Below are positions 1-64,000 of a stretch of 64,000 nucleotides of DNA, piece after piece. Origin of the DNA: Candidatus Undinarchaeota archaeon (GTDB lineage: Archaea; Undinarchaeota; Undinarchaeia; Undinarchaeales; UBA543); contig CAZMMZ010000002.1 in the NCBI GenBank assembly GCA_964567575.1, positions 1 to 64,000 on the forward strand, read 5' to 3'. A program made the position numbers and the translations under genes. Within the stretch, counting starts at the first letter, position 1; the number at the start of each line of letters is the position of its first letter. The notes beneath the pieces are model-generated. The model made no database searches. It had not been told where the DNA came from and worked only from the letters and a program-made list of their open reading frames with translations.

Positions 1-696
<696 letters not shown>

Positions 697-954
697 TGAT
701 GGAAGAGCAACTACTACATAGTTTCTCATGGAACCATTTTGTCAGATGCGAAACACATCACGTGATTTCGTCCTCATATTTTTTATATCGCGACATCGTG
801 AGGGATGCCTCTCACTGTTGAATATTTGTACAGAGTCTTCTCAAACATCTGTTAAATTCGTAACTTAAGGCCGTCGAAAACGATAGGGCCGCGATATTAA
901 ATGCACAGTACTGCATAGCAGTAGAATGCGCATCCTATTTCAAGTGAAAGGTGG

Positions 955-961
955 TATATAA
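955..961 (-). promoter_or_regulatory. Putative TATA box of the 16S rRNA promoter
   Basis: TTATATA on minus strand about 260 nt upstream of the 16S 5' end; the leader between them has several hairpins. Confidence 0.55.
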
Positions 962-983
962 GCTTATCGCGAGAAAATAATCA

Positions 984-1116
984 TGGTGCGGGAGACAGGA
1001 TTTGAACCTGCGAAGACACTAAGTCATTGGATTTCTCAGATCATAGAGCACTAAACTCTCAGCACTCAAGATTATTCTCTTGAGTCCAACCCATTTGACC
1101 ACTTTGGTACTCCCGC
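984..1116 (-). tRNA. tRNA-Leu(CAA) with 46-nt intron (1033-1078), CCA encoded
   Basis: Acceptor GCGGGAG/CTCCCGC, anticodon stem TTGGA/TCCAA, loop CT-CAA-G|intron|A, long variable arm, TTCAAAT T-loop, CTCA:TGAG BHB helix. Confidence 0.93.
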
Positions 1117-1219
1117 AATTTATACAGTTTTTCATAACATTCTTGTTTTAAATTGTTTATGGTTGACCTTAACCAACATGTTTATAATATAAAAGATTAA
1201 TGAAATTTTGGAGTTGACA

Positions 1220-1801
1220 ATGGGTTTTAAATCCTACTACGAATCATCCTTCAAATTTGCTGTAGAAAGTCTTTTTTACGAAAGTGGGAAAGCCATAGCA
1301 AGTCTGGGGATAAAACCAAATCACTTAACTTTTTTACAACTTCCTTTTTCTCTTTTAATGTTTTATTATCTTCTTACTTTTAATTTATCAATGGGTATGC
1401 TGTGTGCGTTTTTCGTACTTTTCTTTGACTCTTGGGATGGTGTTGTTGCTCGTGCTTCCAATCAAGAATCTCGGTGGGGTCATCTTTTTGATAAAGGTGC
1501 CGACATTTTCAATATAATTCTTATCTTATCTGCAATTTCTGTGTATTCTCCACAAGTCAGGTTTTTAGCATTGTCATTAATTGTTATTAATGTTTTAATC
1601 TTTATAACAAATGAAATAAAAGAACCATTTGTTTATACTGCTGCGCGAGGTGCTGGTCTTGCTGGATTAATGTTCCTTAGTGCGGTTGGTTCTTTTGGTC
1701 CTATGATTTTTTTCCTTACAATCTCTCTTCTTCTTGGTTCAACTCTTTTACTTTGGAAAGTTTGGTTCATCCTCCGCAATTTGGGAAGCCCAAAAGTTTA
1801 A
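1220..1801 (+). CDS. CDP-alcohol phosphatidyltransferase family protein
   Basis: Motif DSWDGVVAR-x7-GHLFDKGAD; hydrophobic multi-pass protein; ORF track starts at TTG 1208. Confidence 0.85.
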   Translation: MGFKSYYESSFKFAVESLFYESGKAIASLGIKPNHLTFLQLPFSLLMFYYLLTFNLSMGMLCAFFVLFFDSWDGVVARASNQESRWGHLFDKGADIFNIILILSAISVYSPQVRFLALSLIVINVLIFITNEIKEPFVYTAARGAGLAGLMFLSAVGSFGPMIFFLTISLLLGSTLLLWKVWFILRNLGSPKV

Positions 1802-1835
1802 AAGGGAATAGGATTAGAATTTTAAAGTTCGTATT

Positions 1836-1910
1836 GCCCTGGTGGTGTAGTCCGGTCAATCATCCTGCCCTTTCGAGGCAGGGACCTGGGTTCGAATCCC
1901 GGCCGGGGCA
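1836..1910 (+). tRNA. tRNA-Glu(TTC)
   Basis: GCCCTGG...CCGGGGC acceptor, CTGCC-CT-TTC-GA-GGCAG anticodon arm, TTCGAAT T-loop. Confidence 0.96.
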
Positions 1911-1914
1911 TATC

Positions 1915-3870
1915 TTATACTTTTTCTTCTTTCAATTTTTCAACTACTTCCGGATTAGCCAAGGTTGTTGTGGTTCCAACATCCTCTTCACCAGCAGCTA
2001 TTTTCTTGAGAATTCTTCTCATGATTTTTCCAGAACGAGTTTTTGGAAGTGCATCTGCGAATTGGATTTTGTCTGGCTTTGCAATTGGTCCAATTTCTTT
2101 TGAAACATGATTACGAAGTTCTTTTACAAGAGCATCGCTTCCTTCATTCCCTTTTTTCAATAAAACAAAAGCGTAAAGTGCTTGTCCTTTTATTTCATGC
2201 GGGAAAGGGACAATTGCAGATTCTGCAACTGCAGGATGTGAAACAAGTGCTGATTCAACTTCTGCTGTTCCGATTCTGTGTCCTGAAATATTTACAACAT
2301 CATCAACGCGACCCATTAACCAGAAGTATCCGTCATTGTCCACTCGAGCTGCATCACTTGTGTAATACATTTCTGGATAATCACTGAAGTATGTTTTCCT
2401 GAAACGATCATGATCTCCATAAACAGTTCTTAACATACTTGGCCATGGCTTCTTTATGACTAAGAATCCACCTTCATTTGGATCTGCTCGACTTCCATCT
2501 TTTCGAACAACTTCTGCTTCAATTCCAGGGAATGGCAAGCAAGCTGAGCCAGGTTTCAATGGCATTGCACCAGGTAAAGGAGTTATCAAAACTCCTCCTG
2601 TTTCTGTTTGCCACCAAGTATCAACAATAGGGCAACGTTTCTTTCCAACATGCTCGTGATACCACACCCAAGCATCAGGATTAATTGGTTCTCCAACAGA
2701 ACCAAGTAAACGAAGTGTTGGCATTTCATGTTTGTCAACCCATTCATCACCTTGTTTGGCAAGTGCGCGAACTGCAGTAGGGGCTGTATAAAAAATATTA
2801 ACTTTATGTTTTTCAACAATGTCCCAGAAACGATCTGGTTCTGGGTAAGTTGGAATGCCTTCAAACATTACAGTTGTAGCACCGTTAGCAAGCGGTCCAT
2901 AAATTATGTAGCTGTGTCCTGTTATCCAACCAATATCTGCAGTGCACCAGAAAATATCTTCTTCATGATAATCAAAAATCCATTTGAATGTTTGATATGT
3001 GTAAAGCATGTAACCTCCAGTTGTATGAAGCACACCTTTTGGTTTTCCTGTTGTTCCACTTGTGTAAAGAATAAATAATGGATCTTCTGCATCCATTTCT
3101 TCTGCAGGGCAATCTGCACTTGCATTTTTCATTACATCATGCCACCAAAGATCACGATCTTCTTTCATTGTAACTTCATTTTCTGCGCGCTTGACAACAA
3201 TTACATTTTTAATTGAAGGTGCATCTTCAAGTGCAGTATCTGCATTCTTTTTTTGATCAAGAAGTTTTCCTCCACGGAATCCACCATCAGAAGTAATTAA
3301 CATAACACATTCTGAATCATGAATACGATCTCGTAATGCTTCTGCTGAAAATCCTCCAAAAACAATTGAGTGAATAGCTCCAATTCGTGCGCATGCGAGC
3401 ATGGCAATTGCAAGCTGAGGAATCATTTGCAAATAAAACGCAACACGATCTCCTTTTTTAATTCCTTTTTCTTTTAGAACATTAGCAAACTTGCAAACTT
3501 GTTCGTGAAGTTCTTTGTAAGTAAAAGTTCTTGTTTTGCCGTCATCTGCTTCCCAAATTATAGCTGTTTTATCTCCGCGTTCTTCCAGATGTCTATCAAG
3601 GCAGTTGTATGTTGCATTTAATTTTCCACCTTCAAACCATTTACATTCAAGTTTCTTAACATCCCAAGAATGAATCTTGTCCCATTTCTTAAACCAATGT
3701 AGATTCTCTGCTTTTTCAGCCCAGAATTTTTCAGGATCTTCAATTGATTTATCATAAATCTTTTTGTATTCTTCCAAGCTTTTTACATAAGATTTTTTTG
3801 AAAATTCAGGAGACGGCTTAAATGTTCTTGTCTCTTGTAGCATAGAGTCTATTGTTTTTTCTTTAGTCAT
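1915..3870 (-). CDS. acs: AMP-forming acetyl-CoA synthetase
   Basis: [33 protein letters not shown] motifs; 651 aa. Confidence 0.97.
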
Positions 3871-3965
3871 TGGATTAAATGAGATATCTGTCGATAATAT
3901 AAAAAGATTTTGGAAAAATGATGGCTAACCCCAACAAGAGGTTAACCATGCAAAGCATAACCCTC

Positions 3966-4193
3966 TTAAAGAGAAATCATGGTTGTTGTTGCTGAAATAC
4001 TCTGAATTGATCTCAGTTTTTTCAAAAGGAAATTATTTAAATCGTCTATACTCTTTGTTTCGGTTTGTAAAACGATGTCATAATCTCCATACACTGTATG
4101 AGCTTCTTTAATTTCCGGAAGCTCTTGCAATGAGATCAGTGCTTCTTTTTCTCTACCTGATTTTGTTGTTGCTAAAACAAATGCTGTTATCAT
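3966..4193 (-). CDS. Stand-alone Lrp/AsnC ligand-binding (RAM) domain protein
   Basis: 75 aa; EAHTVYGDYDIVL pattern; no HTH. Confidence 0.85.
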   Translation of the reverse strand: MITAFVLATTKSGREKEALISLQELPEIKEAHTVYGDYDIVLQTETKSIDDLNNFLLKKLRSIQSISATTTMISL

Positions 4194-4309
4194 CTTTAAT
4201 CACCCACTCTACCTCTAAACGAGGATAGTTTACGTTGGTTATGGGTATATATTATACTTTAGGGGAAAAAGTTAGCATAATCACAAAATTTATAAAGAAA
4301 ATTGTTAAA

Positions 4310-5272
4310 ATGCTAAGTATGAGGGATTTAACTAAACTTGATCCTAAAGACAAGAGATTAATTGCAGAATTAGATTTTAATAGCAGAGCTAGTTTGTCTG
4401 AACTTTCTAAGAAATTAAAATTGTCGCGAGAGGCGGTTAATTATAGGATTAAACGATTGACTTTTAGTGGTTTTATACGAAGTTTTGTAACTCATATTGA
4501 TCTTACAAAATTTGATTATGATATCTATACTGTTTATTTGAAATTTGGAATAATGAATGAAAAGAAAGAAAAAGAGGTTATTGACTATCTTCGCAATATT
4601 CCAACTCTCAATTGGTCAGCTGTTGTTGGTGGTCGGTTTGATTTTATCTTGGAATTTCCTGCAAAAAATATTCGTGAATTCCAAAAAAGACGGGTTGAAA
4701 TCATTAATAAATTTCCAAACACTTTTGTTAAGCACGAAGTATCTATTTTTACATTCCAACAGCGCTTAAATCGTAGATATCTCTATCCAATAAAAGATAG
4801 AATTCGAACTTCTATAGAAAGTATTGAAAAATTAAGTAAAAAAGATGAACAAATTCTTGCAGTTTTAAAATATAACTCCCGCTTACCTGTTTCTGAAATT
4901 TCTAAGATGACTAAAATCCCAAATAGTACAGTTGCAATGCGTATAAAAAAATTAAAACAAACTGGTGTCATCAAAGATTTTTCTATTCTATTCAATCCAG
5001 CTAAGATGGAATATCATAATTACAAATCATGTATTTCTCTTTCTAAACACTCTGATAAAATATATAATCAAATCAAGACTTTTTGTGAAGAAAATCCACA
5101 TGTTGTTTATTATATTTCTTGTATTGGCCGTTGGGATTATGAAATTGATTTTGAAGTTGAAAACCATACTGTTTACAGGCGATGTTTAAGAGATTTCCAA
5201 AATTTAATGGGAGATAGTTTATCTGATATTGAAACTCTTGAAATTTTCAATTCATTCCGATTTAATCTTTAA
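4310..5272 (+). CDS. Lrp/AsnC family regulator with two tandem HTH+RAM units
   Basis: Two HTH repeats (LDFNSRASLSELSKKL...; LKYNSRLPVSEISKMT...), each followed by a GRFD/GRWD RAM motif; TTTATAAA at 4289-4296 favours ATG 4310 or 4319 over the ORF-track start. Confidence 0.85.
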   Translation: MLSMRDLTKLDPKDKRLIAELDFNSRASLSELSKKLKLSREAVNYRIKRLTFSGFIRSFVTHIDLTKFDYDIYTVYLKFGIMNEKKEKEVIDYLRNIPTLNWSAVVGGRFDFILEFPAKNIREFQKRRVEIINKFPNTFVKHEVSIFTFQQRLNRRYLYPIKDRIRTSIESIEKLSKKDEQILAVLKYNSRLPVSEISKMTKIPNSTVAMRIKKLKQTGVIKDFSILFNPAKMEYHNYKSCISLSKHSDKIYNQIKTFCEENPHVVYYISCIGRWDYEIDFEVENHTVYRRCLRDFQNLMGDSLSDIETLEIFNSFRFNL

Positions 5273-5282
5273 AAAAAAGTAA

Positions 5283-5396
5283 TGGGCCCGCCGGAATTTG
5301 AATCCAGGACCTCACGCTATCTTCGAGCGCGTCCGCACTTGCGCGCGGAACGCAACCATATAAGGCGTGCGCTCCACCAAGCTAAGCTACGGGCCC
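5283..5396 (-). tRNA. tRNA-Ile(TAT) with 40-nt intron (5319-5358)
   Basis: GGGCCCG/CGGGCCC acceptor, A discriminator, CACGC-CT-TAT-A|intron|A-GCGTG anticodon arm; intron folds into a GCAA-capped hairpin. Confidence 0.88.
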
Positions 5397-5399
5397 AGT

Positions 5400-8324
5400 T
5401 TATATTTTGTCAAATGCAAGGTTGATGGTTATGTCTTCAAATGTTACATCTCCCTTGTTCTTTCCCTTTGTCTCAGCACCTACTTTTAATTCTTTTGCAC
5501 CGACTTTTTGTGTTATCTCTTTTGCAAATTTGTTAATTGAAGTTTTTGCAAATTCATCTGAGGTTGAGACTGTTAATTTAATATTTTCGCCAACATTCAG
5601 TCCACCTTTCTTTCTCATTACTTGGACTTGTCGCATTACTTCGCGTGCTAGCGCTTCTGCGCGAATTTCAGGAGTAATCTTTGTATCAAGGTAAACTTTT
5701 CCAAATTCAAATTCTTTCTCAGCTCCTTTTATTTTTCCAGCTTTTACAGATTTGACATTTGCTTGTTCTTTAATCACATTTTCAAATGTCTTGATTGCTT
5801 TCTTCACAGTTTCATCTCCGTCAGCTGAAAGTTGGTTGAGTGGCCATCGCAGTTTTATCTTTGCTTCTTCACGTGCGAATCTTGCAGTTTCAACAATTGC
5901 GCGAGCATTGCACATTTGCTTTTCAAGTTCTGGTTTAATCATCTTAGTATCTGGGTTTGGCCAGTCAATAAGATGAATTGATTCTGGAAGCGCTTTTGAA
6001 AGTGGTTTGATTAAATCAAGATACAGTTTTTCAGAAAGCATCGGCAGTGTTGGTGCTGAAAGTATAATGAACTTTTTAAGAACTTCATAAAGAACTTTGA
6101 AAGCTACTAGCTTGTCATCTCCACCCGCTGAAACCCAAGTTCTATCTCTGATTAATTTAATGTACCATCTTGAAAGATCTTCAACTAAAAATTCTCGCAA
6201 GAGTTTTGGAACACTTGGGAATTCATAATCTTCGTATGCTTTTGTGATTTTTTCATTAAGTGAATTTAATCTTGATAAAACCCATTTATCTTCTGGTTGT
6301 AGTTTCTTAGTATCGAGTTTGTATTCTTCTGGATTGAATTTTGCAGCTTCCATATATTTTGCAAACTGTGCAACATTCCAGAAAATATTCAAAGATTTGT
6401 AAGCTTCTTTTAATTCGTCCCAATTGAATTTCATATCCTCGCCATTTGCTGCTCCACCAATTGAATAAAGTCTCCAAGCTTCTGATCCATATTTTTCAAT
6501 AACTTCTTCTGGTGCAGTTGAGTTTCCGAGTGACTTTGACATTTTCAATCCTTTATCATCTACAACAAAGCCGTGCATGTATACGCTTTTGTATGATGTT
6601 TTGCCGTGTGAAACCATACTCAAACATAACAATGAATTGAACCATCCGCGAATTTGATCTTTTCCTTCTGTAATGAAATCGCAAGGGAACCATTTCTCCA
6701 ATTCTTTTTTGTTTTCTGGGAATGGTAATGTTGCCCAAGGAGCTGCACCTGAATCAAGCCAAACATCAAGAATGTCTGGAACTCTTTCCATTTCTTTTCC
6801 ACATTCTTCACATTTGAATTTTACATTATCAATCCATGGTCTGTGCAAATCATCCATTTTCTTTGGAAGTTCTTTTCTACTTCCAATAACTTTGACATGT
6901 CCATTTTCACAGCGCCAAATTGGAAGTGGAATTCCCCAAAATCTTTGTCGTGAAATGCACCAGTCTTGTAAGTTCTCTAACCAGTCTCTAAACCATCGCT
7001 CTCCAGCCCATCCAGGAACCCATTTCATCTTCTTATTTTCCTCAATCATTTTTTCTTTGAGGTCTGAAACTTTTAGATACCAGTTTGGAGCTGCGCGGAA
7101 AATAACTGGGGATTTACATCTCCAACAATGAGCATACTCGTGTTCAATCTTTGCTTCTCGCACAAGCAATCCTTTTTCTTCAATAAATCCTTTGAATTTC
7201 TTATTGTCTTTATTTGCATTCAAACCTGCGTATTTTCCAGCTTCTTCTGAAAAGTTTCCACTTTCATCAACAAGTGAAAATGCAGGAACATCTAATTTAC
7301 GTCCTACTTCAAAATCCTCTGCGCCGCATCCAGGAGCGCAATGAACGCAACCAGAACCTGCTGTTAGTGTTACGAAACCATGAAACATGTCATCTCCAAT
7401 TGCATGTACTTTGAAAGCATTAGGATGATTTTTTTGAACTTCTTTTAATGCTGGAATTTCTTTGAGGTATGGTTGTTCATATTCTAATCCTTCTAAATCT
7501 TCTCCGCGAATTGTTTCAACAATTTCATACTTTTTCCCGATTACACCCATTAATGCAATTACGAAATTTTTTGCGAGAATCCAATATTCATTATCAACTT
7601 TGATTTTTGCATATTCAAAATCAGGATGCACCGCTACCATCATATTGAATGGTAATGTCCATGGTGTAGTTGTCCAAATTAAAATGTATTCATTCTTTTT
7701 TCCCTTTAATGGAAATTTAACATAAATTGAAGTGTCTGTTCTTGTTTTGTATTCTAATTCGTGTTTTGCAAGAGCAGTTGCGCAACGCCAGCACCAAGTA
7801 ATTGTTTTTGGTCCTTCATAGAGCAATCCTTTCTTATGAGCTTCTGCAAGCGCCCACCATGCGCCTTCAATATAAGAATTATCAATTGTTCGGTATGGTT
7901 TCTCCCAATTCATCCACACACCAAGGCGTGCGAATTGGTCATTCATTAATTCAAGATTATCAAGAGCGAATTTTCTACATTCTTCAATAAATTTATCCAT
8001 GCCAATTTTATCAACAATTTCCTGTTTGTTTTTGATTCCAAGTTTTTCTTCAACTTTAACTTCAATTGGAAGGCCGTGCATATCATAACCGGGTTGTGAT
8101 CGTACATCATATCCCTGCATTCGTTTGTATCTAAGGAAAGCATCTTTCAACACTTTGTTCCACGCAGTTCCAAGGTGAATTGAGCCAGTTGTATATGGTG
8201 GACCATCAATAAAGCGGAAGGGTTTTGCCTTTTCTGTTTTCTTTTTGCATTTAGTAAATGTTTTCTTAGAATCCCAGTGCTTCAGGATTTTTTCTTCGAT
8301 TTCTTGCGGATTGAATTTTTCCAT
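5400..8324 (-). CDS. ileS: Isoleucyl-tRNA synthetase
   Basis: DGPPYTTGSIHLG (HIGH), WTTTPWT, DWCISRQRFWG, KMSKS; TATATAAA 31 nt before ATG 8324. Confidence 0.97.
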   Translation of the reverse strand: MEKFNPQEIEEKILKHWDSKKTFTKCKKKTEKAKPFRFIDGPPYTTGSIHLGTAWNKVLKDAFLRYKRMQGYDVRSQPGYDMHGLPIEVKVEEKLGIKNKQEIVDKIGMDKFIEECRKFALDNLELMNDQFARLGVWMNWEKPYRTIDNSYIEGAWWALAEAHKKGLLYEGPKTITWCWRCATALAKHELEYKTRTDTSIYVKFPLKGKKNEYILIWTTTPWTLPFNMMVAVHPDFEYAKIKVDNEYWILAKNFVIALMGVIGKKYEIVETIRGEDLEGLEYEQPYLKEIPALKEVQKNHPNAFKVHAIGDDMFHGFVTLTAGSGCVHCAPGCGAEDFEVGRKLDVPAFSLVDESGNFSEEAGKYAGLNANKDNKKFKGFIEEKGLLVREAKIEHEYAHCWRCKSPVIFRAAPNWYLKVSDLKEKMIEENKKMKWVPGWAGERWFRDWLENLQDWCISRQRFWGIPLPIWRCENGHVKVIGSRKELPKKMDDLHRPWIDNVKFKCEECGKEMERVPDILDVWLDSGAAPWATLPFPENKKELEKWFPCDFITEGKDQIRGWFNSLLCLSMVSHGKTSYKSVYMHGFVVDDKGLKMSKSLGNSTAPEEVIEKYGSEAWRLYSIGGAANGEDMKFNWDELKEAYKSLNIFWNVAQFAKYMEAAKFNPEEYKLDTKKLQPEDKWVLSRLNSLNEKITKAYEDYEFPSVPKLLREFLVEDLSRWYIKLIRDRTWVSAGGDDKLVAFKVLYEVLKKFIILSAPTLPMLSEKLYLDLIKPLSKALPESIHLIDWPNPDTKMIKPELEKQMCNARAIVETARFAREEAKIKLRWPLNQLSADGDETVKKAIKTFENVIKEQANVKSVKAGKIKGAEKEFEFGKVYLDTKITPEIRAEALAREVMRQVQVMRKKGGLNVGENIKLTVSTSDEFAKTSINKFAKEITQKVGAKELKVGAETKGKNKGDVTFEDITINLAFDKI

Positions 8325-8364
8325 TGTTTTCGACTCTGTTTTCAAACTTTATATAGACTTTCCA

Positions 8365-8437
8365 GTGCCCCGGAAATTTTTGAAAAGGAGCACAGGGTTA
8401 TCACTAGAACTATCGTATTATTATGATAATGCTAGTG
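8365..8437 (-). terminator. Two tandem stem-loops between the permease stop and the ileS promoter
   Basis: Stems 8365-8371/8387-8393 and 8402-8414/8425-8437; G-U pairs work on the minus strand. Confidence 0.35.
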
Positions 8438-8492
8438 TCTGTGTTCATTAGTGATTATGATACAGCTAGGGGTTAATAAAGGTTTTTGTGAT

Positions 8493-9884
8493 TTATTTCG
8501 CTACTTTTTTGTGATACTTTACCTTCATTCTAAACTCTGTATGTTTGAACAAATCAAACCATCGGAAAAATAGCCATCCAAATAATAAGAGTATGATTCC
8601 ACCAAGTATGATCATGATTCCTAATTGTCCAACCATAAACATACACAATAATATTCCCAGTACTGGAATTATTGGCACTTTTCCAATAGCACCCGGCACT
8701 TTGAATGGGCGTTTTCTATTAGGTTCTTTTATTCGCATGTAGATTAAAGCCCCATTAACTGAAATGAATGTGAGGAAAATTGCTAAGTTCGTCATTTCTG
8801 CAACAAGTCCTATGTTTTTACTCATAAGGAGAACCGAGGAAATTATTCCAATAGTAATGATTGCTTTCCATGGTGTTTTTCTTTTTGAATGTAAATGAGA
8901 TAAGAAATACGGCAGTGATCGTTCTCCCCCCATTCCATAAGCTATACGAGATGCAGCTATTACTGAAACCAGATTCGTATTAAATGTAGAGAATAACGCT
9001 ACAATTCCAAGTACTATGAATATCTTAGCTCCCATAATTGTTGCGCCAATATCTGCTAGTGGTGCAGTTGAAGCTCCAAGTGCTCGCCAATCCATTACAC
9101 TAACTGCTGATAATGCAACAAGGATGTAAAGTACAGTTGTAATTGCAATTGCAAGTATGAGCGCTTTTGGAATTGTTCTCTCTGGATCTTTTGTTTCTTC
9201 TGAAAGTTTCACAACACTTTCAAATCCAATGAATGCAAAGAAAATCAAAGCTGCTGCTGAGAATAATCCTGAAAATCCATTTGGCATTTCCATGAAGTTT
9301 ATTGAGCCAGTTGTAAATGCTGTTATGAATTTTGGGAATCCAATAAAGATAATGAAAAGAAGTCCGCCGACTTCTATAGCTGTAAATAAAATATTAAGTT
9401 TTGCTGATTCTTTTATTCCAATAAAATTAATTAATCCAATTAAAGCTATCATCAAAAATGCAATTAAAGTTTGAGGTCCTCCAAACAACGCTGTGAAATA
9501 TCCCGAGAAACCGATAGCTATCGCCGTTATCGAAATTGTTGTTGCAGATAAAACTAACCATCCAACAAAGAATGCAATTTTTCTTCCGAATGCATGATCA
9601 GCATAAACATATTCTCCTGCATCTGAAGGGAAAACTGAAGAAAGCTCAGCATAACTTAGACCAGAAAGAATTGCCACAAAAGAACTAATTAAAAGAGCTA
9701 ACCACAAGGAATTTCCTGCCATTCCAGCAGCTACTCCAACAAGTGCGTAAATCCCAGCTCCTGAAATTATTCCAACACCAGCAGATGTGGCTTCAAGAAG
9801 ACCCAAATTACGACTTAGTGTAAGTTTTTTACTATGTTTGAGTTTTTTGTGTTGATGATGTTCAGGGATTTTTTTTATTTCCAT
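8493..9884 (-). CDS. APC family amino acid permease
   Basis: GIISGAGIY, YAELSSVFPSDAGEYVY, FFAFIGFESVVKLSEETKDPERTIP; about 12 TM. Confidence 0.93.
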   Translation of the reverse strand: MEIKKIPEHHQHKKLKHSKKLTLSRNLGLLEATSAGVGIISGAGIYALVGVAAGMAGNSLWLALLISSFVAILSGLSYAELSSVFPSDAGEYVYADHAFGRKIAFFVGWLVLSATTISITAIAIGFSGYFTALFGGPQTLIAFLMIALIGLINFIGIKESAKLNILFTAIEVGGLLFIIFIGFPKFITAFTTGSINFMEMPNGFSGLFSAAALIFFAFIGFESVVKLSEETKDPERTIPKALILAIAITTVLYILVALSAVSVMDWRALGASTAPLADIGATIMGAKIFIVLGIVALFSTFNTNLVSVIAASRIAYGMGGERSLPYFLSHLHSKRKTPWKAIITIGIISSVLLMSKNIGLVAEMTNLAIFLTFISVNGALIYMRIKEPNRKRPFKVPGAIGKVPIIPVLGILLCMFMVGQLGIMIILGGIILLLFGWLFFRWFDLFKHTEFRMKVKYHKKVAK

Positions 9885-9983
9885 CTATATGGTTTATCGT
9901 TAAGAAATCAAGGTATTTAAGGGTTTTAGTTGCCATCGTATGAAGCAAAACTATTATATAATATGAAAGGAACGGTGCATACT

Positions 9984-10361
9984 ATGGGAAGGGGAAGTGA
10001 CAAGTTATTGGAAGTAGAGAAAGGTTTGCAATCTAGTGATGATCCTGAAAAAATGCTTCATTTACTTTTTAATTTAATTAATTTCAAACAAGCTAACACT
10101 GATATTTACTTTTTACTTAACAAAAGCGAGAAGCCGCTCACTGTTCGTGATATCTACACAAAGCTTCCTTATTCTGAAAGAACAATTCGAACTTATTTGG
10201 GTGTTTTGTCTGATAAAGAATATATTAAAAAAATTCCAACGTTACGAGAGCGTCCTTGCTTTGCTTACAAATCAATTCCCCCAAAAGAAGTATGGGGCTT
10301 AATGGTTGAACAACTACGCAGAATAAAACACGAAGCAGGCAAAACTTTTAAATCGTTATAA
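9984..10361 (+). CDS. Winged-HTH transcriptional regulator (TrmB-like)
   Basis: PLTVRDIYTKLPYSERTIRTYLGVL HTH; start chosen from TATA spacing (ORF track starts 9930). Confidence 0.7.
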   Translation: MGRGSDKLLEVEKGLQSSDDPEKMLHLLFNLINFKQANTDIYFLLNKSEKPLTVRDIYTKLPYSERTIRTYLGVLSDKEYIKKIPTLRERPCFAYKSIPPKEVWGLMVEQLRRIKHEAGKTFKSL

Positions 10362-10367
10362 TTACTC

Positions 10368-10970
10368 TTATTTTAAAATTATTCCTTCATATCTATGTGG
10401 TGCTTGTGATGTAAATCCAAGTATTGTTGAGAATGCAACTGAATTTCCTACAATAACTGCAATTTCTCCGCTCATACCTTCTGGTACATCACTGAAAAGT
10501 AAGTAACCTTCCCTTTCTCCATCACTTGGAATTTCAGCGCCGTCAAACTTTGCGCTTGTAACCATATACTTTTTCAAGTCTGGTCCAATAATATTCGCTT
10601 TGTCCCAAAGGAATTCTTCTGTGCCCTCTCCGACATTGTGAACCCAAATATCAATTCTAAATTCTTTCTTCCCGTTGTATTCAAAAAATCCTAATGAATT
10701 TAATTTTGTTTCAAAAAGCCCATAGTTGTGACTCTTATCGATTATCTGTTCTTTGTAAATTGTTGTTTCTTGTTGTTCTATTTGGTCACGTACTGGATCT
10801 CCGATTATTAATCCAACTTCACTTCCTGCAACTTGTGTGTTTCCTTCTGGTAGTAAACGTCCTCCTCCAGTTGTATTATAAAAAATAAGAAGAATTAACA
10901 AGAAGGCAATAACGAGAAATGCTATTATGATGTTCTTGTTTTTATGTATGAATGATTTTTCGTTGCTCAT
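10368..10970 (-). CDS. Membrane-anchored surface protein, DUF4352-like C-terminal domain
   Basis: Single N-terminal TM, then beta-rich domain (RIDIWVHNVG...GEREGYLLF). Confidence 0.55.
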   Translation of the reverse strand: MSNEKSFIHKNKNIIIAFLVIAFLLILLIFYNTTGGGRLLPEGNTQVAGSEVGLIIGDPVRDQIEQQETTIYKEQIIDKSHNYGLFETKLNSLGFFEYNGKKEFRIDIWVHNVGEGTEEFLWDKANIIGPDLKKYMVTSAKFDGAEIPSDGEREGYLLFSDVPEGMSGEIAVIVGNSVAFSTILGFTSQAPHRYEGIILK

Positions 10971-11016
10971 ATTGAACCGTATAATTTATTAATATATAAA
11001 CCTTAATCTTGGTGAT

Positions 11017-11712
11017 ATGAATCTAGAAAAACCACCAAAAATCATAGTAGCTCTTGATCTTCCACTTTCTGAAGCATGTGCACTTGTTGGAAAGCTCAAA
11101 TCCACTGAGGATAAAATTGCTGGCTATAAAGTTAGTTCTCTTAATGCAATTGAACATGGTTTGAAAAAAACTATTTCGGATTTAAGGGAAGTTACTGATA
11201 AACCAATTATTTATGATCATCAAAAAGCTGCAACTGATATTCCAAAAATAACTGACCGGCAAGTTCGTCTTGCTGCAGAATGTGGTGTTAATTCTTTCAT
11301 TGCAGTTCCACTCGGAGCTGGAAGTGAAACATTAACAGCTTTTGTTACTGCGTGTAATGAAACAAATGTTCTTCCAATTGTTCTTCTTTCAATGACGCAC
11401 GATGGGGCTGACGATTACTTGAAAACCGAGACTCCTCAACTGGTTTTTGAAAAGGCAAAAGAGCTTGGTGTAAAGTATTTTGTTGCTCCTGGAAATAAAC
11501 CTGAGAAAATTGCAGAATTGAAATCAAAAATGGATGAAGATATGTTTATTACTTCTCCTGGAATCGGAGCGCAAGGTGGAGCTTGCGAAGCTGCAGTTAA
11601 AGCAGGAACTGATTATCCAATTGTTGGACGCGCAATTTACGAAGCAGAAGATCCTGTCAAAGCAGTTGAGGAATTATTTGAGCAGGGTAAAACTGGTTAC
11701 GAAAATAGATAA
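11017..11712 (+). CDS. pyrF: Orotidine-5'-phosphate decarboxylase (atypical active-site spacing)
   Basis: VALD, GYKV, DHQKAATDIP, SPGIGAQGG, IVGRAIY; pyrE nearby. Confidence 0.85.
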   Translation: MNLEKPPKIIVALDLPLSEACALVGKLKSTEDKIAGYKVSSLNAIEHGLKKTISDLREVTDKPIIYDHQKAATDIPKITDRQVRLAAECGVNSFIAVPLGAGSETLTAFVTACNETNVLPIVLLSMTHDGADDYLKTETPQLVFEKAKELGVKYFVAPGNKPEKIAELKSKMDEDMFITSPGIGAQGGACEAAVKAGTDYPIVGRAIYEAEDPVKAVEELFEQGKTGYENR

Positions 11713-12440
11713 TGAATTTGAAAAAACGCTTTTGGGAAGTGGATTTCTTACGCGGTATAGCGATTCTTATGATGGTTCTTTTTCATGTAATCTCTGATCT
11801 TTTTCACTTTGCAAATTTCAGATTTATAATTTATTCTGGTTTCTGGCGAGTTTTTGCGCACGTAACTGCCACAATTTTTATTTTTCTAGTTGGGGTTTCA
11901 TTATCTCTTAGTTTTGAAAGATCTCAATTATTGAAAAAAATAAATTTCACGAAGTATTTGAAACGCGGTTTGAAGATATTCATGTGGGGTTTGTTAATCA
12001 CATTAATGACGTGGCTGTTCTATCAAAGTCAAGTTGTTGTTTTTGGTGTTCTTCATTTAATTGGAATTGCAATAATATTAGCATATCCGTTTCTCAAACT
12101 TAAGTATTGGAATTTAGGGATTGGTAGTGTTCTTGTTCTAATTGGAATTTATCTTTATAATCTTAAATTCAATTTCTCATTTTTAATTTGGCTTGGATTT
12201 TTACCACAAAACACATATCCAGCGGACTATTTTCCAGTTCTTCCTTGGTTCGGTGTTGTTTTAATTGGAATATTTGTTGGAAAGATATTGTACTCTAATT
12301 ACAAAAGAAATTTTAAATTACCAGATCTTTCAAATTTTTCATTAATAAAATTCTTTAGATTCTTAGGAAGGCATTCTTTGTTGATTTATCTTATTCATCA
12401 ACCAATATTAATTGGAATAATCTATTTGCTCGGATTATGA
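11712..12440 (+). CDS. DUF1624 / HGSNAT-like membrane acyltransferase
   Basis: RFWEVDFLRGIAILMMV, DYFPVLPW, LGRHSLLIYLIHQP. Confidence 0.85.
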   Translation: MNLKKRFWEVDFLRGIAILMMVLFHVISDLFHFANFRFIIYSGFWRVFAHVTATIFIFLVGVSLSLSFERSQLLKKINFTKYLKRGLKIFMWGLLITLMTWLFYQSQVVVFGVLHLIGIAIILAYPFLKLKYWNLGIGSVLVLIGIYLYNLKFNFSFLIWLGFLPQNTYPADYFPVLPWFGVVLIGIFVGKILYSNYKRNFKLPDLSNFSLIKFFRFLGRHSLLIYLIHQPILIGIIYLLGL

Positions 12441-12473
12441 AATTATTTATAGGGCTTAACATTATGTTAAATT

Positions 12474-13115
12474 ATGACTAAACAAGAAATCGCTGAAATT
12501 TTACTAAGTTCAAAAGCGGTAACATTGAATCCGGACAAGCCATTCACTTATGCATCCGGAATCAAGAGCCCAATTTATTGCGACAACAGACTTCTATTGT
12601 CAGATGTTGATGCTCGACGCAAAATTGTTGATGCATTTGAAGAAATGTTTAAAGAGAATGGAATTACTTTTGATATTGTTGCCGGCACTGCAACTGCCGG
12701 GATTCCATGGGGTGCATGGGTTGCAGAAGAAGAGAATGCTCCGTTCATTTACGCCCGATCTAATAAAAAAGATCATGGTAAAAAGAATAAAATTGAAGGA
12801 AAAATTGAGAAAGGGAAGAAAGCTCTTGTTATTGAGGATTTAATCAGCACTGGTGGTAGTTCTGTTAATGCTGTTGATGCGGTGAAACACGCAGGCGCCG
12901 AGGTAGATACTTGCGCAGCGATTTTCACATACGAAATGAAAAAAGCAGAAGAGAGATTTGCACGAATTAATTGTAATATTCTAGCACTTACAGATTTTTC
13001 AACACTCATAGAAGTTGCCGTATCTCGGAAATACATTACTAAAAAGCAAGCCGGAGTTGTAAAGGAATGGAATAAAGACCCTGAGGGATGGGGAAAGAAG
13101 TACGGACATTATTAA
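12474..13115 (+). CDS. pyrE: Orotate phosphoribosyltransferase
   Basis: ASGIKSPIYCDNR, KKDHGKKNKIEG, VIEDLISTGGS. Confidence 0.96.
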   Translation: MTKQEIAEILLSSKAVTLNPDKPFTYASGIKSPIYCDNRLLLSDVDARRKIVDAFEEMFKENGITFDIVAGTATAGIPWGAWVAEEENAPFIYARSNKKDHGKKNKIEGKIEKGKKALVIEDLISTGGSSVNAVDAVKHAGAEVDTCAAIFTYEMKKAEERFARINCNILALTDFSTLIEVAVSRKYITKKQAGVVKEWNKDPEGWGKKYGHY

Positions 13116-13164
13116 GGAAAAGGTTTAAATGTTATAAAATAGCTCTAACAAGAGCTAATAAAGT

Positions 13165-13240
13165 GCCTCTGTAGCTTAGTTGGTAGAGCGGCTGACTGTT
13201 AATCAGCAGGTCGTAGGTTCGACTCCTACCGGGGGCGCCA
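13165..13240 (+). tRNA. tRNA-Asn(GTT), CCA encoded
   Basis: GCCTCTG/CGGGGGC acceptor, GCTGA-CT-GTT-AA-TCAGC arm, ends GCCA. Confidence 0.96.
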
Positions 13241-13252
13241 CTATTTCTAAAA

Positions 13253-13831
13253 TTAAAATTCGTCTTTTTCTTCCAGATATTTCACTAATCCTTTTGCGAA
13301 CTCTACTTTTCCATTTTCCAAAACATAGCGGTATGGTAATTCAATTGTGTGTTCAATTCCTTCTTTGTTTTTCACTTCAATTTCCACACCATCTTTGAAT
13401 GGTATTTTTTCAAATGCAGTGCCATTCAAAATCTTGTGAGCAACCAATACAGCAGTATCAGTACTCATTTGCTTGTCGCCCATATTACGAGTTTCATAAT
13501 CAACTTTTGATGTAATCAATTCTTCAGTGCGAGCTTTTGGTGGATCTTCTCCCAGAATTCCTCCAAAAATTACATATTCAAAAACTTCAGAATCACTAGG
13601 CTGCAGCATTGTTTCAACATTAGGATCAAGAACACAAGCTTTTGTTAATTTCATTTCTGAAACACTTTCTTCTTTTACTTCACCAAATTCTTGAAGTTTT
13701 AATTTTTCTTCGTCATTTTTAACATTTGTAAAAATCAAATTCTCTTTTCCAACAATTTCAGAAATATGTTTGTATTCAATAAAGCACCAATCTGAAAGTG
13801 CAGGTTCTAAATGTTCAATTATGTATTTCAT
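13253..13831 (-). CDS. SPOUT-type SAM-dependent methyltransferase (Sfm1/DUF431-like)
   Basis: YIIEHLE...W..IEY.HI, FGGILGEDPP, QMSTDTAV, IELPYRY. Confidence 0.85.
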   Translation of the reverse strand: MKYIIEHLEPALSDWCFIEYKHISEIVGKENLIFTNVKNDEEKLKLQEFGEVKEESVSEMKLTKACVLDPNVETMLQPSDSEVFEYVIFGGILGEDPPKARTEELITSKVDYETRNMGDKQMSTDTAVLVAHKILNGTAFEKIPFKDGVEIEVKNKEGIEHTIELPYRYVLENGKVEFAKGLVKYLEEKDEF

Positions 13832-14952
13832 TAAAGCAAGAATTCTTCTTTTTCAATTTTCTCAGGCAAGTATTTCTTAGCAACAAAATCCAGAGATTTA
13901 TTTGCAAGAGCCTGCTGTTCAATACGCACACCTTTTTCTTCCATCATTTTTAATTGGCGCATCCAAACTTTATTTTTCTTGAACCATGGATATTCCATTT
14001 CCTCACGAATACGTTTTTTGTCAACTTCTTTTAATTTCTCTGTAACATTTTGTAGTTCATAAGTTTCAATATCATCCATAGTCATTCCAACATATTTTGA
14101 ATTAGGCACAGCATATCGGTCTGACAAGTGCGCAAGTTCCATTGAACCGTATTTCAAAACTGAATAGATGTAGAATCCATATGGGTCTCCATCTACGAAA
14201 GCAACAACTGGGAGTTTTAACTTGTCACTCATTATCTTAATGAATCTTCGCACACCACGTGGAAACATTCCTTCTCCAGTTATGAGCAGACAATTAAGTT
14301 TCTTGTAAATCTTTTCTTGAATAAGACGGGACATCATAGCATCGTTCTCTATTGCAAGAATGAAATCTGCTTTGAAATTATTAACTTCAACATCTTCAAC
14401 AAAACCTGGGATAGCCCATCCACCGCGACCAAGTTTTGAACAATCAAAAGTGTCGCCAGCTTGGCTTAGTGTAATATCTCCATAAATTGATCCGCGAGCT
14501 TTTGCTTCAATGTGCAATCTTTCTCTGAGCAATCCAAGTGAAGCTTCAATATCATTCAAAGTTGTTCCAGATTCTGTATCATCTTCAAAAGTATTTTCTT
14601 TAGACTTTGGTAAAGAGTGTTTCAAGTTGTAGTATAACTCACGTTTTCCTACTGTTCGATTCATTCCTATGTATTCTTTACATGCTGCTGCAATAAGCAT
14701 AGACTGCATGAATTTTCGAGTGTGAGCAACATTAAGGAAGCGCCTGCTTCCTCTTTTACCACCTAAACGAAGAACACTTGCTTTCTCATCAAAAGAAATA
14801 TTATTTCTTGCACGAATTGGCAATGTGAATTCTGGGGAATGTTCTTTTTTTATTACATCAGCCATATCTTTTCCAAAAGTTTCTATTGTTTTGATTGACT
14901 CTGCTGCATGCTTATCTTCTGCTTGTTTTGATTTTTTCTTTGCTGGTGCCAT
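13831..14952 (-). CDS. top6A: DNA topoisomerase VI subunit A
   Basis: RELYY catalytic Tyr, IENDA, FVDGDPYG Toprim motifs. Confidence 0.96.
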   Translation of the reverse strand: MAPAKKKSKQAEDKHAAESIKTIETFGKDMADVIKKEHSPEFTLPIRARNNISFDEKASVLRLGGKRGSRRFLNVAHTRKFMQSMLIAAACKEYIGMNRTVGKRELYYNLKHSLPKSKENTFEDDTESGTTLNDIEASLGLLRERLHIEAKARGSIYGDITLSQAGDTFDCSKLGRGGWAIPGFVEDVEVNNFKADFILAIENDAMMSRLIQEKIYKKLNCLLITGEGMFPRGVRRFIKIMSDKLKLPVVAFVDGDPYGFYIYSVLKYGSMELAHLSDRYAVPNSKYVGMTMDDIETYELQNVTEKLKEVDKKRIREEMEYPWFKKNKVWMRQLKMMEEKGVRIEQQALANKSLDFVAKKYLPEKIEKEEFLL

Positions 14953-16625
14953 TATTCTTCACCCCCCTCTTCAGGAGCTGGTTTTGTTGGTTCTTCTCCT
15001 ATTGTTTCTTCCTCATCAGTTTCATCAAATTCTTCTCCGAATTTTTCAAGAACAATTTTGTGAAGTTTCTTTTCCAATTCTTCTTTCTTTTCTCCGCACA
15101 TATCTGAAATAGCTTGTGCTGTTTCTGGAACATAACGTTCAAACATTTTCTTCTTTGCATCACGTTCTGCAGCTTTGCGCTTTCCAGAAAGATATCTTTG
15201 CAAAATTCTACCAATTTGCATTAGTGCAAATCTTATTTCTGTTGTAATTTCTTCTTCATCTGCAACTGCTTGTTTTCCTGCAGATGTGTAAGGAACATGT
15301 GTTGAAACCAGATTAATGAAAATTGTAACAGATGAATTTTCAATATCTACAAATTTGTAACGTTTCCAATCAATTGAATGCATTGATTTGCTTAGAGCAC
15401 ATGAACCTGCATCAAAAAGTAAAGGCGCGCGGTTTGCAAATCTCATAATTTCAAGGCGTTTTCCTTCTGGTGTTTGTCTACCTGCGTTTCCACCATAAGC
15501 AATTGCTGCTTCAACAAGGAAAGGAATTCCTCCTTTGTAAGTTGTTGGAGATCTTGTTAAAGATTCAAGTAATTCTGGATTAACAAGATTTTTCAAAGCT
15601 GCTTTGATGGTTTCTCCTCCAATTGGAATTAAACCAGTAGCCGGCGGAGCCATGAATTTAACTTTTTTGAAAGATTTTCTAAGTTCTTCTGCTTCATTCC
15701 ACTCTAATCGTTTTGGACTTCTTCGCATATCAAATTCAGGTAATCCTTCTTTTGTTCGCTCTTCATCAATTACTTTTTTAATTTCTGCAATTTTTTGTGA
15801 GCTTACACGAGAAAGATCTGTTGATAAAAATGAAGATAGTTGTCGAGCTTTTGATTTGTGAGCCATATTCAAAATGTCGTGTGCTTCAAGACCTTCTGGG
15901 TGCGGTTTAATTTCTGTTGGTCTTTTTGGAATTTTATCACTAACTCTTTCAAATAATACTTTAGATCCTTCTGGATCTTTGAAGAAAATTTGTGCGTGTG
16001 GATTTGAAGCGGCTGTCCATCTCAAATATTCAAATGGACCTTTCTGTCCTTTTGTATAATTAACTCCTTTGAATTGCGCTTCAACAATAGTTCCGCGCCA
16101 AGTGTCCGCATAAACTTCTTTGTCCATGATTTTTGGAGAATTAGTTTTAATGTCCATCTCAACTTTTGCAGTTATGACTTTTCCTTTGCCTGTTCCTGAT
16201 TTTACTCGAGTTGGTTGACCAGTTGTAATTTGTGAGAACAAAACTGCTCCTGAAACACCAAGACCTTGCTGACCCCGAAGCTGAATGTTTCTGTGGAATT
16301 TTGTTCCTGTAAGTAGAGATCCGAAAACATGTTCTAAGTGCTTCTCTGGAATTCCTGGACCATTATCTTCAATTAGAACTTTGTAATGTTCATCACCGAG
16401 TTGCACAATTTCAACTTTGATGTCTGGAAGAATTCCTGATTCCTCACAAGCATCAAGAGAGTTAGATACAAGTTCGTGTACAACTGTAGTAAGGGATTTT
16501 ATTTTCCCAACATATCCAAGATACTGGCGGTTCTTACCGAAGAACTCGCTGAGTGGCACACTTCTAAATTCTTTGAAGAGTGATTCTGCGCTTACTGTTT
16601 TTTCTGGAGCCATATATGATTTCAC
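14952..16625 (-). CDS. top6B: DNA topoisomerase VI subunit B
   Basis: HELVSNSLDA, EDNGPGI, GTKFH, RGQQGLG GHKL motifs; RFANRAPL. Confidence 0.97.
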   Translation of the reverse strand: MKSYMAPEKTVSAESLFKEFRSVPLSEFFGKNRQYLGYVGKIKSLTTVVHELVSNSLDACEESGILPDIKVEIVQLGDEHYKVLIEDNGPGIPEKHLEHVFGSLLTGTKFHRNIQLRGQQGLGVSGAVLFSQITTGQPTRVKSGTGKGKVITAKVEMDIKTNSPKIMDKEVYADTWRGTIVEAQFKGVNYTKGQKGPFEYLRWTAASNPHAQIFFKDPEGSKVLFERVSDKIPKRPTEIKPHPEGLEAHDILNMAHKSKARQLSSFLSTDLSRVSSQKIAEIKKVIDEERTKEGLPEFDMRRSPKRLEWNEAEELRKSFKKVKFMAPPATGLIPIGGETIKAALKNLVNPELLESLTRSPTTYKGGIPFLVEAAIAYGGNAGRQTPEGKRLEIMRFANRAPLLFDAGSCALSKSMHSIDWKRYKFVDIENSSVTIFINLVSTHVPYTSAGKQAVADEEEITTEIRFALMQIGRILQRYLSGKRKAAERDAKKKMFERYVPETAQAISDMCGEKKEELEKKLHKIVLEKFGEEFDETDEEETIGEEPTKPAPEEGGEE

Positions 16626-17158
16626 CTTTGATTATTTATTTTCCTGCATTCTTGTTCAAGCATTTTGTAAACTGATCCATGCATTGATCCATTTGCAAGC
16701 ATATCTACTGCTCGAGCAGCTAAATGAACGCGATCTATTGATCCAATGATGCAAACTGTTTTTCCATATACTACCATATGAGTATCTGTTGTGTTTTCAA
16801 TGATCTGTTTGCTTTTTCCTTCTCTTCCGATTATTCGTCCGCGAATTCCTATGAGGCGATTCTTTGATTTTCCTGCATATTCTGGTAACTCTATTATTTT
16901 CAGTTCCTTGTTTGGATCAAGAAGTTCCAATGCAGTTTCTGGCTCAAAACCACGACCAATTGCTTTTACTACATCACGTGCGCGCCAAGTTGCTAATGGG
17001 TCATCGTTATCTTTTTTTTCAATTATTGCAACTTCACATATTTCTTTGTCAATTTCGATTATTGTGTTTGTTGATTTTTCAATAATCTTTTTGATCTTTT
17101 CGTCTTCAGCCAGAATAAAATCCAACCTCTCTTCTGGAATTTTTACATATTCTGCCAT
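16622..17158 (-). CDS. KH-domain rRNA processing protein (aDim2/Pno1)
   Basis: VVKAIGRGF, RGRIIGREG, GSMHGSVY. Confidence 0.9.
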   Translation of the reverse strand: MAEYVKIPEERLDFILAEDEKIKKIIEKSTNTIIEIDKEICEVAIIEKKDNDDPLATWRARDVVKAIGRGFEPETALELLDPNKELKIIELPEYAGKSKNRLIGIRGRIIGREGKSKQIIENTTDTHMVVYGKTVCIIGSIDRVHLAARAVDMLANGSMHGSVYKMLEQECRKINNQR

Positions 17159-17224
17159 TTTATTTTAAGATAGTGTGAAATGAGGGTATAACTATTTAAA
17201 GTTTTTGTAACTCTCAAAGACCAA

Positions 17225-17941
17225 TTATGCTTCGCTTGTTATCGCTTTCTTCAGTTCTAGGTCTGTTGTCTCAACCCCATGTTTGCTAAAAAAGCGCGCT
17301 AAAACCTCACAATCTCGGTTCATTAGTTCCTCAGCTCTGATGTGGTGGGTCAACACTCCTTGTCCAAAATCAATAAGAACCGGCTTGTTTTCATGCATTA
17401 AAATGTTAAATTCACTCATATCTCCATGAACTAATTCTGCTCCATGATAAAGTTTGTTTAGTGATTTTGTTATTTCTGAATAGACTTCTTCGATATTTTC
17501 TGGGATGTTATTTCGTATCTCTAGTGCAGGGGTTTCACCACCAATAAAACTCATTACAAGTACATTTTTCAAAACAGCAATTGGTTTTGGGCAAGGAACT
17601 CCTGCTTTGTATGCGCGCTTTAAATTTTGAAATTCTTTTTTTGCCCAGGTTTGAATAATATCATATTTAGCTTGTTTCACATCAAATCTTGGATCGCCTT
17701 CAATATATGGGAGCATTTTGTGGAATGATGATGTTTCAATTCGATAAATTTTTATAGCAAGTTTTTCTTCTCCTAAATAACCTCTATAAACATTTGCTTC
17801 TTTACCAACAGCAATCGATCCTCCTAATTTATCTAGATGTCCTTGTTTTATGAGTTTGTGTATAACTGCTAAAGTATTAACATCAAAAACTCCGTCTTCA
17901 AGTTTTCTTTCTATTTTGTGAGTTCGTTTATCAATTGCCAT
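17225..17941 (-). CDS. rio1: RIO1 family Ser/Thr kinase
   Basis: GKEANVY, AIKIYR, LVHGDMSEFNIL, IDFGQ. Confidence 0.92.
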   Translation of the reverse strand: MAIDKRTHKIERKLEDGVFDVNTLAVIHKLIKQGHLDKLGGSIAVGKEANVYRGYLGEEKLAIKIYRIETSSFHKMLPYIEGDPRFDVKQAKYDIIQTWAKKEFQNLKRAYKAGVPCPKPIAVLKNVLVMSFIGGETPALEIRNNIPENIEEVYSEITKSLNKLYHGAELVHGDMSEFNILMHENKPVLIDFGQGVLTHHIRAEELMNRDCEVLARFFSKHGVETTDLELKKAITSEA

Positions 17942-17968
17942 TAAATCAAAAATAAGTAGAAGTACTAT

Positions 17969-18466
17969 TTATATCATCAGGTCTTCTTCTGTAATCATTC
18001 CTTTTCTTAGAAGTTGACTTACTTGATTTCTTTTATACATGTACAAGTAGTCTCCTTTTTCATTTTCTTGAACAGTCCATTTTTGAACAAGAACAACGTC
18101 GCCAGCTCTGACTCTGAGTTTGTATCGTATTTTTCCTGGAATTCTGCAAATCCGTGTGTGACCATCTAAGCATTTTACTTGAAGTTTAGATCCGAAATGC
18201 TCGAGAATTACTCCAAGAATTTCGCGTTTGTATGGTTTTGGCATTCTAACACGGACAACATATTCTCCTTGTTGTGGTCCGCCTGGTCTTCTACCAAATC
18301 TTGGTGCAGTTGCAGTATTTGTTTTTGCTGGAGTAGTTGGTTTTGGTGTTGTATCTTTTCCTTTTGGCACTTCTTTGTTGTCAGCTCCGCTACCAGTTGG
18401 CTTAGAGGACTCCTGTCCACGATCTTGTCCAACTTCTTTTTTTTCTCCAGGAACTTTGTCTTGCAT
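17969..18466 (-). CDS. eif1a: Translation initiation factor aIF-1A with long N-terminal extension
   Basis: VRVRMP...CLDGHTRICRIPGK..GDVVLV..W OB fold; TTAATATA 30 nt upstream. Confidence 0.88.
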   Translation of the reverse strand: MQDKVPGEKKEVGQDRGQESSKPTGSGADNKEVPKGKDTTPKPTTPAKTNTATAPRFGRRPGGPQQGEYVVRVRMPKPYKREILGVILEHFGSKLQVKCLDGHTRICRIPGKIRYKLRVRAGDVVLVQKWTVQENEKGDYLYMYKRNQVSQLLRKGMITEEDLMI

Positions 18467-19067
18467 AACGCTTTAGTTCTGTGAGCCGTATATTAAGCTT
18501 TTCCCTTGTCGATTTTGCAGCAAATGAATGTGGGTTTAGTAATAAGTAGTTCAGCACAGCTCCGAAATTATGAGACTTTCTTACAAAAGATCCTTTTTCA
18601 AAATCAATAAAATAAGGTTTTACATTTTTCCCAATTGTTCTAACAATAATGTGTTTATCTGCTCGAGATAATTCTCCATGATCAACACCTGCTTTGTCAA
18701 GATTTTCAGCTTGTTTTAGAACTTTTAACACAACAGCTCTTGCTTGCGCCTTTGTAGCACTTTCAATAAAATCAGGATAATTTTTCCCATAAATAAATTG
18801 CATTGCAACGCAATGTTTTGTTACTCCATAAATTTTTGGCCCAACTTTTTTTTCATTTGCTTTTTTTAGAACACTATTTTCTTTAAGAATTCTTTCTTGT
18901 GTGCTGATTTTTAATGCTGCAATTTTAGTTCCAAGTTTAATTTTGAAAACTTGTCCACGCCAACCTTTTGCAACAAAAGAAATTATTTTTGTAATTTTTA
19001 ATTTTTTTAATTCTTGTTCAATTGGAAAATTAATTTTTTCTTTTATAATTTCAATGTTTTCAATCAT
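18402..19067 (-). CDS. Atypical Ser/Thr kinase (RIO/Bud32-like)
   Basis: AKGWRGQVF, ALK, VDHGELS, FIDFEKG; ATG 19067 overlaps the upstream TGA. Confidence 0.75.
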   Translation of the reverse strand: MIENIEIIKEKINFPIEQELKKLKITKIISFVAKGWRGQVFKIKLGTKIAALKISTQERILKENSVLKKANEKKVGPKIYGVTKHCVAMQFIYGKNYPDFIESATKAQARAVVLKVLKQAENLDKAGVDHGELSRADKHIIVRTIGKNVKPYFIDFEKGSFVRKSHNFGAVLNYLLLNPHSFAAKSTREKLNIRLTELKRYARQSSWRKKRSWTRSWTGVL

Positions 19068-20371
19068 GTTGCAATCCCAACAATAAATACAATGAATAGT
19101 ATCAGTGGGATAAAGTATCGTATCAAATAAATTATCCAATGTGGCATATTCAGTTTTGTGTGTTTGTTTACAGCAGTAATGAATTTCTTTGAACTGAAGA
19201 ACCAAGAAACTGTTATTGTGAATATTAGTGCGACAATTGGTAGTGTTAAAGTTCCAATTACATAATCAATTCCATCTAAGAATGGTTTTCCAAATAATGA
19301 AAGTTTCACAGCACTGTAACTCAAAGCTGATGGAAGACCAACAAGCAGTGCAATACCATAAACAATTTTATTTGCGCGACGTCGTTTCATACCATATTCA
19401 TCAATTAAAGAAGATACCCAAGTTTCTCCAATTGAAATTGCTGAAGTTATTCCAGCGAGAAGGAGAAGTAGGAAAAAGATTGCTCCGAAAACTCTACCAA
19501 AAGGAATCAGTGCAAAAACTTTTGGAAGCGTGATGAAAGCTAATTCCGGTCCTTGTCCAGGATTCATTCCAAATGCAAAAACAAGTGGGAAAATAATAAG
19601 ACCTGCTAAAATTGAAATTAGAGTATCTGTTATAGTTATTGTAGCTGCAGCAAGTGGGATGTCTGTTTTTCTGTCTGTATAACTTGCATAAGTGAGAAGC
19701 AAACCAAATCCTACACCAACAGAGAAAAATGCTTGACTGCATGCGAAGATCCAAATCTTTGGATCAGCAAGAACAGAAAAGTTTGGAGTTAAGAAAAACT
19801 TCACACCTTCCATTGCTCCTGGAAGTGAGACTGCGCGAACTATCATAACAATGAAGAAAAGAAACATGAGCGGCATTGTGTATTTGCACAGTTTTTCAAT
19901 TCCTCTTTTTATTCCTAAAGAATCAATAAAGAATAGTATTACAATTACTAGTAAAAAGAAAACCAGTGGAAGGTAAGAGCCACTAAAGCTTGCAAAACCT
20001 TGGTATCCTGTAAATGAAAATACAAAGTAAGCGAATATCCAACCAACAATTACAATGTAATAACTGAGAATCGCCATCAAAATTATCAGGAAAAACCATC
20101 CAAGGTATTTTGTTCTTGCTCCAAGTTTTTTAAAGAATGATAAGATTGATGTTTGGAATGTCCATCCTGCAGATAATTCTAATAATACAATTGGAAATGC
20201 TAAGAGAATAATTGCAATAATATATGGAATCAGGAATGCTCCGCCACCATTTTTCCCAGCAATATATGGGAAACGCCAGATATTTCCAATCCCCACTGCA
20301 GAGCCAACTGCTGCAAGTATAAATCCGAGTTTTGACCAGTGCTCACGAGGTTTCTTCAGGAGCTTTTTCAT
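19064..20371 (-). CDS. Sodium-dependent transporter (NSS/SNF family)
   Basis: REHWSKLGFILAAVGSAVGIGNIWRFPY, GGGAFLIPY, QAFFS, GPELAFITLP. Confidence 0.95.
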   Translation of the reverse strand: MKKLLKKPREHWSKLGFILAAVGSAVGIGNIWRFPYIAGKNGGGAFLIPYIIAIILLAFPIVLLELSAGWTFQTSILSFFKKLGARTKYLGWFFLIILMAILSYYIVIVGWIFAYFVFSFTGYQGFASFSGSYLPLVFFLLVIVILFFIDSLGIKRGIEKLCKYTMPLMFLFFIVMIVRAVSLPGAMEGVKFFLTPNFSVLADPKIWIFACSQAFFSVGVGFGLLLTYASYTDRKTDIPLAAATITITDTLISILAGLIIFPLVFAFGMNPGQGPELAFITLPKVFALIPFGRVFGAIFFLLLLLAGITSAISIGETWVSSLIDEYGMKRRRANKIVYGIALLVGLPSALSYSAVKLSLFGKPFLDGIDYVIGTLTLPIVALIFTITVSWFFSSKKFITAVNKHTKLNMPHWIIYLIRYFIPLILFIVFIVGIAT

Positions 20372-20413
20372 ACTACGCGCTAGTTGAATTGGCTATTAAA
20401 AGGTTTGCAGAAC

Positions 20414-20653
20414 TTAGAACAACATCTCTTCCAAATCAGTTTTGTTAATATCTACAACAATTGGCGCTTTTCCAGGTGCGCGTCTAATTACAGTCATTGG
20501 AACAACACGTTTTTTGAATTCTGAAACTGCAATATCCGTTGGATCATTCAAATCAGATTTGATTAGAATTGGTGCGCCCATTGCAAGTTGCAGAGCTCGT
20601 GCTCCTATAATTCGTGCGCGTTCAAAACGAGTGAGTTTGTTTGCTGTGTACAT
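20414..20653 (-). CDS. rpoK: RNA polymerase subunit Rpo6/K
   Basis: [22 protein letters not shown]. Confidence 0.95.
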
Positions 20654-20750
20654 TTTGGTAAGTATATGGATTGTAAGGGGTTATATAAATGGTTCGGTAA
20701 TTACGAAATTAAATAGATTTTTAAAGATATGATAACTACACTGAATTATT

Positions 20751-21101
20751 ATGAAAATTACTGGAAATATTGTAAAACACTTTATTTTTGAAATACTGAT
20801 GATTTGCGGCGGATTAGCTGCAATATCACTTCTTCACACAAACACAATGGCATTGACAATTGTAATGATTTTGATTGGAGCATTAATGCTCAAATTTTGG
20901 CATAAAAAATTAGACATATTATTTTTTGTTACAGCAGCGATAATCGGTCCTATTGGCGAAATTGTATCTATTCAATCTGGAGTTTGGAATTATAGTATAC
21001 AACATGTTTTGGGGATTCCACTTTGGCTACCACTTGTTTGGGGATTCTCATTTTTAATGATAAAAAGAGTTTCCAATACACTTTCAAGAATAGAATTATA
21101 A
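20751..21101 (+). CDS. Small 4-TM membrane protein (DUF2878-like)
   Basis: GPIGEIVSIQSGVWNY...GIPLWLPLVWG. Confidence 0.6.
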   Translation: MKITGNIVKHFIFEILMICGGLAAISLLHTNTMALTIVMILIGALMLKFWHKKLDILFFVTAAIIGPIGEIVSIQSGVWNYSIQHVLGIPLWLPLVWGFSFLMIKRVSNTLSRIEL

Positions 21102-21392
21102 ACTAAAAACTTGTGCGTGTGGAGTTCCTTGTATTGTTATGATATTCGCTTCTGAAACATATCCAAGTTCTTTTGCTTTGTTAACAACACGTTCTCCTAC
21201 AAGATTTGCAATATGGCATTTCTCTAGTTTCTCTGCAAATTGCTCAATTGTAATAATTTCTCCGCCATAATATATTTCACTAACGTTAATATTCAATTCA
21301 CCTTCTTCAAAAGTTTGTCCAATCAGTTCTTTATCACAAGCAGCTAGCACAATTGTTCCTTCCAAAGATGTTTGTGTATTACATGAAACCAT
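21096..21392 (-). CDS. DUF424 family protein
   Basis: VLAACDKELIG, YYGG, ANLVGERVV, GTPHAQ. Confidence 0.88.
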   Translation of the reverse strand: MVSCNTQTSLEGTIVLAACDKELIGQTFEEGELNINVSEIYYGGEIITIEQFAEKLEKCHIANLVGERVVNKAKELGYVSEANIITIQGTPHAQVFSL

Positions 21393-21393
21393 T

Positions 21394-21729
21394 TTATTTC
21401 CTCTTTTTCTTTACGCTGTTTTCCATTAAATAAGTTTCAATTTCTTGAACTTTCGGCATTAATGTTGCAAGAGTATCATTATCTGGTTTTGATTTGTATA
21501 CCTTCCAATCATCAAGCAAAACATAAAGATGCGCATTTGTTCCAACACCAGTCATCACAACTGCAAACCCGTTCTGCCTAATGCTTTTGTAAGCATTAAT
21601 TGGAACTTTCGTTAAAGGATCGCCTTCAATATTAGACCATAAAAATCCAAGAGTCTCCTCTGAAACCTTTTCAAAATAATTTTTGTAAGGACTTTCCTCT
21701 ATGATACTCTCAAATTTTTTTGTTTTCAT
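21394..21729 (-). CDS. Hypothetical protein
   Basis: Open frame tightly packed between aIF-2beta and DUF424; no recognised motif. Confidence 0.6.
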   Translation of the reverse strand: MKTKKFESIIEESPYKNYFEKVSEETLGFLWSNIEGDPLTKVPINAYKSIRQNGFAVVMTGVGTNAHLYVLLDDWKVYKSKPDNDTLATLMPKVQEIETYLMENSVKKKRK

Positions 21730-21733
21730 AAAA

Positions 21734-22156
21734 TCAGATTTTCCTAACTGGGTATTTTGCTGCACAAGCTTTGCATTTTATCCAAGGAACACCTTCAACC
21801 ATTCTAATTTCTGTATCTGGTTTCTTACATTCCTTGCAAATTACAAACTCATTAACATAATTTTCTAGTTTCTGGTTTAAGAAAGCATTATTCTTTACAG
21901 TTTTGATTCTAAGACGATGGTTTTCAACTTCTCCTCTTGTCCCAGTTTCAAGAGCCAAGTATTTTTGCAAGTGAGCAGGTTCTCTTTCAAGTGTGCGAGC
22001 AACATCTGCAAAATTTTTAATAAGTGTGTTGTTCCCTTCAACAAAAGACTGAAATTTAGGAATCTCAAATCTCTCTATTTCTTGTTCTTCAGTTTGTTTA
22101 GGAAGGCCTTCTCTTGCCCTGTTCAACATTTTTTGATATTCATCTTCTGTTGTCAT
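21734..22156 (-). CDS. eif2b: Translation initiation factor aIF-2 beta
   Basis: RFEIP, EGNNTLIKNF, CKECKKPDT...CKAC zinc ribbon. Confidence 0.93.
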   Translation of the reverse strand: MTTEDEYQKMLNRAREGLPKQTEEQEIERFEIPKFQSFVEGNNTLIKNFADVARTLEREPAHLQKYLALETGTRGEVENHRLRIKTVKNNAFLNQKLENYVNEFVICKECKKPDTEIRMVEGVPWIKCKACAAKYPVRKI

Positions 22157-22157
22157 T

Positions 22158-22760
22158 TTACACCAACTTCAGCAAATTTTTCTTTGGTTCAAAAACATCA
22201 CCTTTGTGCATGAGATTTTGAACTGCTGATACTACCAAATTCTCATCAAGGTCCTTTAAATCCTTTATCAATTCGTCTAAATTCACTCCATCTCCTTTAT
22301 CAAGTTCTTTTAATTTTTTGAATATGAGTTTTTCAAGATTTTCTGCCTGTTTTTCTGGGGTTGTTGCTATTGGTTTTGTCGAATTTAATTCAACTCTTCT
22401 TAAGAGTTCATGGTTAATATCTACTTTTTGCAATGCTTTTGATAAGATATTAAGTTCTCCTTCATACTCATTAATCTCTCCAAGCACATCAACAATATCT
22501 CCAACTTCTCTATCTTCAATTTCTGAGACACGATCTTTGAAAACTTTGATGTTTATTGTTTCTGTTGAATCATCAATTGTTGCGCTTGCAAATGATCTAT
22601 TTTCTGCAACAAATTTTTCAACAATTGTTCCAAGAATTCTAACTCTTGAACTTTTTACTCCAGAAGGAGTTGTGATTGATCCGCCATATCCAGATTCTGC
22701 AGCTTCGTATGTTCCTTGAACAATATCTCTAATCCAAAGCTTAACTGCAGACTCTGCCAT
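22158..22760 (-). CDS. RPA32-like ssDNA-binding protein (OB fold + winged helix)
   Basis: RVRILGTIV, IDDSTETI, C-terminal GDVFEPK winged helix. Confidence 0.85.
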   Translation of the reverse strand: MAESAVKLWIRDIVQGTYEAAESGYGGSITTPSGVKSSRVRILGTIVEKFVAENRSFASATIDDSTETINIKVFKDRVSEIEDREVGDIVDVLGEINEYEGELNILSKALQKVDINHELLRRVELNSTKPIATTPEKQAENLEKLIFKKLKELDKGDGVNLDELIKDLKDLDENLVVSAVQNLMHKGDVFEPKKNLLKLV

Positions 22761-23659
22761 TAAAACAACACCGCCAAAAATTCAACCATTATCGATAGTA
22801 TGAATGCAATTATTGTGCATGCTGCTATTGGTGGAAGAGCTGGTATTGCTCCTTTCTTGCTGTTAATCAAAATAGAATATACTGCAATTATTCCAAAGAA
22901 CGCTCCGAATATCACAGCGATTCCTGAGAAAAGGGAATGTCTTGCTGCAGCTACTGCAAAAATCACTGGGAATGCAATATCTCCAGTTCCAAGCATCATG
23001 AATTTTCTTTTTCCTTTTTTGTCTTTTCCTGGGCTTGCATCATCTACTTTTGCTTTCATTCCTTCTAATTTGGTTGGAACAATAAGTGACAGTGGAACAT
23101 TTCTTGATATCAAATTCTTAAACATCTTTACCATGTGTTTTGTTTTGTAAACAGCAATGTAATCATAAATTGATAATACAATCAGGATAATTATCACAGC
23201 GTCCACCGGCAGAATTAATCCAATGCGTGCTCCAATTCCAGCAATTGCCAGAGTCATTACTGCATTTTGTAAAAAGACAGTCGGATGAACGAATCTTAAT
23301 ATAACAAGAGCAATTGCAAATGTTATCCCAAATATTTGAGGAATGAATGTAGTTAGAACCATTTCTGTTCCAATGAACATCATTGCCGCAAGCATTATTT
23401 TGAAAAGCCATTTCCCTTTTACAAATTTGATTAACGAAATCAAAATAACTGTTGCAATAAGGAATGCAATTAAGAAACTTCCTACAGAGGCACTAACCTC
23501 CATTGTTTCAGCAAATACTGGTAATTTTAAATTCAAAAATCCAACTAAAATTCCTATAATCTGAGCAAGCATAAACATGCCAGCACCAATTGCAAACATA
23601 TTCATGTCAAATTCAATTGGGACTTCAGGACTTTTGGAGGAATCCGGGTTTTGGCTCAT
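22760..23659 (-). CDS. Presenilin-like intramembrane aspartyl protease (PSH)
   Basis: IYDYIAV, LGTGD and PALP motifs; multi-pass. Confidence 0.9.
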   Translation of the reverse strand: MSQNPDSSKSPEVPIEFDMNMFAIGAGMFMLAQIIGILVGFLNLKLPVFAETMEVSASVGSFLIAFLIATVILISLIKFVKGKWLFKIMLAAMMFIGTEMVLTTFIPQIFGITFAIALVILRFVHPTVFLQNAVMTLAIAGIGARIGLILPVDAVIIILIVLSIYDYIAVYKTKHMVKMFKNLISRNVPLSLIVPTKLEGMKAKVDDASPGKDKKGKRKFMMLGTGDIAFPVIFAVAAARHSLFSGIAVIFGAFFGIIAVYSILINSKKGAIPALPPIAACTIIAFILSIMVEFLAVLF

Positions 23660-25655
23660 ATAAATCTCCTTTATTTTTTAATTTTTCAATTAGTTCAAGC
23701 GCTGCCAATTGGTCAATGCCTCTCTCCTTAGAATTATTAATTATATCTTCAACAGGAACCGCTTTACCGACTTTCTGTGTCAGGTCATCTATTATTGTCA
23801 GCATAGTATATATTTTACTACGTTGTGCAGAACTTGTGCTTGCTTCTATTCTGTCAATATCAATTCTTCCAGTTTCTGGTTCTGTTCCAAGTTCTTTAAG
23901 TGAATATTCTAAAAGTCTAGTTGCCCGTTGTGCATCTTCTATAGTTACTTCTTCTGAAAGTCTGACGCGCGCGCTTGCTTCTGCAATTCTGACAAGAGCT
24001 TCAAGTTGTCTTGGTGTAAGAGGAACAGTTGTGTCTCCAGTTTCTCCAACATATTTTGTACGCCAGCTAACATAAAATTCTTGAATAAGATCTCTTGCTT
24101 CTGGCATTAATTTTGGTTTCACATTTATCTTTGCATATGCAACATATTTCCTCATCATTTCTTCACTAACTTCTGGAGTTATTTTTTGAGGTTCTTGAAT
24201 AGCATTGAGAACGTGAGTTGATAATTTTTCATCACGTTCTCTTGAAGGAATATCCTGAATTGGGAATTTTAAATCAAAACGACTTAGGATAACCGGAGAC
24301 AAATTTATTTGTTCTGCTAAAAGTTTGTATCTGTCAAATCGTCCGTATTTTGGATTTGCTGCAGCAAGAACAGATGTGTTTGCTTTAAGGGTTGTTACAA
24401 TTCCTGCTTTAGCAATAGAAATTGTTCCTTGTTCCATAGCTTCCAGCATAGCACTTCTATCATCATCACTCATTTTATCAAATTCATCAACAGAAGCAAT
24501 TCCATTATTTGCAAGAATTAAAGCTCCAGCCTCAAGAATCCATCCGCCAGCAAATTCATCACGAACAACAGCTGCTGTTAAACCAACCCCAGATGCTTTC
24601 TTACCTGAAACAAAACGTCCTTTTGGTGCAAGTCTTGAAACAAACCATAACAGCTGTGACTTTGCAACACCAGGATCTCCAACAAGGAAGATGTGGATAT
24701 TCCCTCTTAATTTTGTTCCATCAGAATGTTCTTTATTTACTCCACCAAAAATTTGCAAAAGTATTGCTTCTTTGATGTCGCCATATCCATAAATCGACGG
24801 GGCAATTGAACCAATTAATTTTTTGTAAATGTCTTTACTTTCCGCAAGTTTTTTTATTTCTTCAATATCCTCTTCAGATATTTCAATTTCTTCAAATTCC
24901 TTTTCAGTTGCTATTACATAATTTGCATCTAAGTATAAATCAAACCGATTTGTTTGAGTTCCCATTTTTGTATGAACTGGGGCTTTTCGTAGTATTCCAA
25001 AAACTTTAACACGATTACCTGGTGTAGTTTTTTTCCTTTCAAGCGGTGTAACTAAATCATCTGTTAAGTGAATGTAAAGTTGAGATGGCTGTTCTCCTCC
25101 CCTAATTTCTTCTGGTGGTTCCTGAACTCCGATTCTTTGAGCATTAACAAGATCAACTCTAAGGAGTTTGAATTTTCCACGTCGTCCACAAGTTGGATTA
25201 TCACAAGCATATGGTAATTGCATATTCTTTCCAAATTGTGGGGTGATTATTTCTTTATTACAATCTGGGCATTGGAAAACTGCTCTTGTTGCTTCTGGTC
25301 TTACATCAGTTGCACTTTTAACAATACCATCAACTGAAATCATTTTATCAATATGTTCTGATCTAAGATTTCTTATTGAAACATGATGAGTTTTTGGAAT
25401 ATTGTCAATACGAACATTGATATCATATTCTCCTTCCACCCCAAGATCAAGTTCTCCAATAGAATCTTTTGCTGCTTTCAGAGTTTCTTCTGGATCATTC
25501 AGAACTGAATCTGTAAGCTCTGTATCAAATTTATCTAAAACCGTATAATCAATAACAATTGATTTTTTTTCAGGGTATTCACGAGCTACGCTAAGTAAAT
25601 CATTGTAATAAGTTTCTCTAAAAAACTGAACGAATTTTTCGATTAGATCTTCCAT
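23625..25655 (-). CDS. mcm: MCM replicative helicase
   Basis: GDPGVAKSQ Walker A, VDEFDKM, LLSRFD-like ILSRFD, TPRQLE; CPDC/CDNPTC zinc; no intein. Confidence 0.98.
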   Translation of the reverse strand: MEDLIEKFVQFFRETYYNDLLSVAREYPEKKSIVIDYTVLDKFDTELTDSVLNDPEETLKAAKDSIGELDLGVEGEYDINVRIDNIPKTHHVSIRNLRSEHIDKMISVDGIVKSATDVRPEATRAVFQCPDCNKEIITPQFGKNMQLPYACDNPTCGRRGKFKLLRVDLVNAQRIGVQEPPEEIRGGEQPSQLYIHLTDDLVTPLERKKTTPGNRVKVFGILRKAPVHTKMGTQTNRFDLYLDANYVIATEKEFEEIEISEEDIEEIKKLAESKDIYKKLIGSIAPSIYGYGDIKEAILLQIFGGVNKEHSDGTKLRGNIHIFLVGDPGVAKSQLLWFVSRLAPKGRFVSGKKASGVGLTAAVVRDEFAGGWILEAGALILANNGIASVDEFDKMSDDDRSAMLEAMEQGTISIAKAGIVTTLKANTSVLAAANPKYGRFDRYKLLAEQINLSPVILSRFDLKFPIQDIPSRERDEKLSTHVLNAIQEPQKITPEVSEEMMRKYVAYAKINVKPKLMPEARDLIQEFYVSWRTKYVGETGDTTVPLTPRQLEALVRIAEASARVRLSEEVTIEDAQRATRLLEYSLKELGTEPETGRIDIDRIEASTSSAQRSKIYTMLTIIDDLTQKVGKAVPVEDIINNSKERGIDQLAALELIEKLKNKGDLYEPKPGFLQKS

Positions 25656-25672
25656 AGTGTCGCTTCTCCCTC

Positions 25673-25715
25673 TTTAGCTCAAAGAGCTAAAAGAACTCTG
25701 GGTCCCCAGAGTTCT
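25673..25715. terminator. Two back-to-back perfect hairpins between tbp and mcm
   Basis: TTTAGCTC-AAA-GAGCTAAA followed immediately by AGAACTCTGGG-TC-CCCAGAGTTCT. Confidence 0.5.
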
Positions 25716-26352
25716 AAATAACTTTGATCCTTCTCAGTTCTGCAATCATTTTTTGCACACCGCGGTCAAGGTCAACGCGTTTCTTTGCGCCGGTGCAAAC
25801 AATTTTACCTGAACGGAACAATAGGAATACTACTTTTGGATTTTCAACTCTGAACACAAGTCCAGGGAACTGTTCCGGTTCAAATTCAGCATTCTGCAAT
25901 GCAAAAGCAATTTTGTCCAAGTTTAACTCGACTGTCAAATCTGAGCTTGCCACCATGTTCTGAATTGTTATTGTTGGCGGACCTCTGATTTTTTGTCCTG
26001 TGCCTCGAATAAGTTTGATTGTTTTATCAATTGCAATTTTAATGAACTTTGGAGCTTTTGCTCCTGTGCAAACCATCTTACCGGAGCTGAATACAAGTAT
26101 AGCAGATTTTGGATCTTCTAGTCTTAGAACAAGTCCTGGGAATTGTTCTGGCTCATATTCTGCGCCTGGTAATGAAGCAGCGAGTTTGTCAAGGTCTATT
26201 TCTGCATCTACAGAAATAGAAGCCACGACATTTTCAATACGAATTTTCGGCTTAAAACCGCGAACAAGTTTCTTTGGTTTTGGTTTAGCTGATTTTTTTG
26301 ACTTGCTTGTGGTTTTTGCTTTAGTTTTAGTTGTTTTCTTTTTTAGTGCCAT
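25714..26352 (-). CDS. tbp: TATA-box binding protein
   Basis: Two repeats, ENVVAS...YEPEQFPGLV...FSSGKMVCTGAK and QNMVAS...FEPEQFPGLV...FRSGKIVCTGAK. Confidence 0.98.
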   Translation of the reverse strand: MALKKKTTKTKAKTTSKSKKSAKPKPKKLVRGFKPKIRIENVVASISVDAEIDLDKLAASLPGAEYEPEQFPGLVLRLEDPKSAILVFSSGKMVCTGAKAPKFIKIAIDKTIKLIRGTGQKIRGPPTITIQNMVASSDLTVELNLDKIAFALQNAEFEPEQFPGLVFRVENPKVVFLLFRSGKIVCTGAKKRVDLDRGVQKMIAELRRIKVI

Positions 26353-26363
26353 TTTCCCACCTC

Positions 26364-26432
26364 GAGAATATTATTCTCCTTTATAAATACCCTATAAAGG
26401 AAATTATTATTCATTGAAGCCCTTTATAAAGG
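26364..26432 (-). promoter_or_regulatory. tbp upstream region with three TATA-like boxes and a palindrome
   Basis: GAGAATA-T-TATTCTC (26364-26378); TTTATAAA (26380-26387); CCTTTATAG on minus (26392-26400); CCTTTATAAAGG palindrome (26421-26432). Confidence 0.5.
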
Positions 26433-26468
26433 CTCCGGACATCCTACCTTTCCACTGGAGTTATAATG

Positions 26469-27722
26469 TTACGTTCCAGCACTGTAATCAGTAGCGTACT
26501 TCTTCTGCTCTTCACTCAAAACATCAAGTCCCAATCCCATTGTGTTAAGTTTCAAATCAGCAATTTCCTGATCCTGCTCTTTTGCAATATCATAAACTCT
26601 GTTCTCCAGGTCCTTGCCTTTTTCTGCAATGTGGATCATTGTTTTGAATTGGTTAGCAAAGCTCATATCCATAACTTCACTAGGATGGCCTTCAGCTGCT
26701 GCCAGATTAACTAATCTTCCTTTAGCAAGCACATAAATTCGTCTTCCATCCGGCATCTTGTACTCTTCATTGTTTGGACGAATCTCCCGTTTGCTTTCAG
26801 AAAGTTCTTCCAATTCCGGAATCTTGATTTCGCAGTCGTAGTGACCAGTGTTGCAAACAATTGCTCCGTCTCGCATTGTTTCAAAATGTCTTTTAACAAT
26901 AATATCTTTCATACCAGTTGCAGTAATGAAAATATCTCCAATTTTTGCAGCTTCATCCATTTTCATAACTCTGAAACCTTCAAGAGTTGCTTTCAAAGCC
27001 TGTATTGGATCAACTTCAGTAACAATAACATTTGCACCAAGTCCTTTTGCGCGCATTGCACATCCTTTTCCGCAGTGACCGTAACCAGCAACTACAAAAT
27101 TCTTTCCAGCAATTAGTACAGAAGTTGCTCGAATAATACCGTCAATAGAACTCTGACCAGTTCCGTAAACATTATCAAAATCCCATTTTGTTTCAGCATC
27201 ATTTACAGCAATAACTGGGTAGAGCATTTTTCCGTCATCAGCCATTGCTCTCAATCTGTGAACGCCAGTTGTGGTTTCCTCAGAACCACCGAGAATTTCT
27301 TTAGCTAGTTCTGGGTGTTTGTTATGAACTGTGAAAATAAGATCAGCACCATCATCAAGAGTGATTGTTGGTTTTGCAGCAATGCACTGTTCAATACTCC
27401 AATAAAATCCTTCAGTGTCTTGGCCGTACCATGCGAAAACATCAACATTTTCCTCTTCAGCAAGAGCTGCAGCAACATCATCCTGAGTGCTTAGTGGATT
27501 ACAACCACTCCACACAATTTTAGCGCCAGCATCACGTAAGGTTTTTACAAGAACAGCAGTCTCTTTAGTAACGTGGAGACAGCCAGCAATTGTTTGACCG
27601 GCTAGCGGTTTGGTCTCAGAATACTTTTTTCTGAGAGCCATCATGACAGGCATTCTTGATTCTGCCCAGTCAATTTTTAATCTTCCTTGTTCTGCAAGTT
27701 TTGGGTCTGCTACTTTTGACAT
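26469..27722 (-). CDS. ahcY: S-adenosylhomocysteine hydrolase
   Basis: GCLHVTKET, SGCNPLSTQD, EETTTG, DNVYGTGQS, GYGHCGKG, GHPSEVMDMSF. Confidence 0.97.
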   Translation of the reverse strand: MSKVADPKLAEQGRLKIDWAESRMPVMMALRKKYSETKPLAGQTIAGCLHVTKETAVLVKTLRDAGAKIVWSGCNPLSTQDDVAAALAEEENVDVFAWYGQDTEGFYWSIEQCIAAKPTITLDDGADLIFTVHNKHPELAKEILGGSEETTTGVHRLRAMADDGKMLYPVIAVNDAETKWDFDNVYGTGQSSIDGIIRATSVLIAGKNFVVAGYGHCGKGCAMRAKGLGANVIVTEVDPIQALKATLEGFRVMKMDEAAKIGDIFITATGMKDIIVKRHFETMRDGAIVCNTGHYDCEIKIPELEELSESKREIRPNNEEYKMPDGRRIYVLAKGRLVNLAAAEGHPSEVMDMSFANQFKTMIHIAEKGKDLENRVYDIAKEQDQEIADLKLNTMGLGLDVLSEEQKKYATDYSAGT

Positions 27723-27835
27723 TCTAAATCACTCAAAAATAGGAATTCAAAGCTGTATAAGTAGTTTATGATAAAATATATTGTTTAGTAATATATTTAA
27801 AATACTGGCTTTACTTAATTCTTAAGGGGATTACA

Positions 27836-28621
27836 ATGGATTGGGGAATGAAAAACCGACTATCAAAAATAATCAAGCCAGATACTGGCAGGACAGTCAT
27901 GCTCGCAATTGATCATGGCTATTTTATGGGTCCAACAACTGGTCTTGAAAAACCATGGGAAACTATCAAGGATCTTGCACCATATGCTGATGTTTTGATG
28001 ATGACACGTGGTGTTTTACGAAACTGTGTGCCACAAGATATTGACAAGCCAATTGTGCTTCGAGTTTCTGGTGGAACCAGCATAATCGGTAAGGAACTTC
28101 TTCACGAAGGCAAGACAGTTGATATTGAAGATGTTATTCGATTGAATTGCGCAGGCATGGCTTATTCTATAATGGTTGGCAGTGATTTTGAGCGAGATAC
28201 AATTCTTGATCTTGCTAATTACGCAGACCTTGCAGAGCGATACAACATACCGCTTTTAGCAGTAACAGCTGTTGGAAAAGGACTTGAACGCGATGCACGA
28301 TATCTTGGCCTTGCTAGCAGAATTGCAGCAGAACACGGAGCTCATATTGTTAAGACTTATTATTGTGAGGACTTTGAAAAAGTTGTGAATGGATGTCCAG
28401 TACCAATTGTTATTGCTGGCGGAAAGAAAATCCCAGAAAAGGATGCACTTACAATGGCTTACAATGCAATTCAAAAAGGTGCAATTGGTGTTGATATGGG
28501 AAGAAACATTTTCCAAAGCACTAATCCTGTTGCAATGATACAAGCAGTACGGGCTGTTGTTCATGACAATGCAACACCTGATGAAGCTTACAAGATTTTT
28601 GAAGAAAAATCTCAAAACTAA
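27836..28621 (+). CDS. lsrF: LsrF-like class I aldolase/thiolase
   Basis: DWGMKNRLS...VMLAIDHGYFMGPTTGLE, IVKTYY, IVIAGGKK, GVDMGRNIFQ. Confidence 0.85.
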   Translation: MDWGMKNRLSKIIKPDTGRTVMLAIDHGYFMGPTTGLEKPWETIKDLAPYADVLMMTRGVLRNCVPQDIDKPIVLRVSGGTSIIGKELLHEGKTVDIEDVIRLNCAGMAYSIMVGSDFERDTILDLANYADLAERYNIPLLAVTAVGKGLERDARYLGLASRIAAEHGAHIVKTYYCEDFEKVVNGCPVPIVIAGGKKIPEKDALTMAYNAIQKGAIGVDMGRNIFQSTNPVAMIQAVRAVVHDNATPDEAYKIFEEKSQN

Positions 28622-28623
28622 AA

Positions 28624-29616
28624 ATGCGTGTAGCAATATATTACAACAATTCTGATGTTCGCATAGAAGAACGTGATATTCCTGAGATTGGTCCAGGCGA
28701 AATTCTTGTAAAAGCAAAAGCATGTGGCATATGCGGTTCTGATGTAATGGAATGGTATCGCATAAAAAAAGCTCCACTTATTCTTGGTCATGAAATGACT
28801 GGTGTTGTAGAAAAAGTTGGAGAAGGTGTTACAAATTTCAAAGAAGGCGATAGAGTTTTTGTTTCACATCATGTTCCTTGTATGGATTGCAAATATTGCA
28901 AAGATGAAAATGAAACAGTTTGTGATTCTCTTAGAACAACAAATTTTGCACCCGGTGGGTTTTCAGAATATGTTAAAGTGCCTGAAATAAATGTTAAACA
29001 CGGAACATTTTTACTTCCTACTGAAATCTCTTTTGAAGAAGGAACACTTATTGAACCGCTTGCTTGTGTTCTTCGCGGGCAGAGGAAAGCCAATCTAAAA
29101 AGTGGAAATAGTGTTCTTGTAATTGGAAGTGGCGTTGCAGGAATGTTGCATGTCCAAATGGCAAAAGCAAATGGTGCGAGGAAAATAGTTGCAACAGATC
29201 GTAATGATTACAAACTTGGACTTGTTCAAAAATTCGGAGCAGATGAAGCAAAAAATGCTAGTGAAGAATTAACAGAAAAATTTGATAGAGTTATAATTTG
29301 CGCTGCAGCGCTTCCTGCAATTGAACAAGGTTTCAAATCTGTTGACAAAGGTGGAAACGTACTTCTTTTCGCTCCAACAAAACCCGAAGTTAATGTTTCA
29401 TTACCTGTGTGGGATTTGTGGAAAGATTGTGTAACTGTTACAACTTCTTATGCTGGAGCTCCACGAGATATCAAAGAAGCAATTGAATTAATACGAACAA
29501 AGAAAGTGAATGCATCGGATATGATAACTCACAAGCTTCCGCTTGAAAAAGCGCAAGAAGGATTTAATCTTGCTGCTGGCTCTGGTGAGTCAGTTAAAGT
29601 TGTTTTAGAAATCTAA
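28624..29616 (+). CDS. Zn-dependent medium-chain (polyol/sugar) dehydrogenase
   Basis: CGICGSD, GHE, CxxCxxC-x7-C structural zinc, IEPLAC, GSGVAG. Confidence 0.9.
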   Translation: MRVAIYYNNSDVRIEERDIPEIGPGEILVKAKACGICGSDVMEWYRIKKAPLILGHEMTGVVEKVGEGVTNFKEGDRVFVSHHVPCMDCKYCKDENETVCDSLRTTNFAPGGFSEYVKVPEINVKHGTFLLPTEISFEEGTLIEPLACVLRGQRKANLKSGNSVLVIGSGVAGMLHVQMAKANGARKIVATDRNDYKLGLVQKFGADEAKNASEELTEKFDRVIICAAALPAIEQGFKSVDKGGNVLLFAPTKPEVNVSLPVWDLWKDCVTVTTSYAGAPRDIKEAIELIRTKKVNASDMITHKLPLEKAQEGFNLAAGSGESVKVVLEI

Positions 29617-29662
29617 GTTCTTAGGGAAAAAGCATTAATACCAAAGATAAGATAATTATTGT

Positions 29663-30034
29663 ATGGGTATATACAGAAAATTCAAAACATTTTTTTCAGC
29701 TACAGATAGACACATTAAAGATGAATTGAATAAGCTTCTTAGTCGTGGTGGAAATATTTTAAGTGCGAATTTTAAATTAATTGATACTCATGGAGATGAA
29801 CAAGAATTTTCTTGTAAAGATAATTTTGGGCATAAAATGACAATTACTCTTAATGATGGTGGCTGGGTGCAGAGTGTTAGTGGAAAATTATCAGAAGAGT
29901 TTGTAGAAACCATTATGGAAGCAATGCAACCTCCTGACAATAAAAAATCTGCGCGTAAAGCTAAAGCAGCAGCAGAAAAATTATTTGGTACTCCAGTGTC
30001 TATGAGGCACAGTGGTCGCAACGCATATGCTTAA
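29663..30034 (+). CDS. Hypothetical protein
   Basis: 123-aa ORF filling the gap between the dehydrogenase and apt. Confidence 0.6.
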   Translation: MGIYRKFKTFFSATDRHIKDELNKLLSRGGNILSANFKLIDTHGDEQEFSCKDNFGHKMTITLNDGGWVQSVSGKLSEEFVETIMEAMQPPDNKKSARKAKAAAEKLFGTPVSMRHSGRNAYA

Positions 30035-30592
30035 TTATTCTTTCACATCTTCATTATCGTAATGTTGCAGTGAAAGCAAATCATATTTTCCTAATTTTTC
30101 TCGTCCTTTCAAAAAGTCTAGTTCAACAACAAAGCACATTCCAGCAACTACCCCGCCAATCCTCTCAATAAGATTCGCAGTTGCTTTGATTGTCCCACCA
30201 GTAGCAAGAAGATCATCAACAAGCAAAACTTTTTGCCCTTGCTTTATTGTATCTTCATGCATCTCTATTTTGTCCGTTCCATATTCTAATTCGTATTCTT
30301 CGAAAACAGTTTTGCTTGGAAGTTTGCCTGGTTTTCTCACAATTGAAAGTGGCTTGCCAAGTGCATATGCAAGTGCAGCTCCAAAAATAAAACCACGAGC
30401 CTCCACACCAACAATAACATCAATTTCTTTATCTTTGTAATGCTCTGCAAAAGTGTCAATACAATACTTGAAAGCTTCTGGGTTTTCTAGGATAGTTGTA
30501 ATATCATAAAACAAAATCCCTTCTTTTGGGAAGTTTGGTATTTTTCTAATATGGTCGTCAATGTTAAATTCCATAAAATGTTTAAAGAGCAT
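30035..30592 (-). CDS. apt: Adenine phosphoribosyltransferase
   Basis: IPNFPKEGILFYDIT, EARGFIFG, RKPGKLP, LEYGTD, VDDLLATGGT. Confidence 0.97.
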   Translation of the reverse strand: MLFKHFMEFNIDDHIRKIPNFPKEGILFYDITTILENPEAFKYCIDTFAEHYKDKEIDVIVGVEARGFIFGAALAYALGKPLSIVRKPGKLPSKTVFEEYELEYGTDKIEMHEDTIKQGQKVLLVDDLLATGGTIKATANLIERIGGVVAGMCFVVELDFLKGREKLGKYDLLSLQHYDNEDVKE

Positions 30593-30624
30593 GAACTATT
30601 TAATCTTAACGTGAGGGATTAAAA

Positions 30625-31422
30625 ATGGCAAGTGCAGAAATTGGAATTATTGGTGGAACTGGTGTTTATGATCAGTCTCTTCTAGAAAATGTTGAGCAAG
30701 TCAACATTGAAACTCCGTATGGGAAGCCATCGGATGTAGCAACAATTGGAGAATTTAAAGGACAAAAAATTGCATTTATTCCACGTCACGGTCCAAAGCA
30801 TACAATCCCTCCTCACATGATAAATTATCGAGCTAATATTCACGCATTCAAAGAGCTTGGTGTCAAGTGGATTCTTGCGCCGCAGGCTGTTGGTTCTCTA
30901 CAAGAAAACTATCGACCAGGTGAAATTGTTTTTGCAGATCAATTTATTGACAGGACTTGGGGACGTCCAACAACTTTTTATGACGGTCCTGAAGTTTGTC
31001 ATATTTCTGTTGCTGAGCCATTTTGTTCTGACTTGAGAAAACTTCTTGCAGAAAAAACTAGACAACTTGGTTATGGTATGCATGATTCCGGGACATATGT
31101 TTGCATTCAAGGTCCTCGGTTTTCAACTAAAGCAGAATCCAAAGCATTCCAGCAATGGAATGGTCATATTATTGGTATGACTGCAGTTCCTGAATGCGTT
31201 CTTGCACGAGAAGCTGAGATATGTTATGCATCAATCGGAATGGTTACAGATTATGATGTTTGGAAAGAACATGTTGTAACAATTGAAGCAATTGTCAAAG
31301 TAATGAAAGAGAATAATGATAAAGTCAAAAATTTAATTGCTGAGATTACGCCAGAGGTTCCAAAACTTCTTGGGGATCGAAAGTGTGAGTGTGCAACTGC
31401 ATTAAAAACTGGTTTAATGTAA
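30625..31422 (+). CDS. mtnP: 5'-methylthioadenosine phosphorylase
   Basis: IGIIGGTG, PRHG..H..PPH.INYRANI, QGPRFSTKAES, GMTAVPE, VTDYD. Confidence 0.93.
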   Translation: MASAEIGIIGGTGVYDQSLLENVEQVNIETPYGKPSDVATIGEFKGQKIAFIPRHGPKHTIPPHMINYRANIHAFKELGVKWILAPQAVGSLQENYRPGEIVFADQFIDRTWGRPTTFYDGPEVCHISVAEPFCSDLRKLLAEKTRQLGYGMHDSGTYVCIQGPRFSTKAESKAFQQWNGHIIGMTAVPECVLAREAEICYASIGMVTDYDVWKEHVVTIEAIVKVMKENNDKVKNLIAEITPEVPKLLGDRKCECATALKTGLM

Positions 31423-31443
31423 TTATTTTTTAAAAGTGTGGGT

Positions 31444-31496
31444 ACAGCAGGGAGCTATTGCCCCCTACTGCAAGACGGTAACCGATAAGACGGTTA
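31444..31496 (-). other. GC-rich tandem stem-loops between convergent mtnP and lrp
   Basis: Minus strand GCAGTAGGGGGC-AATA-GCTCCCTGCTGT (12 bp with G-U pairs) and TAACCG-6nt-CGGTTA. Confidence 0.5.
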
Positions 31497-31503
31497 ATAT
31501 GAA

Positions 31504-31740
31504 TCAAACTTGTGCTGAAATCAGCAAAGTTTGTGTTTTTGTGAAATCAGGTAATTGTCGAATTTGTTCAAGGACTTCATTGCTCAAAGCAGTTTCTGTT
31601 TCTGCATGGACTTTAGCAATAATGTCATACTTTCCAAAAACAACATGAGCCTCTTCTACGCCTGTAATTGCTTTTAGTTTTTGGATCAAACCCTGTTCAC
31701 TTTCAGGATTCACCTGACCGAGCAAATATGCACTGATCAT
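31504..31740 (-). CDS. Stand-alone Lrp/AsnC RAM domain protein
   Basis: EEAHVVFGKYDIIAKV; ATG 31740 about 30 nt after a TATTTATATA box. Confidence 0.85.
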   Translation of the reverse strand: MISAYLLGQVNPESEQGLIQKLKAITGVEEAHVVFGKYDIIAKVHAETETALSNEVLEQIRQLPDFTKTQTLLISAQV

Positions 31741-31761
31741 TTTGGTAATAAAACAATAGTC

Positions 31762-32153
31762 TTGAGAGTATATAAATATACGGTTCATTTGTAGAAGACG
31801 GTCAGAAAGGAACAACAAAAGAATGGACTGACGTAAATGCTGTATTTGTTTGTGCAGAAGAACATGATAAAAAAATCGAAAGAATAGCCGAGAAAACAAC
31901 TACAATTATCAAAAACCATAGCAAGAAAGCAAGATATGACAAAATAGTTATAATTCCTTTTGTTCATTTATCACAAAATGTTGCATCTTCAAAAATTGCA
32001 TATAGTATTCTAAAAGAAATTGAACGAAGACTGCAAACAGAGGGTTTGGATTTTGAAAGATTTCGATTTGGGTGGCACAGGGTCTTAAGATTAAAAATCA
32101 CTGGAAAAAACCCATTTCGTTATAAAGAAATAATCGAAATTGATGAAAAATAA
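31762..32153 (+). pseudogene. Free-standing archaeal ThrRS editing domain, frameshifted near the N-terminus
   Basis: Frame 31776-32153 gives AVFVCAE..., KIVIIPFVHLS, RFGWHRV..KITG; TTG-AGA-GTA-TAT-AAA start at 31762 is out of frame by one base; not in ORF track. Confidence 0.75.
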
Positions 32154-32207
32154 AAAATTATTACGGTTCCGAAAAGCATTAAAACCAAAAGATCTCCACT
32201 AACTATA

Positions 32208-32843
32208 ATGAAAACAGAAATTTCGCCGTCAATATTATCAGCTGATTTTAGCAAGCTTGGTGAAGAATTGAAAGCAATAGAAGCTAATGTCGATTCTTGG
32301 CATTATGATGTAATGGATGGTCATTTTGTTCCAAATATAAGTATAGGGATTCCAGTTTTGAAATCAATACGTAAAATTACAAAGAAACCGATTGTTGCAC
32401 ATTTAATGATAGAACATCCTGAAGATTATATAGAAAAATTTGCAGAAGCTGGAGCAGATGTTATTGAATTTCATATTGAAACAGCACCAGAACCTGACAA
32501 ATTAATTCAGCAAATTCATGACCTTGGGAAAAAAGCAGGAATTGCATTAAACCCAGATACATCCATTGATATGATCTCTTCTTATTTAGACAAGGTTGAT
32601 ATTGTTTTAATAATGTCGGTGCATCCTGGTTTTGGTGGACAGGAATTCATTGATGTAACTGAAAAAGTAAAAGAATTACGAGCTAAATATAAAGGTATTA
32701 TTGAAATTGATGGTGGGATAAATAATGAAACAGCAAAGATAGTAAAAGATGCTGGGGCAAACAGCTTAGTTTCAGGATCTTATATTTTCCACTCAGAAAA
32801 TCCTCTGAAAACAGTAGAGGAGCTACGAAAGCTCCTCAAATAA
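32208..32843 (+). CDS. rpe: Ribulose-phosphate 3-epimerase
   Basis: SPSILSADF, HYDVMDGHFVPN, AHLMI, MSVHPGFGGQ, IEIDGGIN, VSGS. Confidence 0.97.
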   Translation: MKTEISPSILSADFSKLGEELKAIEANVDSWHYDVMDGHFVPNISIGIPVLKSIRKITKKPIVAHLMIEHPEDYIEKFAEAGADVIEFHIETAPEPDKLIQQIHDLGKKAGIALNPDTSIDMISSYLDKVDIVLIMSVHPGFGGQEFIDVTEKVKELRAKYKGIIEIDGGINNETAKIVKDAGANSLVSGSYIFHSENPLKTVEELRKLLK

Positions 32844-32845
32844 AA

Positions 32846-33718
32846 TTATCTAAAAATTTTATCAAGTTTTATATCAAAGAAACAAATTTTCCCAGCGTTT
32901 GGATAATTATAATCAACAATAATATTTTCCTCATCTGCGTTTGTAACTACCCCGCCAATAATATTTCCATTCTCATTTTTTCTTATAGTTGCTCCAAGTT
33001 CTGGTTGATGTTTAATAATAATTCTAGATTCTGTGATGTTAAGAACTTTAATTGGCCACCAAACAAGCAACGGATTATAATAAAAGGAATCCAAAACAGG
33101 CAGTTGCTCTAACCGTGCTTCTCCAAAATCTCGATTAACATCTGTCACTTTGAAGAACCACATCTTATTTTTTATTGTGATTGTATTTCCTATTTGTATA
33201 TTATCATCTGTTAAAGATTCTAATTCTTCTAAGTTCATGTCAATATATTTCTTAATATCATAAACAGCCGGCATTACTTCAAGTTTTTCAGTTAAATGTT
33301 CACCAAAACAATATCGTGATTCAACTTTTTCTCCTTTAAGTTCTGATCCTTCTTTCATACCATAAACATTACTTTCAAGACCTTTCATAACTTGATTTTC
33401 TCCCAAAACAAATTCAATTGTATCTGTACCAAAATTTTCCCCATCTTCAAATGAACCACTATATGTAACTCTAACTTTATCTCCTATTTCCGCTACTGGA
33501 GAACGTAGTAATGCAAATGCAAAAACAGCTCCTAAAAGAACAATAAAAATTACTGTGATATAAAGATAAGGAAATTTTTTCTTTTTCTCTTGAATTTTTT
33601 TCTTTAAATTAGAACCTGCTATTTTTTCAATAACTTGGCTTATATCCTTCTCAATTTTAATTGCAAGATCTTTGTTTTTTGTAGAGGATTTTTTCTCCGA
33701 AGATTTCTTCTTTGCCAT
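32846..33718 (-). CDS. Membrane-anchored FKBP/SlyD-type peptidyl-prolyl isomerase
   Basis: N-terminal TM; GDKVRVTYSG..EDG, FVLGENQVMKGLE, VDYNYPNAGK. Confidence 0.7.
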   Translation of the reverse strand: MAKKKSSEKKSSTKNKDLAIKIEKDISQVIEKIAGSNLKKKIQEKKKKFPYLYITVIFIVLLGAVFAFALLRSPVAEIGDKVRVTYSGSFEDGENFGTDTIEFVLGENQVMKGLESNVYGMKEGSELKGEKVESRYCFGEHLTEKLEVMPAVYDIKKYIDMNLEELESLTDDNIQIGNTITIKNKMWFFKVTDVNRDFGEARLEQLPVLDSFYYNPLLVWWPIKVLNITESRIIIKHQPELGATIRKNENGNIIGGVVTNADEENIIVDYNYPNAGKICFFDIKLDKIFR

Positions 33719-33768
33719 AGTAGAATCGTTAAAACTAATTCGCTTTTAAATATTGTGTATAACTAAAA

Positions 33769-35139
33769 TTACATGCCTGGAACTCGACCTTTGAGCATTT
33801 TCATCATTTTTCCCATTGATCGTTTATTTCCGCCAACTTGCTTCATCATTTTTTTGCTGAGTTTATATTGTTTCAAAAGCATTCTAACTTCTTCAACTGA
33901 TGCTCCGGCACCGGCTGCAATTCTTTTGACACGAGAACCGCTAATAACATCTGGATTTTCCATTTCATCTTTTGTCATGGATTCCATAATCACAGTGAAG
34001 CGCTTAATCTTTTCTTCAGACATTTGCATCTGATCTTTTGGAATTGCTCCTCCGAGAGGAAGCATGTCAAAAATTTTGCTGAGAGATCCCATTTTTTTCA
34101 TACTCTGCATTTGCTTATAGAGATCTTTTAATGTGAATTTTCCTTTTGCAAACTCCTTTGCTTGTTGTTCCATTCCTTCTTGATCTTCATCTTCATAAAT
34201 CTCTTTGATTTTTTTAGCAAGGGATTCAAGATCCCCCATTCCAAGAAGTTTTTCAATAAATTTTGTTGGATTGAATTCTTCAAACTCGCTGATGCTTTCT
34301 CCAGTACCAACAAATTTAATTGGAACGCCAAGAGTTGAACAAGCAGATAATGCTCCACCACCTTTTGCACTTGAATCAAGTTTTGTGAGAATAACACCTG
34401 TTACACCAACAGTTTCATTAAAAGCGCGAGCTTGCTGTGCAGCTTTTTGACCAACATCAGCGGGCATTATCAAAAGTTTTTCATCTGGTTTAAAATAATC
34501 ATTAATTTTCTTTAATTCTTCTGTTAATTCTTTGTCAATAACGCTTCTTCCTTCTTCATCTTGTGTTAGAGCATCACGACCAGCCGAATCAACAAGAACA
34601 ACATCAGCGTCTTTCGTTTTGTCAATATTATCTTTTATAATTTGAACCGGATCTTTTCCACCACCAAAAACCGGGATTTGATTTTCTTCACCAAGTTGCT
34701 TTAACTGCTCATAAGCAGCAGGTCTCCAAGTATCTGTGGAAATCATTACAACTTTCAAACCTTTTTTCTTCAAATATTTACCAAGCTTTGCAGTTGTTGT
34801 AGTTTTACCAGAACCAAAAAGACCAACAAGCATAATTTTTCCTTTGTCCTTTAATTCGAGTTTTCCTGCTTCGCCAGCAAGCGATGTCATAAGTTCTTCA
34901 TATACAATATTTACAATATGTTCACGTTTTGAAAGTCCAGTTTTTGGTTTTTCTTCCGAAGATCTTTTTTTAATATTCTCCGAAAGTTGGAAAACAAGCT
35001 TAACATTTACATCAGCAGCTAAAAGTGCGCGTTGAATTTCTTTTACTGTAGTTTCAAGAGTTTCTTTGTCAATATACCCGGCTCTCGCTATTTTTCGCAA
35101 ACTTTCCCGCAATGCACTACCTAGCTTATCAAGTACCAT
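33769..35139 (-). CDS. srp54: Signal recognition particle protein SRP54
   Basis: GLFGSGKTTT, DTWRPAA, DSAGR, TKLD..AKGGG, Met-rich M domain; ATG 35139. Confidence 0.97.
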   Translation of the reverse strand: MVLDKLGSALRESLRKIARAGYIDKETLETTVKEIQRALLAADVNVKLVFQLSENIKKRSSEEKPKTGLSKREHIVNIVYEELMTSLAGEAGKLELKDKGKIMLVGLFGSGKTTTTAKLGKYLKKKGLKVVMISTDTWRPAAYEQLKQLGEENQIPVFGGGKDPVQIIKDNIDKTKDADVVLVDSAGRDALTQDEEGRSVIDKELTEELKKINDYFKPDEKLLIMPADVGQKAAQQARAFNETVGVTGVILTKLDSSAKGGGALSACSTLGVPIKFVGTGESISEFEEFNPTKFIEKLLGMGDLESLAKKIKEIYEDEDQEGMEQQAKEFAKGKFTLKDLYKQMQSMKKMGSLSKIFDMLPLGGAIPKDQMQMSEEKIKRFTVIMESMTKDEMENPDVISGSRVKRIAAGAGASVEEVRMLLKQYKLSKKMMKQVGGNKRSMGKMMKMLKGRVPGM

Positions 35140-35240
35140 GGTGTATCCTCTTAATATTTCTATTAATATTTGTTGTGGTTGCTGATTTTGTAAGTGAAAA
35201 TGTTTATAAGTACTTGCAACACTGAAAAGCTGAGGGGATA

Positions 35241-35390
35241 ATGTTGGATGAGGAGAGAGAGTTAGGTCCAATTACAGGATTAAGAGCAGGCCTTGCAGGG
35301 GTTATGGTTCTTTTTTTAATTTTACTTATGATATACTATACATTTTGGCCAATTGTTAAGATAGCTATCGGTTTTCTTCCAACATTATAA
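35241..35390 (+). CDS. Small single-pass membrane protein (49 aa)
   Basis: GAGGGG RBS; MLDEERELGPITGLRAGLAGVMVLFLILLMIYYTFWPIVKIAIGFLPTL; below ORF-track cutoff. Confidence 0.55.
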   Translation: MLDEERELGPITGLRAGLAGVMVLFLILLMIYYTFWPIVKIAIGFLPTL

Positions 35391-35437
35391 TTTTAAAGTA
35401 ACGAAAAGTATATAACGCATTTTTTGACAAAAACACT

Positions 35438-35992
35438 ATGCAATCTGGAAAACATATACTCATAAGTGCTGTAGCTGGAATCGCATTATTCTATTTACTC
35501 GGAATGCCAATTTTTTCAAAAGAGCTTGCAATAATTGTAGTCTTTGGATTTTTAATTGATTTAGATCATTTGTTTAATCAAATGTGGAAAGGTAATCTAA
35601 GAAATCCCCCAATAATGATACGCGAATGGGAAGCAACTGCTGAAGCTCATACTGGAGAACTTTATGTATTTCATTCTTACGAATTCATTGCAATAATTGG
35701 AGTTACAAGTATATTTTTCCCAATAATGCGTTTTGCACTTGTTGGATTAGTATTACACTTTTTTTGTGATGCAATTGTAAATTACAAATCCACGCGTACG
35801 TTTGAATGGGTGGAAGATTATTCAGCAATATACACCTTTTACACAATGCGTCACTACAATGTTGAAAAAAGACTTTTTAGATCATTCAAAAAAATGATTC
35901 ACCCAAAAACAATTCCACATATTGTTATGATCTATCTTATCTATGTTTATACACATCCAAATCAATTCTTGAAATGGTTTCTTTTTAAGTAA
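35438..35992 (+). CDS. Membrane-bound metal-dependent hydrolase (YdjM-like)
   Basis: N-terminal H, IDLDH, FHSY, LHFFCD motifs. Confidence 0.7.
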   Translation: MQSGKHILISAVAGIALFYLLGMPIFSKELAIIVVFGFLIDLDHLFNQMWKGNLRNPPIMIREWEATAEAHTGELYVFHSYEFIAIIGVTSIFFPIMRFALVGLVLHFFCDAIVNYKSTRTFEWVEDYSAIYTFYTMRHYNVEKRLFRSFKKMIHPKTIPHIVMIYLIYVYTHPNQFLKWFLFK

Positions 35993-36034
35993 TTGAAAAG
36001 CTATTTATACAAAACATCCAATGGATTATTCCAC

Positions 36035-36107
36035 GGGCCCATGGTCTAGTGGCTATGTCGTCGCCTTCACATGGCGAAGGTCGTCGGTTCAATTCCGACT
36101 GGGCCCA
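36035..36107 (+). tRNA. tRNA-Val(CAC)
   Basis: GGGCCCA/TGGGCCC acceptor, TCGCC-TT-CAC-AT-GGCGA arm, TTCAATT T-loop. Confidence 0.94.
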
Positions 36108-36115
36108 TTAATAAA

Positions 36116-36292
36116 ATGACAACTTGTACCAAATGTAAACTCGAAATATCACAAGCCGAGCTTGTGAACTGTTCAGAATGCAATACTGAGTTGCACAAAA
36201 AGTGCTCCCGCAAATACGGTGATAAACGATACTGCCGGAAATGCCGCAAACTAATTGCTGAAGATAATCCAACCTGGATTGGAATGGAATGA
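36116..36292 (+). CDS. Small Cys-rich zinc-finger protein (58 aa)
   Basis: CTKC, CSEC, HKKC, CRKC; stop overlaps the rnp4 start (ATGA). Confidence 0.7.
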   Translation: MTTCTKCKLEISQAELVNCSECNTELHKKCSRKYGDKRYCRKCRKLIAEDNPTWIGME

Positions 36293-36594
36293 AAAACAAA
36301 CCATCAAGGCAAAGTATTGTAGAACAGATTAAGAATTTATTTAAGCGTGCTGAGGATATTGCCGATAAGAAACCTGATGTATCAAAACGCACTGTTAAAA
36401 AAGCGCGTGCAGTCGGGATGAAACATCGCGTTCACATGCCAAAAGAAGTGAAGCACAAATATTGTAAGAAGTGCAATACTTTTTTGAAACCTGGAGTTAA
36501 TTGCACTATTCGTTTAAATCAAAAAAAACAACCGCACCGTGTGATAACTTGCAAAGAGTGCGGGGCGATTATGAGAGTTCCATACAAAAAATAA
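36289..36594 (+). CDS. rnp4: RNase P protein Rpp21/Rpr2
   Basis: KHKYCKKCNTFLKPG...RIRL-like TIRL, ITCKECG..MRVP. Confidence 0.9.
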   Translation: MKNKPSRQSIVEQIKNLFKRAEDIADKKPDVSKRTVKKARAVGMKHRVHMPKEVKHKYCKKCNTFLKPGVNCTIRLNQKKQPHRVITCKECGAIMRVPYKK

Positions 36595-36631
36595 TTAATA
36601 CATTAGTTCTTCAAAAGGTATGTTTATTTCA

Positions 36632-36820
36632 TTATTCAATATGAACAAATGAAGTAAAAACAATAACACCGGCTGCAATAACACCTGTCAATCCCGTGAG
36701 CCACAGAGTTGATTCTGGTAGGAATTCAAGACTTATTACACCCATTGCGGAAAGTCCAAGAATTGCTATTATTGCTGCAATAACCAGTTGTATGATTATT
36801 ACTACCTATTTAATTTCCAT
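36632..36820 (-). pseudogene. Two-TM small membrane ORF with in-frame TAG at codon 5
   Basis: GGAG RBS, ATG GAA ATT AAA TAG GTA GTA ATA..., then 57 open, mostly hydrophobic codons. Confidence 0.4.
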
Positions 36821-36948
36821 TGTATTCTCCAATTCTTTGTTTTTCTTTTTAAACTTGTCTATCTCATAACAAACCTTATAAACACCTTATCCGATGAATT
36901 GTTCACCAATGGGGATTGGTTTTAACTCCGCAGCGGGAGAAATATAAT

Positions 36949-37542
36949 ATGGTAAATGCATATGACGTACCTGCATCAGATCTTATTGATGCAGTTGCAA
37001 AAGAACTAAAAAAGAATGACGCAATGAAACCACCAGAATGGATGGTTTATGCTAAGTCTGGTGCTCATGCAGAGCGACCACCACAAGATGATGACTTTTG
37101 GTATATTCGAGGAGCTTCAATTCTACGTAAGATTTACGTTAGAGGAACTCTTGGAACTGAAAGACTTCGAACAGAATATGGTGGAAAGAAAAATCGAGGA
37201 TCAAAACCAGAACAACATAGAAAATCTAGTGGTTCTGTAATCAGAAAACTTCTTCAACAACTTGAAGCAGCTGGTTATTTAAAGAAAGAAAAAGTTGGAC
37301 GCGTTATTTCGCCAACAGGACAAAAACTTCTTGACAATACAGCATATGCTGTGTTCAAAAAACCAAAGACAAAAGAAGAAGCAGTCGTTGCAGTTAAAGA
37401 AAAGGCAAAAGAAATCGCAGAAAAACTTCCTGAAGAAAAACAAGATAAGCCAAAAATAAAAGAAGAGAAACCAAAAAAAGAAAAGAAAGAAGAAAAGGAA
37501 GCAAAACCTGAGAAAAAAGAAAAGCCAAAGAAAAAAGAGTAA
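36949..37542 (+). CDS. rps19e: 30S ribosomal protein S19e (Lys/Glu-rich C-tail)
   Basis: KPPEW..YAKSG...ERPP...FWYIRGASILRK, YGG.KNRG.KP, VIRK.LQQLE.AG. Confidence 0.96.
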   Translation: MVNAYDVPASDLIDAVAKELKKNDAMKPPEWMVYAKSGAHAERPPQDDDFWYIRGASILRKIYVRGTLGTERLRTEYGGKKNRGSKPEQHRKSSGSVIRKLLQQLEAAGYLKKEKVGRVISPTGQKLLDNTAYAVFKKPKTKEEAVVAVKEKAKEIAEKLPEEKQDKPKIKEEKPKKEKKEEKEAKPEKKEKPKKKE

Positions 37543-37552
37543 ACTTATTCTA

Positions 37553-37927
37553 ATGAACGAACAAGAACTTGAAGCAATTAGGCAGAAGAAGCTTGCAGAA
37601 TTACAAGAGCAGCAAGCAGTAGCTCAACAACACGCTCAGCAAGAAGCTTCTGCTAAACATCAGGTTGAAACTGTTCTCAAACAAATTCTTACACCAGATG
37701 CGTGGGAACAATGGAATAATCTAAAATATCGAGATACAATCTCTAGAACTGGCAATGCGCATCGTGTAGCTATTCTTCTTATTCAAGCTGTCCAAACTGG
37801 ACAAGTTCAAGGCAAAATTAACAAAGAGCAATTAAAGAAATTTTTAAGTATTGTTCAAGAAAAAACACATAGAGAAATTAATATCAAAGGTCTTTCAGAT
37901 AAATTCCGCACTCCGAAAAAAGACTAA
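37553..37927 (+). CDS. PDCD5/TFAR19 DNA-binding protein
   Basis: ELEAIRQKKLAEL, LKQILTPDA; conserved position after rps19e. Confidence 0.85.
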   Translation: MNEQELEAIRQKKLAELQEQQAVAQQHAQQEASAKHQVETVLKQILTPDAWEQWNNLKYRDTISRTGNAHRVAILLIQAVQTGQVQGKINKEQLKKFLSIVQEKTHREINIKGLSDKFRTPKKD

Positions 37928-37953
37928 GTAAATAATTTTTTACAATAATTCTT

Positions 37954-38121
37954 CTATTTCATATGTGGGATAAGTAAACCAATTACTACTCCAAGAACTA
38001 TTCCAACTGGAATACAGGTATACAAACTTTTGTTTGCAATTATTCCAAATACAATACCTGCAGCAGTTCCTAACGCAGCACCAATGGCAATCCCATAAGC
38101 AACTTTCTCATCCATATCCAT
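37954..38121 (-). CDS. Small glycine-zipper membrane protein (55 aa)
   Basis: MDMDEKVAYGIAIGAALGTAAGIVFGII...GIVLGVVIGLLIPHMK; below ORF-track cutoff. Confidence 0.65.
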   Translation of the reverse strand: MDMDEKVAYGIAIGAALGTAAGIVFGIIANKSLYTCIPVGIVLGVVIGLLIPHMK

Positions 38122-38154
38122 CAAAAAAGGTAGTTAATGTGGCTTTATAAGTCT

Positions 38155-38955
38155 TTATTTATGGCAATATCTTAAAATTGTTCTTTTTTGCTTAGCAGTA
38201 ATGGATTCAAGAACACGCTTTACTGTACTTAATGATGATCTAAGTTTTTCAATAACCATACTTTTAAAATTAATTAATTTTTGATTTCCAACAACATTAA
38301 TTGCTTTTTCTAAATCCTGTTCTAATGCATTAAGGAGATTGTTTGCATATGGTAAATTATTATATATCTCAATATTGTTTTTCACTCCATTGAACATTGT
38401 TTCAATATTATTCAGGAAATCCTCAATTACAATTGAAAAAACGCGTCCTAGAATCTTTTTTTCTCCTTGTAATTCTGCTTTAGCTTTAATGACATTATCT
38501 AAACAGGTTTCCATTATTGTAACGACTTTCGTATACTCTTCATTCTTAAATTCTGTTTTCGCTTCTTTAACGTCATCTAGAAAAACATCCAAAGATCTGA
38601 GAATTCTGCTTATGATTTCAGCTTTTTTCCGAGCTTTTTCATCTTTTGTCATATCTTTGAAATCAATTTCTTTTTCTGTAGAAGTTGCGGATTTTGAATC
38701 TTCATCCCCACTAAAGAAGAAATCCCCTGCTTTCTTTAATTTTCCACCAGAACCGCTAAACAAACTACCACTACTTCCGCCTGATGATGTTTTTGTACTG
38801 ATTTTTTTATTTTTAACCAATTTAAACAATACAATAATAAGAATAATTGCTACAACACCACCAATTGCCCATGGTGCATATGTTTTTGCTTGAGCTCCAG
38901 TTATTCCTAAATTTGGAAAACCTGCAGAACCGCCCCAGCGTGGATCAGTAGCCAT
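38155..38955 (-). CDS. Hypothetical single-pass membrane protein with helical/coiled-coil domain
   Basis: TM at about aa 29-46, Ser/Gly linker, helical C-terminal region. Confidence 0.65.
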   Translation of the reverse strand: MATDPRWGGSAGFPNLGITGAQAKTYAPWAIGGVVAIILIIVLFKLVKNKKISTKTSSGGSSGSLFSGSGGKLKKAGDFFFSGDEDSKSATSTEKEIDFKDMTKDEKARKKAEIISRILRSLDVFLDDVKEAKTEFKNEEYTKVVTIMETCLDNVIKAKAELQGEKKILGRVFSIVIEDFLNNIETMFNGVKNNIEIYNNLPYANNLLNALEQDLEKAINVVGNQKLINFKSMVIEKLRSSLSTVKRVLESITAKQKRTILRYCHK

Positions 38956-39042
38956 GCTCTACTTGTGTATCTCCTTGTTTATAAATTCTGTTGAATGCAA
39001 CCAAAATGCCTATATACCTCTGTAAAAACATTTCTTGCACTT

Positions 39043-39657
39043 ATGAAAGCAATATTGCTATACTCAGGAGGTAAGGACTCTTCACTTGTAGCTCATTTGC
39101 TAAAGCAGCTCGGTTATGAAATCACTTGCGTTACAGCGAATTTCGGAGCTGATCCTGAATGTGTTAAAGTAGCAGGCAATGTTGCAAAAACATTTGGATA
39201 CAAACACGAAGTTCTAGAAATGCCAAAAGAAATACTCGAAAAAGGAGTTGATATGTGTCTTGAAGCTGGTTATGGTAGGCCAGGCATCAATTATATTCAT
39301 CATGAAGTTCTTGAGAAAACTTGTGAGAAATATAGTAAAGATTATCTTGTAATTGCTGATGGTTGCAGACGCGATGATAAGACTCCAAAAATAACATATC
39401 CAGAAACTCAAAGCTTAGAAGCACGTCATAAAATTCAATATTTTTGTCCGCTAAATGGCTTCCCGCACGCCACCATAAAGTATTTAACAGACAATCTCTT
39501 CGAAATAGAAGTAATTAAGGCAGGAGCTGTGCCGACTTCTGAATATGAAACTGAAATACGCGCTATACTAAGCGCTCGCGGCGAAGATCCTACAAAAATA
39601 TTTCCAAATCATCATACTCATACAATAGTTAAAGGTTACAAAAATGGCAGCACATAA
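39043..39657 (+). CDS. PP-loop superfamily ATP-binding protein
   Basis: [26 protein letters not shown]; typical neighbour of L39e. Confidence 0.85.
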
Positions 39658-39799
39658 ACATCTAAGTTACAAGCTTCGGCTTGGGAAAAGAGAGAAACAA
39701 AACAGAATTGTTCCACTGTGGACTATAATGAAAACAAAGAGAAAAGTACGATCTCACCCACAACGAAGATATTGGAGAGCTTCAAAATTAAAGGTATAA
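39644..39799 (+). CDS. rpl39e: 50S ribosomal protein L39e
   Basis: [51 protein letters not shown] (51 aa); not in ORF track. Confidence 0.95.
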
Positions 39800-39803
39800 T
39801 CAA

Positions 39804-40280
39804 ATGGTAGATGAAGAAATAAAACCAAACAAGGAAGTTCAAGCAAAAGAACAGGACAAAAAGGCAGCTGAAGCTGTAGAGAAAAAGGAAAAGAAACAGG
39901 AAAAACCAGTTCCTAAAAAAGAAGAAAAGAAAGAAAAACCAAAAAAAGAATCAATTCTTGCTCAAGCAAAGCAAATGGCTCAAGCAAAGAAAACTGGAAA
40001 AGCCCCTGCAAAAGAAGACCCAAAAAAAGAAGTTAAGAAAGGTCCAGCACGCGTTTATACAATCTCACTCAAAAAATGCAGACCCCGAACTAAAAAAGTA
40101 AGGAAAGCAGTTATACAAATTAAAAACTTTGTGCTTAAGCATACAAAACAAGAGCCAGTAATTGACCAAGAACTTAATGAGTTGCTTTGGTCACATGGCA
40201 AAGAAAAACCACCTGCACGAATTCGCGTTTCTGTTGAGACAACTGATGATGGAAAATCTTTTGTTAGTCTCAAAAAATAA
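39804..40280 (+). CDS. rpl31e: 50S ribosomal protein L31e with long charged N-terminal extension
   Basis: RVYTISL...RKAV..IKNFV.KH, IDQELNELLW..G.EKPP.RIRV. Confidence 0.92.
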   Translation: MVDEEIKPNKEVQAKEQDKKAAEAVEKKEKKQEKPVPKKEEKKEKPKKESILAQAKQMAQAKKTGKAPAKEDPKKEVKKGPARVYTISLKKCRPRTKKVRKAVIQIKNFVLKHTKQEPVIDQELNELLWSHGKEKPPARIRVSVETTDDGKSFVSLKK

Positions 40281-40290
40281 GGAGTAAAAA

Positions 40291-40596
40291 ATGAAAAATT
40301 TCAAAGTTACAGGCAATTACTTTTACAGACAAGACACATACCCTTTTACTAAAACAGTTACATCTGAAAACGAGGATGCTGCTCGCGAAAAAGTTTACAT
40401 GCTTATGGGATCAAATCATAAACTTAAACGAGGAGAAATGGAAATTACTGAAGTTGAATCTATTAAATCTGAATCAAAACCAGTAACAAAATCAAAAGAA
40501 GAAAAACCTCCTGAAAAAGTTGAAGAAAAAACAGAAGAGCCAGTTCCTGAAGAACCAAAAGAAGAAGCCCCTGTTGAAACTCCAAAAGCTGAATAA
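40291..40596 (+). CDS. rplX: 50S ribosomal protein LX/L20a (L18Ae family)
   Basis: FKVTG...FTKTV.SENEDAAREKVY.LMGSNHKLKR..MEI. Confidence 0.9.
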   Translation: MKNFKVTGNYFYRQDTYPFTKTVTSENEDAAREKVYMLMGSNHKLKRGEMEITEVESIKSESKPVTKSKEEKPPEKVEEKTEEPVPEEPKEEAPVETPKAE

Positions 40597-40601
40597 TTAC
40601 A

Positions 40602-41042
40602 ATGGATAAAAAAATCGACGAACAAAATTTCCAGCAAAAATATATGCAATATAATCTTTACAAACAGCAAGCGCAGGGTTTGCTGAAAGAAATATCACTT
40701 CTTAATCAAACTATGCAGAATTTAACTATTGCACAAGAAGTTCTCACAAATTTAAATGGTGCAAAGAAAGATTCTGAAATTTTAGTTCCTGTTGGTGGAA
40801 ACACATTTGTTAAAGCAAAAATAGCAGATGAAAAAAATGTTCTTTCAGGTGTCGGTGCTGATGTTATTTTGAAAAAACCAATTCCTGAAGCACTTAAAAC
40901 AATTACTGAACAGCTTGAGAATTTGAAAAAGACCGGCGAAGAACTTGGAACCAAGATGAAAGAAATTGAAGATAATATGCGAGATCTTGAACCGGAAATT
41001 CAGAAGATGATGATGCAAGCTCAGAAAGAGCACAAGCATTAG
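40602..41042 (+). CDS. pfdA: Prefoldin alpha subunit
   Basis: Coiled coils flanking EILVPVGG.TFVKA...VL.GVGA.V. Confidence 0.92.
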   Translation: MDKKIDEQNFQQKYMQYNLYKQQAQGLLKEISLLNQTMQNLTIAQEVLTNLNGAKKDSEILVPVGGNTFVKAKIADEKNVLSGVGADVILKKPIPEALKTITEQLENLKKTGEELGTKMKEIEDNMRDLEPEIQKMMMQAQKEHKH

Positions 41043-41088
41043 TTATTCCAAAACCCTTATATGTTACTAGTTTTATCCAGCTATTACA

Positions 41089-42450
41089 ATGTTTAAGAAT
41101 TTAAAGAACAAGCTCAAGAAAGCCATTTTTGGCGTCTCCAAGAAGATTGAGGAGCCCGAAGGTGAAGTAGAAGAGCAAGAAGAAGTTATTGAAGAAGAAA
41201 TTCCTGAAGAACCTGAAGAAGAAAAAGTAGAAGAGGTTGTTGAAGAGCCAGCGGAGGAAGAAAAAGAAGAACCTGAGTCAGAACCAGAGCCTGAAGTTAA
41301 ACCCGAACCAGAAGAAATCCCAGTTGAAGAACCAGAAGAAGTTATTGAAGAAGAAATTACTGATGAACCAGTAATTCAAGAAGAAATTCCTATTTCTGAT
41401 GAAGATCAAAAATTAATTGAAGAAGCACAAAAAGAAGCTGAAGAAGAAATCAAAAAGCATAAAGAAGTTTTGAAAAAAGAAGGAGAAGGTTTTTTCAAGA
41501 AGCTTTTCAAAAAAGAGAAAAAAGAAGAGCCAAAAGAAGAACCCGCAGAAAAGCCAAAAGAAGATGCAAAACCCGAACCAAAGAAAGCAACTTTAATGGA
41601 GCGCTTGAGAAATAAGAAAATTTCTGAGAAAGATTTTGATGGGATTCTATGGGATCTTGAACTTGCACTTGTTGAAAATGATGTTGCAAAAGAAGTTACT
41701 GAGAAAATAACAGGAGATATTAAAAAGGAGCTAATTGGTTCTGAAACATCACGTCAAAGTGTTGAGCAAATAATTACTGATGCTCTTAAAAAATCTGTTG
41801 AAGGTATTTTAGAAAAAGAATCAGTTGATGTTCTTAAATTAGTAAAAGAAAAAAGCGAGAAGCCGCATGTGATTTTGTTCTTTGGATTCAATGGCACTGG
41901 TAAAACAATGACTATTGGTAAATTCGCTAAGCTTTTGAAAGATAATGGATTGAGTTGTGTTATGGCTGCTGGTGATACTTTCAGAGCTGCAGCAATTGAA
42001 CAACTTGAAGTTCATGCAAAGAATCTTGATGTTCCTATAATTAAACAAGAAAGAGGTTCTGATTCAGCTGCTGTTATTTTTGATGCAATTGCTCATGCAA
42101 AATCTAAAGGTATTGATGTTGTTCTTGCAGATACAGCAGGCCGATCTGATACTAATATTAATCTAATGGATGAGTTGAAGAAAGTTGTGCGAGTTAACAA
42201 ACCTGATTTGAAGATTTTTGTTGCAGATTCACTTACTGGTAATGATGCAGCGGATCAAGCAAAGGTTTTCCATGATGCAGTTGGTATTGATGCATCTGTG
42301 CTCACAAAAGTGGATTGTGATGCAAAAGGTGGAGCTTGTTTATCAGTATCTTACATGACTGATGCACCTATTATTTACATTGGAACCGGGCAGGAGTACG
42401 GCGATATGGAGCCATTTAAACCTGAATGGTTCTTAGAAAAAGTTTTTTAG
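41089..42450 (+). CDS. ftsY: SRP receptor FtsY
   Basis: Acidic N-region; [36 protein letters not shown]. Confidence 0.97.
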
Positions 42451-42464
42451 TATAATATAGTACT

Positions 42465-43085
42465 TTGTCATCTCTTTTTCAAAGAGAATTTAGCTACTTG
42501 TGTACTTCTATTTCTTCTCTCTTTTGCGCTGTTTTTTTCCTTTACGTGAGCGTGGTTTGGGCGTTCCCCCTCCTACAAACCACGTCTCATTCTTTTCCAG
42601 TTATAGATTCTCAAGAATCCACTGCAAATGAGGATTTCATTGTAGTTTTCGTAGATTTTCAAAATAAAAAATCATCAACTGAATTTGCGGATATTCAAAA
42701 AATTTTCTCAAGTCAAGAGCCAGGATTTCCCAGCGTCTATAATTATTATAAGGAATCATCTGAAGGAAAATTCCTTCCCAGATTCCATTTCATTGATGGA
42801 TGGTACACATCTGAACAAGATATGGAATATTATGGCAATGACGCAAAGAAATCCAAATCCAATTGCGGAACAGAAACAATAGATTCTGCAAACACTTGCA
42901 CAGCTGAACTTGTAAAAGAAATTCTTGAACTTCTCTCAATTGTTTGGCTTGCAAAAATAGTTGCAATTGGTGTATTCGCGTATTTTTTCATTAAACATTT
43001 TAAGCTGTTTATGATAGCTGGCGCAGTTATGCTAATAACTTTCCTATTTTTCTCAGTTCTTTCAGTTGCATTACCAATGTTCTGA
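42465..43085 (+). CDS. Secreted/membrane protein with N-terminal fragment of an M6-family metalloprotease and two C-terminal TMs
   Basis: Signal-like N-terminus; IVVFVDF...SVYNYYKESSEGKF...GWY...YYG resembles the M6 (InhA-like) N-part; no HExxH. Confidence 0.5.
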   Translation: MSSLFQREFSYLCTSISSLFCAVFFLYVSVVWAFPLLQTTSHSFPVIDSQESTANEDFIVVFVDFQNKKSSTEFADIQKIFSSQEPGFPSVYNYYKESSEGKFLPRFHFIDGWYTSEQDMEYYGNDAKKSKSNCGTETIDSANTCTAELVKEILELLSIVWLAKIVAIGVFAYFFIKHFKLFMIAGAVMLITFLFFSVLSVALPMF

Positions 43086-43089
43086 GATA

Positions 43090-43163
43090 AAAAATGCGAG
43101 TAGGTTCTTTCTATGTTTTGCATAGTTTGCCATTCTCCTCCTCTCCTGCTCGCACTCATTTTT
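43090..43163 (+). terminator. Stem-loop followed by T-tract after the M6-like gene
   Basis: TGCGAGTAGG (43095-43104) pairs with CCTGCTCGCA (43145-43154); inner CTATG/CATAG hairpin; TTTTT at 43159-43163. Confidence 0.4.
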
Positions 43164-43230
43164 ACTACTGGATAAACTCATTCGAGTTAAAAAAACTTTA
43201 AAACCCTTCAGCGAGAGCACTATTTTTGTA

Positions 43231-43476
43231 ATGGAAAACAATGCGTTTCTCTTCGCGAGAATCAATATAAAAAATGAGCAGGAGGTTCTTGAAAAAGTGC
43301 AGAAGATAAATGGCGTAGATTACGCCGTTCTCCTCTTTGGTAAGGAAGACCTGCTCGCCAAACTTTCTGCAAAAAATGTAGATGTTATTTACAAAGAAAC
43401 TTTGTCAAAGCTCAGAGAAATTCCTGGGCTTGAAGCAACAAAGATATTTCTTTGCAAAGGAGTAGAAGATGAATAA
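43231..43476 (+). CDS. Stand-alone Lrp/AsnC RAM domain protein
   Basis: AFLFARI...VDYAVLLFGKEDLLAK...LREIPGLEATK; stop overlaps the pilin start. Confidence 0.75.
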   Translation: MENNAFLFARINIKNEQEVLEKVQKINGVDYAVLLFGKEDLLAKLSAKNVDVIYKETLSKLREIPGLEATKIFLCKGVEDE

Positions 43477-43789
43477 AAAAATTGTAATTGCAATTGTGTT
43501 TGCTTGTGTTTTTTTGCTTGTCCAAATCGGAAGTGTTCATGCAATTAAAAAAGATCAAAAAGAAGCAGTTGAAGGAATAGAGGATACTATTGGAAATGTA
43601 GTAGATCTTATTCAATTAATTGCAGGTTCTATTGGTGCTCTTGTTTTAACAGCCGGTGGAATTATGTTCATGGTTTCTGGAGAGAGTCCGGAAAAGAAAG
43701 ATCAAGCAAAACAAATCCTAACAATGGGTGTTATTGGAATGGTGATTATTTTCGCTGGGCCCTGGATTGCACAATTTATTGTAAGTTAA
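43469..43789 (+). CDS. TrbC/VirB2-like pilin
   Basis: Signal peptide ending VHA; two hydrophobic helices joined by SGESPEKKDQAK loop. Confidence 0.75.
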   Translation: MNKKIVIAIVFACVFLLVQIGSVHAIKKDQKEAVEGIEDTIGNVVDLIQLIAGSIGALVLTAGGIMFMVSGESPEKKDQAKQILTMGVIGMVIIFAGPWIAQFIVS

Positions 43790-43790
43790 A

Positions 43791-44474
43791 ATGAAGTTGA
43801 AAAAGTTTGTAGTAATAGTATTAGCTTTAGTGCTTCTGCAATTACCAATTGTATATAGTGCAGAAACAGTTGCAATGCCAGTTGTTTCTGTTGGTGGTGG
43901 AGGTGGTGGTTGCAATTGTCCTGATGCAGAAGAAATTGCAGATAAGGTAGTTGTAAAACTTGAAGAAAAAGATGAAACAAAAAGTCAGGGAAAAGAAAAA
44001 ATTAAAATTTCTGGAAAAGAGGAAGCGGATTCTGCAACAGAAATAGATAACCTTGTAAAAAAGGTAGAAACAAAAATATTCAATATTTCTGAATTCACAG
44101 GAGATGCGCGTGAGATTATTGCACTCACGCGAGATAAAATGGATACTCCCTTGGCTGAAGTATACACTAGCGGAGGATTGAGTGTTGCAATGAAACTTCT
44201 CAGTCTTATTGGAATAGATACAGATGTGTTAGCGATTAGAGATGTTCCCAAAATAATATCTTGTGGTGCGGTTGCAACAGGAGGATTATGGAACTATTTC
44301 GCAGAATTACATAATTGCATTTCTAATGTAATTAATACTAAGCTTGAGAAATTAGAGCCTCAAACTATTGAAGAAAAGAAAAGAGAAATTGCAATAGAAT
44401 CCGCATTTGAAACATCAAAAATAATTTCAACTGAGCTTGTATCAACTAAAGCATCAGAGGCATTTGGGTGGTGA
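43791..44474 (+). CDS. Secreted helical protein (VirB5-like by position only)
   Basis: Signal peptide, poly-Gly + CNC, helical body; lies between VirB2-like and VirB6-like genes. Confidence 0.45.
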   Translation: MKLKKFVVIVLALVLLQLPIVYSAETVAMPVVSVGGGGGGCNCPDAEEIADKVVVKLEEKDETKSQGKEKIKISGKEEADSATEIDNLVKKVETKIFNISEFTGDAREIIALTRDKMDTPLAEVYTSGGLSVAMKLLSLIGIDTDVLAIRDVPKIISCGAVATGGLWNYFAELHNCISNVINTKLEKLEPQTIEEKKREIAIESAFETSKIISTELVSTKASEAFGW

Positions 44475-45187
44475 TGATGAACAACACAATACTCGAGTTT
44501 TATAAAATGTCACTTTCGCTTGTTTTTATGTTCTTAACTCCAATGTTACTAATTTTCGGGATTAGATTGCTGTTATCAAAATGGGGAACACCTGAAAAAA
44601 GAACACAGATAAAGGAAACAGTTTCTGGCTTCATTTCATTTCTCATAGCAACACCAATTGGAATTTTGATGTATGGATTTCTAATAAAAATTTCTGAAAG
44701 CATTTCATTATATTTTGTTGGAGAAAATTTTTCAGTTAATGGGTTAACAAATTTTTCAAATGCGTTTGCAAAAGTTTTGCAAAGTAAAACAATGATAGCA
44801 ATTTATAATAAAGCTTCTATTTTTTCAACAATAACCATTTCAATGCAGCGCATATTACTTGTTTTGGGTGCTTTACTGATTCCAGTAACTTTTGCTCTAA
44901 TTTTTCTTTCAACTTCAAATCAAATTAAAAACTTTGGACAGAGTATGATGATGTTTTTTGGATTAGTTATTTTTCTTCCAGTTCTTGATTCATTAATTTT
45001 TCAATGTGCTGAAATTGCAATCACTCTAAGTACAAGTGCAGAATATATTGTAATTGGATCCTATTGGTTAGTTGGTTTCATGAATGTCTTTTTGCTTATC
45101 GCAGCTTTCCTAATTTCAAAATCAGGAGCAAATACAATAGTGCAAACAGTTGTTCAAAAAGTTAAGGAGGTTCGAATTAAAAAATAA
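44468..45187 (+). CDS. Polytopic membrane protein (VirB6/CedA-like)
   Basis: About 5-6 TM segments; coupled to its neighbours; T4SS-like context. Confidence 0.5.
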   Translation: MVMMNNTILEFYKMSLSLVFMFLTPMLLIFGIRLLLSKWGTPEKRTQIKETVSGFISFLIATPIGILMYGFLIKISESISLYFVGENFSVNGLTNFSNAFAKVLQSKTMIAIYNKASIFSTITISMQRILLVLGALLIPVTFALIFLSTSNQIKNFGQSMMMFFGLVIFLPVLDSLIFQCAEIAITLSTSAEYIVIGSYWLVGFMNVFLLIAAFLISKSGANTIVQTVVQKVKEVRIKK

Positions 45188-46053
45188 TGGCTTATGAAAT
45201 TCCACAATCCTTGAAATATGAAGAGAAAATAATTTTTGGATTAACAACTCGTCAATTAGCATATCTCAGCATTTCCTGTTTACCAATTGCAATACTTTTC
45301 AAAACAGGACTTCCGTTTGCATTGAAAATTATTTTTTCAGTAATGTGTGTTTCTATTGGTGGTAGCTTTGCATTTTTGAAACTCGATAAAAAGTTTTTTG
45401 AAATCTTTCAATTTTACAAGTCAAATAATCAGCTTGGATTTTTTGATAAAAAAATCTCAGAGATAATTGGTGTTAAAAAAGTTGAATGCGATTTGATAAT
45501 TCTAAATGATAATAGTATTGTTGGGATTTTGCAAGTCATACCAATTAATTTTGAAACAAAAGCTGAAACTGATCAAAAAGCTATAATAAAAAATTATCAG
45601 GAATTTTTGAATTCACTTGATTTTCCAATTCAATTACTTGTGAAAACAGTTAATGTAGATATTGATGATTATCTTAAACACCTTCGTACCGAAATTCAAA
45701 GAAAAATCAATAGCAAGCGAAGTAAGATGCAAAAGCTGTTTGAGAGCTATGTAGAGTTTATTGAGGATTACTTGAAAAATAATTCAGTAAAAAACAAATT
45801 GTTTTATGTTATTATTCGTGGTGGGCGAATTTCTCGAAATAAAACTGAAAATGAAAAAATTCTTACAGAAATTGAAAATCGTTTATTAGTTTGCAAAGAA
45901 GGTTTATCAAAATGCGGATTGAAAACAAATCGAATAAAAAGCGAAGCACTTGTTCCATTAATGTTAAGCTTTTTTGGATTTTCAGTAAATATTAAACAAA
46001 ACTATTCTTCACCATTAACTTTCTCTAGTAACAATAAAACCCACAATCTTTAG
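45187..46053 (+). CDS. PrgI/VirB3-like protein with C-terminal soluble domain
   Basis: MAYEIPQSLKYEEKIIFGLTTRQL + 2 TM; ILQV.PINF....Q..II..Y..FLNSLDFPIQLLV..; YV.I; 3' end overlaps the convergent gene. Confidence 0.75.
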   Translation: MAYEIPQSLKYEEKIIFGLTTRQLAYLSISCLPIAILFKTGLPFALKIIFSVMCVSIGGSFAFLKLDKKFFEIFQFYKSNNQLGFFDKKISEIIGVKKVECDLIILNDNSIVGILQVIPINFETKAETDQKAIIKNYQEFLNSLDFPIQLLVKTVNVDIDDYLKHLRTEIQRKINSKRSKMQKLFESYVEFIEDYLKNNSVKNKLFYVIIRGGRISRNKTENEKILTEIENRLLVCKEGLSKCGLKTNRIKSEALVPLMLSFFGFSVNIKQNYSSPLTFSSNNKTHNL

Positions 46054-46983
46054 AATTTCGTTTTTGGCTTCTGAGTCTGGAAGTATATCTAATTCTTTTT
46101 TTGATTCTTCTATTAATCTTGTAGCTTCTGTTTTTGCAAATTCAATTGATCCGGTTTTATCTAAAAGTTGAATTGCATTGTTTATCATTTCCTCTGTTGT
46201 TTCTTCTACAGATGTTTCTAAAATTTTCACAAGTTCTGCTTTATCAGTTTCTTCTAAATGTTGCAGTGCATGGCAAACAATACTTGTCTTTTTCCCTTTC
46301 TTTATGTCAGAGCCGCGAGTCTTTCCGGTTTTGTTTGATGCAAAGTCAATATAATCATCCCAAATCTGATATGCTAATCCTAGTTTTATTCCTGCAGAAT
46401 AAATCTTTTCTTGAGTTTGTTTATCTGCATTAGCTATCATTGCTCCTAGTTTCAAAGATGTTGCAATATGCACTCCAGTTTTTAGTATTGACATTTGATT
46501 ATAATCTTCAATTGTTAGCGAATCTTTTTTCTCAAATAATACATCCCACGCTTGCCCTTCACACATATTTATAATTCCATTTGAAAAAACTTTAAAAACT
46601 TCTTGGTAATTTTCTCCAGTATATCTTAAAAGTGCTTCTATACTCTTTGCAAAAATTCCATCTCCAACATCTATTGCAAGTGCTTCACCTTGAGTTTTCC
46701 ATAACGTTGGTTTGCCTCTTCGTAATTCATCTTGATCCATTATATCGTCGTGTACTAAACTCATTGCTTGTATAAGTTCAACTGCTGCTGCTACTGGAAC
46801 TGCGGTTTCTACATTTCCTCCTAGTGCTTCGCACACAAGTAAACAAAAAATAGGACGTATTCTTTTTCCTCCTGTTAAAACTTGTTCATTCATTGAATTG
46901 TAAAACTCAGAAGGATCTTTTTTTGGTAGAAGTTTTTCTAGTTCAATATCTACAAGTTGTTTGCATTGTTCTGTTGTTGTCAT
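46015..46983 (-). CDS. Trans-prenyl diphosphate synthase (GGPP synthase-like)
   Basis: GGKRIRP, LVHDDIMD..RRG (FARM), GQAWD, KTG, QIWDDYID (SARM). Confidence 0.93.
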   Translation of the reverse strand: MTTTEQCKQLVDIELEKLLPKKDPSEFYNSMNEQVLTGGKRIRPIFCLLVCEALGGNVETAVPVAAAVELIQAMSLVHDDIMDQDELRRGKPTLWKTQGEALAIDVGDGIFAKSIEALLRYTGENYQEVFKVFSNGIINMCEGQAWDVLFEKKDSLTIEDYNQMSILKTGVHIATSLKLGAMIANADKQTQEKIYSAGIKLGLAYQIWDDYIDFASNKTGKTRGSDIKKGKKTSIVCHALQHLEETDKAELVKILETSVEETTEEMINNAIQLLDKTGSIEFAKTEATRLIEESKKELDILPDSEAKNEILKIVGFIVTRES

Positions 46984-47019
46984 TGCTATTCTGTATGGTG
47001 TTCTTGTTCAAATAATTTC

Positions 47020-48807
47020 CTAATCAACAGTCAAAGTCTTGCTTAAGTTTCTTGGAAAATCAGGATTCAAATCAAGATTCTTGCTTGCATAATAAGAAAC
47101 CAATTGCGCTGAAACAGTTGCTAAAATAGGAAATATTGTTTGTGAGGTTTTTGGAATTTTTACATAGCTTTCTGCATACTTCTGCAGAACATCATTATCT
47201 TCTGCAATCAGTAATACTTTCCCGTGCCTGCATGCAACTTCATTAATGTGGCTAATCATCATGTCAACATTATCTGGTGCAGTAATGAATGCAACTGGAT
47301 AATCTTTCTCAACTGCACTAAGTGGGCCGTGTTTGAATTCCGAACTGAAAATTCCTTCGCAGTGCATGTATGTGATTTCCTTGAGTTTGAGTGCACCTTC
47401 TTTTGCAATTGGGTGTGTGATTCCATACCCAAGATAATAAAGTTCTTTCCAACCTTTGATATGCCCTGCTAATTCTTTGCATTGCTCATCTGTTTCATCA
47501 ATTGTTTTTTGAATAAGGTCAGGAAGTTCTGAAAGCCCTGCAGTGTCTTTTCCACCTTCGCGCATTGCAAGATAAAGGAACATTATTGCTTGATTCAAAA
47601 AAGTTTTTGTTGCAGGAACTGAAATTTCATATCCACATGCAATTGGTAAATAAACATCTGCGATGTTCATTAAAGTTGATCCAAGAACATTCATCATTCC
47701 TAAAACTTTGCATCCTTTTTCCTTTGCAAATTTCAAAGCATCTAGGACATCTTTTGTTTCTCCGCTCTGACTTACAAAAACAATTACATCTTCAGGTGTT
47801 AATGTGTTTCCGTATTCTTCAGTGAATTGCTGAGGCAATGATGGGATAGCACGACGCTTTGCGATTTTATTAAAATAATATGATCCTAAAATACAAGCGT
47901 GATGACTTGTTCCACATCCAACAAAATAAAGTTCTCTTGCATTTTTTATTTCTTCAACAAATGGTTCAACAAATTTTGAATCATTAAGTAAATCAATTAA
48001 ATCCCGAGCTGCATTTGGTTGCTCGTGGATTTCTTTTAACATAAAATGTTCATATCCTCCTTTCTGCGCAGATTCCATACTTTCTGTATGCTCAACAGTT
48101 TCTCGCTCAACTTTTGATCCATCCTCTACTCTGTAAAATTCTGCTTTTCCTGGTTCAATAACTGCAATGTCTCCATCTTCCATATGGATTATTTTATTTG
48201 TAAGTGGTAATATTGATGGAACATCTGAAGAGCAGTATGATTCTTTTTCAGTAACTGCAACAACAAGTCCGGATCCTTTCTTAATTGCATAAAGTTTGTT
48301 CTCAGTTTTGTTCAAAAAAATAAGTGCATAATCTCCTTTGAATTCTTTGTAAGCAAGTTGTATGCTTTTCAGCATATCATTTCCTTGTCTCATATATTTT
48401 GCAACAACATGCACACAAACTTCCCCGTCATTTGTACTTTCAATTGTGTGTCCTTCTTTTTCAAGAAGTTCTTGTAATTGTATTGTATTTACAACGTTTC
48501 CATTCTCTGCACCAACAATTTCTTTTTTGCAATCCATAAATGGTTGCGCATTTACTTGTGCAGGAGCTCCAAAAGTAGCCCATCGCAATTGAATTATGCC
48601 TCGCTTGCCTGTTAATTCAGAAAGATTTAGCTTATCATCAACTTCTTCAACTTTTCCAATATCTTTTCTAAGATCAATAGTTTCTCCAGAAATTGTAGCA
48701 GCCCCAACTGAATCATAACCTCGATAAGAAAGTCTTTTTCCTCCCTCAACAAGCATTGAGCCAAGTTGCTTCTCTTCTTCTGAAACTATTCCAAATATGC
48801 CACACAT
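47020..48807 (-). CDS. glmS: Glutamine--fructose-6-phosphate aminotransferase
   Basis: N-terminal MCGIFG, YRGYDSVG, SQSGETKD, EGALKLKE, EFKHGP, PRNLSKTLTVD. Confidence 0.93.
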   Translation of the reverse strand: MCGIFGIVSEEEKQLGSMLVEGGKRLSYRGYDSVGAATISGETIDLRKDIGKVEEVDDKLNLSELTGKRGIIQLRWATFGAPAQVNAQPFMDCKKEIVGAENGNVVNTIQLQELLEKEGHTIESTNDGEVCVHVVAKYMRQGNDMLKSIQLAYKEFKGDYALIFLNKTENKLYAIKKGSGLVVAVTEKESYCSSDVPSILPLTNKIIHMEDGDIAVIEPGKAEFYRVEDGSKVERETVEHTESMESAQKGGYEHFMLKEIHEQPNAARDLIDLLNDSKFVEPFVEEIKNARELYFVGCGTSHHACILGSYYFNKIAKRRAIPSLPQQFTEEYGNTLTPEDVIVFVSQSGETKDVLDALKFAKEKGCKVLGMMNVLGSTLMNIADVYLPIACGYEISVPATKTFLNQAIMFLYLAMREGGKDTAGLSELPDLIQKTIDETDEQCKELAGHIKGWKELYYLGYGITHPIAKEGALKLKEITYMHCEGIFSSEFKHGPLSAVEKDYPVAFITAPDNVDMMISHINEVACRHGKVLLIAEDNDVLQKYAESYVKIPKTSQTIFPILATVSAQLVSYYASKNLDLNPDFPRNLSKTLTVD

Positions 48808-48890
48808 ATTATTCAAGTTCCAGTATAACGTATATAATCTTTACTAAAATATTTATACTACTACTTTAAACTTATTTTTAGTGGTATACT

Positions 48891-49802
48891 ATGCAAATTG
48901 TAATTAGAGAAGGAAAAAAAGTAAAATCTGTTTCTGCAAAAGAGATAGGCGGCGCCCAAATTAAGAGTCTTAGCTCTGACTTGGCCCAACAGGTATTAAA
49001 AATTCTTTCAAAGGGGGAGAGTTATCCAAAGGAGATTGCAAAGAATTTGAAAATGCATGAGCAAAAAGTGTATTATCATATTCGTAATTTGGAAAAAGCT
49101 GGCATCATTAAAGTTATTCGCGAGGAAACTCGACAAGGTGCAACTGCAAAATACTATGCTCTTTGTGATTCAGCCTTTGTAATGCGTTATCAAGATTTCC
49201 AAGATGCTAAAAAAATTGCTGAAGATACTATAGATTTGCAACCATTTGTTTCAAATGGTGAGCTTCACTCTACAATCGTTATCGGTAGCCCGTTTTCGCA
49301 CGGGCCAGAACGCTCGCAATCAAGAGATGGTTATTACGGAGTTGATCTTGCGCTTTTCTTAGGAACTTTCTTAACACATTTACCAGATTCAAAAGTTCGA
49401 ATGGATACTGAAATGAAGGCAGAAGACCTAAAAGAAAATTTAATTTTGCTGGGTGGACCTGCTGTTAACAAAATTTTGGAAAGAGTGAACAGTAAATTGC
49501 CAATACGTTTTGTAAAAGATAAGAAATGGTACATTTATTCAAGGTATTCAAAAAAGAAATACACAGCTGATGAATGCGGAATGATTGTTGAAGCCGAGAA
49601 TCCGTTTGCAAAAGGAAAACGATTGCTTATAATTGCTGGAATTCGATATTCTGGGACAAAAGCTGCGGTTCTTGCTCTAATAAAAGGCTTTGACAAATTT
49701 GTTAAGGGAAATAAATATAATAAAAAAGCAAAAGCTAGTGTTGTTGAAGGTTTTGATGCGGATTCAGATGGAATTTTAGATACTGTGGAGTTTTCAGAGT
49801 AA
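48891..49802 (+). CDS. ArsR-type HTH regulator with S-layer-like C-terminal domain
   Basis: YPKEIAK.L...EQKVYYHIRNLEKAGII HTH; NLILLGGPAVN motif. Confidence 0.7.
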   Translation: MQIVIREGKKVKSVSAKEIGGAQIKSLSSDLAQQVLKILSKGESYPKEIAKNLKMHEQKVYYHIRNLEKAGIIKVIREETRQGATAKYYALCDSAFVMRYQDFQDAKKIAEDTIDLQPFVSNGELHSTIVIGSPFSHGPERSQSRDGYYGVDLALFLGTFLTHLPDSKVRMDTEMKAEDLKENLILLGGPAVNKILERVNSKLPIRFVKDKKWYIYSRYSKKKYTADECGMIVEAENPFAKGKRLLIIAGIRYSGTKAAVLALIKGFDKFVKGNKYNKKAKASVVEGFDADSDGILDTVEFSE

Positions 49803-50554
49803 TGGAATTAATTGATGTACATTCACACATCTCTGCAAGACAATTTGACAATGATAGAGAGGGTGTAGTGCAACACTCGCTTGATAGCGGTTTATTAATG
49901 ATTCTTGATTCTGGAGAAACTTTAAAAGAAAATGAAAAGTCTTTGGATATTTCAGAGAAATTTGCAGGTGTGAAATCCTGCGCAGGGTTCAGTCCTAAGA
50001 ATATCAAAGCATTAGATGCAAAACTTGTTCTATCTTATATTCGTGCAAATGCAGATAAGTTTGTTGCAATCGGAGAAGTTGGTTTAGATTACTGGTACAT
50101 TAAAGAACATGCTGATCGCGAAAAGCAAAAGAAAATATTTGTTGATTTTATTGAACTTGCAGTTGAATTAGATAAGCCGCTTGTTATTCATTCTCGTTCT
50201 GCTGGGAAATATGCAATTGATTTGTTAATTGCAAATAATGCAACGCGTGTTTGCATGCATGCATTCGATGGTTCTACAAAAAGCGCGCAAGCAGGAGTTG
50301 ATGCAGGATTTTTCTTTTCAATTCCACCTAGTGTAACTCATTCTGAACAAAAAAGAAAACTTGTTGAGAAGCTTCCAATTGAGAATATACTACTTGAAAG
50401 TGATGCGCCTGCTCTTGGTCCTGAGAAAGGAAAGAAAAACACACCTAAAAACATTGTTATTTCTCTTGAGGAAATTGCAAAAATTAAACAATTGGATAAA
50501 TCCGAAGTTGCAAGAGTAACAACTGAGAATGCACGAAATTTGTTCAAATTGTAG
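49802..50554 (+). CDS. tatD: TatD family nuclease
   Basis: DVHSH, IGEVGLD, LVIHSR, MHAF, LESDAP. Confidence 0.92.
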   Translation: MELIDVHSHISARQFDNDREGVVQHSLDSGLLMILDSGETLKENEKSLDISEKFAGVKSCAGFSPKNIKALDAKLVLSYIRANADKFVAIGEVGLDYWYIKEHADREKQKKIFVDFIELAVELDKPLVIHSRSAGKYAIDLLIANNATRVCMHAFDGSTKSAQAGVDAGFFFSIPPSVTHSEQKRKLVEKLPIENILLESDAPALGPEKGKKNTPKNIVISLEEIAKIKQLDKSEVARVTTENARNLFKL

Positions 50555-50616
50555 TACTGACATATGTCAGTAAAGCTTAAATACTGGTTTATTCACGTTT
50601 CTGTTGAAGTGAAGCT

Positions 50617-51291
50617 ATGAAGAAACAAAATCTAATAATCATTGTTTTGATGATAGTTATACCTCTGACTCTGTTCTTTTTGTCAGACTCGATATTAGCT
50701 GATGGTTTTGAATCTGAATCACCAACAGGTTTTGTTACATTTGAAACTGTAGAATCTGAATGGGATTCATATGAGTACGGTTTTTTTGATACAAAAGCAG
50801 GTGCATGTAATCCTGAATATTTTTCATCTTCACCGAGAATGAATTCTTTTGAATTAACTCCAGATATTGCAGAACTTTCAAATTATCTAACAGCTGATGT
50901 AACTACAGATCTTGACAAAGCTTACAAGCTTTTCGAATATACATCGCTTGATATCCTTTATGTTACTTATTCAAATGATTGGAGAACTCCAACTGAAGTT
51001 CTTGAAACAATGGATGGAGATTGCACAGACAAATCAATTGTTCTTGTTTCTCTTTTAGAAGAAGCAGGAATTGAAGCGTATGTTGTTTATGGTGGAGAAA
51101 ACGAACTTTCTTATCAGCATGCTTGGGTTGTTGCAAACATCAATGGCGAATGGTTTGAAATGGATGCAACTTCAGAAGACTTTTATTCTGTTTACAAGTG
51201 CAAGCAGAATAAAGATTGTATTCATGAGAAATATTACAATGAAGTGCTTGGTGTTTTTGGTCCAGACATTGCTTTGAAATGTGCAAATTAG
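50617..51291 (+). CDS. Membrane-anchored transglutaminase-like protein
   Basis: N-terminal TM; GDCTDKS, HAWV, DAT (Cys-His-Asp triad). Confidence 0.85.
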   Translation: MKKQNLIIIVLMIVIPLTLFFLSDSILADGFESESPTGFVTFETVESEWDSYEYGFFDTKAGACNPEYFSSSPRMNSFELTPDIAELSNYLTADVTTDLDKAYKLFEYTSLDILYVTYSNDWRTPTEVLETMDGDCTDKSIVLVSLLEEAGIEAYVVYGGENELSYQHAWVVANINGEWFEMDATSEDFYSVYKCKQNKDCIHEKYYNEVLGVFGPDIALKCAN

Positions 51292-53157
51292 TTATTTCAA
51301 AACTTCTTTCCGTAATAATTCCATAACTTGTTTACCATCAGCTTTACCACGAACTTCTTTCATAACTAATCCCATTAGCGGTTGTATCGCTCGCTCACCC
51401 TTTTCCTTAATTAATTTCTGATGTTTCTTAATAATATCACTAATAACTTTTTCAAGAGCATTTGATTTAATACTTCCAGCACCCGCTTTCTTTATAATTT
51501 CTTCAAGTTTTAATTCAGGTTTCTTGAACCAAGCTTCCAGAATTTGTGGAATTGCTTCTTTACTGAATTTTCCAGAAACAAGTGCGTTGAATAATGTGCG
51601 CAAATGTTCTTCAGAAAGTTCAATTTCATTTTCTTTTCCAATGTTTTTCAAAGTCGCTGTTAAAGTTGTTGCAATTAAAGTTGGATCTGCTTTTGTATTT
51701 ACAAGTTCATTAAACAAATCAAAGAATTTTGAACGATAAATTGTTTCTGCTAATTCATGAGACATCTTGTGTTTTTTACTTAGGTTCTCAATTTGTTTCC
51801 AAGGCAATTCAGGAAGTTTTTTATTTAATTCAGAAAGATATTTTTTTGTAGCTTGTATTGGTGGCAAATCAGTTTCTGGATACATTCTTGATTTCCCAGG
51901 AAGCGGTCGTAAATAAGTTGAGGTTCCATCTAATTGCGCTTTTCTCGTTTCTTCAGGAACACCATCAAATGTCATATTAACTCGGTTCAAAGCTGCATTA
52001 ATACATTTCTCACAGCGTTCTTTTGTTTCTGCAATAAGAATGAATGCATCTTTTTCTTTGCATTTTAATGTTGATTTTAAATTTTTAACTTCCTCTTCTG
52101 TAATTCCATAATTTGGAAGTTCATCACTGTGGAATAATCCTTTTGCCCCTAGCGATTTTGCATAATCTGATATCTCAGAACCAAGTCGACGTCCTGGCTG
52201 AACGTCTTTTCCCAGTAATCCGGAAAATCCTGGAAGCTTGATAGCCATTATTTGCCCTTTTTTCTCATGAGCGCGTTTGATAACTTTTGATTTACTTTTT
52301 TTAAGAAGATCTGTTACATCTTTTGGTTTCTCATTTACTTTTGTTACTTTTCTTTTCTTTAATTCATCCCGAATTTCAAGAAGTTTTACTTGTCGTAAAA
52401 CTTCATTTTCAACTTGCTTGCCGAGCATGTTCAGATCCTGCACACCTTTCAATTCAACACGTGCCCCTTCTTTAATTGAAATATTCAAATCCTGTCGGAT
52501 TGTTCCAATACCACGTTTTACTTTTCTTGTAGCTCGTAGAATATCTCCAAGTGCGCGAGCAACTTTTTTTGCTTCTTCAGGAGTGTGAATGCAAGGATCG
52601 GTGGCGATTTCAACAAGTGGAATCCCTAAACGATCTAAGTTGTAAATTGTTTTGCCTTCTTCCTCGCCAATTTTTCGCGCAGCATCTTCTTCAATACAAA
52701 CACTTAGAATTTTGCAGTTGGTTCCTTGAATATCAAGTTCTCCATTATCTGCAAGCAAAGAGGTTCGCTGGAATCCTGAAACATTTGAACCATCAATAAC
52801 AGTTTTTCGCATGATAAAGGTTTCATCAAGAATATCACAATTCAACATTAAACAAACTAAGTGAGAAATTTCAAGTGCTTCTTGATTTATTTGATTCGGT
52901 GGTTGCTCATCTGTTTCAATCATGCAATTGCAATCTGTCCAACCATGATAAACATAAGAATGTCCGCGAAGAAATGCTTGAAGCGCTGCTGGATCAATAA
53001 CTCCAGTTTCTCCAGCTACAGGACGCAAGCTTCTGTTTATTTTAAAATTTGGAGTTCCATCTTTAAGCATTGATGGACAATTACAAAAAAGTTTTTTAGT
53101 ATCTAATTGCTGGTGTATTTCCAGTCCTGCTTTTAGTCCCAGTTTCTTATAATCCAT
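51292..53157 (-). CDS. gatE: Glu-tRNA(Gln) amidotransferase subunit E
   Basis: GLKAGLEIHQQL..KKLFC.C, DRLGIPLVEIAT, RGIGTIRQD, PG..RMYPETD. Confidence 0.97.
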   Translation of the reverse strand: MDYKKLGLKAGLEIHQQLDTKKLFCNCPSMLKDGTPNFKINRSLRPVAGETGVIDPAALQAFLRGHSYVYHGWTDCNCMIETDEQPPNQINQEALEISHLVCLMLNCDILDETFIMRKTVIDGSNVSGFQRTSLLADNGELDIQGTNCKILSVCIEEDAARKIGEEEGKTIYNLDRLGIPLVEIATDPCIHTPEEAKKVARALGDILRATRKVKRGIGTIRQDLNISIKEGARVELKGVQDLNMLGKQVENEVLRQVKLLEIRDELKKRKVTKVNEKPKDVTDLLKKSKSKVIKRAHEKKGQIMAIKLPGFSGLLGKDVQPGRRLGSEISDYAKSLGAKGLFHSDELPNYGITEEEVKNLKSTLKCKEKDAFILIAETKERCEKCINAALNRVNMTFDGVPEETRKAQLDGTSTYLRPLPGKSRMYPETDLPPIQATKKYLSELNKKLPELPWKQIENLSKKHKMSHELAETIYRSKFFDLFNELVNTKADPTLIATTLTATLKNIGKENEIELSEEHLRTLFNALVSGKFSKEAIPQILEAWFKKPELKLEEIIKKAGAGSIKSNALEKVISDIIKKHQKLIKEKGERAIQPLMGLVMKEVRGKADGKQVMELLRKEVLK

Positions 53158-53229
53158 TAGAAGTGTGTTTAATGTGTAGGTTTTTAATGTTTTCCTGTTA
53201 TAACTTAATTTAGCAAAAGTTCAAAAATA

Positions 53230-53531
53230 TCACATTTGTGTAATGCCGTGCTGATCAAGGACTGTTTTAAAACTTTTTACAACGGTTTCAACATTTGTTC
53301 CTTTTACTCTCCAACCAATCTTCATTTCTACTGATTTCATCTTCGTATCTACCTTATTTACTTTTATTTTCTTAGTAGTTATTTTTATAGACATTACTTT
53401 AATTCCATTAAAGGCCCGATTTGTTCTTTTTATTTCTTTTATTTTATCTATAATTTCCCTGTCTGTTCCCAGTCCAGGATAAAGATCAAATTTAACGTTT
53501 ACTATAATAATTTAGATATAGTATTCTTCAT
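53230..53531 (-). pseudogene. Small alpha/beta protein gene with one-base frameshift (or non-AUG start) between gatD and gatE
   Basis: 93-codon open frame 53511-53230 with no canonical start near its 5' end; ATG AAG AAT ACT ATA TCT AAA at 53531 joins it if one A is added. Confidence 0.45.
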
Positions 53532-53544
53532 ATTTAAACCTTTT

Positions 53545-54825
53545 TCAGTTCAAAAACGCTTTAGGATCAATTCGCTCATTAAATTCCCCTGCAATATTTT
53601 CTAACATCTTTTCTTTTACATCCCAATTTTTATGAGCAAGAACCCAGCTGAGTTTTACATAAGCAGTTTCAGGAAGCATATCTTTTAGGAATACGCATCC
53701 AGCGTCTTTTAATAATCTTCCTGCTGAGTAAACATAAGGATCTGTAGTTCCATAAAATGCTTGGCTTGTTATTCCAATGAAAACTCCTTTCTTTATTGCT
53801 TTTTTTATAACTGGGAGCCAATTATATTTTTCATCAGTAGGTTGTGTTGCAATATGTCCAAATCCAGTTCCAGCAAGTATTACTCCTTTGAAACCTTTCT
53901 CAAGAAGGAAGTCAAGTCTTTCTGGTTTTGAACTTGGATAAGAATACATAAGTCCTACTGCTCGTTCGAATTTATTATCAAGTTCTACTTTTCCCGTGCT
54001 TCTTGTTTTATGGTCTGTATTACCAATTATGATATTTCCATCTGGGAATATTTGTGCAAGTGGAGAATCATTAATTGGTCTGAAAGCATCTCGTCTTGAT
54101 GTGTGCATTTTTCTTACTTTAGTTCCGCGGTTTGCAATACAATGATCATCATTACTTGTTCCATGCATTACAATTGCAACTTCAGCAATATCTGAAATAC
54201 AATATTGTGCAGCACACATTAAATTCTGAGCACCATCAAATGAACCTCTATCTGTAGAACGCTGTGCACCAACAACAGCAACTGGCTTGTTTAAGTTGCG
54301 AAGCATGAATGCTAAAGCAGCAGAGGTGTAATGCAGAGTATCGGTTCCATGGGTTACAATAACTCCTTCTGCTCCTGAATTTAATTCCTTTGCAACAGAT
54401 TCAGCAATCTTTCCCCATTCTGTTATTGTCATGTCCTCGCTTAGCATCTGAAAAGGACTTACCATATTCTTAATACTAACATGTTCGGCAAGTTCTGGTA
54501 TTTTTGAAAGTAATTCTTCTGGAGATTCCGTTGGAAAAACTCCACCTGTTTTGTAATCAACTGTAGAAGTGATTGTTCCTCCTGTTGATACAATAGAAAT
54601 TTGTGATTTTGTTTTGTCAAATTTTGTTGTTTTCTTTTTTGGACGTGCCCCAGCTTTTGTAATAATTTGAGAAGAAACAATACTGTCTTTTGGAAGTCCG
54701 ATGTTATATCCATTATCCAGTTTCAGAACTAAGTGTGTATCATCTGCAAGTCCTGTACGCGGTAGCAAAATTCCTTGGTACTCACGCGTTTTCGTTTTGA
54801 TTTTGACAAGGTCACCTGTGTTCAT
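53545..54825 (-). CDS. gatD: Glu-tRNA(Gln) amidotransferase subunit D
   Basis: LKLDNGYNIG, STGGTI, HGTDT, QRS.DR.S.D, HTSRRDAF. Confidence 0.97.
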   Translation of the reverse strand: MNTGDLVKIKTKTREYQGILLPRTGLADDTHLVLKLDNGYNIGLPKDSIVSSQIITKAGARPKKKTTKFDKTKSQISIVSTGGTITSTVDYKTGGVFPTESPEELLSKIPELAEHVSIKNMVSPFQMLSEDMTITEWGKIAESVAKELNSGAEGVIVTHGTDTLHYTSAALAFMLRNLNKPVAVVGAQRSTDRGSFDGAQNLMCAAQYCISDIAEVAIVMHGTSNDDHCIANRGTKVRKMHTSRRDAFRPINDSPLAQIFPDGNIIIGNTDHKTRSTGKVELDNKFERAVGLMYSYPSSKPERLDFLLEKGFKGVILAGTGFGHIATQPTDEKYNWLPVIKKAIKKGVFIGITSQAFYGTTDPYVYSAGRLLKDAGCVFLKDMLPETAYVKLSWVLAHKNWDVKEKMLENIAGEFNERIDPKAFLN

Positions 54826-54859
54826 GGTCGGTATAAAGTGTAATGGCTTATAAGGTTTT

Positions 54860-54982
54860 TCAGAAAACCCCAATTAGCTTTAGAAGAAAAAAGATAAACC
54901 CAATCACAACTAAAATACTAACAACTATAGGAGCGAATGTCATAAATAAAAAAACTTTCTCCCGCTTCTTCGGGTCTTTCAT
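54860..54982 (-). CDS. Small single-pass membrane protein (40 aa)
   Basis: MKDPKKREKVFLFMTFAPIVVSILVVIGFIFFLLKLIGVF. Confidence 0.55.
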   Translation of the reverse strand: MKDPKKREKVFLFMTFAPIVVSILVVIGFIFFLLKLIGVF

Positions 54983-55004
54983 TATGCGTTTTAACCAGGA
55001 ATTT

Positions 55005-55376
55005 CTACTCATTCAATATTGTTCTTTCAAGTGGTAGTAATACCACAAAACCAAGGAAGTCGCCTTTGGATACGTTTCCATCTATAATAGATGTGAATCG
55101 AGCGTATTCTATCTTCCGGTCCATGTCTAATGGTTTTGGTTCTGTTTCACTTACTCCAGATACATTTCCATTTTTGTTCATCCTATATAGGGATGTAAAA
55201 ACCATATGGTTTGCAGGGATGTGTATGTTTTTCACTTTTATGGATTGGCATATCCCTTTCTTAATGATATGATCTTCATCTGCTATTAGATGTTCGACCT
55301 TGCCATGGTCTTGTTTAATACCCACAGCTTGTCTTTTACTTTTAAAATCCTGCCAAAATTTATCAATTGTTGTCAT
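55005..55376 (-). CDS. DUF22 family protein
   Basis: LIADED..IKKG....IKVK.I.IP.N, G.V.KGD.LG pattern; overlaps the atpD stop. Confidence 0.7.
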   Translation of the reverse strand: MTTIDKFWQDFKSKRQAVGIKQDHGKVEHLIADEDHIIKKGICQSIKVKNIHIPANHMVFTSLYRMNKNGNVSGVSETEPKPLDMDRKIEYARFTSIIDGNVSKGDFLGFVVLLPLERTILNE

Positions 55377-56028
55377 TTAATGATACCTCTTTTTTCTTTG
55401 CCAATTTTCCCTTGATTTTCTTTAATCGTGAAAAGTCTTCTCGTTCCATTTCATCTAAACGCATTCTAATGAATTTGCTAGTATTTTTCATTCGCGGAAT
55501 CACAATATATTCAAGAGCATTAACACGGCGTTTTGTTTTTTCAACTTCACTTGCAAGAAGTTCAATTGTTTTTTCAATTTCTGCCATTTGCACAACTAAC
55601 TTGAGTGCGTTTTCAAATTTGCCAGCTGCTTCATCCAAACTAGCTGAAGTTGTTATTGGGCTGTATCCTCGGTTTGAAAGATTTCTATCTTCTTCATCTA
55701 ATTTGATTTCCGGAACCTTAATCCCAATAATGTTTCTTGTTTGGAATTCAGCATTTGCAATTTCACGAACAGCCATTGCTGCGCTTGTAACTTCCATTGG
55801 TCCCATTATTGATTTTGCTTTAACAAGATCGCCGTAAGCATTTTTGAAATATTTTTCAGCATCATCACGGAGCGTAGCACCTTTTTTAATAATATCAAGA
55901 AATTTCATGATAAGCGCATCTCGCTTTTCTTTCAGAAGCTTGTATCCTTTCTCCGCTAGCTTCGTCTTTTTCTTGAGCTGTATCAGCTCCATTCTTGTCG
56001 GGTTTATCCCCGCAATGAGGTCTGCCAT
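55363..56028 (-). CDS. atpD: A-type ATP synthase subunit D
   Basis: PTRMEL..LK...GYKLLKEKRDAL, TKRRVNALEY..IP. Confidence 0.96.
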   Translation of the reverse strand: MADLIAGINPTRMELIQLKKKTKLAEKGYKLLKEKRDALIMKFLDIIKKGATLRDDAEKYFKNAYGDLVKAKSIMGPMEVTSAAMAVREIANAEFQTRNIIGIKVPEIKLDEEDRNLSNRGYSPITTSASLDEAAGKFENALKLVVQMAEIEKTIELLASEVEKTKRRVNALEYIVIPRMKNTSKFIRMRLDEMEREDFSRLKKIKGKLAKKKEVSLNDNN

Positions 56029-56036
56029 TTATTATT

Positions 56037-57419
56037 TTACTCCGGTTTCAAATATTTCTCAATGTGTTCTGGTTTGAGACGTTTCAATTCTTCTCTTGGT
56101 AAGATGTTAAACATGTCCCAACACAAGTCGAGTGTTTGTTCAATTGTCCTGTTCTCATCTTTACCTTGAGTAACGAATCTCTTTTCAAACTCTTGAGCGA
56201 ATTTCAAGAAAGATTTATCACGTTCTGAAAGTGCTTCTTCTCCAATAACAGCAACAAGATCCTGCAAACTTCTTCCTTCTGCATATGCAGAATAAGCCTG
56301 GTTTGAAACACTAGAATGATCCTCTCTTGTTTTGCCTGGTCCAATACCCTTGTTCATCAAACGAGACAAACAAGGAAGTACATCAACAGGTGGGAATACG
56401 CCTTTCTTATGCAATTCTCTTGAAAGAACAATCTGTCCCTCTGTAATGTATCCAGTTAAATCAGGAATTGGGTGTGTTATATCATCCTGAGGCATGGAAA
56501 GAATTGGGAGCTGAGTGATTGAACCTTTTTGTCCCTCAATTTTTCCAGCACGTTCATACAAACATGCCAAATCAGTGTACATGTATCCTGGATAACCACG
56601 TCTTCCTGGAACTTCTTCCCGAGCTGCTGAAATTTCACGAAGAGCTTCACAATAGTTTGTCATGTCAGTTAGAATAACAAGAACATGCATTCCTTTTTCA
56701 AACGCAAGATACTCAGCTGCTGTAAGTGCCGCTCTTGGAGTAATAATACGTTCAATTGTTGGATCGTTTGCCAAGTTGACAAACATAACTACATTTTCAA
56801 GAGCTCCTGATTTCTCAAAATCCTCTTTGAAAAATGCTGCTTCTTCGAAAGTAATTCCCATAGCTGCGAAAATAACAGCGAAGTTTTCCTTTGATCCAAG
56901 AACTTTTGCTTGTCGCGCAATCTGAGCAGCAAGCTCGTTGTGCGGCAAACCAGATCCTGAGAAAATAGGAAGTTTCTGTCCTCGAACCAATGTGTTCATT
57001 CCATCAATTGTTGAAACACCAGTTTGAATGAAATCCTCTGGGTATTCTCGAGATGTTGGATTAATTGGCGCACCGTTAATGTCAATGAATTTCTCAGCAA
57101 CAAGTTTTGGGCCATTGTCTAGTGGTTCTCCTCGAGAGTTGAACACACGACCAAGCATGTCTTCAGCTACTGGGAGCATAACTCCTTTTCCAGTGAATCG
57201 AGTGCTTGTTTTGTCAGTGTCAAGACTTCGTGTTCCTTCAAAAACCTGAACAATTGCAGTTGAACCTGCAACTTCAAGAACCTGTCCAAAACGCTTTTCC
57301 TTTTCAGGTGATTTAATTTCAACAAGTTCATTGTAAGTTACTCCTTCAACGCCTTCAACAACAATTAAAGGTCCACTAACTTCTTTTACTGTAGTATATT
57401 CTTTGTTTTTGTCTGTCAT
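56037..57419 (-). CDS. atpB: A-type ATP synthase subunit B
   Basis: [41 protein letters not shown]. Confidence 0.98.
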
Positions 57420-59191
57420 TATTCTTGCACCCCCGTTACAATTTTTTCACGCGTCATCAAGTTGTTAATACCTTCTTCAAACTTGTGTTTGATGTCTCTG
57501 ATTTTTGCGCTAACTTTTGATTCTTCAAGATATTTAACAGCTGCAATAGCTTCAATAACAGGGATTTTTGAAATACCTGTATTAGCAATTCCTGCTTCTA
57601 CTGCTTCCTGTGCTTTATGATGTTTCCAAAGAATAAGTTCAAGTAAATCAAATTGTTTCTTTGGTGAAGTGTAGGTATCAACCTCATCATACGCATTTTG
57701 CTGCAAGAAATCCTCTCTCAAGGATCTTGCGGTTTCAAGAAGAAGTTTGTCTTTTTCTGGTAATGCATCTGGTCCAACCAGTCTGACAATTTCTTGAAGT
57801 TCAGCTTCTCTTTGCAAAATAGTCATTGCTTCTGTTTTTGCTTCGAGCCAGTTTCCAACTTCTTTATTCCACCAGCTAGCTACATTGTCATTATACAAGG
57901 AATATGATGTAAGCCAGTTGATACTTGGGAAGTGACGTTTGTTTGCAAGATCTGCATCAAGCGCCCAGAAAACTTTACAAATACGTAGTGTATTTTGTGT
58001 AACTGGTTCTGAGAAATCCCCTCCAGGAGGACTGACAGCTCCAATAACAGAAACTGAGCCTTTCTTTTCTTCTGTACCAAGTGTTTGAACAACACCAGCA
58101 CGTTCATAGAATTGAGCAATTCTTGGTGCGAGGTAGGCTGGATAACCTTCCTCACCAGGCATCTCTTCAAGACGTGAACTGATTTCTCTCATAGCTTCTG
58201 CCCAACGGGATGTTGAGTCAGCCATGAGCGCAACATTGTAACCCATGTCTCGGTAATACTCAGCAATTGTAATACCTGTGTAAATTGAAGCTTCACGAGC
58301 TGCTACAGGCATGTTTGAAGTGTTTGCAATAAGTACAGTTCTTTCAAGAAGTGCTTTTCCAGTTCTTGGATCTTTCAAGTGTGGGAATTCTTTTAATACA
58401 TCAGTCATTTCATTTCCACGCTCACCACATCCAATGTAGATAATAATATCTGCATCAGACCACTTTGCAAGTTGTTGCTGCATGACAGTTTTTCCAGCAC
58501 CGAAAGGTCCTGGGATTGAACTTGCTCCGCCTTTAGCAACTGGGAAGAAAGTGTCAACAATTCTTTGTCCAGTAATCAATGGGATTGTTGGTTTGAATTT
58601 TTCAGTATATGGTCTTGGAATACGAACTGGCCATTTCTGTGCCATCTGAACTGCTTTTCCACCAATCTCAGCAATAGTTGTATGAACTGTGTATTTTCCT
58701 TCGCTAACAATTGAAGTAATTTCTCCTTTCATTTTTGGAGGTACCATAACTTTGTGTTCAACAACTTCAGATTCTTTGACAATACCAAGAACGTCTCCAC
58801 CAACTACTTTTGCACCTTTCTTAGCTACTGGTTTAAAATCCCAAGTCTTTTTTGTATCAAGAGTTGGAACGTCAATACCACGTGTGATGAAAGTACCAGC
58901 TTTCTTTTTGATATTCTCTAAAGGTCTGGCTATCCCATCATAGGTAGTTCCCATTAAACCTGGTCCAAGTTCGACAGAGAGAGGCATGCCTGTGTTTTCT
59001 ACAGGTTGCCCTGGTCCGATTCCTGCAGTCTCCTCATAAACCTGAATTGTGGCTGTGTCACCATTGAGCTGAATGACCTCTCCTAGAAGGCCTTCTTCTC
59101 CGACTTTGACAACGTCGTACATCTTAGAACCTTTCATGTTGTCTGCAACAATGACTGGTCCCGCTATTCGTGTAATCTTTCCTTTTATCAC
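57419..59191 (-). CDS. atpA: A-type ATP synthase subunit A
   Basis: [29 protein letters not shown]; GTG start 59191 after GGAGG; no intein. Confidence 0.98.
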
Positions 59192-59192
59192 T

Positions 59193-59522
59193 TTACTGTT
59201 CCTCCGTTTTCTTTGAAGTAATATCAATGCCAACCGCCTTGCGTATCATTTCTTGGATTTCTTTTTTTGCATGTCCTGTAGTGCCTGTTTTATCAGGGAC
59301 TTCTATCACCACTGGGTGCGGTTTGCTTCTGAGTTTTCGAATCTGTTCATCTGCATAACTTGCATGATTCTCTGAAATTATAATAATGTCATATTCTTTC
59401 TGAAGTAGTTCTTCCAAAACTTGAGGAGTATCATTGATTTTATCAACACGAGCAACTGCTGTAACTCCAGCAAGTCTGAAACCAGTTGTCATATCTTTAT
59501 CGCCTATCACACAAATGTTCAT
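59193..59522 (-). CDS. atpF: A-type ATP synthase subunit F
   Basis: [18 protein letters not shown]...IRKAVGIDI. Confidence 0.95.
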
Positions 59523-60673
59523 GCTGAAACACCTCCAGTTTCTGGATCTATTTTATTGGTACTGAAATTTGCAGCAATTCTGATTTTCTTTGCATCTCTT
59601 TCTTTTCCTGTAATCATATTCAAAGCAGGTCCAATTCCTAATCCATATTTTATTGATAATTGTTTGACAGTTTTCTCATAATATTCATCAATTGCTTTTT
59701 CTATTTGATAAAGAGATCCTGTTTCTTTGAAGCTTGTTGAAACTTCTGATAAAACGTCTGAGTAAGGTGTTCCCTCAAGTTGTGATAAAATTTCGTCGAC
59801 TGTTTCTGCTTTTGCAATTGCTTTAAGTTTTTCTTGTGTAAATCCATAAGAAGCATCAATAAGGAAGTTGTCTATGTTGTCAATTTTTCCTCCACTGCTT
59901 CTAAGTCTGAGCATTGTTTTCAAATTGAGAATATCTATTTTTGTTCCAAACATAATTGTTACTGCAACCATGTTCTTGTCTTTTGAAATTGCTATTTTTT
60001 TATGAGCTTTTTCATAAACATATTTGTCAATTGCCATTTCTAAAGGAATTAAATTCTTTTGTTCCTGAACTTTTGGCATAGCTGCGGATACGATTTTTCC
60101 ATACTCTGTTGTTTCTAATTCAGAAGTTGCTTCTTCAATTGTTTTTGATTCAACTAATGTTTTCAAAACATGTTCTTTTAATGTTCCAATTTGATGTATT
60201 AATTCAGCACGTTTTTCTATTGGAGTTCCATTTTGTATGGATCTGAATACCATTTTTATATTTTTAGCATCGTAAATCTTCAGAAGATCTTTTATTACAT
60301 CCTTCATTTCTCCTGGTACAGTTCTTGTAACTTTTCCATAAATTTCAGCGGTGTGTTGATTAAGTGCTTTTTCAAGATCTTCTTCTGAATTTGGATTTTC
60401 CATCTTTGTTAAATAAGGACCATAATCTGTGTTTTCAAGAGTGCTAATGCAATCGATTTGTGTTTTGCTATTTTTTAATTCTTCAATTTTTTGTTTTTTT
60501 AGAAGGCCAGCTTCCATTGCACGTATTTTTGCATTTGTATACATGTATGGAGCAAGGTCTACAATATTCATAATAACTGGAAGTATTAGCACTAAGAATC
60601 CTGCAACAGCTATAGCGACAATGATTGCCACAACCGGTGCGGATAAGACTAATGTCTCCAGTGAAAAGTTCAT
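59519..60673 (-). CDS. atpC: A-type ATP synthase subunit C (with N-terminal TM)
   Basis: YMYTNAKIRAMEA.LL, L..TDYG.Y, D..N.K; operon position. Confidence 0.9.
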   Translation of the reverse strand: MNFSLETLVLSAPVVAIIVAIAVAGFLVLILPVIMNIVDLAPYMYTNAKIRAMEAGLLKKQKIEELKNSKTQIDCISTLENTDYGPYLTKMENPNSEEDLEKALNQHTAEIYGKVTRTVPGEMKDVIKDLLKIYDAKNIKMVFRSIQNGTPIEKRAELIHQIGTLKEHVLKTLVESKTIEEATSELETTEYGKIVSAAMPKVQEQKNLIPLEMAIDKYVYEKAHKKIAISKDKNMVAVTIMFGTKIDILNLKTMLRLRSSGGKIDNIDNFLIDASYGFTQEKLKAIAKAETVDEILSQLEGTPYSDVLSEVSTSFKETGSLYQIEKAIDEYYEKTVKQLSIKYGLGIGPALNMITGKERDAKKIRIAANFSTNKIDPETGGVSA

Positions 60674-61260
60674 TATTTATTTTTGAACAGAATTGCTGCT
60701 ACGTCCCCCCTTATTTTTTCAGAATCTCTTTCCATGATTCTCTCAATACTATTATCAATTTTCAAATTTCCATCTGCACTTTCAATTATAACTCCGCCTG
60801 CAATTTCTACTGTTTTCCCAAGTTTTGATTTAAGTTCTTGTGCTAATTCTTTTCCATACGCTTCATTTTCTTGATTAAAACATAGTTTGCTGTTTTCTCC
60901 TATTGCATCTATACCTTCTTTTGCTAGAATTTTTAGCGCGGTTTTATATCTGCCTGTTCCTTGTTTTGCCATTCTATCCAATTGTGTTTCAGCTTTTTCA
61001 ATTGCTGAAGTTATTGTATTGTCTCTGCTTCTGAGGTGAATGTTGTGTGCTTCAAGATTTGTTGAAGAAAGTATTCTTTGCTGTTCTCGGTCTGCATTCT
61101 TTTTTCCAGTTTCTTTTATTACAGATTTTTCAGCATTGATTTTTTCTTTTTCAGTTTTTCTAAGCTCAGTTGTTTTCTCTTTTGCATCGCTAATAATTTT
61201 ATTAGCTTCTGTTATTGCTTCTTTCATTATTTTCTGATTAATTTTTGTTATTCCTTCCAT
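60673..61260 (-). CDS. atpE: A-type ATP synthase subunit E
   Basis: MEGITKI..KI..EA coiled coil, IAGGVII...G.L.IDNS; GAGGTGA RBS before ATG 61260. Confidence 0.92.
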   Translation of the reverse strand: MEGITKINQKIMKEAITEANKIISDAKEKTTELRKTEKEKINAEKSVIKETGKKNADREQQRILSSTNLEAHNIHLRSRDNTITSAIEKAETQLDRMAKQGTGRYKTALKILAKEGIDAIGENSKLCFNQENEAYGKELAQELKSKLGKTVEIAGGVIIESADGNLKIDNSIERIMERDSEKIRGDVAAILFKNK

Positions 61261-61270
61261 TTTATTCACC

Positions 61271-62731
61271 TCAACCGAATAGGCCAACTCCTAACATGAT
61301 TAATATTGCTATAAGCAAACCAAAGATAGCATATGTTTCTGGAATAACTGAAAGCACAAGGCCTTTTCCAGTTGCTTCTTTGTTTTTCACTGTTGCTCCA
61401 ATTGCTCCACCAGCAACTATTCCTTGTCCAATAGCTGATAATCCAGCAAATCCTACTGCACATCCTGCTGCTATTGATGCTAATCCTGCTACGCTTGTTA
61501 GTGATCCTGCTTTTCCAGCTCCAACAAGACCTACTGCTGCAAGTACGAGAATTGCGACAATGAATCCGTAAAGTGCTTGTGTTTCTGGGAGTACAGAGAA
61601 AACCATACTCTTACCAAACACTTCAGGCTTTTCAGAAACTGCTCCAACACCTGCTGCTGCTGCGATTCCTTGTCCAATAGCTGATAGTCCTGCTACTCCG
61701 ACTGCGATACCTGCACCAACACCTGCTAGTCCAATTGTTTCTGTTATTCCTTGACCACCACCTGATCCAAGTATTCCTGCACCAAGTAATATTAAAATAG
61801 CAATAAGCATTCCGTAAATTGCTTGTGTTTCTGGTAGTACTGAGAAAACCATTCCTTTTCCCATCATCTTATCGTCTTCAGCAACTGTACTAACTGCAGC
61901 TCCAGCTGCAATTCCTTGTCCAATAGCTGATAATCCTGCTACACCAACTGCAAGACCTGCTCCAACAGCTGCTATTCCTGCACCCATTTTTAATGATCCT
62001 ACAATTGTTCCTCCAATCATTCCTGTTGAAACAAGAATTAGGATTGCGACAATGAATCCGTAAAGTGCCTGTGTTTCTGGAAGTACTGAGAAAACCATTC
62101 CTTTTCCAAACATGTCTTCTTTTTCAGAAACTGCTCCAATAGCTGAACTTGCTGCGATTCCCTGTCCAAGACCTGAAAGTCCTGCTACACCAACTGCGAT
62201 TCCAGCACCAAGTGCTGCGAGTCCAATTGGTAATGGGAGTTTTGCAGATGTTGTTCCAATAATTCCTGCACCAAGTAAAATTAAAACAGAAATAAGCATT
62301 CCATAAATTGCTTGTGTTTCTGGTAATACTGAGAAAACCATTCCTTTTCCCATCATCTTATCATTTTCAGCAACTGCGCCGATTGCAGATCCAGAAGTTA
62401 TTCCTTGTCCAATAGCTGAAAGTCCTGCGAAACCAACAGCAATACCTGCTCCAAGACATGCAATTGCAGTACCGATTGAAATATCGGCTGTGGCAGTTCC
62501 TACAATTCCTGTGCCCATTAAAATAAGTATAGCAATAAGGAAGCCGTAAATTCCCTGAGTTTGTGGAAGCGCTTGGAAAATAAGTGCTGTTGAGAATTTT
62601 TCTGGATCTTCTGTAATAGCTCCAGCTCCAGCAGCTCCTGCGATACCTGCTCCAATTCCACTAGCTAGTCCTGCTACTCCGACTGCAATTCCAGCTCCTA
62701 TTGCAGCAATTGCAATTTCTGCAGTTGCCAT
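61271..62731 (-). CDS. atpK: A-type ATP synthase proteolipid (subunit K/c) with six fused hairpins
   Basis: 486 aa, six ~81-aa repeats; PQTQ (Q57), PETQ (E138, E219, E301, E383), PETY (E465). Confidence 0.95.
   Translation of the reverse strand: MATAEIAIAAIGAGIAVGVAGLASGIGAGIAGAAGAGAITEDPEKFSTALIFQALPQTQGIYGFLIAILILMGTGIVGTATADISIGTAIACLGAGIAVGFAGLSAIGQGITSGSAIGAVAENDKMMGKGMVFSVLPETQAIYGMLISVLILLGAGIIGTTSAKLPLPIGLAALGAGIAVGVAGLSGLGQGIAASSAIGAVSEKEDMFGKGMVFSVLPETQALYGFIVAILILVSTGMIGGTIVGSLKMGAGIAAVGAGLAVGVAGLSAIGQGIAAGAAVSTVAEDDKMMGKGMVFSVLPETQAIYGMLIAILILLGAGILGSGGGQGITETIGLAGVGAGIAVGVAGLSAIGQGIAAAAGVGAVSEKPEVFGKSMVFSVLPETQALYGFIVAILVLAAVGLVGAGKAGSLTSVAGLASIAAGCAVGFAGLSAIGQGIVAGGAIGATVKNKEATGKGLVLSVIPETYAIFGLLIAILIMLGVGLFG
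61560..62380 (-). repeat. Internal DNA repeats of atpK hairpins 2-5
   Basis: TGTGTTTCTGG-n-AGTACTGAGAAAACCATTCCTTTTCC-like block recurs near 61580, 61825, 62070 and 62313; hairpin 2 resembles 4 and hairpin 3 resembles 5. Confidence 0.85.
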
Positions 62732-62784
62732 TTTAGTTGCCCCCCTTTAGGGTTTTCTTTTCAATTGATTCATGATTTCTCATT

Positions 62785-64000
62785 TTATTTTTCCTCTATT
62801 GTAGTATAATCTCGACTTACTGAAAACGGTGAATATTTTCTTCCACCGCCACTGTAGAATTTACTAAAGAATTCTACATATTGTAAACGAAGTCCGTGAA
62901 CAAAAGCACCGAGTGCATTCATAGCAAAACTGAATGCATGACCTACTGAAAATATGATTATTGCAAGAAGTATTCCAAGGAATGGAACTCCTGAGACCAT
63001 TCCTGCAAGTAAATTCATTGTCATTGCAATACCACCTGTTGCAAGACATAAAGCAAGAAGACGTGTGAAAGACATAACATCTCCAAAGAATCCTGTTACA
63101 TCGAATAATCCTATAACTCCTTTAAATCTGATAAGTATTACTAATGAAAGTCCTGCAAGTACGTATGCTACATATTTGAGTCCACCTGCTAATTCTATTC
63201 CTAGCATTGGACCAAGAAGAATGAATGCTGCAGCTTGTAGGGAGAACCAAATTATCTGTCCGTGTAACATTTCAAGTTTCTTTCCCTGTTTCCAATTATT
63301 AATTGCTCCAAGAATAAGTCCAAGATTCAAATGAGCAATTCCAACAAATAATGAAACTTTTAGAATAACAAGTGGGTTTGTTAATGGATCAACCCATGGG
63401 GCAAGGTTTGCAGGTTCTAATCCCCAAATATATTTTGGAAGATCTCCCAGATAACTTCCTGTAAGAACCCCAAAGAACATTGTTGAAAGACCAACTGCAG
63501 AAACAATTGTTCCAACTTCTTTCATACTTGCATTGTGTTTTCCAAGTTTTACTAGTAGGAAAGCCCCTCCTATAAATAAAAGAAGTCCATAAACAAAATC
63601 AGTAAGCATCAACCCTGCGTAAAGAATCAAAAGTGGTGTTATAAGTGTTGTTGGATCAATTTCATTATATTTTGGAAGAGAATACATCTCTGTCATCATT
63701 TCGAATGGCTTTGCAATCCATTTATTTTTCAAAAGTACTGGCACATCATCGTCTTCAGTTGGTTCTTCTATTTTTATATGGCAACAATTATGTGAGGATT
63801 TTTGAATAGATTCTGTGATTTTTTTTGCATCTTTTTTTGGAACCCATCCATGCATTATGAATGTTTTTTTAGTTCCTGCCATTTTTCCCAGAGCATCTAT
63901 TCGTTCTTTCTCAATAACAAGTTGTTCTCGTATTGTGCTAAGATTTAAACTCCATTTAGTGTTGAGTTTTTTCAGTTTCTCTTTTTTATTTTTAATATCC
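62785..64000 (-). CDS. atpI: A-type ATP synthase subunit I (5' end outside window)
   Basis: PFEMMTEMYSLPKYNEIDPT, SFTRLLAL, LRLQYVEFFSKFY.GGG; frame is open to the window edge. Confidence 0.96.
   Translation of the reverse strand, partial: DIKNKKEKLKKLNTKWSLNLSTIREQLVIEKERIDALGKMAGTKKTFIMHGWVPKKDAKKITESIQKSSHNCCHIKIEEPTEDDDVPVLLKNKWIAKPFEMMTEMYSLPKYNEIDPTTLITPLLILYAGLMLTDFVYGLLLFIGGAFLLVKLGKHNASMKEVGTIVSAVGLSTMFFGVLTGSYLGDLPKYIWGLEPANLAPWVDPLTNPLVILKVSLFVGIAHLNLGLILGAINNWKQGKKLEMLHGQIIWFSLQAAAFILLGPMLGIELAGGLKYVAYVLAGLSLVILIRFKGVIGLFDVTGFFGDVMSFTRLLALCLATGGIAMTMNLLAGMVSGVPFLGILLAIIIFSVGHAFSFAMNALGAFVHGLRLQYVEFFSKFYSGGGRKYSPFSVSRDYTTIEEK

What the first reader, a model, noticed from the sequence alone, without database searches (positions are those of the whole stretch)
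61271..62731. Six-hairpin ATP synthase c subunit with five Na+-type ion-binding sites
One 486-aa ORF holds six hairpins. Hairpin 1 (PQTQGIYG, no Glu) and hairpin 6 (GQG...PETY) resemble the two halves of a V-type/NtpK-like duplicated proteolipid with one site. Hairpins 2-5 are chimeric GQG...PETQ-x-x-Y units, each apparently carrying a full Q/E/T/Q/Y Na+ signature (E138, E219, E301, E383). Protein and DNA similarity (2~4, 3~5) indicates duplication of a two-hairpin block. Site density would rise from 1/2 to 5/6 per hairpin, and ring size would be limited to multiples of six hairpins (2 copies = 10 ions, 3 copies = 15 ions per turn). That could allow ATP synthesis at low ion-motive force. I know of 1-, 2-, 3- and 13-hairpin archaeal forms but not this arrangement.
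Basis: partly seen in the sequence, partly recalled or inferred. Interest (0 to 1): 0.85.

Follow-up and report, generated by a model that had tools for sequence, protein, structure and literature searches.

The report
Six-hairpin archaeal ATP synthase rotor subunit
This gene of a tiny DPANN (Undinarchaeota) archaeon really does encode the ATP synthase rotor subunit as six fused hairpins with five sodium-type ion sites. The same design is common in database sequences of methanogens and other archaea, though I found no paper describing it, and relatives suggest that two copies form a 12-hairpin, 10-ion ring.

Summary
Window 61271-62731 (minus strand) is one intact 486-aa ORF with six PF00137 hairpins, lying between subunits I and E of a complete A-type ATP synthase operon. 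Hairpin 1 lacks the Glu (Q57) and the helix-1 Gln (A28). Five Glu follow (E138, E219, E301, E383, E465). Every Na+ ligand of Enterococcus hirae NtpK is present at each of the five intramolecular interfaces.

Mis-assembly is unlikely. The longest exact internal repeat is 36 nt, three species of the genus share the architecture, and dN/dS is 0.07.

It is not unique. About 90 of the 120 best database hits have the same q-E-E-E-E-E pattern, including cultured Methanomicrobiales. The papers I could search still list only 1, 2, 3 or 13 hairpins. This scan has met the design before on other DNA.

A hairpin tree shows first and last hairpins are ancient and middle hairpins expanded separately in each lineage. 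In Undinarchaeales the series is F-ab-L, F-abab-L and F-(ab)5-L (4, 6 and 12 hairpins). All very long relatives have 12, 13 or 15 hairpins, and three are exact 2x6 fusions. A K2 ring (12 hairpins, 10 ions, 3.3 per ATP) is therefore most likely. That does not support the proposed adaptation to low driving force.

The parts
61271..62731 (-). atpK/ahaK: 486-aa six-hairpin rotor (c/K) subunit, stop codon included
   Evidence: ORF. PF00137 x6. NCBIfam NF004913 V-type ATP synthase subunit K, 515 bits. AlphaFold2 mean pLDDT 91.4, pTM 0.91, 12 TM helices.
62498..62719 (-). Hairpin 1 (residues 5-78): site-less. A28 replaces the helix-1 Gln and Q57 replaces the Glu. It keeps L55, T58, Q59 and Y62, which complete the site of hairpin 2.
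   Evidence: Alignment to NtpK 2BL2. P56, Q57, T58, Q59 and Y62 are invariant in 32 six-hairpin homologues.
62255..62476 (-). Hairpin 2 (86-159), type a: Q109, E138, T139, Q140, Y143
62012..62230 (-). Hairpin 3 (168-240), type b: Q190, E219, T220, Q221, Y224
61766..61987 (-). Hairpin 4 (249-322), type a, paralogue of hairpin 2: Q272, E301, T302, Q303, Y306
61520..61741 (-). Hairpin 5 (331-404), type b, paralogue of hairpin 3: Q354, E383, T384, Q385, Y388
61274..61495 (-). Hairpin 6 (413-486): Q436 and E465 form the fifth site. Y467 and F470 replace Q and Y, so it offers no ligands to the next subunit's hairpin 1.
   Evidence: (NtpK hairpin 2 has ETY at the same place)
62785..64000 (-). Subunit I (stator a), cut by the window end. 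It is 653 aa in full on the contig, with a 105-aa H-like ORF upstream.
   Evidence: PF01496; L061 ORFs
55363..61287 (-). Rest of the operon: E (60673-61287), C (59519-60673), F (59193-59522), A (57419-59233), B (56037-57419), D (55363-56028)
   Evidence: Pfam PF01991, PF01992, PF01990, PF00006 with A- and B-type domains, PF01813

Best explanation
This is the only rotor (c/K) subunit gene found in the A-type ATP synthase of an Undinarchaeota (DPANN) archaeon. It is made as one roughly 47-kDa polypeptide of 12 transmembrane helices (six hairpins).

Shown by sequence: each ion site is built as in E. hirae NtpK. The outer helix of hairpin k-1 gives a backbone Leu, Thr, Gln and the stabilising Tyr. 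Hairpin k gives the helix-1 Gln and the outer-helix Glu. Five such sites lie inside the polypeptide, at interfaces 1/2, 2/3, 3/4, 4/5 and 5/6. The interface between hairpin 6 of one subunit and hairpin 1 of the next lacks the Glu (Q57), the Gln (A28) and the Gln/Tyr donors (Y467, F470), so it is blank.

Inferred: the sites bind Na+. Two copies close a 12-hairpin ring with 10 sites and two blanks 180 degrees apart, giving 10 ions per turn and 3.3 per ATP.

The gene arose from a Methanocaldococcus jannaschii-like first-middle-last ancestor. Its route was a four-hairpin F-a-b-L form, followed by tandem duplication of a two-hairpin block.

My confidence by layer: real six-hairpin gene with five carboxylate sites 0.95; Na+ as coupling ion 0.7; K2 ring 0.6.
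For: Gene and domains.

Ligand mapping: NtpK L61/T64/Q65/Y68/Q110/E139 align to L55/T58/Q59/Y62/Q109/E138, and the same residues recur in every repeat. All are invariant in 32 six-hairpin proteins from distant lineages. The pattern meets the sequence rule for Na+ specificity given in bioRxiv 10.64898/2026.10.01.756066.

Structure: confident model, best PDB match NtpK 2BL2 with target TM-score 0.90 and rmsd 1.2 A.

Not an artefact: longest exact internal repeat 36 nt and blocks 79% identical. G012 and G013 of the same genus, and the named records UBA543 (91% identity) and an Undinarchaeota MAG (88%), have six hairpins at 486-487 aa. dN/dS is 0.07 overall and 0.04-0.12 per hairpin at dS of about 1.

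Origin: hairpin tree and a/b typing.

Ring size: all 37 relatives longer than 851 aa have 12, 13 or 15 hairpins. P0249, P0250 and P0260 are exact head-to-tail fusions of two six-hairpin units. A member of the same order (G006) has one 978-aa ORF, F-(ab)5-L, in the same operon position.
Against: No experiment: ion specificity, ring stoichiometry and whether the polypeptide stays intact are all inferred.

Two-hairpin members of the same family form rings of 20 hairpins (E. hirae K10, stated in PMC2359735), so hairpin number per ring is not fixed across A/V-type enzymes and 18 (K3) is geometrically plausible.

Five-, seven-, eight- and nine-hairpin relatives exist and do not divide into 12, although at least one five-hairpin form may be an assembly collapse.

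The 2x6 fusions are from a different lineage (N-terminally extended, Thermoplasmatota-like).

The sample of homologues is biased, because it comes from best-scoring lists in three length bins.

A Na+-type motif does not exclude H+ use in vivo.
Confidence: 0.6

Rival explanations
1. The gene and sites are the same, but three (or four) copies form an 18- (or 24-) hairpin ring with 15 (or 20) sites, giving 5 (or 6.7) ions per ATP. This is a high-ratio gear that allows ATP synthesis at very low ion-motive force.
For: Two-hairpin K subunits of the same family assemble into 20-hairpin rings (E. hirae K10, PMC2359735), so rings near 18-24 hairpins are compatible with A/V-type stalks. DPANN archaea live on little energy. 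No respiratory pump was found in the genome.
Against: No relative encodes more than 15 hairpins in one chain. The covalent forms stop at 12 and 13 in this clade, and three of them are exact 2x6 fusions. Every ring inferred here carries 9-13 sites (E. hirae K10 has 10; the covalent 12- and 13-hairpin forms have 9-13). Fifteen would lie outside that range.
Confidence: 0.2
2. The rotor couples H+ rather than Na+ in vivo, despite the Na+-type ligand set.
For: The sequence motif is only predictive. The genome carries four Na+/H+ exchanger-family genes, so either gradient could be interconverted.
Against: All six NtpK site residues are present at all five sites and invariant in 32 homologues. The motif meets the published Na+ criterion. 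The genome's membrane pyrophosphatase matches NCBIfam models named sodium-translocating, although that name is applied generically.
Confidence: 0.25
3. The enzyme works mainly in reverse, as an ATP-driven ion pump that energises the membrane of a fermentative or host-dependent cell. On this view the hairpin arrangement has no bearing on ATP synthesis thresholds.
For: No Rnf and no Mrp/complex-I antiporter-like subunits were found in the 82%-complete, 0.75-Mb genome. The lifestyle is DPANN.
Against: A membrane pyrophosphatase that could build a gradient is present. The genome is incomplete. Archaeal A-type enzymes with V-like c subunits do synthesise ATP (PMC9171764).
Confidence: 0.4
4. The six-hairpin ORF is a repeat mis-assembly, or the protein is cleaved into smaller units.
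For: Short-read assemblies can collapse such repeats. Five-hairpin P0030 equals six-hairpin P0013 minus exactly one 82-aa unit, with 404 of 404 other residues identical. In G003 the gene is broken across two contig ends.
Against: In this gene the repeats are only 79-84% identical, with at most 36 nt of exact repeat. The identical protein is recorded on six contigs. Two further species of the genus (G012, G013), and the named records UBA543 and an Undinarchaeota MAG, also give six hairpins. All hairpins are under strong purifying selection. I saw no processing motif in the 7-13-residue linkers.
Confidence: 0.03

Closest known systems
Methanocaldococcus jannaschii AtpK (P0171, 220 aa), the published 'triplicated' K subunit
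   Same: Same building plan. The first hairpin lacks the Glu and the helix-1 Gln (A/QTQY), the middle hairpin is Q/ETQY, and the last hairpin is Q/ET[F/Y]F, so there are n-1 sites. Its first and last hairpins fall in the same clades as those of the window protein. The best NCBIfam model for the window protein (NF004913, a 220-position profile, the length of three-hairpin K subunits such as M. jannaschii's) scores 515 bits.
   Different: Three hairpins and two sites, against six and five. The window protein has four middle hairpins of two alternating types.
Enterococcus hirae NtpK (PDB 2BL2), Na+ V-type rotor, K10 ring
   Same: Best sequence and structure match in the PDB (E 2e-19, 38% identity, target TM-score 0.90). 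All Na+ ligands are conserved. Hairpins 1+2 align to the whole of NtpK.
   Different: NtpK has two hairpins and one site. Here the site-bearing unit is repeated five times in one chain.
Six-hairpin subunit K of Methanomicrobiales (Methanofollis fontis P0071, Methanocalculus taiwanensis P0084, Methanolinea mesophila P0102, Methanomicrobium sp. W14 P0060). These are database entries only; I found no paper.
   Same: Identical architecture and site pattern (x/QTQY, 4 x Q/ETQY, Q/ETFF), 479-484 aa, 52-57% identity.
   Different: Their middle hairpins form a separate clade, which indicates an independent expansion or homogenisation. They show no a/b alternation. The last hairpin is ETF rather than ETY.
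Methanopyrus kandleri AtpK (1021 aa, 13 hairpins, proposed monomeric rotor; Lolkema and Boekema 2003, as cited in PMC2359735). Close Methanopyrus sequences are P0268 and P0269.
   Same: Many hairpins fused in one chain, with Na+-type ligands in the repeats.
   Different: All 13 hairpins carry a site and one chain is thought to close the ring. Here there are six hairpins, one blank, and more than one chain is needed.
Acetobacterium woodii c1 in the F/V hybrid c-ring (PDB 4BEM)
   Same: A ring that contains hairpins without a carboxylate yet still works as a Na+ ATP synthase (PMC9171764).
   Different: F-type enzyme, a separate gene for the blank unit, and a hetero-oligomeric ring.

Membership tests
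A/V-type ATP synthase rotor subunit K/c (Pfam PF00137) | One or more two-helix proteolipid hairpins matching PF00137 above the gathering score | tested here: met
   Six matches, 316.9 bits against a cut-off of 24. Each covers about 1-60 of 60 profile positions.
A/V-type ATP synthase rotor subunit K/c (Pfam PF00137) | Encoded between subunits I and E in an A-type operon (H-I-K-E-C-F-A-B-D) | tested here: met
A/V-type ATP synthase rotor subunit K/c (Pfam PF00137) | Ion-carrying carboxylate in the middle of the outer helix | tested here: met
   Glu is present in hairpins 2-6 and Gln in hairpin 1.
NtpK-type Na+ binding site | Ligand set equivalent to NtpK L61 (backbone), T64, Q65, Q110 and E139, plus Y68 | tested here: met
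   Direct alignment for site 1. The same residues occur in repeats 2-6 and are invariant in 32 homologues.
NtpK-type Na+ binding site | Measured Na+ binding or transport | not testable with these tools
   Needs DCCD protection or 22Na+ assays.
M. jannaschii-type multi-hairpin K (site-less first hairpin, n-1 sites) | First hairpin without Glu and without helix-1 Gln; all later hairpins with Gln and Glu; last hairpin without the Gln/Tyr donors | tested here: met
   Pattern A/QTQY, 4 x Q/ETQY, Q/ETYF, against A/QTQY, Q/ETQY, Q/ETFF in P0171.
M. jannaschii-type multi-hairpin K (site-less first hairpin, n-1 sites) | First and last hairpins orthologous to those of the three-hairpin form | tested here: met
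   The 26 site-less first hairpins (every first hairpin except that of the probably truncated P0121) form one clade with SH-aLRT 99, and all 27 last hairpins form one clade with 98. The alignment has only 74 columns, so the finer branching is weak.
M. jannaschii-type multi-hairpin K (site-less first hairpin, n-1 sites) | Three hairpins (the published form) | tested here: not met
   Six hairpins.
Monomeric single-chain rotor (M. kandleri type) | One chain with enough hairpins (12-13) to close a ring | tested here: not met
   Six hairpins. Relatives with 12 and 13 hairpins exist.
Eukaryote-like V-type proteolipid (one site per two hairpins) | Half of the hairpins lack the carboxylate | tested here: not met
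   Five of six hairpins keep the carboxylate.

The most novel reading that the evidence does not exclude
In Undinarchaeales, and convergently in Methanomicrobiales and Thermoplasmatota, the rotor is a fixed 12-hairpin ring assembled from 3x4, 2x6 or 1x12 hairpin polypeptides. Each polypeptide contributes exactly one blank seam. The degree of gene fusion would then set the number of working sites (9, 10 or 11 of 12), and so the ion cost of ATP (3.0, 3.3 or 3.7). This would be a genetically hard-wired gear series that evolves by duplication of a two-hairpin block.
Probability: 0.4. Interest if true: 0.7.

Novelty: new variant of a known kind. Interest (0 to 1): 0.5.

Why it matters
The number of ion sites per rotor turn sets the ion cost of ATP, and with it the lowest membrane potential at which a cell can make ATP. 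In most organisms that number depends on how many separate c subunits assemble, and it can only be found by solving the ring.

Here much of the stoichiometry is written in the gene: six hairpins, five sites and one blank per chain. Relatives with 4, 6 and 12 hairpins, together with natural 2x6 fusions, give a concrete and testable prediction of a 12-hairpin ring with 10 sites. Cultured methanogens such as Methanofollis, Methanocalculus and Methanolinea carry the same architecture, so the prediction can be tested biochemically.

The reviews I could read list only 1-, 2-, 3- and 13-hairpin archaeal forms, so the common six-hairpin class seems to be missing from the literature.

Tried and rejected
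1. Mis-assembly is rejected. The longest exact internal repeat is 36 nt, the paralogous blocks are 79% identical, independent assemblies agree, and dN/dS is 0.07.

2. 'Unique arrangement' is rejected.

3. A three-hairpin close relative, P0121 (244 aa, 92% identical), looked like a possible split form. It aligns exactly to residues 243-486, that is hairpins 4-6, and is probably a truncated gene call.

4. Five-hairpin relatives looked like evidence against a 12-hairpin ring. P0030 turned out to be P0013 minus one exact repeat unit, so its value as evidence is doubtful. G005/P0035 (5 hairpins, F-a-a-b-L) remains unexplained.

5. Literature. Eight full-text searches and three papers read found no description of six-hairpin K subunits. 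Subscription-journal reviews, for example Mayer and Mueller 2014 and Grueber et al. 2014 (recalled from memory, not checked here), are not in the library, so absence from print is not proven.

6. Ring curvature could not be measured from the AlphaFold model, because coordinates are not returned. Foldseek only confirmed the NtpK-like fold of each two-hairpin block.

7. No multimer prediction tool was available.

Full report
**What is there**

Window 61271-62731 holds one 486-aa ORF on the minus strand. A G-rich ribosome-binding stretch lies a few bases upstream of the ATG.

Pfam PF00137 (ATP synthase subunit C) matches six times, each nearly full length. A scan of the whole 745-kb genome finds these six matches, all in this one frame, and no other c gene. 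That genome has 18 contigs and is 82% complete.

The neighbours are I, E, C, F, A, B and D of an A-type ATP synthase. Beyond the window end the contig holds the rest of I (653 aa) and an H-like ORF.

The closest named records are 'archaeon UBA543' (91% identity) and a Candidatus Undinarchaeota MAG (88%). The host is therefore a DPANN archaeon of the Undinarchaeota.

**The sites**

The outer-helix motifs read PQTQ, then PETQ four times, then PETY. The inner-helix motif is GAG in hairpin 1 and GQG in hairpins 2-6.

The best PDB relative is E. hirae NtpK (2BL2). Its alignment maps the Na+ ligands as follows:

| NtpK residue | Window protein residue |
|---|---|
| L61 | L55 |
| T64 | T58 |
| Q65 | Q59 |
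| Y68 | Y62 |
| Q110 | Q109 |
| E139 | E138 |

The NtpK residue numbers follow from the printed alignment. Their role as ligands is from Murata et al. 2005, as summarised in PMC2359735.

Each site is thus built from the outer helix of hairpin k-1 (Leu, Thr, Gln, Tyr) together with the Gln and Glu of hairpin k. The repeats reproduce this set at interfaces 1/2, 2/3, 3/4, 4/5 and 5/6.

The interface from hairpin 6 to the next subunit's hairpin 1 has Y467 and F470, A28 and Q57, so it has no site. This explains why hairpin 6 can afford to lose Gln and Tyr.

All these residues are invariant in 32 six-hairpin homologues that share only 51-91% overall identity with the window protein. The pattern satisfies the Na+ rule stated in bioRxiv 10.64898/2026.10.01.756066.

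An AlphaFold2 model is confident, with pLDDT 91 and pTM 0.91, and shows 12 transmembrane helices. Its best PDB match is NtpK, with target TM-score 0.90 and rmsd 1.2 A. No PDB chain in the Foldseek list carries more than a duplicated proteolipid (four or five helices).

**Is it real?**

- The paralogous two-hairpin blocks are 79% identical in DNA, and the longest exact internal repeat is 36 nt. Short reads can resolve this.
- The identical protein is recorded on six contigs.
- Two further species of the genus, and the named records UBA543 and an Undinarchaeota MAG, also give six hairpins.
- Against the two named orthologues dN/dS is 0.07 at dS of about 1, and every hairpin scores 0.04-0.12.

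The six-hairpin state therefore predates these species and is maintained by selection.

**Is it new?**

Not as a sequence. Of the 120 best hits between 267 and 851 aa, about 90 have exactly the pattern x/QTQY, 4 x Q/ETQY, Q/ET[F/Y]F. They include proteins named 'V-type ATP synthase subunit K' from Methanofollis fontis, Methanocalculus taiwanensis, Methanolinea mesophila and Methanomicrobium sp. W14. They also include a large Thermoplasmatota group carrying an N-terminal PKD extension.

M. jannaschii AtpK (P0171) is the three-hairpin member of the same plan.

In print I found only '1, 2, 3, or even 13 hairpins' (PMC9171764). PMC2359735 and the 2026 preprint give similar lists. Eight full-text searches found no six-hairpin description.

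This scan has already reported the same class on other DNA. Examples are e1-1378560, e1-4565640 and e1-970895 for PKD-fused six-hairpin forms, and e1-1146668 for a 2x6 single chain. I reached the patterns below independently, before reading those notes.

**How it arose**

I built a tree of 131 single hairpins. It has 74 columns, so only the deep splits are trustworthy.

- The 26 site-less first hairpins, from 2-, 3-, 4-, 5- and 6-hairpin proteins, form one clade (support 99). The only first hairpin outside it is that of P0121, which is really a middle hairpin of a probably truncated gene call.
- All last hairpins form another clade (98).
- Middle hairpins group by lineage: Undinarchaeota-like (96), Methanomicrobiales (93), and separate Thermoplasmatota groups.

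Six hairpins were therefore reached separately in several lineages, or the middles were homogenised within each lineage.

In the Undinarchaeota group the middles come in two alternating types, a and b. Relatives read F-ab-L (4 hairpins), F-abab-L (6) and F-(ab)5-L (12).

**Ring size**

A scan of 17 Undinarchaeota species genomes gave:

- single-hairpin c genes in most families;
- six hairpins in this genus;
- five hairpins in G005;
- one complete 978-aa, 12-hairpin ORF in G006, with 11 Glu, in the same operon position;
- a gene of at least 11 hairpins in G003, broken over two contig ends.

Among proteins longer than 851 aa, all 37 hits have 12, 13 or 15 hairpins. The 15-hairpin forms are a distant group; one is labelled Promethearchaeota.

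P0249, P0250 and P0260 are exact head-to-tail fusions of two six-hairpin units.

Among complete-looking proteins with a site-less first hairpin, the counts in this biased sample are:

| Hairpins per protein | Proteins |
|---|---|
| 2 | 4 |
| 3 | 66 |
| 4 | 5 |
| 5 | 5 |
| 6 | 90 |
| 7 | 3 |
| 8 | 2 |
| 9 | 1 |
| 12 | 14 |
| 13 | 11 |

I infer that the ring of this clade holds 12 (or 13) hairpins, and that the six-hairpin subunit forms a dimer with 10 sites.

Caveats:

- Two-hairpin NtpK forms a 20-hairpin ring.
- The 5-, 7-, 8- and 9-hairpin forms do not fit, although one five-hairpin form is a six-hairpin protein minus one exact unit and may be an assembly collapse.
- The fusions come from another lineage.

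With K2 the enzyme would move 10 ions per turn, or 3.3 per ATP. That equals the ion count of the E. hirae K10 ring, which has one site per subunit. It is lower than the 12-13 ions of the 12-hairpin ring I infer for single-hairpin relatives, or of the 13-hairpin Methanopyrus ring.

The arrangement raises site density relative to a V-type proteolipid. It does not by itself indicate adaptation to a low driving force; that would need K3 or larger.

The direction of work in vivo is open. I found no Rnf or Mrp/complex-I-type subunits. The genome does hold a membrane pyrophosphatase matching NCBIfam 'sodium-translocating pyrophosphatase' and four Na+/H+ exchanger-family genes.

**Verdict**

This is a real, conserved six-hairpin, five-site K subunit. 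It belongs to a widespread class that appears not to be described in papers, and it extends the M. jannaschii plan.

Noticed in passing
L057:2056-4992 (-) = G006:C2, protein P0245: A member of the same order encodes the rotor as one complete 978-aa ORF of 12 hairpins, F-(ab)5-L, with 11 Glu and one blank first hairpin. It sits between I and E. It is probably a whole ring in one chain. Its longest exact internal repeat is 71 nt.
   Followed up: partly
L059:2-1624 (-) and L060:1938-2873 (+) (G003): A multi-hairpin K gene is split over two contig ends, with 4 N-terminal and 7 C-terminal hairpins. The assembly broke inside the repeats, so the true number is at least 11.
   Followed up: partly
P0013 (486 aa) vs P0030 (404 aa): The five-hairpin protein equals the six-hairpin one minus exactly one 82-aa unit, joined at the repeated GKGMVFSVL motif, and 404 of 404 other residues are identical. 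This is either real unequal crossing-over in a population or a repeat collapse in assembly.
   Followed up: partly
P0249, P0250, P0260 (1118-1124 aa): Exact head-to-tail fusions of two six-hairpin units (q-EEEEE-q-EEEEE) behind an N-terminal extension of about 140 aa. Other 12- and 13-hairpin chains carry one to four blank hairpins in various positions, for example q-EEEE-q-EEE-q-EEE.
   Followed up: partly
P0274-P0277 (1108-1147 aa): A distant group (one member is labelled Promethearchaeota) with 15 fused hairpins. All carry Glu in an I/EALY context, that is without the Na+-type ligands.
   Followed up: no
P0002 (723 aa), P0020-P0022 (561 aa): Nine-hairpin (q-EEEEE-q-EE) and seven-hairpin (q-EEE-q-EE) chains look complete at both ends but do not divide into 12 or 13. 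They share the T/QTQY and ETH features of the 12-hairpin P0247 (6+3+3), so they may be collapsed assemblies of such a gene.
   Followed up: no
G000:C3:60358-62286 (-), locus L062:341-2323 (-): The same genome encodes a 660-aa membrane-bound pyrophosphatase. Its best match is NCBIfam NF001960, 'sodium-translocating pyrophosphatase', at 943 bits against a cut-off of 546. It could be a source of a Na+ gradient in a genome with no Rnf or Mrp-type pump detected.
   Followed up: partly
window 55005-55376 (-): A 123-aa DUF22 (PF01629) protein is encoded directly downstream of subunit D, overlapping its stop, as if it were part of the ATP synthase operon.
   Followed up: no
P0121 (244 aa, 92% identical): A database protein corresponds exactly to hairpins 4-6 (residues 243-486) of the six-hairpin form.
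   Followed up: partly
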